From Octopus vulgaris (taxonomy: Eukaryota), in assembly GCA_951406725.2 (NCBI GenBank), contig OX597832.1:41416001-41480000 (forward strand): a stretch of 64,000 bases of DNA, given 5' to 3'. The notes beneath the pieces are model-generated. The model searched no databases and was not told where the DNA came from. It saw nothing but the letters and a program-made list of their open reading frames with translations. Shown here in pieces: positions 1-64,000 of the stretch; position 1 is the first letter of the stretch; each line of letters opens with the position of its first letter. The position numbers and the translations under genes are program-made.

Positions 1-55
1 GAAAGAACAAGAAGAAGAACAAGAACAACAACAAAAAAGGCTGTAATCTACTCAC

Positions 56-202
56 CAACGAGACAAAAAGATGGAAGAGTACAAAATAGGAAGCAACTAA
101 AATAAGTATGATCACATGGAAGGATTCTACTTTGTCCATGAGGTCATCTACAACTTCAATCCAGCCTTCTTGAGTGAGGATTTGAAACATGGTCACTAGG
201 GC
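56..202 (-). CDS. NALCN: NALCN DII pore-loop/S6 exon, glutamate-filter version (exon-15 equivalent); absent from the ORF track
   Basis: tgccag|[49 protein letters not shown]|gtgagt. 147 nt, phase 0/0, in frame with the previous exon. [10 protein letters not shown] is the NALCN DII filter motif, with Glu codon at 167-169. Confidence 0.93.
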
Positions 203-1714
203 CTGGCAGTGGGAGCGAAATGAAATCAAGTCAGAGAGAAAAAAACAAAACCAAGCCGAAAAAAAATAAAAATAATAATAATAATAACAAAAAAACAGAA
301 ATAAATAAAAATAAAAAAACAAATCAATAAATAAAAAGGAAATAAACGAAAAAATAAAAATAAAATAAGAAATAAAAATGAAATAAAATGAAAAACTTAG
401 AAGAAAGAAAAATACTACAAAACTTAAAAGAAATAATAATCATATATATTTATATATATAATAAAAAAACATAAAAGATTAAATAAATCAAACAACTGCA
501 AGCAAGGAGCAAAATAAAATAAAATAAAATAAAATAAAATGAAATAAAATAAGATATAAAATAGATTATGATGGGATGAAAGAAGTGTACTAGTAAAAGT
601 ACCAAAGAGAAGACTATATGGAGGGTGAGTTTGGTGTTGTCTGAATGGAATGGTCTTTAGGTCAATGAGAAAGAATTAGTAAGATGAAGAGAGGGATGTA
701 AGATGAAGAGCCTAGTCTAAGACCACATTAGTGGTGATGGTCAACAACAGGGAGATGAGTTCGTTAGAAGACACTTGCCCAAGTTACTATGCAACAGGAT
801 TGGTCCCAGAACTGTGTGTTTGCCAACAGAACTGCTAAACCAAATGCCTGTGCCTATATATGTTGCTGACATCATGAGAATTTAGAAAGTTCAAGAGAAT
901 GTGAAATAATTCATTTATTTTATATATTTTTTTTTTTTTGGAAATGATGAGACTTGAAGCGGATAAAGCTATAATAATAGTGAGTAAATATTGGGTTAAA
1001 AAGCACTTTGGATAGAAAAAGTCAAAGGCTGCCTGTGAAACTTGAACCCACATCTCCTATAAACATGACAGATGTTCTACCATTGGACAGATGCAATCCC
1101 ATCCTTTTTTAGGAACTTTGAGAGAATGTAAAACAATGCATGTTTACAGATGTGGGTTTGAGTCCTATGGTTAGCCTTCAACTTTTTCGATCCAAAGGGT
1201 TTTTAACCAATATTTACACACTATTCTTTATAGCATTATCTGCTTCAAGTTTCACCATTCTAGAAAATACAAAAGGAATTTTATATATGCGTGTGTGTGT
1301 GTGTGTGTGAGTTCACATTTGTAATTTCACAATCCTGTATAAACCCCCAGGGCAAATTAAGGGGAAGCAAATAAAAGATATAGAAACATTCCCTTTAGAT
1401 CTGTCAATAACTGGAAAACTGTGGCTTAGTTCCTTCTAAATCTCAAAAGTACAAAATATTAATTTCACAGCTGAAATTCAGTGTAGGCCAAAGAGCAAGA
1501 ACCTGTATGTCTTGAAATTACAAACTACATCATATAAACAGCCCACCTGTTTTGAGGTCGAAGGCAAGTTTGATGGAATTCAGCCACAGATAAACATTCA
1601 TCCATTCTTACTTAAAGTAGATGGATAACCAAAGAATACTATCTACCTGTCTTTCAGTTAATCAATGAATTAATCTATATATTCATCGAAATATATTTGA
1701 TCATTATCTATCAT

Positions 1715-2080
1715 CTTGTGACGCACCTGGACACATAGGGATGTTACCTTGGGTCACTGGGTATTCTGGGTCTTTCAACAATCGGACAGCTTCATGGGAT
1801 GACCCAGCTAGGGTTGATCAGGTTTCGGCTTCTGTCCAGTTAGCCCTACCCCACCAGAGCTCACACCTCTTGATCCACAATCACCTTGAAGCAATCTTGG
1901 CAACCACTGTGAGACAAATTGATGGCCTTCTGCCTTCTGGCTCCTATGATACCCAGCATTGTCAGAGGCTCTGCAGAGGGACTGGCCAGAGTATCCCACT
2001 TCTATGGAATCACACCTTGCATGCCAGTCTTTGTTCCAACATAAATAAACCTGTTCAGCATATTTTAACCTCTTCCTCTC
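1715..2080 (-). mobile_element. HERO-like non-LTR retrotransposon 3' end (restriction-like endonuclease C-terminus plus 3'UTR), degenerate
   Basis: ERKRLKYAE...WHARCDSIEVG..GQSLCRA, then frameshifted ...ASR*LWIKR, resembles the RKxxKY...W...P(I/V)EVG...ASRWLW motif of HERO-clade REL domains. Confidence 0.7.
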
Positions 2081-3291
2081 ACTTATATTGTATATAATGA
2101 TAGAAATACAACACCTTAATATATAAAAAGATGGGCAATTATGATCTAAAGAGGCAGAACTAAAATGTAGAAAAAAATAAAAGAATGTATATGAACTACA
2201 ACAAAACAAAAAATAACAAAATAGCAAGCATATATAATAGGGTTTAGGGGTGAAGTGAAGGAACATTCAACCAAATTGTATAAACTGTAAAAATCTTAGG
2301 ATCCTAAGTAATAGATTTACATTTCCTATAAACCAATCCATAGATGTTTCATGTTTGTAAAAAACATAATATAAGCATAGCTACTTGCAAGTTAGCATGA
2401 CTTGGCAGCTTGTTGCACACCGTCACTAATTGTATTCATTTACAGCAAAGTAGACTGGAGAAATATAAAATGAAAGTGTTTGCTCAAGGGACACTAGTTC
2501 AAGAATTGAACCCATGACATTATGATTGGGAGTTCAACACTAACCAGTAGGCCACATACCTTCTTAATATAATAATCAAAACATAAAGGTTTTAATTTTT
2601 GGCACAAGGCTATCAATTATTGGGGAGAAGGCAATTGATTACGTCTGGACGTTATCAAAGAAGCTTGAGAGGCGGTTGGATGGAACCTACACTCGCCTCC
2701 TTATGAGAGCTCAAAATCTCTCGTGGAAGCGTCATACAACCAAAGTACAAATATATGGGAAATTACCACCTGTATCATCTCTTGTGAAAGGTAGAAGAGT
2801 CCAGTTTGCTGGACATTATTGTAGAGCTGAAAACGAGGTAATCTCTACTCTTCTCCTTGTGAGCAAAATACCCTAACCACTAAACCATGCACCACTAGTA
2901 GATGCACGAAGCCTGAAATTTGAAGGAGTGGGGCAAGTCAATAACATCAACCCTAGTACTTCACTGATATCATATTTTATAGCAACCAAAAGGATAAAAA
3001 GCAAAGTTGATCACAGCAGGATTTAAACTCAGAATGTAAAGAGCCATAACTACATACCACAAGGCATTTTGTCTAATGCTCTAATAATTCTCTCTGTGAT
3101 AATAGCAACTATGACAATTTCCAAAATAAACATAAAACTAGGCATTTGGGATAAAGAATTTGACTGAAATTTTATCTACCTGGATAGATATTTTATCAAC
3201 CTTGGCAGGATTTGAACCCTGAGTATAAAAAAAAAAGATAGCTAAATATCACAAGGCATTTGGTTCAATATTTAATCACTTCTGTTCATCC

Positions 3292-3322
<31 letters not shown>

Positions 3323-3544
3323 GATTTCTGACTTAGGCACAAAGCCAGCAATTTTGAGGGGAGGAAGTAAGTTGATACTATTGACCCTCCAATATTCAAT
3401 TGGTACTTTATTGTATCGATCATGGAGAGGTGAAAAGTGAAGTTGATCTCAGCAGGATTTAAACTCACTCTTTAAAGAGCCAGAACAAATACCGAAAAGC
3501 ATTTTTTTTTCAAATGTTCTAATGTTCTTGACAACCCACAGATC

Positions 3545-3586
<42 letters not shown>

Positions 3587-6216
3587 TGATGATGATGATG
3601 ATGATGATTACCCAAGTTGTTAAAAATTTTGTTTGAATAACCATGTCTACCAAACAAAATTCAGATAAAAATCAAAGATTACTTAAAGATTTTACAGTTT
3701 TCTTATATATTTGATTAAATGTTCCATCAGAGTAAAATGCACCAGAAATACTCAGATGAAAGAAAAAAAACCTTGGGTTTCAGGTTTTTGTATTTTTCTG
3801 GAATAATTTAAAAATAAAAAGTTCAGTTACTACATCACTCTCTGAGATTTTGTGGTGTATTTTGGTAAGTGCTAATTCTAGCAAAAGACTCACTAATAAC
3901 AATAAGCAGTTAACAACGAAGAAAATAAAGAATTCTCGGAAATTCCTCAGGCACAAGAACAAGTTGCTCAAAGCCAAAAAGATTTAGTCAATCTACATTC
4001 AGCTCACACTAATCTAGACATACAACCCATAAGAAATACAAACAACAGCAACAAAATAAAAGGGTAGATTAAGGATATTACATAATCTTTGAATCTTAAA
4101 GAGCAATTTCTGAAAGAAATCCTTTAAAGATGATAAATGAAACAAAAAAAAAAAACATAAAAAAAAAGTATTTTCAATTCAAGCAAACATTAAAAAAAAC
4201 AAAATAAAATTTAAGCATATAAAATAAATATTACAAGTATTTTTATCAGGAAAAAAAAAATCCAAGGTTTGATCATTTTTATGTTTTTTCACCTTTGCTT
4301 TGTTTTGGAAGTTTAATTTTCTAAAAATAGAAAAAAAATTCTAAAAAAAAAACAAGCAATTATATAACCACAAGTTCACATATATACTAATCCATTTTTA
4401 AAATGCTCTGGCTACTATTTTCAGCAAGCCAAGTGAATGTGTAGAAGTTGCCCTCATTATCTCAAAAAAAGCCACATGTTTTGATAGGATGTCAAATCAA
4501 AATTGTGTGATATCCATACTTTTATCACATGTATCAGTGACATAAGTGAAGTGAAATGTCTACAACCAGGATCGGGTGTGTAGCCTATACATTTATATTA
4601 CCTGTCATACAAGGCAAATATTGATGTACAACAGAAAAAAAGTCTTTAGAAGGAAAGACAATCTTGCACCAGTTAAACTGAAATAGAATAATTTTAATAT
4701 ATATAGATATAGCGCCAATGATATAGTGCTGGTGCCATAATAAAATGTACTCAGTACATTTTGTAAAATGGTTGGCATTAGGAAAGGCATCCAACCATAG
4801 AAAGTATGCCAGTAATGAAACATGACCAAAATGTAATCTCTCAACTATGTATGAGGGCAGTAATTCCAAATAAGAACTGAATTGTACCATGACAGGCTGT
4901 CCAAACTATGCCAGTATGGAAAGTGGATATCAAATAAATATGAGGATGATGATGATATGCAACATATACTGAACATGAATTACACATATGTATACAATTA
5001 AAATTGTGTTAATGGATCAGTTAAGGATTTGAAATCATAAATTAAGGGGTGACAAGAACATCAGAAATAATGTGGTTCTATTAATGGTGTAATTAAGCTA
5101 AGCTATGGAAACATCTTGCTTGTGCAAGTGCAGTTAGTCAAAAACTCTGCATACTGGACACCAGCAGGTTTCAGGGGTTGTCAGGAGAGAATGTGCACCA
5201 TTTCAGGGCCTTCTTCCCGATGGCTTTACAGCACACTGATATGAGGCCCTACCTACTGGACTGGCAGATGTATTTGATCTTAGGTCCATTTCAGGATCAT
5301 GAAAGCAAATCTCATCTTTCTTATACATTCTTTCTCAAATGGTGTGGGGAGTGATGGAAGAGCAGAAAATATGTGAAACTTCACAACAATACATTATGAA
5401 TTGAGTATGAAGTTCATGCACAGATATAACGAAATATATATATATATATGCATACATAGTGATATAATGATATTCTCTTCTATCTTCTAGATAGAAAAGA
5501 ATATCATTATCATTATAAACGACTTTCAATTTACAACTGATATCTGAAGACTGAAAATAGAAGATATTAAATTTACATTATAAAATTAAAACTGTATCAA
5601 CATACAAAAAGCAAAAACAAAAAAATTCAAATATTTATAACAGCAACTTGGTAAGTGTGTACTATTTGCAAAAATACAACACATGTAATACAAAATATAT
5701 GCGTGTGTGCATGTGTGTGTGTGTTTAATCACAGTGTAGGTTGCAACTTTTGACAAAATTCACATTAAACTCCCTCTACTACGTGACCTGGTAGGGCTCT
5801 ATGTGACTAGCACAGGGCTATTAAATAATATGAAGAACACATATAGTATGAGAAAAAAACCTGAAGTTCATATTTCTTTTTATTTCGTAATTTTGTATCT
5901 GTTAAAATAGTTTCATCAGAAGAGATGTTTGATATGACCAAATGTACTTTATAAATTGCATTTACAATTTGTCACCATTCTTTCATTTTGATAATTGGTT
6001 ACAGATACATTCATAAGATATAAAATAAAAGAAATACGAAACTCATGCTTCATTTTTTTTTATCCCATGAAAATATCATTATCACTATAAACAAGTTCCA
6101 ATTTACATTTGATATCTGAAGACTGAAAATGGAAGGTATTATATTTACATTATAAAATTAAAACTGTACCAACATACAAAAAAAAATTCAAATATTTATA
6201 ACAGCAAGTTGGTGTG

Positions 6217-6258
<42 letters not shown>

Positions 6259-6383
6259 ACATCACAATCAAGGAACGGCCATAATAGGCCATTCACCCAC
6301 TAGAAATAACAGCCAAAGCTTCAACCGCAAAATAACATTAATTCCGCAAATTCAACAAAATTTTTTTTGCCACCCTATATTGA

Positions 6384-6444
<61 letters not shown>

Positions 6445-7488
6445 GAGAGAGAGAGAGAGAGAGGATTATATATATATCAACATTACAATATATAACACAT
6501 GCACACAAATATATTTATAATATAATAATGGATTATTTCATGTAATATTTAAGAGAATTTTGAATAAGAACTGCTAGTCGACTCATCAGGAAAAGTATCA
6601 AAATGAAAATACTATTATTTGTTGGTAAAAACATATTGCAATGGAAGTCTTAGCAGAAACTGAAAAAAAAGTGAAGTAAATGAGTTTGGAAATTGACAAG
6701 ATTTTGAAAAGAAAATTAACTGAAAAGTACAGATTCCTGAAAACACAATAAAGGATATTGAGATATTATATCAAACAATGAGTTACTTTATGAAAATTAA
6801 CAATAAAAATAACATTGGTTCATATTATAAACTGACTTGATACAACAAATATAAATTTAATTTAAAAGTGACAATGAATATTTTAAGTAAATATCAAATT
6901 CTAGAGATTATATTAATAGTAGTAATTTCTTTCTTAGGTGTGGAGTCCCAGGCAAGCAGGGTTAAGAGTGTTTTGCCTTGAGACAAAGCACAGCGCTTGC
7001 ATTGGGGTACAAACAATACTGGACTAGGGCTCAGTCTCTTATTCCCTCCACCACTGTCTGCTATGAACTTACAAGTTCATGAGATTGAACCATATCAGGA
7101 TTTTCAAGACATTTAAGCTGAGAGTACAACAGTTCCTCTTGAACAGGATGCCAGTCCATTGCAGTGTTAACTCCAGGAGTCAGTGGTACTCTTTTCCAGT
7201 TGAGTGTGCTGGAGTGGTATGAAATGAAGTGTCTTGCACAAGGACACAACCTGCCCAGTCTGAGAACTGAACCCACAAGGGATCCTGAGTCCAACATCCC
7301 AAACCACGGGGCCAGGTATCTTCACTCGGCCACTCCACTCATAAATATTATTAATAAAAATACTAACAAATAGATTACTTTTAAAATTAGAAATTGATAA
7401 TTAAGCTTATATAAAGTTATCTTTAATTGAAATAATTTGAATTTTAAATGAATTAATGATTTCCTACTTAAAATAGAATAAAAAATTA

Positions 7489-7731
<243 letters not shown>

Positions 7732-8825
7732 TTAAAATTTACAAATCAAAAATAAATAAATAAATAAATAAAAATTTCAAAAACTTTATAGTAAAATTGT
7801 AATAGACCCTCGGTTTGTAGTGAAAAGATTCTCTATGAAATTGCTATGTACCAATATTGAGGAGGACTTTAAATTTGATATTAACAAAGAATAAAAAATA
7901 GAATAAAACTGAATGGAATAAATGTATGAAGATCACATGATATAACATACTTTGTCCTTTGAAACTGAAATTATCTTCACAAATGAGAAAAATATGACTC
8001 CTGACATGACCACTCCTCACTCACTTATAATAGAAAGGCATAACCAACGAACAAAAGCATTCCAGCCATGATCATCTCATCTTTTATTCACAGTATATCT
8101 AAGACTATATTTCCAATACGACCTTTTTTTTAAGATGACAGTGTGTGTGATTTCAGGGAAATTCAGCCTACTTCTGGCAGGCCAAGCAACCAGGTTGCCT
8201 CACCATGTAGGACTACACAGTGTACACGACACCTGATGACATGTAAACTGGTGATGGGAAGTGTCATAGAGATAGGTAAACTAAAACTGGTTTCTTAGGC
8301 AGCAAACTGACCAAAGTCAATAGAAAGTTAGAAAGCCTTGCAGTACTTGTTCTGACTCTCTGCACTCTGATTTCAAACTCCACCGAGGTCAACTTAACCA
8401 TTCATCCTTTTTGGGGGGGGTCAACAAAAAAAAGTACCAATTCAGGGTGACATACTGGTGAAACTGTTAGAGGGTTGTAGCATCTCTTCTGACTCTTTAC
8501 CTGTGATAACACAGATACCAGGCTGTACCAGCCCCACTTTCCTTTGAGTAAACATCAGTTGCATGGAGAGGAGAGGAGAGATTTGCATGCATGGGCAACT
8601 GGCAGTTGTCGTCGTCGTCTTCTTCAAAAATCTCACTGAGGCCCGCATGGACATGTGTTGGTGTACCCACCAAGGATAAAGGACTGGTAAAACTGTTAGA
8701 GAGTTGGGCATAATGCCTTGTTGCATCTGTTCTGGCTCTTTGTGTTCAGACAGTAATGCCTGTGATTATACTGGTACCAAGCTATACTGGTTCAAGTTCA
8801 CAGCCTTTAACTTAGATAAACATAG

Positions 8826-9212
8826 GTAGCAGGAGTGGCTGTGTGGTAAGTAGCTTGCTAACCAGCCACATGGTTCCGGGTTCAGTCCCACTGCGTGGCA
8901 TCTTGGGCAAGTGTCTTCTGCTATAGCCCCGGCCAACCAATACCTTGTGAGTGGATTTGGTAGACGGAAACTGAAAGAAGCCCGTCGTATATATATATAT
9001 ATATATACGTGTGTATGTGCGTGTTTGTGTGTCTGTGTTTGTCTCCCTAGCATTGCTTGACAACCGATGCTGGTGTGTTTACGTCCATGTCACTTAGCGG
9101 TTTGGCAAAAGAGACCGATAGAATAAGTCTCGGGGTCGATATGCTCGACTAAAGGCGGTGCTCCAGCATGGCCGCAGTCAAATGACTGAAACAAGTAATA
9201 GAGTAAAGAGAG
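8826..9212 (+). mobile_element. tRNA-derived SINE family A with internal (TA)/(TG) microsatellite; copies at about 14137-14520, 15450-15835, 45062-45345 (-), 46948-47370, 49845-50295 (-), 55642-56036 (-), 56240-56370
   Basis: A-box TGGCTGTGTGGTAAG and B-box GGTTCAGTCCC head, a conserved body ending ...GCAGTCAAATGACTGAAACAAGTAAAAGAG, and many near-identical copies. Confidence 0.88.
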
Positions 9213-9378
9213 CATGGAGAGAAAGGAAAGTCTTGCATGTGTCGGTGACTGTTGGTCTTCCTCAAAAGCTTTTGATCAGGCCTGCACATACAAGTGCAGA
9301 TGCATGATCAACATTAACTGATGGAGGCCCCACATACAACTGATTCCTAACAGGAATAACAGCAAAATATATACAAAC

Positions 9379-9438
9379 CTTCCAACAGAAGTCTTCAAGA
9401 ACTGGAGATGCTTTTATGAGACGAACAACTCGAAGAAC
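9379..9438 (-). CDS. NALCN: NALCN coding exon 10 (DII S4)
   Basis: ttttccaaag|VLRVVRLIKASPVLEDFCWK|gtttgt. 60 nt. Matches NALCN VLRVVRLIKISPALEDF. Confidence 0.94.
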
Positions 9439-9559
9439 CTTTGGAAAACAAAATAATTTAGAGTTATTACAAGCAAAAAAACAATACATCTGAAGGCTGT
9501 CATGTAATTCTTTTGGAACCCCTATCTTGCTCAGAACATTGACCTCCTGGAATCTGTTC

Positions 9560-9995
9560 AGAGACGTGCAACCAAACGCATACCCTCCATCAGACACCTA
9601 CCATACTCTGAGCGCCTTGTTTCCCTGGGCATGGATTCACTGAAGCTCCGGTATCTGGCGACGGACTTGGTAAACACCCACAAAGTTATCAACCACCTCA
9701 CCAACAACAACACTGAACACCTTTTTGATCTCCATGTGTCCAACACATGTGGGCATACCTACAAAGTCAGAAAACAACACAGCTCCCATGACTTTCGGAA
9801 ACATTTTTTCACACTCAGAGTTGCTGAAGCATGGAATAAACTGCCTGCGTCAGTTGTTGACTGCCATGACACTGCATCCTTTAAGGCCCTCATGCTTTCC
9901 GAAATCCGTCGAAACTACACCTGATTATACATACACTTTAGATGAGTTGTAGTGCACCTGAGCACTGTACACAATGTTTTTATTATTATTATTAT
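9560..9995 (+). mobile_element. CR1/L2-group LINE 3' end with (TTA)n tail; related copies at 48137-48405 (+), 50460-50785 (+), 42750-43000 (-) and a tail at about 54620-54730
   Basis: RRATKRIPSIRHLPYSERL...GHTYKVRKQH...RKHFFTLRVAEAWNKLP is the CR1-type RT C-terminus. The copies are near-identical. Confidence 0.88.
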
Positions 9996-11780
9996 GATAC
10001 CAATCCTGTTGAGACTGCTCTTGACTCCATAATGAAAAAGTATCTGTCAAGAAATATTCATAATTATATTTCAACTTTCTCTCATAATTTTGTTAAGCTA
10101 CTTTCCTATTCTATGAAGGCACAATGGCCAAGTGGATAGGGTGTTACATTCACAATCATAAGGTCGTGGTTTCAATTCCTGGACCAAGTGGCATGATGTG
10201 TTCTTGAGCAAAACACTTCATTTCACATTGCTCCACTTCACTCAGCTGTGAGTAATCCTGCAATGGCCTGGCATCTTTTTCATGGGGAACATTGCCATGG
10301 AAACTGGGTAATTGGTTCTATGAATCCTGGGACATAAGAAAGTACTTACTGTCCCGTATTACAGCATTGAAGAATATGCAGTTTCTTCCTCTGCTCTATA
10401 TATAAAAAAAAGTTTGGAAAACCATGCAGAGGCATGGACACTGTCTTTGCTCCCTTAGTTAAACCCCTAAAAGTTAGGGAAGAAGGAACAACACCCATAA
10501 CATTTGCAAGCCACATTCCTAGTGAAGAGAATGCAGCTGACATGTACCTTGAACATTGGTTAACCAATTTATGTAGTAAAAACATAGGATTCAAGGATTT
10601 TATGAGGTGTGCTAGATCTACCTGCTCTCCAATTGCTGCAAATCTAAATTTAGTACCCATCATATTTAATTGTCATACAAAACCCCTATTTCTGAATCAG
10701 ATGCAGGCATGGCTGTGTGGTTAAAAGGTTTTGCTTTGAACCACATGGTTTCAGGTTCAGTCTTCTGATATAGCCCTGAGCTGATCAAATGGATTCGGTA
10801 GAAGGAAGCTGATAGAAGGAAACTGACAGAAGGAAACTGATAGAAGCCCATTGTATATTTGAGTGAGTGTGTGGTGGTGGGGTATAAATGTATGTGCCTC
10901 CTTGACTCTAAATAGGGTCCTAATTGTAAATAAAAACACTTCATACAAGCAGTATTGTTCGTTTGTAATCTTTCATGGAAACATGTCTAGTCATTGTGCT
11001 GCTCATATTTAAAGGGCTAGGGCAGGAGTCCTCAGCCATTTTTTATCTATGGTTCCCTTCAATTACTATTTTATTTTGTTGGACCTCCATAGCCATTCAG
11101 TGTCTAAAAACTAGTTTCATAGAAACTTCTGACAAAATTCATCATCATCATCATCGTTTAACGGAAGTTTTCCGTGCTAGCACGGGTTGGACGGTTCGAC
11201 CGGGATCTGGGAAGCTAGGAGGCTGCACCAGGCTCCAGTTTGATCTGGCAGTGTTTCTACAGCTGGATGCCCTTCTTAACACCAACCACTCCGTGAGTGT
11301 AGTGGGTGCTTTTTATGTGCCACCGGCACAGGTGTCGGGGGAGTCTGGCAGCGGCCACGATCGGTTGGTGCTTTTTACATGCCACCGGCACAGAAGCCAG
11401 TCAAGGCGGCGCTGGCATCCACACATTGACTTGTATAGGTTGAACTATATGTAAAATGTTAGAGAAAGAAACCTAGCTGTTTCTTGCAATACATACTTCT
11501 AAAGCAAAATTCTTTAAAATACTATTGTGGATCCTCAAATTTACTATTTAGTTGTGTGGGCCCCCAAAATCTTATATGGACCCTCAGGAGCCATATGGAC
11601 CTTAGTTGGGAACCACACTACTAATCTAAGGGAAATATTACTTTGCTTAGAAACAGGTGAGGATTGGTAGTATGAAGAGCATTTTCCATTTTTCTTTTTT
11701 CATAAACTAGAACTCATAAGTTACGTTTATATATTTGTTGTGCAAGATTTTTTTTATGTGAAATCGTGTGTTGAAACAGA

Positions 11781-12104
11781 TATTGTTGTATATAGGAATG
11801 GTCATTTTGCCAGTTTAGCCAATAAAAACACACGCACTATATATTTGGTGTTACTTTGCTTCAGTGTTATTTATTTTTTACATTAATCTTAATCTTATTT
11901 CGGACAGAGTTCTTTCAAATAAGAAAGAAGAAAACAAAGGACCACTGATGCGGTCACAGGAGTGTGACGAAAGAACTCTGGCCGAAATAAGATTAAGATT
12001 AATGTAAAAAATAAATAACACTGAAACAAAGTAACACCAAATATATAGTGCGTGTGTTTTTATTGGCTAAATTGGCAAAATGACCATTCCGAAATATAAC
12101 AATA
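11781..12104. repeat. Long inverted repeat (~135-bp arms, ~50-bp spacer) with a hammerhead-like core
   Basis: 11781-11916 is the near-perfect reverse complement of 11969-12104. Confidence 0.9.
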
Positions 12105-12322
12105 GGGCTCATAAGGCCAGGACTTAATCTGGCTTCCAGAGCAATGTAAGTGACTGAGATTATAAGAGTCTCCCTTGAATGGGTTGCCAATCTGTCACAT
12201 GAAAAGCCTTTGGCCCTAGAAAAGCCTGCCTCAACAAATTTCATCTGACCCATGCAAGCATGGAAAAGTGGACATAAATAGGATAACGATAATAATGATG
12301 ACCACATACAGATAGTGTTTCA

Positions 12323-12595
<273 letters not shown>

Positions 12596-13231
12596 TCAAC
12601 AAGGAGCATTAGAATAGAAAGACATTATTAAATACAAAACATCGAAATAAGAGTAACATTATATATATATACATACACTACATATACACAAATACATACA
12701 CTACATACACACACACTTGAAAACTTTCAATGTACTATAAAGGTTCATAAAGTCAGCACTTAATTCTATATTCTGTAGTGTTAAATAGAAGAGAGATATA
12801 TTTTCTTCTGGATAAAATACCGATCTATTTTACATAACATTTCTAAAGATGTGATACTGATTTCCTGTAATTAGGTGAATTGAAGGCATGTAGAATTAAG
12901 TGTCCTGCATAGAAACAGAGAGCTGGCAGAAACGTTAGCATGCCGGCGAAATGCTTAGCGGTATTTCGTCTGCCGCTACGTTCTGAGTTCAAATTCCACT
13001 GAGGTTGACTTCGCCTTTCATCCAGTTGTAAGATAAAGCCTCAGTAATAAGTCTTCATCCAACACATGCAGGCAAAAATGGATGTAAGACCAATGAACAA
13101 ATAAATTTAGGTAAAGTGTCTTGACTGTTGTTGTTTAACCCTAGGCTAGCTCAGTGCTGATCTAGTAAACTTATAATCAAAGACATCTTAATCATAACCG
13201 TCTTGTATCAAAAATAACCAAATATTTATAC

Positions 13232-13453
13232 CTCAGCATAATAAAATCCATCCAGTTTAGTGTTTGGATTTGTCTTATTATGGTCAAATGTTAAGCTGGC
13301 AGCGGTGAAAGCATTTAGCATTACCAACAACAGCAACGAGATGTGGAAGACATTGGAACGTAGGATCTTTTGGAATATGGGAGGTGCTCGGCCTTGAGCC
13401 TTGTCTTCGTCAATAAAAACAAGTTTCCACGTAACACCATCACTTTGAATAAC
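13232..13453 (-). CDS. NALCN: NALCN coding exon 8 (I-II linker, DII S1)
   Basis: ctgtag|VIQSDGVTWKLVFIDEDKAQGRAPPIFQKILRSNVFHISLLLLVMLNAFTAASLTFDHNKTNPNTKLDGFYYAE|gtataa. 222 nt. Confidence 0.93.
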
Positions 13454-13630
13454 CTACAGAAAAAATAATATATATATATATCATATAAACAGGTTTGGTG
13501 ATACAAACTGGAAAATAGGATTCAAAACATGAGTTACAGAGTGACTCAAGGCATGAGAGTCTGAAAAGTGCCAATGCACAAATCTCTTGGCCCATGAGTC
13601 ACTCTGTAACTTCTGCCAAAAAAAAAAAAA

Positions 13631-13890
13631 AATATATATATTAAATTAGAGATAAAACCACTATTAGGCAAATCAAACAGTGAAAAACATAAACCAAAAC
13701 ATAGAAATAAAATTAATTAATAATTAAAATTTTTAATTAATTTTATTTCTATGTTTTGGTTTATGTTTTTCACTGTTTGATTTGCCTAATAGTAGTTTTA
13801 TCTCTAATTTAATATATATATTTATACTGTAAAATTAGATTTAATCTTAAATCTAATTTTTCCTATAAGTTTGGATTTACTCCCTAATAT

Positions 13891-13895
<5 letters not shown>
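13631..13895. repeat. Fold-back element (palindrome 13631-13822), same family as 59765-60405
   Basis: GAGATAAAACCACTATTAGGC...GCCTAATAGTAGTTTTATCTC arms. The flank CTCCCTAATATTAT matches the reverse complement of 59765-59780. Confidence 0.85.
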
Positions 13896-13949
<54 letters not shown>

Positions 13950-14655
13950 AAATCTAAGAACCCATAAGTCATAAAAAATATGTACTTGTATATCTGTCAA
14001 TAGAGTGGCAAATTTATCAAAGCGTACAGCATTATAGATCCATTTTGGCCGATCTTGCCAAATCAGTTTCGCACTACTGACTCAATGAAGTGTTAACCCT
14101 TGCTCAGTTTGTTTTGTTATCTTTTTACACAGCAATAGGAGCAGGTATGGCTGTGTGGATAAGAAGCTCACTTTTCAACCATATGGTTTCAGGTTCAGTC
14201 CCTTAAGAAAGTGTCTTCTGTTACAGCCGTGGGCTGACCAGCCTTGTGAGTGGATTTGGTAGATTGAAACAGCAAGGAAGCCTCTGTGTGTGCATGTGTG
14301 TGTCTCTCTCTCTCTTTGCATTTGCCATTACTTGACAACTGGTGCTTGTTTTTTTATGTTCTTATATATTAGCAATGTGCTAATGCAAAAGAGACCAACA
14401 GTATAAGTAACAGGCAACAGACTTAAAAATAAGTTCTGAGATTGATCTGTTTGGCTAAGAACTTTCAAAGCAATGCCCAAGCAAGGCTGCAGTTCAATGA
14501 CTGAAACTAGTAGAAGATAACTATGATAGTAAACTCAATAGTTCAAAAATATAAGCCACAACAAAAGTAACATCCTCAGATAATCTTTAATAAAATGACT
14601 TGCCTCAGATAAATTTGAATAAAAAGTTTACAAAAGTAAAAAAGAGAAGTTTTAC

Positions 14656-14760
14656 CTGAGATGAGTCCGAATTAGCATCACTGCCTCTAGGTCCCCACAT
14701 AGTTTGAAATTGAACCCTTATTTCAGCAAAAGTTTCAATTATCACAGCTATAAAAACATT
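14656..14760 (-). CDS. NALCN: NALCN coding exon 7 (DI S6 end, I-II linker)
   Basis: ttccag|NVFIAVIIETFAEIRVQFQTMWGPRGSDANSDSSQ|gtaaaa. 105 nt. Confidence 0.96.
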
Positions 14761-16119
14761 CTGGAAAGAAAAAAAAATATTTAATAAACATACAACAAAA
14801 TAAAGGTTACATCAGAAAGAAAGTGTGTGTCTGTGTATGATTTTTCTTTGAGCTCTATTTTAAGGTCTTCTTGAGAGAGTTCAAGACAGTTGCTAACAAA
14901 GTGACAAGACTTTTTGAGTTAAGAGGGTTTGCAGTGTTTGTAAATATGTGGTTGAGTCAGCACGTGAGTTGAACTGTTAATGCACACACCCAAGTGTAGG
15001 TATCTATTCACATAAGAATCTCTTATGGATAACTTTTGGAATGTCTTACAGATCTTCACAGTGCCACAAATAGATTGGATTTGGAGACTCTGTGTCAGTT
15101 TCTTTTTTGCTCTTTTTCCATGAAACTAAGTATTTGTTTGTTTGTATGTATGCATGCATGTACATATGTATGTATGTACGTATGTATGGGGGGATGTATT
15201 TACAATTAATCCTATTAATTTACAATTAATCCTGTGGTATATTGAGATTTAATCTCAATATACCACAGCTGCAATGATGGACTTTCTATCACTTCTGTAA
15301 AAGTGTTATCAATGCTATGAGATTTGTATATAGTCTCACTGGATGCACAAGTACACAAAATCACATAAATTTCGTATATATATATATATATATATATATC
15401 CCTCTCTCTCTCTTTTGGAGAGGCACTGAGCACTTATACACACACGGCAGTAACTTCCGCCTACCGAATTCAATCACAAAGCTTCGGTCGACTCGGGGCT
15501 ATAGCAGAAGACACCTGCCCAAAGTGCCACGCAGTGGGACTGAACCCGAAACTATGTAGCTAGGAAGCAAGCTTCCTAACCACACAGCCATGCCTGCGCC
15601 TACTATATATATATAAATGTATGTATTTGTGTGCCTGTGTTTATCCCCCCACCATCACTTGACAACTGACGTTGGTGTGTTTACATCCCTGTAACTTAGC
15701 AGTTTAGCAAAAGAAACGGTTAGAATAAGTACTCGGCTTACAGAGGATAAGTCCTGAGGGTTGATTTGTTCAACTAAAGGCGATGCTCCAGCATGGCCAC
15801 AGTCAAATGACTGAAATAAGTATAAGAATAAAAGAACATATATACGTCGCTTAGGCATTGCAAAATTAATACCCTGGGTAGAACTCAATATGTGTATGCC
15901 TCTGAACGAAATGTTTGTTGAGTACAGAGCAGTAATAATAAAAGAGATGACAAAGGAATAACTTCATTAGTTTACAACTGCTTCCACTGTAAGATGCAGT
16001 AAATACGTTTTTGCTTTCCCAAATAAAATGTATTTCATGATTGAGGCTCAACTGATACTCAGGGATTCAACTATGAGCCCACTGCATCTTATTGTAGAAA
16101 CAGCTAATTAAGTTTCGGG

Positions 16120-16662
16120 CTGCTTCCTGCACCAGTCCCGCATAGCCCCCGCCCATCCAAAGTACCTTGGATTCCAGAACATCCCACTGTGCTTGAGGAG
16201 ACCTGTTGAGTCATGAACATGAACATCGAAATAAATATCAATGGAAATAGTAGTTGTGATACCTGTGCCGGTGGCACATAAAAAGCACCATCCGAACATG
16301 GCCGATGCCAGCGCTGCCTCGACTGGCTCCAGTCCCGGTGGCACATAAAAAACACTATCCAAACGTGACCGATGCCAGCGCCACCTCGACTGGCTTCTGT
16401 GCCGGTGGCACATAAAAAGCACCATCCGAACCGGACCGATGCCAGCGCCGCCTTGACTGGCTTCCGTGCCGGTGGCACATTAAAAGCACCAACCAATCGT
16501 GGCCGAAGCCAGATTCCCCTGGCACCTAAAAAGCACCCACTACACTTGCGGAGTGGTTGGCGTTAGGAAGGGCATCCAGCTGTAGAAACACTGCCAGATC
16601 AGTGGTCGAACCGTCTAACCTGTGCTAGCGCAGAAAACGGACGTTAAACGATGATGATGATG
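16120..16662 (+). mobile_element. Interspersed retroposon family C with internal ~60-bp tandem units and (TGA)n tail; copies at about 11140-11420 (-), 21960-22190, 23400-23700, 25260-25660, 42500-42750 (-), 47410-47830, 54100-54400
   Basis: Repeated GTGCCGGTGGCACATAAAAAGCACC units, then GGAGTGGTTGGCGTTAGGAAGGGCATCCAGCTGTAGAAAC...GGACGTTAAACGATGATGATG. Confidence 0.85.
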
Positions 16663-16666
16663 TTTA

Positions 16667-16921
<255 letters not shown>

Positions 16922-17185
16922 TTAGTTTCGATATTTTACAATTAATTATTGAAAATTACAAAATATATTTCCATAAAAGGATTCATTAGAGAGATAATGG
17001 GTGGTGGGATTGTTTTAAGGAAGAAACTGGGTGAGAGGGGGACAGTTGTGTACACACACACACACACCCATCTCTTCCTGTTACAGGAAATAAAACAAAT
17101 AAGAATTTGAAGATATTCTGGCATAAAAAAAACCATTGCAAATTATCGTTTACTTAGTCATGTCAGGGAATTCTATCTCAGTTGT

Positions 17186-17461
17186 TTAACCCTTTCGTTA
17201 CCAACCTGGCTCTGAGTACAAATGTCTTGATTTCATAAGTTTTGAATTAAAATCATCCAATTTATGTTCCTAACACTTGCTGAATGATAACTAAGTTATT
17301 TTACTAAATTCTTTGTTATATTTAAAATTAATTGAAAGAAACACAGAGCATAAACTGTGACTAAAGTTTGGTGGAAGATTTTAATTCAAAACTTATGAAA
17401 ACAAGACATTTGTACTCAGAGCCAGAACCGGTTTCAGCCGGGTTAGTAACGAAAGGGTTAA
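17186..17461. mobile_element. TTAA-flanked MITE (piggyBac-like ends); relatives at 27671-27900, about 55120-55554 (SINE-interrupted) and 62235-62462
   Basis: TTAA-CCCTTTCGTTACCAACC ... GGTTAGTAACGAAAGGG-TTAA terminal inverted repeats. The body is shared with 27671-27900. Confidence 0.8.
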
Positions 17462-17647
17462 AAGACCCAGTGAGACCACCACAAAACCACAATAAACATT
17501 ACAGTACAATCCTTATAAAACAACGCAACCACACTAAACACTCCAACACAGCTTCACTAAACATTGCAGGACACCCACACTAAACACTACAAACAGTAAT
17601 GCACACTGCCATACAATCATAATAAATTTATCAACATAAAAACTTAC

Positions 17648-17793
17648 CAAACATATCAAAGCCATCAAAACCACTTTGCTTGCGATTGAGCTGCAAAGCT
17701 ATACACTCCATTCCTAAGGGACATTGGTAGCCTGATCCCCGATCAGGGGAACAGAACGTATCAGGAATTGCAAACGACTCCAAAGACACATTT
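17648..17793 (-). CDS. NALCN: NALCN coding exon 5 (DI extracellular turret)
   Basis: tctag|NVSLESFAIPDTFCSPDRGSGYQCPLGMECIALQLNRKQSGFDGFDMF|gtaagt. 146 nt. AIPDTxCSP and GYQCP motifs as in NALCN. Confidence 0.95.
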
Positions 17794-18556
17794 CTAGATT
17801 TAAAAGTGAGAGCAAGGAGGAAAGAAAAGAAAATTAATTAAGTTCAATGGATGAGGTGAGTTATTAATAAGAATTATTTTTCCTGAGAATTAACTTTATC
17901 TACAGAAATAATTTCCTTTTCAATATCCATATGCATACTGTTTCAATCCCACCACAAAGTCCAGTCCCTGTTGCAGTGTGGGGAGCTGCGTGCCTCAATG
18001 ATTCTGAGAGCTATGCTAGCAGAGAACAAGTTCCTGGCAGGGCTTCTCATGCAGGACTGGTCAAAAGACAAGGCCAGACTAATGTGGATCATCTCTTCCC
18101 AGAGGCAAAAACATCATGCAGCAAAACATCCGATGACAGTCAAAGATGGAACCGATTGAACTGTATCTCTTAAGCCTTTCACTCCCTCTGTAGCATAAAC
18201 CATCAACAACTGTGCTTGACTGTGGGCTGTCTTTTCTGCTCCTCTCCAGTTGGATCTCTGCTTTTACAATTCTGCCTCAGTGTAGAAGTGTTCTGTCTTC
18301 TGCTTCCCCTGTGGGCTCATGTGTTACCCTGAGGGAAGGCCTTCTTCTCCTAGGTCTTGCTGGTTTTGAATTGTCGATGATGTCTCTGCAACTTTGCTTT
18401 TTTTTTTATATCTAGATAGATATCTTTTGGCCCACCCTGTATAATACATCTGAGTAAAACATGTTTGGTAAGGCCTGGCCTGAGTCTAAACAACAACAAC
18501 AACAACAATTATTTTGGCTATGAAAGTTAAGAGCAACAAAGGGAGCAGACTACTTA

Positions 18557-18826
<270 letters not shown>

Positions 18827-19692
18827 TTAATTTATCAACCTCGAAAGGATGAAAGGCAAAGCTGACCTCGGCAGAATTTGAACTCAGAATATAAAGTTGG
18901 ACAAGACGCTGCTAAGCATTTTGCCCAGTGTGCTATCAATCCTGCCAGGTGCAAGTCAATTAAATTGATCTTGTACTCGACAGGTAGTTTACTTTATCAA
19001 CTTTGTAAAGATGAAAGGTGAAGTTGAAATCAGTGAGGTTTGAACTCAGAATGTAAAGCACCAGAATGAATACCACAAAGCATTTTGTTTAAAACTTTAA
19101 CAATTCTGTCAGTTCACCTTTCTCAATTGTTTCTGATTTAGGCACAAGGCCAGCAATTCTGAGAGGAGGAGCTGGTTGATTACACTAACCCCAGTACATG
19201 ACTGGTATTTTGTTTTATTGGCCAGAGAGGATGAAAGGTAAAGCAGAATTTGAACTCAGAGCATAAAGAGCCAGAACAAATATTAAAACATAAATCTCTT
19301 TACTCAAGAGTTATATTTAACTTATATAGAATCCTCTTTAGATTTCTGACCTCTTCGGTTTTGACAACAAAATGATAGTTGTAAATGGGTATAACTGTCA
19401 TACAAGCAAAATCCTTCGTTTACAATCTTCTACGAGGACATGTTTGGTCATGGGGAAATATTACCTTCCTCGGAAACAGATGAGAGTTGGGGATAGGATG
19501 GACATCTGTCTGTAGAAATTCTACCTCAACAAATTCTGTCTGACCCATGTTTGCATGGGAAAAGTGGACATTGAAGTGATGATATGTGTATGTGTGTGTG
19601 TATATGAGTGCATATGAATGCATGCATACATGCAGAGAAAGAGAGAGGGAGAGAGAAAAACAGATAGACAGGAGACAAGAAATAAGACTTAC

Positions 19693-19832
19693 TTAAAAAT
19701 TGAGTTAATTCTTGTTTTGGGTAACTGAAACTTGAGGAAGACTCTGAACACGCGAACTAGGATGAGAGGTCGAGGACATCTTAATAGGGACAAGAAAGCA
19801 TAGTCTGAACTTATTTCTCGCATTTCAAATAT
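19693..19832 (-). CDS. NALCN: NALCN coding exon 3 (DI S4)
   Basis: tttcag|IFEMREISSDYAFLSLLRCPRPLILVRVFRVFLKFQLPKTRINSIF(K)|gtaagt. 140 nt. Contains the NALCN-type LRxPRPLI voltage sensor. Confidence 0.95.
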
Positions 19833-20849
19833 CTGAAAAACAAAAGAAAACATACATCAGAAACATGCACCATCATCTACACATCACCAATACCATCACC
19901 AGCAGGTAGATGTGAAACGTGAGACTTTTGAAAAAGGTTAAAGGGAATTTTATTGCCCTTGCTCTTCCTAACTTCCTAACTATATGTTTTAGGTTAGATC
20001 CTATACTACTTGTGAGTAAAATTTGGTAGATGAAAACTGTGTGGAAGCCCATCTGTGTGTGAGTGTGTGTGTCTCAGCATACCTTTGCAACTGACTCTGC
20101 TTGAGCAGCGGTGATGTTTGGTTTATGTTCCACAATTTTGTGGTTCAACATGTGAAAACTAGAGGAATAAGTGACTATATTTCAAAACAAAGTTTGGCAA
20201 CAAGAGAGATATCTGGTTGTAGAAAACTGCTTCATCCAGCCCATGGAAACATAGAAAAAGTAGAAATGATGATGATTAAATCATACATTTGAAAAAACAT
20301 GTTTTAAATGCTTAATAAACCCCAGGAGACTCTGAAAGGCTTCCCATTTAGCTCCTGTCTATCAGTATTAGCTAGACAAGAGTGATCTCTCTCTATATAT
20401 ATATACAATGCTGGTCTCTTGCCTGCTGCATTTTCATTTGATTTGGTGCCTATTCTTGACAGCTTGATGATTAATTCTTCTATGCCAAAACAAGGCCAAA
20501 ATACTTGCAGTGGATTTCAACCTAATGTTTGTCTACCTTGTTGCCCAATCTTTAATTCTTGTAATAGGTGAATATACTAAGAGCAATCACATGACTGACC
20601 AGACTATCAGATGCTGTTACACATCACTGGTCACAATGCAATTTATATTGTTTTAGCCTTCAAACGAAGCCACCCTGCTGACTAAGCGAGTTGGCCAAAA
20701 GTAATACTCTAAAACAATGAGTAATACAAATAATAATTACTATGCTACTTTGCTAGTAATTCCTTCTAACAAATAAACCTTTGATATGTATGGAATTAGT
20801 CATGTGGAACTAACTGAGAATCAAAATACAGAGAGAGATTTGGTTAATT

Positions 20850-21170
20850 CAATTCAATTCAATTCAATTTTTATTGGCTCAAAAATCAAAAGCAAGGCCA
20901 TGTAGGGAGACAGGGAATTATGTACAGGGAGGGTGGTCATACAAAGAGTTCAGGCCATTTCTGGTCAAGAGAGACTTTGAACCAAGTGGCCGTTGGCATC
21001 TATACTATCTCGTCTGGCAGCTTATTCCACAGATCCGCAACCCGGACGGAGAAAGCCCCTCTCCTTCGATTGAGATGAAATCGTCGTAGATAGATCTTTT
21101 CGGAGCGACCCCGCAGCCCACGCTCTGGAGCAGGAGTGAAGAACAGCTCAGTTAAGTGAGAACTTACATG
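20850..21170 (-). mobile_element. CR1-group LINE 3' end (second family) with (TTGAA)n tail
   Basis: FTPAPERGLRGRSEKIYLRRFHLNRRRGAFSVRVADLWNKLP motif on the minus strand, followed by a pentanucleotide tail. Confidence 0.75.
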
Positions 21171-21241
21171 CAGATCACATGACCAACATTATGTTATAGC
21201 TTGTAACAGAAGACTGAAATATTGTAATGTTAATACATTTA

Positions 21242-21364
<123 letters not shown>

Positions 21365-22656
21365 CTAAAATGAAGAAAAAAGAATATAACTTCAACTCAA
21401 AAGACAATATTTTTAACAACATCAATTAAATTATTATTAATGTTTCAAGAAACAAAGTCTGAATTTTCTACTACTATCTCTTGAAAATATGCCAAAAACA
21501 TCCCTGATAAATACATTGATCAGTTATGAGAGGAGAGAGTATCAATGAACTGGATAAAATAAACAAGGAAAGTGTTTGGTAGAGCTTATAATCAAGATGT
21601 AAAAGTAAAAACAGGAAAACCCTTTAAAATATCTTTTCATTTAGTATACAGTTTCAACAGTAAATGACATCATCATCACTGTTATCATCATTTAATGTCC
21701 ATGTTCCATGCTGGCATGGGCCAAATGGTTTGATAGGATTTGACAGGTCCAAGAATTGCAATATACTCCAAATGTCTGCTTTCGCATGGTTTCTCCAGCT
21801 GGGTGTCCTTTCTAGTGGGTGTCCTTTACAACACATACTGGGTGTTTTTTGGGGGGCACCAGCAATAGTGAGGTTGCCATGCAGTTGTCAAGACAAAGAT
21901 CCCCTTTGAATGAATGGGGAGCTAAGGGTACAACCTGCACTTCATGTGATAGAAAAAAAAACACTTGAGCGTGCCCATTGCCAGTACCGCCTGACTGGCC
22001 CTCGTGCCGATGGCACGTAAAAGTACCCACTACACTCTCGGAGTGGTTGGCATTAGGAAGGGCATCCAGCTGTAGAAACTCTGCCAGATCTGATTGGAGC
22101 CTGCTGAGGCCATCTGGTTCGCCAGTCCTCAGTCAAATCGTCCAACCCATGCTAGCATGGAAAGTGGACGTTAAACGATGATGATGATGATACACATATA
22201 TATACATACATACATACATATATATACATACACACATATATATATATATATGTATATATATATACACTACATATATATATACTACATATTTGTTTTCTTG
22301 TGATTTAGCTTGCATTTTCTTTGCATTGTTTTGCCCTTATCCACAATCCTTTATACAATATATTCTACACAATGCTTCATAGTAATATATATATATATAT
22401 ATATATTCACACACATATATGTTTGACCATTGTGTTGATCATTTTCAAAGGACTAGGGGAAATATATATCATCTTGCTTGGAAAACCAGGTGAGCGTTGA
22501 TTAGAGGAAAAGCATTTGGCTATACAAAACAGACCTCAATAAATTTTGTGTGACTTATGCAAGTAGAGAAAACTGGACATTAAAACAATGACAATGATAA
22601 TAATATGTTGACGATTAACACGGATGACAACAAGTATTTTTAAAAAATGGTCTTAC

Positions 22657-22947
22657 CTTGACAATGCCTCGTATATGCATTTCAGCTATCATCTCTGTTG
22701 TAAACAGAAATGTAATAAGTAAATCTGTGATGAAGGTGACATATTTTAATTTTGGTTGATATTCAAATGTCTTAGGGGTGTTCATACTAACAGATATCAT
22801 ACTAATTAGGGCACAAACGCGAAACATTCGTCGAACCCAAGCTTTTTTCACCCAGTCGATATCTGTGGTATCATTGACATTTTCGTCTGGTCCGTAATCA
22901 GATAGTGCCATGTTTTCTCGGAAACTTGTCTTTCTGTTTACAAGCAT
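22657..22947 (-). CDS. NALCN: NALCN first coding exon (N-terminus, domain I S1-S2)
   Basis: MLVNRKTSFRENMALSDYGPDENVNDTTDIDWV...ISVSMNTPKTFEYQPKLKYVTF...EMIAEMHIRGIVK closely parallels the vertebrate NALCN N-terminus (DFGPDESLSD...MNTPMTFEHYP...MHIRGIVK). 291 nt, donor AAG|GTAAGA. The exon likely extends through 5'UTR to a ttccttttcag acceptor at 23157. Confidence 0.96.
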
Positions 22948-24317
22948 GACTAGCTAGAGCCTACACAGAGGGGTGTGTGTGTGTGGAAGAACGTCACAAC
23001 TAGAGCAAAGAGTTGATTAAATAGAATGTTATCAAAGAGAAATCAAACTGATTCCTCACAGGAATTCTCACAGTGAAGTTTTGCCTTGACATCTTCATCT
23101 TAGTTGAGTAATGGAAACAATAATATTGAAGATATTAATGAAAATGTTCCACCACATCTGAAAAGGAAAGACACAGAAAACATAAATTTAAGCAGCAGTT
23201 AATTAATTTGAAATGTGGAAAATATTAATTAATATAATTGAATACATTTTTAAGCAGTGCAGGTTTTAAAACAACATCCACATGATTTTGGATACAATCC
23301 TATTGTGTGGAATCTTAAGCATCTTGTGTGGTGTCTTTTGCTATAGCTCCAGGCTGGTAAGTAAATTTGATGAATGGAAACTGTTTAGAATATATATGTG
23401 CTACCTGTGCCGGTGGCACGTAAAAAGCACCATCCGAATGTGGCCGATGCCAGCGCTGCCTTGACTGGCTTCTGTGCCGGTGGCACGTAAAAAGCACCAA
23501 CAGATCGTGGCCACTGTCAGCCTCTCCTGGCACGTAGAAAGCACCCACTACACTCACGGAGTGGTTGGCGTTAGGAAGGGCATCCAGCTGTAGAAACACT
23601 GCCAGATCAGACTGGGCCTGGTGCAGCCTCCTGGCTTCCCAGATCCCGGTCAAACCGTCCAACCCGTGCTAGCACGGAAAACAGACGTTAAACGATGATA
23701 ACAAACGACCAAGAAATCTGACACCTGAGATGACAAAGGACCAAGATATCTGGCGCTTTGCTGTACTCAAGAAGCTCCGTCCTTCACAGCAGAAGCGTTA
23801 ATGCCTAGCCAGCTCCTGTCAAACCTATGCCACATGGAAAGCCCACATTAAATGATGATAATGATATCCAGGTAGTAAGGATCTTTGAGATCGGAGTAAT
23901 CAACTTAGTAGCACTTGACAAGAGTACCTGGTTAACAGGAATACTGTAAAGGTATATCAACAATACTTATGACTATGTATGTGCATATATTTGTATATAT
24001 GTGTGTATATATGAGTAGTACATATATGTGTGTTTATGTGGTGTGTGCGTGAATGTGTGTGTTTGCCTTTCACCACTTGACAAATGGTGTTGATTTCTTT
24101 ACGTCAACACAACTTAGCAGTTTGGCAAAAAGAAATCAATACTTAGAAATAAGTAGTCAGATCAAATGTATCATTAAATACTTCAAGGCAGCAGCATCCC
24201 AGATGGACAAGTGAATGTTAAACGATAACGATGATATACATTTAGTGAATGATATCATGCCCTTATATATATAACATATGTATACACACACACATATCTA
24301 TCTATCTATCTATCTAG

Positions 24318-24360
<43 letters not shown>

Positions 24361-24394
24361 CAGGAATAAGGAATAAAGATATATATATATATAT

Positions 24395-24597
24395 ATTATT
24401 TAATAAACAGTATATAAATGTATGAGTTACTAATAGTTTCATGTGATGAAAACAACTCAGGCAGTGCCTTTACACAATCCTCAGACCCTGGACATTGTGT
24501 GAAGGCACAAAATGTGTTTTATAAAATACTGAGTTGTTTTCACCACATGAAATTATTTAGTAGCTCATAAAATTATACACTGTGTTTATTAAATAAT
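24395..24597. repeat. Degenerate fold-back element
   Basis: ATTATTTAATAAACA...CATGTGATGAAAACAACTCAG and CTGAGTTGTTTTCACCACATG...TGTTTATTAAATAAT, with an inner GTGCCTTTACACAAT/ATTGTGTGAAGGCAC stem. Confidence 0.8.
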
Positions 24598-27500
24598 ATT
24601 TATCCCTCACCAGGTGGTGTACTTGTTTTGATGATCTTACTATCATGGAACAGTACACTATATATATATATATATTACACACACATTATCTCAAGGTTTG
24701 AATAATGGTTGGGTGTGCTAACTCACAAGTCTAACTATGAGATGACTGGTTATTTTCAACCCGACCAGACTCTTTGTATTATGCAATACAACACACACAA
24801 TACAAACATGAGATTATATAATAAGCAACTGAATAAAAAAAAAATAAATAAAATAAACCATATCAAAAAAAGAAAAAAATACCAGAATATTGCCATATTT
24901 TCAGACAAACCAAATGTGGTCCAAATGTTTTATATAGAAGAGACAAAACAGCAGAATGGTAAACAATATCAGAATGTCAGTAGACTTCTATGAAATTCCT
25001 ACTATACCCTCTTCCTAATGTTTTCCTTTTATGTCTGTATTTTTATGAATAGTTGTAATTTCATATATAATTATGTAAATATGTGTATGTATAATTGTAA
25101 AGATTATAACTTATTAATTACACAAAACATTAACAAATATATGTGTGTGGGGAATGAACATGCGTGTGTGTCTGTGTGTGTGTGACGAAGAGAGAGAGAG
25201 AGACATTTGAAAGTGCTTAGGTTATTTATTATACAAACTGATGAACCAGCTACTTTTAAGCTGTGCCCCGTGCTAGTAGGGTGCTAAGAGCACCATCTAA
25301 GTGTGATCGTTGCCAGGGCGACTAACTGGCTTCCATGCCGGTGGTATGTAGGAGGCACCATTTGAGCGGGATCATTACCAGCATCGCCTTACTGGCACCT
25401 GTGCCGTTGGCATGTGTAAAAAAAAAAAAAAAAAAATTCAAGCGAGGTCATTGCCAGTAGCACCTGACTGGCCCCCATGCTAGTGGCACGTAAAAGCACT
25501 CACTACACTCTCGGAGTGGTTGGCGTTAGGAAGGGCATCAAGCTGTAGAAACTCTGCCAGATCAAGACTGGAGCCTGGTGCAGCCATCTGGTTCGCCAGC
25601 CTACAGTCAAACCGTCCAACCCATGCTAGCATGGAAAGCAGACGTTAAACGATGATGATGAGGAGGAGGATGAGGATGGTGAAAGTTGTGAAGGCAGCTT
25701 TGATGTAGTAGTTAGCACAACTATATGATTTAATGAAGATACTGTAATTGAATCTTGCAGGGGAGGAAGCAATCTCTCTCCTCTTTCTATTTTACATCAT
25801 CGTCTTCTAATGACTATCTTCCATGCTGGGATGTGTTTCATGATTGACAGGATCTGATGGGTCCAAGGACAATATTGTGCTCCAGTGTCTGCTTTGGCAT
25901 GGTCTTTTATGGCTGATGCCCTTCCTAATGCCAAACACTTTACAGAGTGTATTGGGTGGTTTTTCATGGTACCAGGATGAGTGAGGTTGCCATACAACAA
26001 CCAAAACTGAGTAGAGCTACAGTCGAGAGGGAGGTAGATGAAGGAGGTAGTTTTATGCTATGTATATAGAAAACAAACACACTAACATAATAATAATAAC
26101 AATAATAATAATAATCCTTAAACAACCCTTATTCAGGGACCTTTAGAGTGGGATGGGTTACTCGACCAGAAGAACATTCTAACTGGGCCCCACCTGCAAG
26201 GTCATGCGCTGTGTATCTTGATATGAGATCACTATGTCGCGCACATATGGTTGTGATGCATGTGCCCAGTGTATCCTTATCAGATAGGTAGTCGCGATGG
26301 GTATACTGGGCTTCGTATATTTTACACCAGTGTCACTTTGATGGCATGCACTGCTCTCTCACTCAATAATAATAATAATAATAATAATTTTGGCACAAGG
26401 CCAGCAATTTTGAGGGGAACGGAGGCAAGAACCGGAAAAAACACAGCATTACATTTTTTTAATGCTCTAACAATACTGCCAACTCAGAGCAACAGATAAG
26501 ATGGCATTACAGGGACACATGTTAACACATACACAGATATACAGTGGATGAAAGAAGGGAGAAAAAGTGATGGCATATACAATATGCAAAAACTGATAAT
26601 AGAAAAATGTGATAGAGTCCACAGAGAGGACAACCACCTAGGGTAAATCAAGGAACTCCACAGATCCAAGCTTACTATGAATACTAAGGTGAAGTGGGGT
26701 TTTTGAGCTATGTCCTTCAGTCTACATACTGAGAGTCGACTCTTTTGACTTAGGTCCTGCTCACCATTCTCATCCACCTTTCAACAAATTCATTCGATGT
26801 CACCTTCCTCTTCAAGTGAAACTTGAAAAAATTAATCAGGGCTTGGCTGTCCACATTCATCAAGTCTAAGAAAACTGCCTGCCTTTTCCTAGTCGAAGGA
26901 AAATACTAATGGGGATCTCTACAAGGGATTCAACAGATAACTGGATATGTCCTACAAACAACAACAGCCGTTTAATGAAAACTTTGCAATTGCCAATACT
27001 TGGACACTAAATGAGTGTATACAGGGTAATTACATCTTTCTGTATACATCAGAGACTGACTTGTGTGATGACATTTTTGTTCCAGTAGAATTTTATTGGC
27101 AATGTCTCAGTCAGGTAAGAAATTTCTGGAAATTCACTGGAGTCTTCTGTCCAGAAATCCTCTGGAAAAGACCAATCTCACTGATGCCTAGTATTTCCCT
27201 AAGAATATCACCTCTCTTCTCCACCACTAGTCTACTCTAAAAAATGCGAATATGGAAATTCCACTGGATGCATCACCTGACTGATAGATAGTTGTAACTG
27301 CCTGGTGAAATTCTAGATGCCAAGTACCTAATTTGGTCTTCTCTCAATCTAAGGCTGCAGTTCTGTCAAAGAAATGAGCTGTGAGAAAACATGCTTGACA
27401 AAAAGTAACCATATTTAACCATATCTGCTGACCACTTAGAAACCTTTGCAGATGTTGAATCTTCAGCACGTCGGTGCGTCAACAGCAAGAGGATACCAAG

Positions 27501-28085
27501 CCCTCTACACAGATATTGGTAGAAGACAGGCCATGTTACCAGTGGAATGCATCTCTTCCGCAAGTGAAAGAACAAATGCTCTAATCTAGTTAGGCAAAAG
27601 CTGGAGCAAAATGCATTAATCAGACAATTAGCTGAAAGCAGAGTAGCTGTTTTAACCACTGCCAAATCTTTTAACCCTTTCGTTACCAACCCGGCTGAAA
27701 CCGGCTCTGGCTCTGTAGTACAAATGTCTTGTTTCCAAAAGTTCTGAATTAAAATCTTCTACCAAACCTTAGTCACAATTTATGTTCCTAACACTAGCTT
27801 AATGATAACTAAGTTATTTTACTAAATTCTTTGTTATATTTAAAGTAATTGAAAGAAACACAGAACATCTCAATATAAATAACGGTAACAAAAGAGTTAA
27901 GGATGCTTCTCCTATGTGTAAAGCTGGCCACTTTACTCACAACTTTGTCTCAGTTTCCGTCAAGCTAGTTTGGACCTCCAAACAACAGGTTTCCAAGCAA
28001 CTTAATCTACCTGTTAGTCTGACATCCGTGATGATGGCTGGCAGCATGAACTTGCTTCTCCAGAACTTACAAACCCATTGACTTA

Positions 28086-28448
28086 TCTCTATGTATATAA
28101 ACAGCAAAATGTCTGCATATGTGTTCTTTATAGAAATCCACAATTTTCAGTTAGAAGGCCTGCACTTTCCATGGTCATTCAAAACCGTCCAAGGGTGGTT
28201 GTGCACATCTTTACATTTCCCGACTCACCCTGCAAAGCCATTAAAAAATCAATAGAAGTGACTTTTTTGTGAATTTTCTATCCAAAACCCAATCAAAATG
28301 CCTGAAACTTGATACACCGATTGAATGCCATCTAGCAGTATGTGAATGGTCGGAGATTTGGACAGTACTCGCGTGTATGTACACACGCACGCAGCTGTAT
28401 ATGCATGTATTAGCACTATGACCCGGCAACACCGGGTCATAGTGCTAG
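28086..28448 (+). mobile_element. Non-autonomous Helitron-like element
   Basis: 5' A|TC start (TCTCTATGTATATAAA), subterminal GC hairpin GACCCGG-CAACA-CCGGGTC and 3' CTAG|T end, with no TSD. Confidence 0.75.
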
Positions 28449-29624
28449 TTTGGGTTAATTTCTCCTCTTGTCATTGCCTCATATTCCTAGAATGGCGCTC
28501 ACCACTTTTACTTCTGAGGAATACACCATTATTACGACTATTATAATTATGTCATCCACAGATATCAGCATGGCTCTTCAATGTTCTTGTTCAAATAGAA
28601 AGCCTCTCAACAATACGAGTTTCAGCAGTGGTGGCTCAAGAGTTAGTACGCACAAAAAAGATGAATGTGTTGTTCTGTGTCTGAAAAGTTGGCAGAATAT
28701 GAAGATGAAGGTGATGCTGCAAATACTAATGATGATGAAAAGTGCGGTGATGGTGATGGTGGTGGTGGTGGTGATGATGATGATTAGAAGTAGAAGAAAG
28801 GAGTAGAATGAAAGAATCTAATTACGTTGGAATTTAATGTTGAGTCTAAGAAATCGTCTTAAAGACATTAAGTAACAGAGCAATAATAGGAAAGAAGAAG
28901 AAAGATGCGAGATTAAGAGAGCTAAGTAGGGTAAACAGGAAATTAGAGATGACAGCGATAAATATTTGGAGCTTGAATGGAAAAGTTTAGTAGAACTGAA
29001 CTGGATGGTGAGGCTGGATGGGCAGTATGGAGGGTGGATGGGCAGTATGGAGAGAGATTAAGAAGATGGAGAGAGGTAAATGAAAGTGACGGATGTAAAG
29101 AAGGATGAAGAAAGATGAAGATAGGCCGACAGACTAATTGATACATGAGCAGATTAGACCGAGATAGATGACTGGTTAACTAGATAGACAGACAGACAAA
29201 CTGATGTATAAGACATAGACAGCTATTCAAATGGTCGGAGATAAAGAAAGATCATCAGGCAGAGATAGACCAGAAGAGATGGAGAAAGACTAACAGACAG
29301 CCTGATAAGCAAACAAAACCAGACAGACATTGAAGGTTGGCTAAATAGATAGACACGTAGCTGGCTTCCTACAGATAGATGGAGAGATAAAACAGACGGG
29401 TTAGCAAGATAGGTAGGCAAACGTACAGGTAGCTAGTTACGGATATTAAGATTAGGGCTAAAAGACAGCCCCTTCTAATAGATAGGTAAAGGGCACGAAC
29501 ACAGGAGGGAATTGTTTTTTGATACCGTATATTAATGGCAATCGTATTAAAACACAGAAACACATGTGGATACACACAGGCATGTCAACAAGTGTCAAAA
29601 GAAAAAAAAAAACAACTGTCAAAC

Positions 29625-29700
29625 CTGCACGTATGCCTAGGCTGCCATGGTAACATAGCTTGTAGGAAGCAGACTCGGATTTTGTGCGTGTGCGCGCATT
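29625..29700 (-). promoter_or_regulatory. Candidate NALCN promoter / non-coding first exon with RFX X-box
   Basis: GCTGCCATGGTAAC (29641-29654) is close to the X-box consensus GTTGCCATGGCAAC. TGCGCGCA lies nearby. A minus-strand donor-like CAG|GTTTGA is at 29625/29624. The site sits at the edge of the CpG-richer zone. Confidence 0.4.
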
Positions 29701-32700
29701 CACACACACACACACACACACACAGACAGACATAGGCGAGATTGGAACAGCGATCCCTCGAAGTCCTTATACTTCACGGGAAAGGAAAAAGGGGCAATTT
29801 TCCCTCCCACTTCACTTTTTTTTTTTTTCAAAATATTCTAATTTTCCAAAGAACGAAAATTTACGATTCTAGAAAAAAAAAAAAAATCCCCTACATATAT
29901 ATATATATATATATATACAATATAAAAAGAGAGTGATAGCGAAAGCTGTCTTACAAAGGAATAATATAAATAATCCATACGTAAATAAATTGCTTAAGTG
30001 CTAGAGAGTGCGTGTATACTACACACATAAGTGTAGTTTAATAGAACACTAATGAATACTATGTAACATTTTGCAGACTATATGATATAATGTCTACACC
30101 ACCTGTCTTCGTCTTGTTTTTTCTTTTTGTGAATTCTATATATATAATCAATAAGAACGTGTGTGCGTGTGTGTACGTAAGTGTGCCTGTGTGCGCGTGT
30201 CCTTTAACGAAAATAATCAAAGATTAAACAACGCAACAAAGTTTCGTTTTCTTGTACATTGTGCATTGGAGATAGAGGCCACCTCATCTTGTTTACTTCC
30301 ATCGCTAAGTAGTAAACGTTTTCTTAATAAGTGTAAAAAGCAACGTGGAACAATAGGCAGCGTTTAATAAGGCAAGACGAACCGGTGCGCGGTTTCGGTT
30401 GCGAGTTTAGAGGCCAATTAGCTTCACTTCGATGGGAAAACGATGGAACCACCTCACACCGTTCGTTTGCCCAGAATCAGTATGAAGAACTCTCGGTGTG
30501 ACAACGAGGACTGCTTGAAATAGCAGCTAGATCTTTTTCACATCATATACTATCGTCTTAAAGAAAGAAAAACGGTAAAACTACAGTGGACGAAGTCCTG
30601 GAATCTCCCGGTCTAAAATAAATAGTAACAATAAAAGAAGATTTCGGCTTATCTATCGACACATTACATAACAGAGGTCTATACAAGCGACGAGTGGGTG
30701 ATGGTATTGACCAAGGGACCTTTTTATGCACACGCATACATTAAGGAAGAGGGGATATGTACCTGGGACCGTTTCCGGGGTCAGGAGCAAACTGGGGGGC
30801 GGGTGAAGAGAGGACAAATAAGTCAATATAAGGTATTGACATCCACAGTTTAAGGCTGCACAGATGGGAGGTAATGCACCGAGTTTCGAAAGGGTTTTAG
30901 AAAGGGCGGGTGGTTTGTTAAGTGAAGTGTTACACAATGTCTGTGCTAGAAACGACGAGTTAAACAAAGGCAGGTGGATATAGTGAGCGGGTATTGAGGG
31001 TGCCAAGCAGAACCCGTTGTAGCAGAGAGTGGCCACAACATATTAACGAGTGGGTTGATAAGATAAATGACGATGAAGATTTTCTTTTTTCTTGTGGCCT
31101 GAGATAGAAACCCACCAGCATCAACCTAGATACTTCAGTTGTATTTAGTTCGATGCGATGCAGTACCGTTCTGAGTTTAAACCGTGCCAAAGTTGGCCCC
31201 TGGTATCGATAAAATAAATATCAATAATATATTGAAATAGTGTCACTCGATTATAACACCCTCATTTTTTTACATACACGCAAAGATAGGGACTCAATGA
31301 TAAGAGGCTATGATGCAGTCGTAGTAAATTCTGGGTGATTAAGGATCAAGGCACTGGTTTCGATTCCAAGTTGGAACAATTTCCAATTACGTCACTAACG
31401 ACCTTGGAAAAGGCATAAAGATCATTAATCCACGTTCCCACTTCCCGACAGATTTTGGCTGTGATTAACTGATGTTGAAAAAGCAATTTATTCATCGTCT
31501 ACGTGTGCGAAAGTCGAAACGAGACGGTGAAGTTCTCAATAAAACCGTAATCGCTATCCGATTTCAACTTTTGCCCTTCTTCGAGGCTGTCTGAACGTCA
31601 CACCTTCTCCCCGCCCACCCCACCCACTTCGTTCTATTACCCTATAAATCTTATGTCCAAATACGATATCCATCGAAGAAATCGATATTAAAAATAGAGG
31701 AAGAAAAGCATCAAACGCAGATACACCTATTAATAAAGATAATGGTTTCTAATTTGGTTAGGCATGAGGCCAGTTTTGAGGTGGAGGAGGGGGGGAACCA
31801 GTCGATGGTATCGACCCAAGTACCAGTGAAGTACTGGAGTCGCTGGTATCGCCTACCACCCACCCTCTCGAAATCACTGGCCCTGTGCTTAAGAAATCAT
31901 TACGATTACTATCATTATTGTTGTTGTTACTACTACTATTATTATTATTATTATTAATTTATCGACCCCCGAAAGGATGAAAGGCGAAGTTGACTTCGGT
32001 GCTTTCAAATCTCGCCGATGTCAAACAGTGTCCTTTTTCGGATCGATAAAATAAAGTAGCAGTCAAAGACTGGGTCGATGGTATCGACTAACCTCACACT
32101 TCAAAACTGTTGGTTTTGTGCCTAAATTATCATTGTGTCAAAATTATAAACATTATTATTGTTGTTGTTAACGGCATTTCGTCTGTCTTTACGTTCTGAG
32201 CTCAAATTCCGCCGAGGTCGACTTTACCTTTCACCCTTTCGGGGTCGATAAGATAAGTACCAGTTGAGCACTGGAGTAGATGTAATCGACTTATACCCCT
32301 TCTTCTGAAATTGCTGGCCTTGTGCCATAATTTGAAACCATTATTATTATTATTATTATTATTATTCTCGGTTGGAGCCATTTTATACGGCGAACAGAAT
32401 GAATGTCACGGAATCTCAATTTCCTACCTCTCTCTCCTACAAAACCTGAGATATTGAACCAACAAGGAAAGAAAGAAATTACTTTTGATGTAAGAAATAA
32501 AACGAGAAACTAAAGAACAATAAAAATAAATAAAAAAGACACCCACTGCTCCTCCACCCTTCTCTTTCCCTACACACTAATGTTCTGTGTACGTATATTT
32601 GTATGTATATTTGTATGTATATACATGTATCAAGAGATGTATACACAAATTCACACATACAGGTACACAAGTAGTGTTGATCTTGTTTAGCCCCAGGTAA

Positions 32701-34519
32701 ATCCTGATTGAACAGACCTCTGATCAAAGGCATTCTAGTCGTTACCATTCCGTCTTTCTACAAAATATGTAGGACTATAACAGTCCAATGTGACCTTTCT
32801 TACTTAAGGTGGTAGGGTCGTTATTTGGGGGGAATTCAGTGCACCCTCGCCACCTCGTGCCGTTATAAATGGGTATTTAAAGGTGGTGTTTGGATGAATC
32901 TGTTTACAAGAGACTACTGCGGTCATTAAAGGAGAGTGAAAGACAAAAACGGTAGGAACGAACGTGGAATCGGTTTTGAAGGTGAAGTTTTTGCGGGTGA
33001 GGAAGAAGAAGGAGGGATTCAAGAAACCGTAATATTATACCAAGAGGAAACGTCTCTTCGTGTTCGATGGAGTTTCTACGTAGTCGGTCGATCAGCGAGA
33101 AACAGCAGCCAAAATCTCCTTCAAAATCACTTTAATGTCTTTACAAACGAAAAGAAAGAATTAGGTGATGCAGTTCTGCGATATACTATGTTTGAATGAA
33201 TGAAAAAAATATGGGATGGTCACAGTTGGAAAGTCTTTGATTTGATCATAAGTGTGTTTGATCAGAGGTTTACCTGGAATTCAGTAATTAAGAGACGGTG
33301 GAAAGTGACAACTGAGTTAGGATGGGGAAGGGTTTAGACAAGGTGAATAGTGACAATAAAAATAGTGATCTGCTAGAAATAATAGCAGAAACCCCCTCAA
33401 CTCACTCTGCTATCGTCTTAAAATTCTAGATATAGGAATCATAGGAAAGGACATGGTCAACGGTGGAACTGGCTCTGATCGAAGGGTTGCTGCTTAATAG
33501 GGGCTGAACTGGGGCTCAACAAGGTGAGAAAAGAACTATGAAATTATAAAATAAAGAAGTTGGGATAAAGTGATGATTGTGAACGACATTAACAGCAACA
33601 ACAACGAAAAAAAGTAGCCCCTATGTGGTCGCACAATTTGCTAGAAACAACAGCCAAATCTTCCCGAATCGCTTTATCGTCCTCGAAGAAAAGAAGAAAA
33701 AAAGGACACATTGAACAATGTAGTTAGACAAAAAGATGAGATGGTCAGGGCGGGAATGTCCTGCTTCAACGGGGCTGACTCGGGGTTAAATAACAATAAC
33801 AACAACAAAAGAGAAACGGCAACAGTTTAAAGAACGGGGAATGGCAACAGTTGGAAGATCCTTGAGTCCATCAATGACGACAGTTTGGTTTTTCTTACCT
33901 AATAATAATAATAGAAACACAGAGAATAAAAGCTGTACCAGGTACCAGGTCAGGCCATTGGAAAGGCTGTGATTGTGACTTTTGGATAGAGAGGGAGTGG
34001 AGGGAAGGGAGAAGTGATGAAGGAACAGAGAGAGAGAGAGGTGCGCGGACGGAGAAGGGAGGGGGGACGTGAGAGGAAGCTGGCGAAGAGAAAGACTAAG
34101 AGAGATACGGAGAGAATGAGAGAGAGAGAAAGGAAGGAAGGAAGGTGGGTGAAGAGAGAATGGAGAAATGTAGGTAAGGAAAGGAGTAAGATGGGGGGGG
34201 GGGGAGATGGAGAAGGAGATAAGAAGGAGTAAAGAGAGAAAGGAAGGAAAGAGATTACGAGAGAAACAGAGATGTATGGTGGAAAGGGAGGAAGGAGAAA
34301 GAAGACGGGGAAAAAGAAGGAATGAAGGAATGACAAGAGACGAAAGGAGGCTGAGAGATTAAAAATGAAGGAGAAAGACAAGGGAAACGTGTGTGTATAT
34401 TATACATACATATATTATATATATATACATATATATACAGAGAGAGAGAGGGACAGGTGAGGTGGGACAAGAAAAAAGAGGGTTGTATAAGATGTGAGCA
34501 AAGAAAATGTCGGCTGTCT

Positions 34520-34770
34520 CACCTTGTAAATCAAGGTAGGAACGTCCTCAGGCTTGTCTGGACAGGTAAAGTGGCTGCGTCAACATATGAAAGGAATATT
34601 CGGTTGTGAAGAAAGACGAGAGAAATTGGTTTAAAAATGAATCAAACGTACTTATAAATCGCATCCCGATGGCGGAACAGGAAGTCGTCTGCTTGCCTAG
34701 TTTCCGCCAGTAACCCGGATGCTATCAACAACATTTAGCAGAGGAAGTAAGCGTTTTCAGGTCCGCACCA
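34520..34770. promoter_or_regulatory. CpG-rich promoter-like segment
   Basis: Clustered ETS-like cores (CAGGAAGT, CCGGAT, GAGGAAGT), YY1-like GATGGCGG and X-box-like GTTTCCGCCAGTAAC. Donor-like sites occur on both strands (minus AAG|GTGAGA at 34523/34522, plus GAA|GTAAGC at 34747). Confidence 0.45.
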
Positions 34771-34938
34771 AATATTTTTTTCGTCTGCTCTGTCACAACG
34801 AAATTACCGTAACACAATTATAAAATAATTGCGCGTGTATATTAAAGTCATTATAAAACATAAGTTTTTTTTCGTTCAGTTATGCTGTGTAAATTAATAT
34901 ATATATATTGTGTTTTTGTCTTTTGAGAAAGGAGATAG

Positions 34939-35002
<64 letters not shown>

Positions 35003-37175
35003 CGGTATTTGACCTATTTTTTTTAAATTTCAATTTCTGAAACACACACCTTGACGTGAAGTTTATCGTTTCAGACCATAAATAGACTTCCTGAAACATA
35101 GCAGAAAGTTAACATAGTTTGTTGGTTCGTTTTCCTTAATGTTCGATGGAATATATCAATATTCAACTTTGAGAAGATGAATGACTTTTTAAGAATACAC
35201 ACACACACACATAAACATGTACACATGTATATCTATCGTTATGTAAATGTATACAAAGACACAAATTATATTAATGCGATTACGTATGGGCATACGTAAG
35301 CACATATCTTACAACATACAGACTATCACACAACCATACACCAAAATGTAATGTAAGATAGATAAATAAACAACTGTGTGTTTGTGTGTGTGGTCATCGT
35401 CGTCGTTTAACGTCCCTTTTTGCATGCTGGCATGGGTTGGATCGTTGAAAAGCACCAACAAGCCAGAGGCCTGTGCTAATCTCCCATGTCTGCTTTGGTA
35501 CGGCTTCTACAGCTGGATACCCTTCCTGATGCTAACCACTTCACAAATAACTGGGTGTTTCTTAGATGGCGCCAACATAAGTGGGGGTCACCAAATAACT
35601 CGCTAGACAAGACCCCTCAGCTGAATCGGTGTAGTATTGAGGGAGGTGGCTTTATACCAGGTGATGAGTGACTAAAGTATGATGGGGGGGGCTAGAAACG
35701 GGTATTTTGCAGTAGAGATGTACATAGCCACTCCAGTTGGAAGAGGAGAGATGATGCCGAGATGTCAGAAAGACGAACTTTAGAGAAATAATCCACAGGA
35801 TTGGACAGGGAGAATGGGTAATAAGAGTGTGAAAGGAGAGTGGCAGATGGATAGAGGTGGGAATAGAAGAGAATCAGTAAATGGCGAACACAAACAGAGT
35901 TGTGGTTAATGATGAAAACCAGTTTGGAAGAATAAAGGTGGAGGAAATAGGATGGGTCAAGGACATTGGGTAGGGAACAAAATTTCCTTAGGGGATGCAA
36001 ACCCGAAATTTTTTGTAAACAAAATTTTCTTGTTTTATTTTTTTAAATGTTTGTTCCTTGTCCTTCGAGAAGAAATCTAACTTCAAGCTTCTTTTTACAG
36101 ATCACATTTTATGCACTGTTTCCTAAACCTGAGAAATATAAGTAGGGGCACAAATTTTAATTTTGTACCCCCAAACAATTCTGGGAGGTATGCTTGCACC
36201 CCCTGTTCCTAGGCCCATGGTCAATGACGTGATAGATGGCAGCACAGGTGATGTAGAATGTGGGCAATGTGTGAGAGATTCACAGGGACAAGGTCTAGGG
36301 ACAAGATCTGAAGTACATAGGTACCTTAGATTACAAGGTATCTAAAGTACATAGGTACTATAAGACACAAAGTCTAAGGCACAAAGAAGGCTGAACTGAA
36401 GCAGTGGTGGTGGTGGGGGGGTCTGTCATTGACAGAATGGAAGGATGTACAGGGAAAGAGAGGAGGTAAAGGGAGCATTTAGCAAAAAGTAAAATGGGAA
36501 AATACTGAGTGTGTGAGATGGAAAGTAAGTGGATCTTTGTCTGGTTTGGAAGAAGGGGAAGGTCCTGCAAAGACCCTCTAAGATCAAGGATATGGAAATC
36601 GATGCAGTTGGTGTACTTGAACTACTGTCTGTTGACAGATGAAGGAACAACTTAAGTAGAAAGGGGATTCTAGAAGGATTGGGTGTAGTGTAGTAATTAG
36701 GAGGGAAGAGACTGAAAGGGTAGATGTAATATGGGTAATGAAAGGAGAAACAAGTGAGTTGCATGTACCCGGGTGGAAGTGGCACAAGACCATCCAACTC
36801 TAAAGATCAGAGGCCACTATAGTAGTAGAATGAAGGGTCAGGATATTTGTGGCTCAAAAGCTGGAACATTGGTTAACAACTCCTTGTCAATCATGCAAAC
36901 TACTTTGTTTGAATGCAGTCAAGGATGTTTGAATAAAATATGGGAGCAATGTTTCATTGTAGGTGTCAGGTGAGTTTTGTAGAGAGTTACATTTTTTTAG
37001 AAAGCAAGCATAGGTGTGTGGTAAGAAATTTCCTTCCCAACCACATGGTTCGAGGTCCAGGCTTCTACTAGTGCCTGCTATTATAGACTTGGGCCAGCTA
37101 AAACCTTGTAAGTGGACTTGATAGAGGGGAAACTGAAAAACTGAAAAAAAACCCATCATGTGTGTGTGTGTGTAT

Positions 37176-37385
37176 GGCAATAGCATTACTTTTAATTCTA
37201 TAATTATATCCTGCCTTTTAAGACCAACACATGTTTCAATTGCACTGAGGGATATCAAATTAAGACCTTGAAGAGACTGCACCATTTTATAGTAGGGTTG
37301 CAATTACAACGATTACTAATTGGTGCAACATGTGTTGGTCTTAAAAGGCAGGATATAATCATAGAATTAAAAGTAATGCTGTTGC
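37176..37385. repeat. Fold-back element (~58-bp arms)
   Basis: GCAATAGCATTACTTTTAATTCTAT...AGACCAACACATGTT and AACATGTGTTGGTCT...ATAGAATTAAAAGTAATGCTGTTGC. Confidence 0.88.
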
Positions 37386-37656
37386 TACTTTGGAGTAATC
37401 TTTATTTTTAATATTGTCAATTTTTATACTCCAGGAAACCTTTATGGCTAAGGAAATATTTTCAGAATTATCCAACAGGTTATTCAACTAAGTTCTTTTC
37501 TTATAAGAACTTTATTGGATTTATAGATTAACTATTAAAAAACATATTTTGAATACCTACCTGAGTGCAAACTGGTACTTGTTTTAGGGTAATCTCTTAC
37601 TTTTTACTTATATAATCATACATATACATACATACATACATATATATCTATATTAT

Positions 37657-38455
<799 letters not shown>

Positions 38456-38529
38456 TATATGTATATATATATATATGTTCATGGATACAAAGATGTTCGC
38501 ATACCCAGATAGTGTATACCCTACCTATT

Positions 38530-38830
38530 TCTATGTGTGTCTTGCTGTTTGTTGGTTAATGATTCCTACTTGTCTTTGGCCCAGCAGTCTTAGCTGTTCA
38601 CCATTTCTGGATATCTAATGTTTAGGATGTTTCTCGGTCACGTGTTAATGAATGTTTGGACGTTTCTGAAGATATTTGTCCTATCGAGGACAACATATTT
38701 TACAGAACTATATAGCAGGATGTCATTGAAAACTTTCAGTTCAATACATCTGGACAGAACTTTCGCTTTCCTGATAAGCTTAAAATGGTAAAGGCTTGAC
38801 TCACATTCCAGTTCTTGCTTCAACATTCTC
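38530..38830 (-). mobile_element. Degenerate RTE-type LINE fragment; a similar RTE-like 3' relic at about 18170-18390 (-)
   Basis: KVFNDILLYSS...VQTFINT*PRNILNIRYPE resembles RTE LLYGxETW...LQxFINxCLRxILxIxWP. Confidence 0.55.
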
Positions 38831-40704
38831 AGTATTTCCAGTTATGGTCACTCACAAAAATCATTGGTGCTCAACGGATCTGTACTACCACTTACCATCC
38901 TGCACCAAATGGAATGGTGGAGCGCTTCCATCACCAGTTGAAAGCCATGTTTCATGCCTTTGCAAGTATCAATGATCTCTTGATTGCCAGCTCTTCAACT
39001 GAAGAGCATGTTCCTCATATCTTTTAAGTGCCTAGGGTCTCTATGGATCTTAATCCAGCCCTGTCTAGAGTCATGTGATTTGGGGGCCATGATAGAACCA
39101 GAGATCAATGCGTTGAATTCTTTGTGTTTTCTGTCTTTTCAACAAAGTTTCTCCCTTTGATTGATGTAAACCCCATGTTTTGTTTTTTGTGTGTGTGTTT
39201 TGTTTGCTGTATCTCATCCTTTGATATTGTTCTCCATGTCCTGGGCCCTTCTGGCCCATTTAAAGAAATCATTCATCATGATTCCGCTGAGGTCGACTTT
39301 GCCTTTCATCCTTTCGGGGTCGATTAAATAAGTACCAGTTACGCACTGGGGTTGATGTAATCAACTTAATCCGTTTGTCTGTCCTTGTTTGTCCCCTCTA
39401 TGTTTAGCCCCTTGTGGGCAATAAAGAAATAAGAAATCATTCATCATCATCATCATCATTATCATCATCATCGTTGTTGTCAGCTGGCAGAATCGTTAGC
39501 AAACTGGGAAAAATGCTTAGCAGCATTTCGCCTGTCTTTACATTCTGAGTTCAAATTCCACTGAAGTTGACTTTACATTTCATCCTTTCAAGGTCGATAA
39601 ATTAAGTACCAGTTGAACACTGGGGTCGATGTAATTGACTCATGTGGCAAAAAAAGCTGCCCATGTGGCAAAAAAAGCTGCCCATGTGGCAAAAATTTGA
39701 AATAATAATAATTATTATTATTATTATTATTATTGTTGTTGTTGTTATTATCATTATCCCATTAACTGGAATTATACTTCGTCATTGAGCCTGTTATGTT
39801 TATGAGATATTTATTCCAGTCACTTACATATATGGACACACACACACACTCATCCATGCATCTGCATGTATATAAGCAGTGTATATAAGCAGAGCTGGCA
39901 ATTATTGAGTGATTTCTAATGAAATTTCTGTTTCATATAAAAGAATTATCGTTCATTTCACCAGACTGGAAACTGATCTCCTTGACACTGTTGACCTTTC
40001 CAGAGTTCCAACACCCACTCCCCCTCTTCCTCCACCCCTCACCTTTTTTCTCTCACTCTGGAACAACTAAAAATGATTATTGTTGTCATATTCATTGTTA
40101 CTATTGTTGTTCTTATTGTCGATGTGCTTAGATGGATTTGGTTGTCATTATCACATCACATCCTCATCATAATAATGGTTGTTATCACAACTACTGCCAC
40201 TGCCATCATTTCTAACATCATTAATATCATCATCATCATCATCATGGTTGTCGTCATTGTTATAGTCATTGTCATCATCGTCATCACCGATGCTGCCACC
40301 ACCACCATCAACCTTAATGCTCCTTGATAAAGTTTGCCCTAGTTCTAACGCCCCCAACTCTTTCATCCTCTATTTTTCTGTACAGAAAGAGCAAAAACTA
40401 ATTAGCTCCATCATCATTATTATTATTATTATTATTATTATGGTAATGGTGGCAAGCTGGCAGAATCGTTAGCGCGCTGGGCGAAATGCTTAGCAGTATT
40501 TCGTCTGCCATTACATTCTGAGTTCAAATTCTGCCAAGGTCGACTTTGCTTTTCGTCCTTTTGGGGTTGATAAAATGAGTACCAATTACACACTGAGGCT
40601 GATGTGATTGACTTTGTCTCTTCCCCCAACTTTGAGACCTTGTGCTTCCAGTAGAAAGGACTATTAGTATTATGGTAAAGTGGCAAGCTGGTAGAATTGT
40701 TATT

Positions 40705-41130
40705 ACATTAATCCAGCCCTGACATATCCCTTTCAGCACTTTTAGTACTCCTGATGCACGTTTCCCCCACACTCATACTGATCTTGTGGGACCCTGGCCT
40801 GTCAGTCATAAATATTCTTACATCCTGACCTGCATTGACCATTTCACCTGATGGCCTGAAATCATCTTGCTAAGCAATATTTCTGCTGAATCGGTAGTGC
40901 GAGCCCTCATAGCTGGCTGGATATCATGTTATGGTGTTCCTATCACCATTACTACAGACTGTGGTACACAATTTGAATCTCATCTTTTTTTCAGAACTCA
41001 CAAAAATCATTGGTGCTCAACGGATCTGTACTACCAGTTATCATTCTGCACCTAATGGAATGGTGGAGCGCTTCCATCACCAGTTGAAAGCCACATTTCA
41101 TGCCTTTTACAGGTATCAATGATCTCTTGA
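40705..41130 (+). mobile_element. Ty3/gypsy integrase (rve) pseudogene fragment; partial duplicate at about 38849-38980
   Basis: PDARFPHTHTDLVGPWP...YILTCIDHFT*WPE...WISCYGVPITITTDCGTQFES...TTSYHSAPNGMVERFHHQLK, with an in-frame stop and a frameshift. Confidence 0.88.
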
Positions 41131-41499
41131 GTGAAACAAGTAAGAAAAAAAAAAAAAAATATTGAAGTTAAAACTGCAAAATGATTGTTGCTGTTGTTTA
41201 GGCTCAGGTCAGCTTTGACCTACAATCAAAATTTTGTGGTGTGAATGTGTGTGGAAGGTTTGGACTGAGGCTTGACAATTTTATCTTTTTGGAGTATAAA
41301 AAGGACTACATTAACCAATGAGACCATCTATTTTTAAGACAGTATAGTGTGATCCAAGGGAGATTTGACTGATATTTCCAGTAGGTCAGGGAACCCAGTG
41401 GAGCCTTCTCTCATCAGCTCATACTGCAAAACATTTAGTCAAACATTCTAACCTTTCTGTCAAGACATCACTCTAACTATTTGTAAATATTGGTACCAA

Positions 41500-42115
41500 A
41501 TTTTGGTACAAGGCCAGCAGTTTAGGGGGAGGGGCTAAATTAATTAAATCAACCCCCCAGTGCTCAACTGGTTCTTATTTTATCAACCCCCAAAAGGGAT
41601 AAAAAGGCAAGGTCAATCCTAGCAGAATTTGAACTCAGAACATAAATATGGGTGAAATACCACTAAGCATTTTATCCAGCGTGTTAACAGTTCTTATTCC
41701 TTTATTGCTCACAAGGGGCTAAACATAGAGGGGACAAACAAGGACAGACAAAGGGATTAAGTCGATTACATCAACTCCGGTGCGTAACTGGTACTTAATT
41801 TATTGACCCAGAAAGGATGAAAGGCAAAGTCGACCTCGGCAGAATTTGAACTCAGAACGTAACAGCAGACGAAATACCTATTTCTTTATTACCCACAAGG
41901 GGCTAAACACAGAGGGGCCAAACAAGGACAGACATAGGTATTAAGTCGATTTTATCAACCCCAGTGCATAACTGGTACTTAATTTATTGAGCCCGAAAGG
42001 ATGAAAGGCAAAGTCTACCTCGGTGGAATTTGAACTCACAACGTAAGGACAGACGAAATACCGCTAAGCATTTTGCCCGGTGTGCTAACGATTCTGCCTG
42101 CTAGCTTTTGCCACC
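41500..42115 (-). mobile_element. tRNA-derived SINE family B (GTCGACTTTGCCTTTCATCCTTTCGGGGTCGATAAA central domain), here as tandem/nested copies; others at about 2900-3540, 12918-13023, 18740-19280, 32170-32340, 39283-39700, 40448-40650, 43995-44210, 53705-53910
   Basis: Head GCTGGCAGAATCGTTAGC...GAGTTCAAATTCC, a shared central domain and (ATT)n tails across more than 10 copies. Confidence 0.85.
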
Positions 42116-43527
42116 TTCATTATTTGTAAATATTAAAAATAATAACAACAACAACAAACTTATTGTTATTATCAATTATGCAAATGTACTGTAATGAAAG
42201 TGAAATCAATAAGATTGCTGCCATTGATGAAGAATGAAGTTGTTTTTGTGTTGTTTTGAGACGAGTGAAGCTGGTGCTGGAGAGAATGGTTACATAGCTG
42301 ATTGGTTCTCCGAGTTCTCTCCAGAATGTCAATCATCCATCCAGCAGCAGTTCTATAACAAAAAAACCTAATTGCTGTAATGTGTTTTTGATATTTCATT
42401 TCTGCAGAGAGAAAAGAATTGGCAAAAATGATATTTGATCACAATAACTGATCACATTAAATAGTAGCTGGCCACATTGAATGAATAAAATAATAATAAT
42501 AATCATCATCATCATCATCATCGTTTAACGTCCGCTTTCCATGCTAGCATGGGTTGGATGGTTCAACTGGGGTCTGGGAAGCCAGAAGGCTGCGCCAGGC
42601 CAGCCAGATCTGGCAGTGTTTCTACAGCTGGATGCCCTTCCTAACGCCAACCACTCCGTGAGTGTAGTGGGTGCTTTTTATGTGCCACCGACATAGGTGC
42701 CAGACGAGGCTGGTGAACGGCCACGCTCGGATGGTGTTTTTTACATGCCACAATAATAATAATAATAATGAAATTATTGTCAAAATTGCGTATAAAGCAT
42801 ATGCAGTAATGTACAAATGTCTGGGAAGTGAACAGTGCCTGAGTCAGATACATGCTTGTGTGTATATGGAGGGGAGAAAATCAGGTGTAGTGTTGGCGAA
42901 TCTCAGGAAGCATGGAAGTTTTGAAGGATGCAGTGCTCCGACAACTAACAACTGATGCTGGCAGTTTGTTCCATGCTTCAGCAACTCTCAGCGTGAAAAA
43001 ATGATATGTTTTCACATTAAATGACAGAAATCGCATTAATAATATAGTAATAACGAACTTATTGTATAGAGTACCCAAGTACACTAAAGCTCATCAGAAG
43101 AAGTAACCAAAAGTGCATGAATAGTACAGAGAATATGTGGCTTAGTGGTTAGGGTGTTGGACTCATGATCATAAGATTGTGGTTTCGATTCCTGGACTGG
43201 GTGGTGTGTTGTGTTCTTGAGTAAAACATGTCATTTCACGTCGCTCCAGTCCCCTCAGCTGGCAAAAATTAGTAATCCTGCGACGGACCGGTGTCCCATC
43301 CAGGTGTGTTATTCCATGAAACCAGGAAAGTGGCCCTTATGAATCAGCATGACTTGAGAAGGTAACTTTACCTTACCTTTTTAATCACACAACACTAACC
43401 ACACAACATCAAACAATACCAATGACAGAGCATCAACCACACAACATCAACCAATTGCACAAAACCAACCACACAACACCAATCACATAACATCAACCAC
43501 ACAACATCTCCACACAATGTCAACTAC

Positions 43528-43910
43528 ATGTCAAAGAAGCTTGAGAGGCAGTTGGATGGAACCTACACTCGCCTCCTAATGAGAGCTCAAAATTTCTCGT
43601 GGAAGCGTCATCCAACCAAAGTACAAATATATGGGAAACTACCACCTGTGTCATCTCTTGTGAAAGGTAGGAGAGTCCAGTTTGCAGGACATTGTTGTAG
43701 AGCTGAAAACGAGGTAATCTCTACTCTTCTTCTCTGGAAGCCATCTGCTCGCGATACCAGAGGGCACACACTCTCCTACCCTGATGTAATCTCCAGGGAT
43801 ACAGGCATCCAGCAACAGGACCTCCGTAATGCCATGATGGACCGTGAAGTCTGGCGTAACATAGTAAATTCCATTGTCTCGACCCTGGTTGAACAATGAT
43901 GATGATGACT
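43528..43910 (+). mobile_element. RTE/RTEX-type LINE 3' end with (TGA)n tail; second partial copy at about 2645-2857
   Basis: KLERQLDGTYTRLLMRAQNFSWKRHPT...FAGHCCR...LLLWKP...AMMDREVWR is the typical RTE-group C-terminus. Near-identical sequence at 2654-2857. Confidence 0.85.
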
Positions 43911-44439
43911 ACACAACTCAATCATCACAAAACATCAAACTCGCGACACCAATCATACAACATCAACCACACAGCATCAACTACATCACACAAAATAATC
44001 TTTTCCACTATAGGCATAAGGCCTGAAATTTTGGGGAGGGGGATAGTCAATTACATTGCCCCCAGTGTGTAACTGGTACTTAATTTATCGACCCAGAAAG
44101 GATAAAAGGTAAAGTTGACCTCGGCAGAATTTGAACTCAGAATGTAGCGACAGGCGAAATACCGCTAAGCATTTCATCCAGCATGCTAACAACTCTGCCA
44201 GCTTGCTGCCTCGTATCAACTAAATAATGCCTCCACATACCTGACCCACTCTACTAAACAACAATGTACCACATAGAATGACATCATGCTACACTTCCCC
44301 CACATCAGTCACACCACATCACACTGTTCTATACTATACCAGCAACACATCAGTAAAATACCGCATCATACTACTTTAAACAACAATACTGTATCCTCTA
44401 CTCTGCATCACATTGACATCTGACACAACATCCGCACTT

Positions 44440-44770
44440 CATCATCAACATTGTAGCCATGCCACACCGTAACCTTGACCACCACATACTTGACTGCCAC
44501 AACCACCACCACCACAAGAAATCACTACTACTGCCAAACCAACAACTGCAGCAACCATCTCCATCGCCACACCACTACCACCATCACATCACTACCACCA
44601 CCACACCACCCTCGACATACCACTACCACACCACTATCACCACCCTCACCACACCACTACCACCACACCATTACCACCACCCTCGCCATACCACTACCAC
44701 CACCATCACCACATCACTACCACCACCATCACCATCACCACATCACCATTACCTTCAACATCTCCCACCA
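44440..44770. repeat. Degenerate (ACC)n trinucleotide tract
   Basis: Seen directly. Confidence 0.9.
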
Positions 44771-46059
44771 TCCTTATAACTACGACAACAACAGCAACAA
44801 CAATATCTCTATGACAACTTACCAATATCAAAGTGTTAACCTTTTCTGTAAATCATTAGATTAATAAGGTCGCCACTGGTTCACTAATTTGGTGACGATC
44901 GTGGTGGGGGTGGGGGTGGTGATGGCACTGCTGCTGCTGTTGACGACGATTATGATGATGATGACGACGATGACAATGGTGATGATGATGGTGACAGATA
45001 CATCAATACCAACAACAACAATACAAACCATCTATAAGAGTCTGTATATTGTCACTCAGTTTTTTCTCTTTTACTTGTTTCAGTCATTTGACTGCGGCCA
45101 TGCTGGAGCACCGCCTTTAGTCGAGCAAATCGACCCCCGGGACTTATTCTTTGTAAGCCCAGTACTTATTCTATCGGTCTCTTTTGCCGAACTGCTAAGC
45201 TACGGGGACATAAACACACCACCATCAGTTGTCAAGCAATACTAAGAGGACAAACACACACACACAAACATATATATATATATATATACACATATATACG
45301 ATGGGCTTCTTTCAGTTTCCGTCTACCAAATCCACTCACAAGGCTTCCGCAAGAAGTTACAAAAATGCTAAAATCGGCAGTAATTTTTAAGTCTCCTGTG
45401 CAGATATGTGTGCATAAAACTATTAAATTATTGCACAGGGGTTCCTCGAGCCAGTTGAATGTTTCCTTGGGGTTCCGCTCCAGCAAAAAGTTTGAAAAGC
45501 ACTGACCTAGATTAATGTCTATCGCTCAACAAAACTGGAGTCTTCAAATTCCCAAACCATTTTGGCTTTTATCTGTTTTCCAAATGTCTCAAATGTTTCC
45601 TTGTTCCACTTAAATATGGACTGAAATTCGAAAACCTAAATGCAAAACAACAAAAATTGATAAAATATTCTTTAACCCCCCACCCCCACCCCCACAAAAA
45701 ATAACAAAAATAGATCCAAAAATGAAAGGAAATAAAAAAATTAAACTTAGTTATTTTAAATTTATTTGTTTATTTATTTATTTATCTTGTTATTTGTTGT
45801 TATTTTCTTTGCATTATATTTTTGCATCTTTTTGTATTTTTTTGTATAATATTTTTGTGTTGTATTTTTGTATTTTTGGTTAAAACCGAGAGGATTATTT
45901 TCCTTATTCATATTTCTTTGATTTCTCACAAGAAAACTTGAGTCTTGGAATTAGAGGTTGCTAATGGAGCCGGGCTGTTGCTAATGGAGTTAGGTTTTCA
46001 GACTTTTTGGAGTTAAGTTAAACAAACACATCAGAAGGATAATGTAATTGTGGGAACGC

Positions 46060-46640
46060 TGGCAGTGGTGGTGGTGGCGGCGGCAGTGGTGGTGGTAGTG
46101 GTGGTGGTGATGGTGGTGTTGGTGGTGTTGTTGTTGGTGGTGTTGTTGGTGGTGGTGGCGGTGGTGGTGATGTTGGTGGTAGTGGTAGTGGTGGTGGTGG
46201 TGATGATGATGGTGGTGGTGATGATGTTGGTGGTGGTGGTGGTGGTGGTGGTGGTGGTGGTGGTGGTGGTGGTAGTAGTAGTGGTGGTGGTGGTGGTGGT
46301 GGTGGTGATGTTGGTGGTGGTGGTGGTAGTAGTGGTGGTGGCGGCGGTTGATATGGTTGTGGTGGTGATGGCGATGTTGATAGTGGTAGTGACAGTGGTA
46401 ATGATATTGGTGTTGGTAGAGGTGGTAGCAGCAGAGGCAATGGTGGTTGTAGTAGCAGATGGTGGTGATGGTGGTGGTGGTGGTGGTGGTAGAGGTTGTG
46501 ATGGCAGTAGTGGTGATTGGTGGTAGGGACGGTGGCGGTAGTAGTGACGGTTATGGTGATGATGGTGGCAGCGATGGTTGCGGCGGTAGTGATGGTGGTG
46601 GTGGTGATGGTGGTGGTGATGGTGATGGTGATGGTGGGGG
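46060..46640. repeat. Long degenerate (GGT)n trinucleotide tract
   Basis: Seen directly. It generates the spurious poly-P/T/H/V ORFs. Confidence 0.95.
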
Positions 46641-47113
46641 TTGAAGGGAAGCAAGATCTTTCTTAGTTAAAAAAATAAATATATAAATAAACGATTTGTA
46701 AAAGAAAAAGAAAAGAACGTAAATGAAGATAATATTTTGATAACAGACAAGAAATGGTCAAAGACTTAATGGGGGCCATTGTAGATAATCTGAATGACAA
46801 CATTAGATGCTATATCTTCCATTCCTTGCTTAATATCTGTGTACCTGTCTTGTATTTGTCCTGTGTGAGATATGTGTGTGTGTGTTAGTGTGTGTATGTG
46901 TGCATGTATATGTGCGTGCTTGTATGCATATATTTTATACATACATAGGCGCAGGAGTAGCTGTGTGGTAAGTAGCTTGCTAACCAACCACATGGTTCCG
47001 GGTTCAGTCCCACTGCGTGGCATCTTGGGCAAGTGTCTTCTGCTATAGCCCCGGGCCGACCAATGCCTTGTGAGTGGATTTGGTAGATGGAAATTGAAAA
47101 GAAGCCTGTCGTA

Positions 47114-47152
<39 letters not shown>

Positions 47153-47845
47153 TGTGTTGTATGTATTTGTGTGTCTGTGTTTGTCCCCTTAGCATTGCTT
47201 GACAACCGATGCTGGGGTGTGTTTACGTCCCCGTCACTTAGCGGTTCGGCAAAAGAGACCGATAGAATAAGTACTGGGCTTACAAAGAATAAGTTCCGGG
47301 GTCGATTTGCTCGACTAAAGGCGGTGCTCCAGCATGACCGCAGTCAAATGACTGAAACAAGTAAAAGAGTATACACATATATGTATTTGTATATGTGTGT
47401 GTGTGTATGATGATGATCATTGTTTAACATCTCGTTTCCATGCTGGCATGGATTGGACTATTCGACAAGAACCATCCGAGCGTGATCATTACCAGAGCGG
47501 CTAACTGGCTTCTGTGCCAGTGGCATGTAAAAGGGCACCATTTGAGTGTGATCGTTACCAACATCGCCTTACTGGCACCTGTGCCGTTGGCATGTGTAAA
47601 AACATTCGAGCGAGGTCGTTGCCAGTACCGCCTAACTGACCCCCGTGCTGGTGGCATGTAAAAGCACCCACTACACTCTCGGAGTGGTTGGCATTAGGAA
47701 GGGCATCCAGCTGTAGAAACTCTGCCTGATCAAGATTGTAGCCTGGTCCAGCCATCTGGTTCGCCAGCCCTCAGTCAGAATCGTCCAACCCATGCTAGCA
47801 TGGAAAGCGGACGTTAAATGACGATGATGTATGTATATGAATATG

Positions 47846-48040
47846 TACAAAATTTAAAGGACTGACCACTAAAAGTGGACGGTCAACATGCTAGATATAG
47901 ACGTCAAATCGCTATTTTCCACAAAGAATATGTGCTGAGTTTTTATTTGAGAACATATTCTTTGTGGAAAATAGCGATTTGACATCTATATCTAGCATGT
48001 TGACCGTCCACTTTTAGTGGTCAGTCCTTTAAATTTTGTA
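47846..48040. repeat. Near-perfect ~195-bp palindrome (fold-back element)
   Basis: TACAAAATTTAAAGGACTGACCAC...AAGAATATGT and ACATATTCTT...GTGGTCAGTCCTTTAAATTTTGTA form ~87-bp arms with about one mismatch. Confidence 0.92.
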
Positions 48041-49044
48041 TGTAGAAATATTTTAATCTTCGGATTTTTTTAATATGTTGGGCCACTGGTTTTAATTGAT
48101 TAACATCAATTTCTACCCTTATTAAATTTTAAATTAACACTGAACACCTTTTTGATCTCCATGTGTCTAGCACACGTGGACATGCCTACAAAGTCAGAAA
48201 ACAACACAGCTCCCATGACTTTCGGAAACATTTTTTCACGCTCAGAGTTGCTGAAGCATGGAACAAACTGCCTGCGTCAGTTGTTGACTGCCATGACACT
48301 GCATCCTTTAAGGCCCTCATGCTTTCCGAAATCCGCCGAAACTACACCTGATTATACATACACTTTAGATGAGTTGTAGTGCACCTGAGCACTGTACACA
48401 ATTATTAAAAGGAGAAAAGGTGCCCTCTACCCCTCTTTTTTGACTAGGCTCCCGTTGGCTTTTATGGGGTTTTTTCCACCAGGAACCTTTCGTAACGCCT
48501 CCCCCTTTTGGGAGTTTTTCGTTGTTAAATATTTTCATTGTTACACTGTTGTTTACACGGATTTTTCACAAACGGACAAAACCCTTTGTAACCTTTCGTC
48601 CTGTTTTGTCCCTTTATGTTTTATAATCATGTGTGTCAGCCCATGTGGCCAATAAAAAGAATAAATTATTATTATTATTATTATTATGAATATGTATGTA
48701 TGTATGTGTTTCTATCACCAACACAACCACAATCACCAACAGCAACACTAAGATATAGTCTGAAGTAGATAAGCAAATCCATTTCAAATAGAAATCCAAT
48801 GTGGTATCCTAGAGTGTGTGAAAAGTTGGATGAAGCATCTTTGATCTTCGGTTTAAGAGGATTGACTTGAGACTGGACGGCCACAACAGTATGACTAACA
48901 AGAATAATATAAACACTACAACACCGACAATACCTGACCACTGTCACTAACACCTGAACCAATGCAACCCACATCATCCTCCGCTGTCAACCCACTAAAC
49001 TTTTGAATCCGACTGGCTGCAACAGATATCTTGTATGTCTCTAA

Positions 49045-49073
49045 CATGTGTGTGCATGTGTGTGTGTGTGTGT

Positions 49074-49126
<53 letters not shown>

Positions 49127-49470
49127 CGTGTGTGTATGTGTGCGTGTGTGTGTGCATGTGTGTGTGTATGTGCGTGTGTGAAAGAGAGAGAAAGTATGTA
49201 TGTGAGTGCATGTATATGGGTGTTTGTGTATGAGTGTGTGTGTACGAATATGTGTTTGTGCATGTGTGTGCGCACATTTGTGTGTGTGTGTGTGTGTGCA
49301 TGTGTGTGTATGTGTGAAAGAGAGAGAGAGTATGTATGTGAGTGCATGTATATGGGTGTTTGTGTATGAGTGTGTGTGTATGAATATGTGTTTGTGCATG
49401 TGTGTGCGCACATTTGTGTGTGTGTGTGCATGCATACATGCATGTGAGTGCATACAGTGAATGTGCATGT
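49045..49470. repeat. (TG)n-rich compound microsatellite with an internal ~135-bp direct duplication
   Basis: GAAAGAGAGAG..GTATGTATGTGAGTGCATGTATATGGGTGTTTGTGTATGAGTG...GCGCACATTTG occurs twice (about 49180 and 49315). Confidence 0.9.
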
Positions 49471-49474
49471 ATGT

Positions 49475-50061
49475 ATAATCTTAATGCAGAAGTGCCAGGA
49501 GTGAATTGTCTATAGAATCTGGTGGACCCTCTTTTAGACAATGCACTGAGCCATGCAGTAAAACCCTAGATGACCTTTCTGATAATGTGAGAGTAGAATG
49601 CATCCCCAAGAATACAATTCCTTTGCTCCAATCAGTGGATCAAGGGGTGACAGCTAACTGCAAGGTATACGAAATGAAAAACTTTCAAACAATTTATGAA
49701 AGCAATTGACAGGGAGGATAAACCTATATTTAGAGATTTCTGGAAGATATTCAACATAATGGATGTTGTTGCATAATGGATGTCATGGGATAAAGAGAAA
49801 TCTTCAATTTTGAATAGTGTTTGGAAAAGTGTATGGAAAAGTATCTCTTTTACTCTTTTACTTGTTTCAGTCATTTGACTGTGGCCATGCTGGAGTACCA
49901 CCTTTTTAGTTGAGCAAATCAACCCCAGGACTTATTATTTGGAAGCCTTGTACTTATTCTATCGGTCTCTTTTGTCGAACCGCTAAGTTACGGGGACGCA
50001 AACACACCAGCATCGGTTGTCAAGCGATGTTGGGGGGACAAACACAGACACACAAACATAT

Positions 50062-50120
<59 letters not shown>

Positions 50121-51430
50121 TATACATATATAAGACGGGCTTCTTTCAGTTTCCGTCTACCAAATCCACTCACAAGGCTTTGGTTGGCCCGAGGCTATAG
50201 TGGAAGACATTTGCCCAAGGTGCCATGCAGTGGGAATGAACCCAGAACCATGTGGTTGGTAAGCAAGCTACTGACCACACAGCCACTCCTGCTCCTATCT
50301 GTGACATTTACAAGTTTTTCTCAAGCAGAAAGTCTACATTAAATTCAAAAAGATATTGTAACACTTGCAAATGATGCAAGATTTGAAGAAGTCTGAGGAT
50401 GTGATTGAGTTGTCTCAGAAAGCAAGGTTACTTAATGAGGAGCTGATGCTGGAAACATATTTACAAAGTCAGAAAACAGCACAGCTCCCATGACTTCAGG
50501 AAACATTTTTTCACGCTAAGGGTTGCTGAAGCATGGAACAAACTGCCGGCATCAGTTGTTAGTTGTCGGAGCACTGCATCCTTCAAAACTTCCATGCTTC
50601 CTGAGATTTGCCAACACTACACCTGATTTTCTCCCCTCCATACACACACACAAGCATGTATCTGACTCATGCATTGTTCGCTTTCCAGACATTTCTACAT
50701 TACTGCATGTACTTTATATGCACTTTCTGACAAGTTGTGGTGCACCTGAGCACTGTATACAATAATTTCATTATTATTATTATTATAAAACGGAAAATCT
50801 GAGATTACATACATGACGACAAAATTTCCACCTACACCACTTAAATTGCTACAAAAATTGTTGCCAAAGGGTTGCCACTTACAGAACAAAGGCTGCAGGT
50901 TTTTTCTGATAATGATCCTAATTCTGAATGTAGCATAAAAATATTACTGGAGGAGTTTACAAAGCACTCAGTTCCTATACTGAGCTCTACAAAGGAGAAG
51001 ATGCCTCTCAAACAACAAATAACTTTGAATAAATTTTTCATCCCTCAAGATGATGTTCATAATAACGAACTATAATTAACTATTGCTTCTCATCCTCCTA
51101 GTAACTCTCATTCCACCACTACTCATCACACAATGGTCAGCATCTTTTGTGGTAATAAAAATATTCTTATGATATTATGATTCTTATTAATTCCCTAACC
51201 TGAAATGTCTTTGTGTTTCCATGCATCTGTATTGTACCATCTATGTTTAGAAAAAGGTTATTTTCATCTACAAAGGTGAATGTGTTGCTTCTTCCCTGTT
51301 GCTTCATCTTGTGCTTCATTTAAAAAGAAAAAAAAATTTCTGCAAATGTCCAGAGGAATGCAGCCTCACTCAATATTATGGAAATGAACAGGAAAATGAA
51401 TTTCGCATTACGGAATTTCTCATTACGGCC
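49475..51430 (+). mobile_element. pogo/Tigger (CENP-B-like DDE) transposase relic, split by a nested SINE (49845-50295) and a CR1 fragment (50460-50785)
   Basis: NVRVECIPKNTIPLLQSVDQGVTANCKVY resembles the FLPPNTTSLLQPMDQGVI motif. It is followed by FWKIFNIMDVV...SWD...LNSVWK, then IVTLANDARFEEV and FSDNDPNSE in the downstream pieces. Confidence 0.72.
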
Positions 51431-51487
51431 ACATTTTTAGGAACACATTACTTTGTAAAGTGAGAGATTCATGTATGTGTGTGTGTG

Positions 51488-51575
<88 letters not shown>

Positions 51576-51590
51576 TGGATAGATAGGTAG

Positions 51591-51621
<31 letters not shown>

Positions 51622-52110
51622 AATAGATAGATAGATAGATGGATGGATAGATGGATGGATAGATAGGTAAGATAGGTAGATAGATAGATAGATAGATAAA
51701 TAGATAAAGAGATGGATGGATAGATGGATGGATAGATAGGTAGATAGATAGATAGATAGAGAGATGGATAGCTAAATAGATAGATAGATAGAGAGATATA
51801 TAGAAACACACATATACACGTATGTTGTGTGTGTATAATTATGTATTTTTTCACCCATTCCATGGAGCAGCAGTAGTTGATTAGTGTCTTAACCTAGATA
51901 ATGGACATTTTCTAAATTCTTTGGTTTATCAACTTCTTCCAAAAACGGTGTGGAGGAGGGTGGGGGTGGGGTGGAATCAGACGGGTGATGCTGACATAAA
52001 TTCTAAACGTGCACAATCACGGGATTTCTACCGTTAGTTCCGCGATAACACTATGCAGGTTTTTCTGTTGCTTCTAACGGAGTGTTTACACATATATACA
52101 TACATGCATA

Positions 52111-52199
<89 letters not shown>

Positions 52200-52533
52200 A
52201 TATGTGTGTGTGTATGAATCTATGTATGTATGTATATATGAAACGGTTGCAGATACAAACTGCTAGTTTATGGTTAACAAGGTGGAGTGAATTCTCTGGC
52301 ATTTTGCCCACCTACAGTTATAGTTCTTGGACAGTATTGGCCAGCTGGCATTCTTGCTGTTTTCAAAGCAGTGCAATAGCGAGTGATGTCTAGTGTTTCA
52401 CTAGCATCATACGTACACCATAGTAATGGCACACCCCAGGCTAGAATGGAAGACTAACTTGAAATCAATTAAGACAACACAGATGAGTGTGTGCTTGTGT
52501 GTGTGTGCTTGTGTGTGTGTGCTTGTGTGTGTG

Positions 52534-52566
<33 letters not shown>

Positions 52567-52715
52567 ACCATGTAGCTTTATGTATATTTATGTACATGTT
52601 CATGAGATTGTGAAAGCATGTGAACATATCTAGGTGTGTAAATGTTCATGCATATACAAGATTATATGTATGCACAAAACACACGTAAACATAGCTATAA
52701 AATTAAGTGTGTATG

Positions 52716-52766
<51 letters not shown>

Positions 52767-54698
52767 CATATATATACATATATATACACATATATATACA
52801 TATATATATATACATACATATATATATATATCTATAATATACACACTCGTGTGTGTGTGTGTGTGAAAGTATATTATAAGCAGATATACAATACACATGT
52901 TTAGATACGAAAATACACTCACACGCGCACATGCACGCACACACACACACTCACACATACACACACACAGAGAGGCACTCATACACATAGGCAGAGACAT
53001 ACACATATAGACAGACCAAACTGGATATTTCCAGTTCATTTATTAACTATTTCTTTTCTTCCTTTTTTTTTAAGGATTTCTTGATAAAAGAAAATTATCC
53101 CCCAAGAATACAGCACAATCTATGAAAACAGGTGTAAAGGTTGCAACACAAGAATTTGTCTGGCACTTTATTCCAGTAAAATCACATTTAAAAAAAAAAT
53201 TCGCTATTCCATTTGGGACATAGAGGTTTATGGTCTTTAAATCCTAAATCACAGCCATTTAACTGATTAAAGAATGCTTTAATTGATTGGCAAAAATCTT
53301 CTCAAAATAAGGATATTCAGGTTTCTTAACAATAGTGCCAACAATAAAAATAAATAGGTTCTTTCTCTCTCCCCATCTCTGCGTCTGTGTGTCTATCTGT
53401 CTGTCTATCTATCTATCTACACACACATTAGTTTCAAATTTTGGCACAGGGCCAGCAATTTTGAGAGAGGGGTTAAGTCAGTAAGTCAATCACATCGACC
53501 CCATTGTTCAACTGGTAATTATTTTATTGACCCCGAAAGGTGGCACTTCATCCCAGAGCATAAAAACAGTTGAAATATTCTTTTACTTGTTTCAGTCATT
53601 TGACTGTGACCATGCTGGAGCACCACCTTTAGTCAAACAAATCGACCCCTGGACTTATTCTTTGTAAGCCTAGTACTTATTTTGTCCAACCACTAAGAGG
53701 CTTAAGGTGGTGAGCTGGCAGAATCATTAGCATGCTTGGTGGTGTTTTGTCTGTCCCTACATCCTAAGTTCAAATTATGCTGAGGTCAACTTTGCCCATC
53801 ATTCTTTCAGGGATCTAAAAAATAAGTACCAGTCATATAGTGGGGTTGATGTACCTGACTTACTCCTCTCCTGAATTTGCTGGCCTTGTGCCAAAATTTG
53901 AAACCAGTAAGAGTAGGAAATCCCTTTTGAGATTCTGTCAAAGATGTGACATCCTCCATAACTATGTGAAGGTTTCCATAGGATAAATCAAAATCACTTA
54001 TTGTTGTTTTGACCCCCGAAAAAGAGATCTTCACCTTTGGGAGATCCCTTTAAAAATTTTACAGAAAGTAAATATCATATACTGTAAGAGTTTGCCATTA
54101 TCTCACAGATATCTCAACATCAAAATGAATATCAAATGGAAATAGTTGGCATGTAAAAAGCATCAACTGATTGTGGCCGCTGCCAGCCTCCCGTGGCACC
54201 TGTGCTGGTGGCACGTAAAAAGCACCCACTACACTCTCGGAGTGGTTGGCGTTAGGAAGGGCATCCAGCTGTAGAAACACTGCCAGATCAGATTGGAGCC
54301 TGGTGCAGCCTCCTGGCTTCCCTGACCCCGGTCGAACCATTCAACCCGTGCTAGCATGGAAAAACGGACGTTAAACGATGATGATGGTGATGATGATGAT
54401 ATAGTCATTTGTGCTGCAGGTATGCAAAATATAATACAAATATTCTGATACTGTTTTTATCAAAGATATTTAGATATCGTTAACCATATCTTTTATATAG
54501 GCTGGAACTGTCCTCCATGATAAACCAAGATTTTCAAACAATATGAATTTTTCTGGAGTTTAAAATCCACGCAACAGAATTTTACATTCTAACAAACTTA
54601 CCTTCTTTGTGTAACATTACATTTGTATACATTACTGCATATGCTTTATATCAACTTTTGACAAGTTGTAGTGCACCTGAGCACTGTAGACAATAATT

Positions 54699-54733
<35 letters not shown>

Positions 54734-57700
54734 TAACTCCACATTTTTTGTTCCTGCACTTGTTAACTTGCTTGTGTTAAGGAAGCATTTTTATTAGTAT
54801 GTCTTTTGAAAATGGATTTCTGATTGCAAAAAGATTCTTTTGACAAATACTGTCTTCACTTACTTTCAGTCCGTTGCATTTTCTGCGCTTGATCAAGCAT
54901 TGGTCTTCAAGATTATGCATTTTATTGATTGCAACTGAATATCATTTTTTTATAAAACATCTTGCACGCTGCAATTCAATAACACACACTTTCCATTTAC
55001 TTTCATGAAAAAATAATTACGTCTATTTTGCATTGAATATAGAACTTTTGCCTGTTACTCCTTTTCTTTCATCAGAACTAACCATTGTGGCTGGAATTAC
55101 ATTAATGAACTTTAGAATATTAACCCTTTTGATAGCAACACTACTGAGATTGCCCCTCGTTCTATGATACAAAATTCATGCTTTAAAATGATCTGCATTT
55201 AAACCTCCCATTAAATTGTTATGTCAATATATGCTCCAAACACCTGTTTAATAATTACATAATTTGAGCAGGTGAACAGGTAGAATTGTCAGCCTATCAG
55301 GGAAAATACTTAGCAGCATTTCATCTGCTGCCAGGGTCGACTTTGCCTTTCACCCTTTCAGGGTTGATACAATAAATACCAGTAGAACATTGGGGGTCAA
55401 TGTAATCATCCTAACCCCTCTTCCGAAATTGCTGGCTATGACTCAAAATTTGAAATCAATAACAACAAAGTTGTTTTACTGAATTCTTTGTTATTTTCAA
55501 AATTAATTGAAACAGAGTATCATCTCAATTGAAGCATGGGAACAAAAGGTTTAATCTAAAATCGTTAATTAATACAGGCAAATGAATTACGAATGCTGCC
55601 AACGTTCAAAATTATTCTACCGTATTTGTATTGATAACAATTACTCTTTTACTTGTTTCAGTCATTTGACTGTGGCCATGCTGGAGCACCACCTTTAATC
55701 GAGCAACTCGACCCCGGGACCTATTCTTTTGTAAGCCCAGTACTTATTCTATCGGTCTCTTTTGCTGAACCGCAAAGTAACGGGGACATAAACACACCAG
55801 CATCGGTTGTCAAGCAATGCTAGGGGGACAAACACAAACACACACATGCATATATACATATACATATATACGACAGGCTTCTTTCAGTTTCCGTCTACCA
55901 AATCCACTCACAAGGCATTGGTCGGCCCGAGGCTATAGTAGAAGACACTTGCCCAAGGTGCCACGCAGTGGGACTGAACCCGGAACCATGTGGTTGGTTA
56001 GGAAGCTACTTACCACACAGCCACTCCTGCACCTATAGCAAAACTTAGATTCATACTGACTATTCACTACAAATAACAAAACGTAAGACAGCGGGCTGGC
56101 AGAATCATTAGCACACCCGACAAAATGCTTAGTGGCATTTCCAACTTTACATTCTGAGTTCAAATGCCACTGGAGTCGACTTACCCGCTTTCTCTGAACT
56201 TGCTGGCCTTGTGCCAAAATTTGAAACCAGTATTATATAGGTACAGGCTGGCTGTGTAGTAAGTAGCTTGCTTACCAACCACATGGTTCCAGGTTCAGTC
56301 CCACTGTGTGGCACCTTAGGCAAGTGTCTTCTACTATAGCCTCGGGCTGACCAAAGCCTTGTGAGTAGATTTTCTACTCTTTGTATATATCTAAGTCTTA
56401 TGGCTAGCTAGAGTCAAAGTTGGGCAGTACTGTGCTGATGACAGCTATTGTGGTAGAATCATATACAGCTGTCTTCTCATCTCCAAACTGTTTCTTCATG
56501 GCATAGTAATTAAAGAGAACCATTGCTTCCTTGAAATAATCTGGCTTCTTTCAGAGCTGGTTGAAATTACTGCTAGGTGTTTGTTTACCTTCTGTTAAGG
56601 AAAAGATACTTTCAATAAATCAATTATTTTATCTTGTATTCAGTATATCTTTCTTCATCTTTGTGTCTCTGACCATTCTGAATTACATCTCTTAATTGAT
56701 TTTTCATTTTAAAAGAGAATACTTTGTTAGTATATCTGATGTCCTTTTTTTTTCCCATCATAATGCTGGTCTTTTATCCCACCCATCCTTACCATTGACC
56801 ACTTCTATTACCAATCATTCCCCTTCCACCATCATCCAGCGTGTCTATACCTTCTTCCCATCAGTCCGGCTCCTTTCACTCTCCTACCCACTGTGGTCAG
56901 TTAGTCAGTTGGTCCTCCAGGTGTCATTGCTCTCTCTTCTATTCCTCAGTCAGCTGAATAATTGTGTACACACACACACGTGTGTGCATCATATTTCTAC
57001 AGTTTTACAGCCTGAAAGGTTTAAACTTAATGTTTCCAACATCGAAATCTGGGGCACCACAAGGCAACTACTTTATTCTGGCTTCTGTTGGGTTAATCAG
57101 ATGAGAGACCAATCTGCTTTGGGATAGGATGCCAGTCTTCCATTGGTAAACTTTTCTAGAGAAGTTGAATGCAGCAACATTACAGATCAAGGAAAACACT
57201 CATCAATTTTATAACAATGGTACGTTGTTGCTCACAGTGATGAATTGTATATCACGGTTGTACCTGTTTACAGCCAAGTGGCTTGTGTTGCTGCTTGTAC
57301 AGTGATAAACTGTGTCTCACAGTAGTACTAGTCTACAGCTATGTGGCTTGTGTTGTTGTTTATATAGTGTTGTGACCCCCTTTGGTCATGACTGACCATG
57401 GGATTGCACCAAGAAAGTGACCCTCCGAGGCACAAGTCCGGGCAAGGTTGTTTATGGAAGACTAGCAGTCGCCCATGCATACCAGCCTCCACTCTCCACG
57501 CCACTGATGTTATCCAAGGGAAAGGCAAAAGCCGATACAGCTTGGCACCAGTGACATCGCAGCTCATTTATTAACGTGCAAGTGGCTGAGCATTCCACAG
57601 CCACGTGTACTCTTAACGTAGTTCTCAGGGAGATTCAGCATGACACAGAGTGGCCCTTTGAAATACAGGTACAACAGAAACAGGAAGAAAAAGTGAGAGA

Positions 57701-58549
57701 AAGTTGGAGTGAAAGAGTACAGCAGGGTCCACCACCACCCCCTGCCGGAGCCCTGTGGAGCTTTAGGTATTTTTGCTCAATAAACAATCACAATGCCCGG
57801 TCTGGGAATCGAAACCGCAATCCTACGACCGCGAGTCCGTTGCCTTAACCATTGGGCCTTTGTGCCACCACTGCTGTTTATATATTAATGAATTATATAT
57901 GATAATAGTTCCTGTTTATGGCAAGGTGGTTTGTGTTGTTGCTTATACAATGATGAACAATATCTCATAGTGGTATGTGTTTACAACTTGGTGGACTGAT
58001 TCATTGATAAACTACATATCTCTGTGGTACTTATTTACAGCTGGGTGGACTGGGCTAGTGTTGCTTTTTACAGCGATGAAGTGCATATCACAGCAGTGTC
58101 TATGTACAGCTAAGTGGAGTGTGTTGCTGCTTATAGCTTAATGAACCGTATCTTACTGTGGCATCTACATACAGCTGAGTGAACGGAGCTGTCAAGAGTG
58201 AATTTGTTTCTATTGTTTCCTGCCAGGTAAACTCTGATTGCAGCAAACTATAATCAAAGATATTCCAGCCATGTTTTAATTCTCGTATCATGTCTTATTC
58301 TCAGGCATAATTTATCTACAATGACATTGTACAATGGCTTTTTCCCCCTCTTTTTAAGATGGCAAAATGTGATTTGAGGAACATTTGATTGTTATTTTTA
58401 GTAGACTCCCTTGCTTACCCAGAGAGCTGAGTGGTTTATTTATGAGTATAGTACAGTGAAGTACCTAATAATACCTAGGTGGACTGTGTCACTGATAGCT
58501 GAATGTTTTAAGACATACACACAGCAATGGAATGAACGACAGTGATCAC

Positions 58550-59175
58550 AGGGTGTTCAGGCTAAATTTGATAATTTTTTAATGTCCCTTTTTTCAGAAA
58601 CAGCTTGATGTCAGGGAGCCTAAAAATTAAAGGTGCAGTTGAGAAAAAGTTGGCTGATACGGAGGATGGGAAGCCATCTGAATATTGGAAAAGAGTTACC
58701 TGTATCATGATGATTTGCACCAGGTATCAAAATGCTGACATCATGACTGCTATTTAATGCTCTGTGAACACGGTAAAGGCTCTAAGACTTGCCATGGACA
58801 TCATGAAAACCAAGTTTCACCAAACTGTGGTGGTCTTTGGGAGTCCCCAGTGAGGGTGATGCCATTATACTCCACATCTTTGAACAGGGCCTTAGACTCA
58901 TTTCAGATGACTATGTGAAGCTGCTAGAGAAAGTGGTCAAACTCTGACTGGAGAGGGTCGTTGCTGGAAGGCCAAAATGTGTGGCAACAGGACTCATCTC
59001 ATTTGCTGTGTCTCCAGAAAGAGTCAGGTGTGGCTGTCGGAGAATTTCTATGACTCCACCAGCTCCAATTTCCGGCCCCCCACCAATTCCCCTGATTGTA
59101 ATCTCATGAATTACTGTGTGTGGATGTGGTTGAGAAGGACATCACCCACTCCACCTGCAACACCAAGGCCAATAT
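58550..59175 (+). mobile_element. Tc1/mariner-superfamily transposase relic
   Basis: Starts at a CAGGGTG TIR-like end. SRKSQVWLSENF...PPTNSPDCNLMNYCVW resembles WPPNSPDLNPLDYxVW. Confidence 0.78.
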
Positions 59176-59399
59176 CAAAGGAGAAAGAAAGAGAGAAACA
59201 AAGAAATAACAAGAACGACCAAAGTTAATTATAAATCATAAAGTAGTTTAGATTAGTCTTGGAATAGTTTTGTATACATTAAATAATCAAATAATTTGCA
59301 ATAATGATAATAATATTCACAATAAAAATTAATAATAAAATAATGGTAGTAGAATAATAAACTTTCAGATTAGAGATAAGTATTTTATCAAAGTACCGA

Positions 59400-60506
59400 T
59401 ATATATATACATATATACAATCAGTATATATTGGATATAAGTAAATATATAAATATGTATATAAATACATACATAGATATGCATATAAATAAATATATGT
59501 GTATATACATATATATATATATAAGTATATATATACATATATATATACATGTATATATAAATATATAAGTATATATATATATGTATATATATAAGTATAT
59601 ATATGTATATATAAGTATATATATATATCTATATATATATAAGAATATATATATGTATATATATAAATATATAAGTATACATATATACGTATAAATATAT
59701 GTATAAGTATATATAAATATATATATATATAAGTATATATATAAATATATATATAAGTATAATCATAATATTAGGGAGCATAACTCCATACTTACAAGGA
59801 AAAATTCAATTTAGTATTAAATCAAATTTCACAATATAAATATGTAAAATATAAATTAGAGATAAAACCACTATTATGCAAACAATGATAGTTTGGTAAT
59901 TAAATATTAGAGTATAACTAGGTTAAAGATATTCTATAGTTTATTAATGTTTTTTAAAGCTAAATTATAAATTCACACAAATACATTTTTCTATCTATTT
60001 ACTCTATTTTTTTACCTTAAATATTTAACATAATAAATGTATTGTAGGAAACTAATGTTTTAAGTTCCAAATTTAGTTAATGGAGTTTCTTATATAAAAT
60101 TATTGTATTTATTTTTTAATAAATATTGTTTAACTCTATTTGCTTATTTAACTATTATTGTTTAACCTGAAGATTGACTATAATTTTAAATTGAATTCAT
60201 TTCGATTAAATTTAAATTTAATTTGAATTTAATTATAGCCATGAAACGTACATAGTTTTTTTTTTACTTATTATATTTTGATTATTCCTTTTTATACTTT
60301 TTGTGATCTAGTTATATGTTTTAAAATATAGTTTATGTTTTATTTATGATTTGGTTTATGCCTATCATTGTGTGAATTGCATAATAGTGGTTTTATCACT
60401 AATTAATATTCTCTATATAAGTATATATATATGTAAGAATATATATAATATATATAAGTATATATATATAACACATATAAGCATACAAGTATATACAAGG
60501 TAGGTA

Positions 60507-60548
<42 letters not shown>

Positions 60549-61002
60549 TATATATATTTATATATATATATTCATATTTATATATATTTTTATATACATA
60601 TATATTTCCATTTATATATATATATTTATATACATATATATCTATATATATAAATATATATATTTTTTGTTTTGAATAAAATTCTGAATGCATGTGTGTG
60701 TGCATGTGTGCGAGGAGAAGGGTAGAATTAACGATAATAAAATTAAAATTCAATGAAACAAATGAAATTAGAAAACTGATTTAAGATTTGTTGAAAATAT
60801 TAATCATTTGTTGGATATATATATGTTGTGTGTATATATACACACACACAAATATATACATACATAAACATATATTTATACATATGTATATATATATATA
60901 TAAACATATATATATAAACATTTGTATATATCCATCCATAAGATATTTATATATATATATATATACACATATATAAACAATATATATATACACACATATA
61001 TT

Positions 61003-61046
<44 letters not shown>

Positions 61047-61260
61047 CATAAACACACATATATATAGCCATATCTATATATATATATACATAAATGCATA
61101 TATATATATATTCATGACCATATTATATATATATACATGCAATGCACACATACATATATACACAGACATACACACATGTATACATGTATATACACACATA
61201 TACATACACATATAGACACATTTGTATACATGGAAACACATACATGCTTGCTTATGGTTG
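59400..61260. repeat. Extended TA-rich low-complexity region; other (TA)n/(GATA)n tracts at about 6220-6460, 38020-38160, 51480-51800, 52090-52220, 52720-52840
   Basis: Seen directly. Source of the YIYI ORFs. Confidence 0.9.
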
Positions 61261-61289
61261 TTGCACAAATTCATTGATGACCATTGTGT

Positions 61290-61660
61290 CCTTCATACAA
61301 AGCATTTGATGATTGCACATCCCAATCCTCGATGCACAGTTTAACCTGCAGATGGGACTGACAGGTCAGGCTTTAATCCATGTGCACACTTCTGCTCTTG
61401 TTTCTCTGGCAAGATCTGAGTGTATTTCTCCTCCATTCCTTTAGTATCCTTCCATTGGTAAGAAAACAAAAAGAGTTGTAGACAGCAACACTATTTGAAG
61501 GGTTAATGCTACTCCTCTTGAAAATGGATCTCAGATGGTCTTTGAACCACTTCTTTGATCTTCCAGCCAAGTGATGACCATTGTGTAGCTGGCCATAGAG
61601 AATCCTACAGACGAGATGTAACTCGGACATCTGTGCTACATGTTCAAGCCATCTCAGTTG
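61290..61660 (-). mobile_element. RTE-clade LINE fragment, degenerate
   Basis: RILYGQLHNGHHLAGRSKKWFKDHLRSIFKRSSINP, followed by a C-terminal CPICRLNCASRIGMCNH zinc-finger-like remnant. Confidence 0.7.
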
Positions 61661-63526
61661 ATGGCTGTTCAGTGTGGATTTACTTCTACAAGGACCAGTT
61701 CAACAGAGGATTTTTCTTTCTTACATCTGTTTTTTCAGGCTGGCATGGGTTAGACAAAACATACTATAGAAGTATTGTTTTTAAAGTCAGGTGCTCTTTC
61801 TGTTGCTAACCCTTACCTGTATTTTCAAGTCAGGGATCTCTTCTTTCACATATCTTCAAAGATGCAAAGCAAACGGATAATTTGTTGACAAAAGAGATAA
61901 CAAAACCGATTGTAGCTTGCGAATGTAAGCAAACATATACATACACACAACAATATATATATACATGTCTACACACATACAAACATCTAAATATATAATG
62001 ACAGACAGTGTGGCTGAAACAGCAGACTGCAGATTTGTGTGTATAATCCTTTCTTATGAAGAGATTGAAAGAATCTTCCGGAGAAAGTGGATGTTAAAAG
62101 CTTTGATGTTAAAAGCTTCCAATATGTGGACAATATGTGGTCCATAGTTGTACCCATGCAGGAGAACAGAAACAGAGACATAAACTTTGGTATAGCGGTA
62201 GAGGGGGTTACTTAGAAAAACCTTTCTGAATCCTTTAACCCTTTAGCATTCAAACTGGCCATATCCGGCCTAAATATTTTACCTCCTTTTTGTTCAAAAC
62301 CATTCAGATCCAACCTCTTACCCTATCCTACAATATTATTCCCAAAGTAAAGAGTCACATCGCAGAAATCTCACAGCTATGAGATAATGCAGGATTAATT
62401 CAATGCAATGTGAATAAACAAGCATCGCATTTGGTAGAATAATGTGAATACTAAAGGGTTAAAGGCTACAGAGGCCTGTCTGAGGTAGTTTAGAATTTGT
62501 TTAGTCAGTGTGCAGTCATTAAAAATTACACTGCTAAGGTATACAAGCTGGGATATCAAATTAACTGCTGCTGTTTATACCAAGAAAGTGAACAGAAGTG
62601 AGAGTAGTGTAGCATACCATCGAAGGATAAACTTAATTTTCTTGGATATTAACTGTCAGGCCATTTTTTAAAAAATAAACTTTTAACTGCCAAAATGGTA
62701 GATTAAAGGGGTTCCGGAATGTGAGATACCACAGTACAGTCATTGGTATACCCTATATCAACGATCTGTTCGTATCTGAGCTGAATGGTGGCCTGAAGTG
62801 TTCTGATGCTGAAAAGGTTTCCAGTTTAGTCCCACTATGTGACATCTTAAACAAGTGTTTTTCTACTACAGCCCTGAGCAAACCAAAGGCTTGTGAGTAG
62901 ATATGGTAGATGGAAACTGAAAGAAGCTTGCTACATATGTGTGTGTTGATCAGAAAACTATTTCATCACAGGCTTAACCATTTATAGCTGAGTGAACTGG
63001 AGTGACGTGAAATGAAGAGTTTTGCTCAAGAACACAATACACAGCTGCTATGGGAATTGAAACCATGATCTCCTAATTGTGAATGTAACAAATCTAACCA
63101 CTAGGCCACATGCATACATAACATTACATACACTCGTATATCTGTCAAAAAGAGGACCTTTAGACAACTTACATGGTATAATATTACATATATATAAGAT
63201 TTATATACACACATATATATAATATTATACATAAATACATCATTTATATACATACATATACAATATATATTTATATATATTGGAGTCAGTTTTGGGATAG
63301 GATAATCCAGGCGCTTACCTTAGGAAGCACTTCTACAGACAGCAGCTAAGTGAAAATTGCACAGGGGAATATCTCCCCATGAAACTGCTGTTTCAAATAA
63401 ACAGAAAATATGCAAATTCCGTTTCCATTGTAAAATTTGAAAAATAAAAATTGAAGTTAAAAGTTAAGGATATTATTTAAAAAAAATAATACCTCAAACT
63501 CCAATCTTCAATTCATACATACATAC

Positions 63527-63586
<60 letters not shown>

Positions 63587-64000
63587 CAGTGGGAATATTG
63601 TTACATGTTTATTAAAAACCAAAACCCAAAAACAGTATACCTTATGATTCAGATTCTTCAAAAGTCCTGTGTAATGCATTCATTAACGAATGCATGAATT
63701 AATTATTCCATCTTGTCAGCAGATGCTCTTTTATGCAAATGTAATTGGCCAGTTTTAGCTGGGTCCTTCTTTGTAAATTGCTGTAAACTACTAATTTCAT
63801 TCTAGATACATGGTTACACTTTCTCCGATGAACATCTAACAAGACTAGAAACTAGTCACAACAATCCTTTTTTATGTCTATAGAGAAATATTAACTGTAC
63901 TGCATGGAACCTGTGGGGTTTTTTTCTATTTACAATGAAGACAATATTGTATGTTTATTAAAAAAGGTATACATATATACCTTACATTTTAAATCATATA

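Follow-up and report, generated by a model that had tools for sequence, protein, structure and literature searches.

NALCN sets resting excitability. The closest described system to the locus analysed here is the exon pair 15a/15b of Senatore et al. 2013 (PMC3557258), which, according to the available text of that paper, is present in Lymnaea stagnalis, other molluscs, annelids, flatworms, echinoderms and hemichordates, and duplicates the DII pore exon so that the selectivity filter can switch between EEEE and EKEE. The preliminary description of the octopus sequence took this molluscan switch as established, and its account matches the published one. Both Lymnaea exons were cloned and measured by qPCR; both isoforms are abundant, with twice as much of the Lys form in brain and an excess of 40-70% of the Glu form in heart and buccal muscle. 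In HEK cells, the current from either snail isoform could not be told from background (PMC3557258). Cephalopods are absent from the main text of that paper and from the 31 entries of its Appendix S1, as far as the available portions of both extend, and they are not tied to NALCN splicing in the available main text of PMC4436565, PMC6259924, PMC10120453 and 10.1101/2025.04.04.647097. A paper on O. vulgaris nociception lists a NALCN transcript, and its available NALCN passages do not discuss the filter (PMC12919962). No description of a cephalopod 15a/15b pair was found in the literature, in a search whose coverage left subscription journals mostly outside.

The stretch of DNA analysed here (the window) comprises 64,000 nucleotides of the Octopus vulgaris genome (G000:C19:41416001-41480000), and the NALCN gene was mapped by tblastn over the window and the 150 kb to its left. 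A stored protein, P0141 (source names: NALCN-like, Octopus vulgaris and O. sinensis), maps exactly to this locus along a path of 39 coding exons and 38 introns, all of them GT-AG, with 0 mismatches in 1733 aa. Coding exons 1-12a lie inside the window and the coding span of the whole gene is ~95 kb (Table 1). The identity of the gene is supported by four Ion_trans repeats in P0141 (4 PF00520 stretches, E 3e-153) and by searches of the PDB with four separate exons, the top matches of which were NALCN. The filters read SQEGW, TQEGW or TQKGW, SLEGW and TGEDW, and because those of DI, DIII and DIV are Glu and single-copy, the gene can encode either EEEE or EKEE. The DIII residue had been singled out in the preliminary description as the check that would separate this arrangement from an ordinary EEKE channel; it is Glu, not Lys, and no second DIII exon was found.

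Table 1. Features of the octopus NALCN locus; positions are those of the window unless preceded by G000:C19, and all features lie on the minus strand.
Feature	Position	Strand	Details
First coding exon	22657..22947	-	ATG at 22947
DI pore exon	16739..16881	-	filter SQEGW (Glu), single copy
Upstream constitutive exon	7534..7665	-	DII S5 and turret, 132 nt; donor CAT/GTAAGC at 7534
Exon 15a, 3' splice region	203..395	-	CAG acceptor; branch-point-like CTGAC at 234-230
Exon 15a, splice sites	206-203 (acceptor); 202-56 (exon); from 55 (donor)	-	acceptor ccag; donor GTGAGT
Exon 15a (published numbering; 12th coding exon here), NALCN DII pore, Glu form	56..202	-	147 nt, phase 0/0
Exon 15a donor and start of following intron	1..55	-	intron of 8,535 nt, opening with GTGAGT; its first 55 nt lie here and the rest continues leftward out of the window
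Exon 15b, DII pore, Lys form	G000:C19:41407386-41407520	-	TQKGW; 135 nt, phase 0/0; CAG acceptor, GTGAGT donor
Downstream constitutive exon	G000:C19:41401731-41401805	-	SLFVAVILDN, 75 nt
DIII pore exon	G000:C19:41372939-41373059	-	SLEGW, single
DIV pore exon	G000:C19:41353305-41353398	-	TGEDW, single
Last coding exon and stop	G000:C19 ~41343531-41343694	-	

Exon 15a encodes the end of P1, the filter, P2 and the start of S6. The exon limits and phases proposed beforehand stand, since the spliced 39-exon frame runs through an AG/GT-bounded exon at exactly these positions, and its translation is identical to the peptide quoted then. The best structural matches of this peptide in the PDB are NALCN chains (E 1.3e-9, residues 544-588), a score at which the resemblance is not due to chance. 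In that match the filter Glu of 15a aligns with human E554, and the acids at filter +4 and +7 align with D558 and D561. The region upstream of the exon is also distinctive: the AG-free zone at its acceptor measures 191 nt, the second longest among the 39 acceptors of the gene, and 62 of the last 100 nt are U, the highest count among the same acceptors. Such a long, U-rich, AG-free acceptor may be a weak hint at splicing regulation.

The exon had been proposed as the Glu variant of a mutually exclusive pair whose Lys partner, a second phase-0/0 pore exon with TQKGW, should lie to the left of the window and before the exon encoding SLFVAVILDN. TQEGW is indeed read in the window, and the partner, exon 15b, is present outside it, 8,535 nt downstream of 15a and ahead of the SLFVAVILDN exon. 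Likewise, the interval 203-7533 holds no TQKGW partner according to the tblastn map, the genome searches and a profile scan that omitted a short stretch of intron. The introns from the upstream exon to 15a, from 15a to 15b and from 15b to the downstream exon measure 7,331, 8,535 and 5,580 nt, respectively, and the donor at 7534 is common to both pore exons. Searched in six frames with the 15a peptide, the genome gave three matches among four candidates scored, namely 15a itself, 15b on the same strand (E 1.8e-4, with 56% of residues identical) and one of low score on another contig (E 3.4), and the reverse search from 15b (six candidates scored) recovered the same pair together with two matches with E above 3. 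No second NALCN gene was seen, all remaining genome matches among the four and six candidates scored having E above 3.

At the nucleotide level, 92/135 positions are identical between the two exons, which present a common donor context (CGTTG/GTGAGTA). When the 3253 open frames of the gene region were scanned with a profile built from 76 distinct exon-15 peptides, two strong matches emerged (iE 1e-25 and 1e-21), below which only the DI, DIV and DIII pores appeared; the scan, which omitted a short stretch of one intron, yielded no third copy of the pore exon. One-by-one searches with all 39 exons detected no second copies of the others, so that only the DII pore exon is duplicated. The pair is hence a tandem duplicate with matching phases (0/0), exactly two copies and canonical sites at both, with the Glu exon upstream and the Lys exon downstream, as in PMC3557258. 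Splicing 15b in place of 15a leaves an open full-length frame of 1729 aa, against 1733 aa for the Glu path. This Lys path shows 0 mismatches to O. sinensis model X2 (P0142) over its 1398 aa and 23/1729 differences to the O. bimaculoides model P0008.

Comparison with vertebrate NALCN, computed against the alligator, pangolin and penguin proteins, agrees with the earlier statement that 15a is more diverged than its flanking exons: 23/49 residues are identical (47%), versus 27/44 (61%) in the exon before and 22/25 (88%) in the exon after, and 15b presents 31/45 (69%) against the same three proteins. Other exons of the gene are more diverged still, loop exons 8, 15, 16, 17 and 23 showing 31-42% identity to penguin. 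On the peptide comparisons, its divergence from vertebrates is not special to octopus either. In all eight taxa for which both exons were available (octopus, cuttlefish-like, Tegillarca, Elysia, Biomphalaria, Plakobranchus, Lineus and Rotaria), 15a is the more diverged copy, and the Lys exon is the nearer one to the six single-exon outgroups used in 8/8 taxa (Neogobius and Nephila rows not included). Mean pairwise identity across these taxa is 0.49 for the Glu-type exons versus 0.82 for the Lys exons, which score higher in 28/28 non-independent pairs. Within the cephalopods, 15a matches Argonauta at 45/49 and a cuttlefish-like protein at 40/49 residues, and 15b matches the cuttlefish-like proteins at 43/45. 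The leech and the trematodes have lost 15a.

The acidic P2 helix remarked on in the preliminary description is likewise present. The 16 residues from the filter include six acidic and one basic in 15a, one acidic and three basic in 15b, and three acidic and no basic in alligator, and the octopus P2 is one of the two most acidic among the 14 E-type exons compared. Exon 15a retains the equivalents of E554, D558 and D561 and gains further acids, whereas 15b loses two of the three. A tree of 34 exon peptides over 47 columns, in which few forks are supported, groups the octopus Glu exon with those of Argonauta and cuttlefish (93/88) and places 14 Lys exons on one side of a weak branch (77/73) that is present in 75% of bootstrap trees. 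Thirteen of the 14 Lys exons carry His at filter +7.

Two variants were observed among the relatives. In the cuttlefish-like 15a (P0005-P0007, P0127 and P0129), Ile takes the place of Thr at filter -2 (ILIQEGW), a position described in the available text of PMC7672056 as a highly conserved Thr/Ser/Cys and occupied in other E-type exons by Cys, Ser or Met; since the Ile is also found in genome-derived records, it does not result from RNA editing. Comparison of the partial Rotaria proteins P0222 and P0251 with P0217 reveals a Lys-type exon and a second, divergent one whose filter residue is Asp (NDGW), which, judged from these sequences, suggests that rotifers, a group absent from the 2013 species list, have an EDEE-like/EKEE pair.

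Evidence on the use of both exons in mRNA comes from relatives and from gene models. The computed O. sinensis models X1 (Glu) and X2 (Lys) differ by the pore exon, the O. bimaculoides model P0008 contains the Lys exon and two Argonauta models contain the Glu exon. A cluster that includes Sepia pharaonis NALCN comprises 13 members from Logan assemblies, six of them full length, with longest contigs of 6.4-6.6 kb, which would derive from spliced RNA if the gene in these cuttlefish-like animals is as long as that of octopus. Four of the six full-length proteins carry the Glu exon only (19 contigs) and two the Lys exon only (7 contigs), with none holding both or neither; assembled contigs, from which rare forms are dropped, speak to the presence of the forms and not to their proportion. 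Three shorter proteins (P0132, P0135 and P0136; two Glu, one Lys) break off shortly past the exon, running into intron or out-of-frame sequence, and the remaining 4/13 members do not span it. In sequencing runs searched with a constitutive exon, no RNA data set was listed as containing it. When short octopus proteins were sought among RNA contigs, the only cephalopod-named entry in the best 120 of 415 matches was the O. bimaculoides model P0003. That model is one of seven genome-based predictions that join both exons, wholly or partly (P0003, P0128 in part, P0011, P0012, P0013, P0015 and P0045), from O. bimaculoides (P0003), Sepia (P0128, partly), Tegillarca, Elysia, Lineus, Biomphalaria and Plakobranchus. 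Such tandem models are possible because both exons keep the frame, and they are probably gene-prediction artefacts. By analogy with these systems, 15a and 15b would be used in a mutually exclusive manner in Octopus vulgaris, and a tissue bias like that of Lymnaea, with the Lys form in brain and glands and the Glu form in heart and muscle, might be expected.

Two further observations concern the transcripts. In the cuttlefish-like proteins P0131 and P0133, three extra residues are present near residue 870, where coding exons 18 and 19 meet; they occur in the Glu as well as the Lys form and probably reflect an alternative acceptor; no matching AG was found 9 nt upstream in the octopus exon 18/19 intron. 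The Lys filter codon of 15b is AAG, from which A-to-I editing could yield Glu, Arg or Gly codons. The Lys is kept in 3/3 Logan Lys-form proteins, and majority editing is therefore excluded, in the cuttlefish-like cluster only.

Two simple means of enforcing a one-of-two choice were considered and rejected. Decay of frameshifted messages does not explain it, both exon lengths (147 and 135 nt) being multiples of three, and crowding of the splice sites is incompatible with the 8,535-nt intron that separates the exons. Because neither frame nor crowding can force exclusion, a regulated splice choice is presumed, in which splicing factors or RNA pairing would select 15a or 15b. A scan of the three introns for docking-site/selector pairing (inverted and direct matches, in one genome and with no shuffle control, omitting a short stretch of the first intron) returned simple repeats and repeat-like elements, none of them tied to both exons. 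Among these introns, the one between 15a and 15b contains an inverted repeat-like pair flanking an AT microsatellite (~G000:C19:41414083-41414475 and 41411773-41412423; L005), with ~93% identity over 215 and 189 nt, which would form a long double-stranded RNA and is a possible editing substrate. Separately, an imperfect, MITE-like palindrome of ~350 nt (72% identity) lies at positions 927-1274 of the window, 700 nt upstream of the 15a acceptor.

Taken together, we assign a probability of roughly 0.85 to the reading that 15a is the Glu member of a tandem DII pair, mutually exclusive splicing of which produces either an EEEE channel of 1733 aa, predicted to bind Ca2+ tightly, or an EKEE channel of 1729 aa, predicted to carry a Na+ leak. 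The alternative of an EEKE channel like that of vertebrates and insects, with 15a as a plain constitutive exon, which the preliminary description had itself named as its refuting case, is ruled out by the Lys partner exon and the single Glu filter of DIII, and we regard its chances as negligible. It is improbable, if less extremely so, that the pair is genomic but that one exon is a minor form or decaying relic in octopus, or that both behave as independent cassettes and frequently occur in the same message. Double inclusion would stay in frame, models with tandem inclusion do exist in databases and 15a has been lost in some lineages, all of which this reading would accommodate, but both exons retain open frames and consensus splice sites, their conservation in the cuttlefish-like proteins is high, and each of the six full-length Logan proteins holds just one of them. 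Double inclusion would, moreover, give a single domain two P-loops and a doubled start of S6.

The rival with the best prospects, only a little short of an even chance provided that the splicing is real, accepts the same pair and the same splicing and differs on what the Glu form does: it would be a monovalent pore more strongly blocked by Ca2+, or a near-silent ion sensor, and splicing would regulate the gain of the Na+ leak and not which ion permeates. According to the available text of PMC7182417, human NALCN with its partners is permeable to monovalent ions alone and subject to block by divalent ions, a block that acts through E280, E554, D558 and D1390; E554A reduces it drastically and D558A moderately, D561A does not, and K1115A keeps the wild-type block. 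In one structure the DIV Glu points away from the pore (PMC7712781, available text), for which reason EEEE here is probably not a Cav-type ring. The acids retained and gained by 15a, and lost in part by 15b, fit this gain-control reading, as do the loose constraint on 15a across the eight taxa and its loss in some lineages, and the idea of a sensor was raised in the available text of PMC3557258. Against it, a filter Lys is held to favour Na+ over Ca2+ in Nav channels (PMC3557258) and in NALCN (PMC10120453), and a 2025 preprint, in its available text, describes relatives with Glu-rich filters as Ca2+-permeable while treating the EEEE form of NALCN as uncharacterised (10.1101/2025.04.04.647097). 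We put Ca2+ permeation by the Glu form, as predicted from sequence, at about even odds. The term "calcium-type" applied to 15a in the preliminary description is accordingly a label taken from its filter motif, and the human mutants suggest, by analogy, that the switch may mainly set calcium block.

Under the preferred reading of a mutually exclusive pair, the exchange of Glu for Lys would remove the DII carboxylate equivalent to human E554, which is needed for divalent block in human NALCN, and would also turn the outer P2 from predominantly acidic to predominantly basic. With the E554 carboxylate absent, the Lys form would be a less blocked Na+ leak and would pass a larger steady current; in the Glu form, Ca2+ would be bound at the filter, and the channel would carry either Ca2+ or little current. 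As a tentative and rather doubtful extension, the splice choice could swap the charge of the whole DII outer pore and serve as a dial for Ca2+ block of the resting Na+ leak. The Lys form would then be the conserved, weakly blocked neuronal leak, and the Glu form, though bearing the older filter residue, the rapidly changing copy, adjusted in each lineage (strongly acidic in octopods, with a pre-filter Ile in cuttlefish) and either gated by Ca2+ or conducting it.

Cephalopods keep a two-filter option that vertebrates and insects are without, so that splicing by itself could alter the leak current of octopus neurons or muscle. On the question of what an EEEE NALCN conducts, the octopus locus offers no better test than the snail pair already cloned, apart from its large natural charge contrast and the identifiable genes for UNC79 and UNC80. 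A UNC80_N match (E 3.5e-60) was found in a 754-aa open frame on C2, and seven UNC-79 matches on C14. A further UNC80_N match (E 9.4e-4) lies in an open frame of 37 aa, next to a GT repeat, on the same contig as NALCN, 1.2 Mb from the gene (G000:C19:40120509-40120598; L026:4509-4598), and looks like a stray gene fragment. Two overlapping minus-strand frames in the UNC80 region (L025:3143-4323, G000:C2) resemble, by eye, a LINE-type reverse transcriptase from a broken element. The locus also bears on annotation, since automatic gene models frequently fuse the two exons or retain a single one.

The octopus pair resembles 15a/15b of Senatore et al. in domain, in extent (pore helices to the start of S6), in order, in the Glu residues of DI, DIII and DIV and in deriving from a single gene. 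It differs in belonging to a cephalopod, the expression of the published pair having been measured in Lymnaea, and in its exon lengths (49 aa for 15a and 45 aa for 15b). The NALCN exons 31a/31b of myriapods and chelicerates (EEEE/EEKE), as reported in the available text of PMC3557258, similarly switch the filter through tandem pore exons in the order Glu then Lys, but the duplicated exon is that of DIII, which is single and Glu in octopus. Vertebrate NALCN (PDB 7cu3, 7cm3, 6xiw and 7sx3) shares the same exon block (residues 543-588) with E554 as the filter Glu, whereas its filter is fixed as EEKE, with one DII exon and the Lys in DIII, and its DII exon is nearer to the Lys exon of octopus than to the Glu exon. 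In invertebrate Cav3, alternative DII exons 12a/12b also shift the preference between Na+ and Ca2+, as established by recording, but they belong to a different channel family and act via the extracellular turret and not a filter residue (PMC4436565 and PMC10120453, available text). With respect to the available text of PMC3557258, the octopus pair is a new cephalopod instance of the mechanism published in 2013, both isoforms of which are already contained in the O. sinensis database models.
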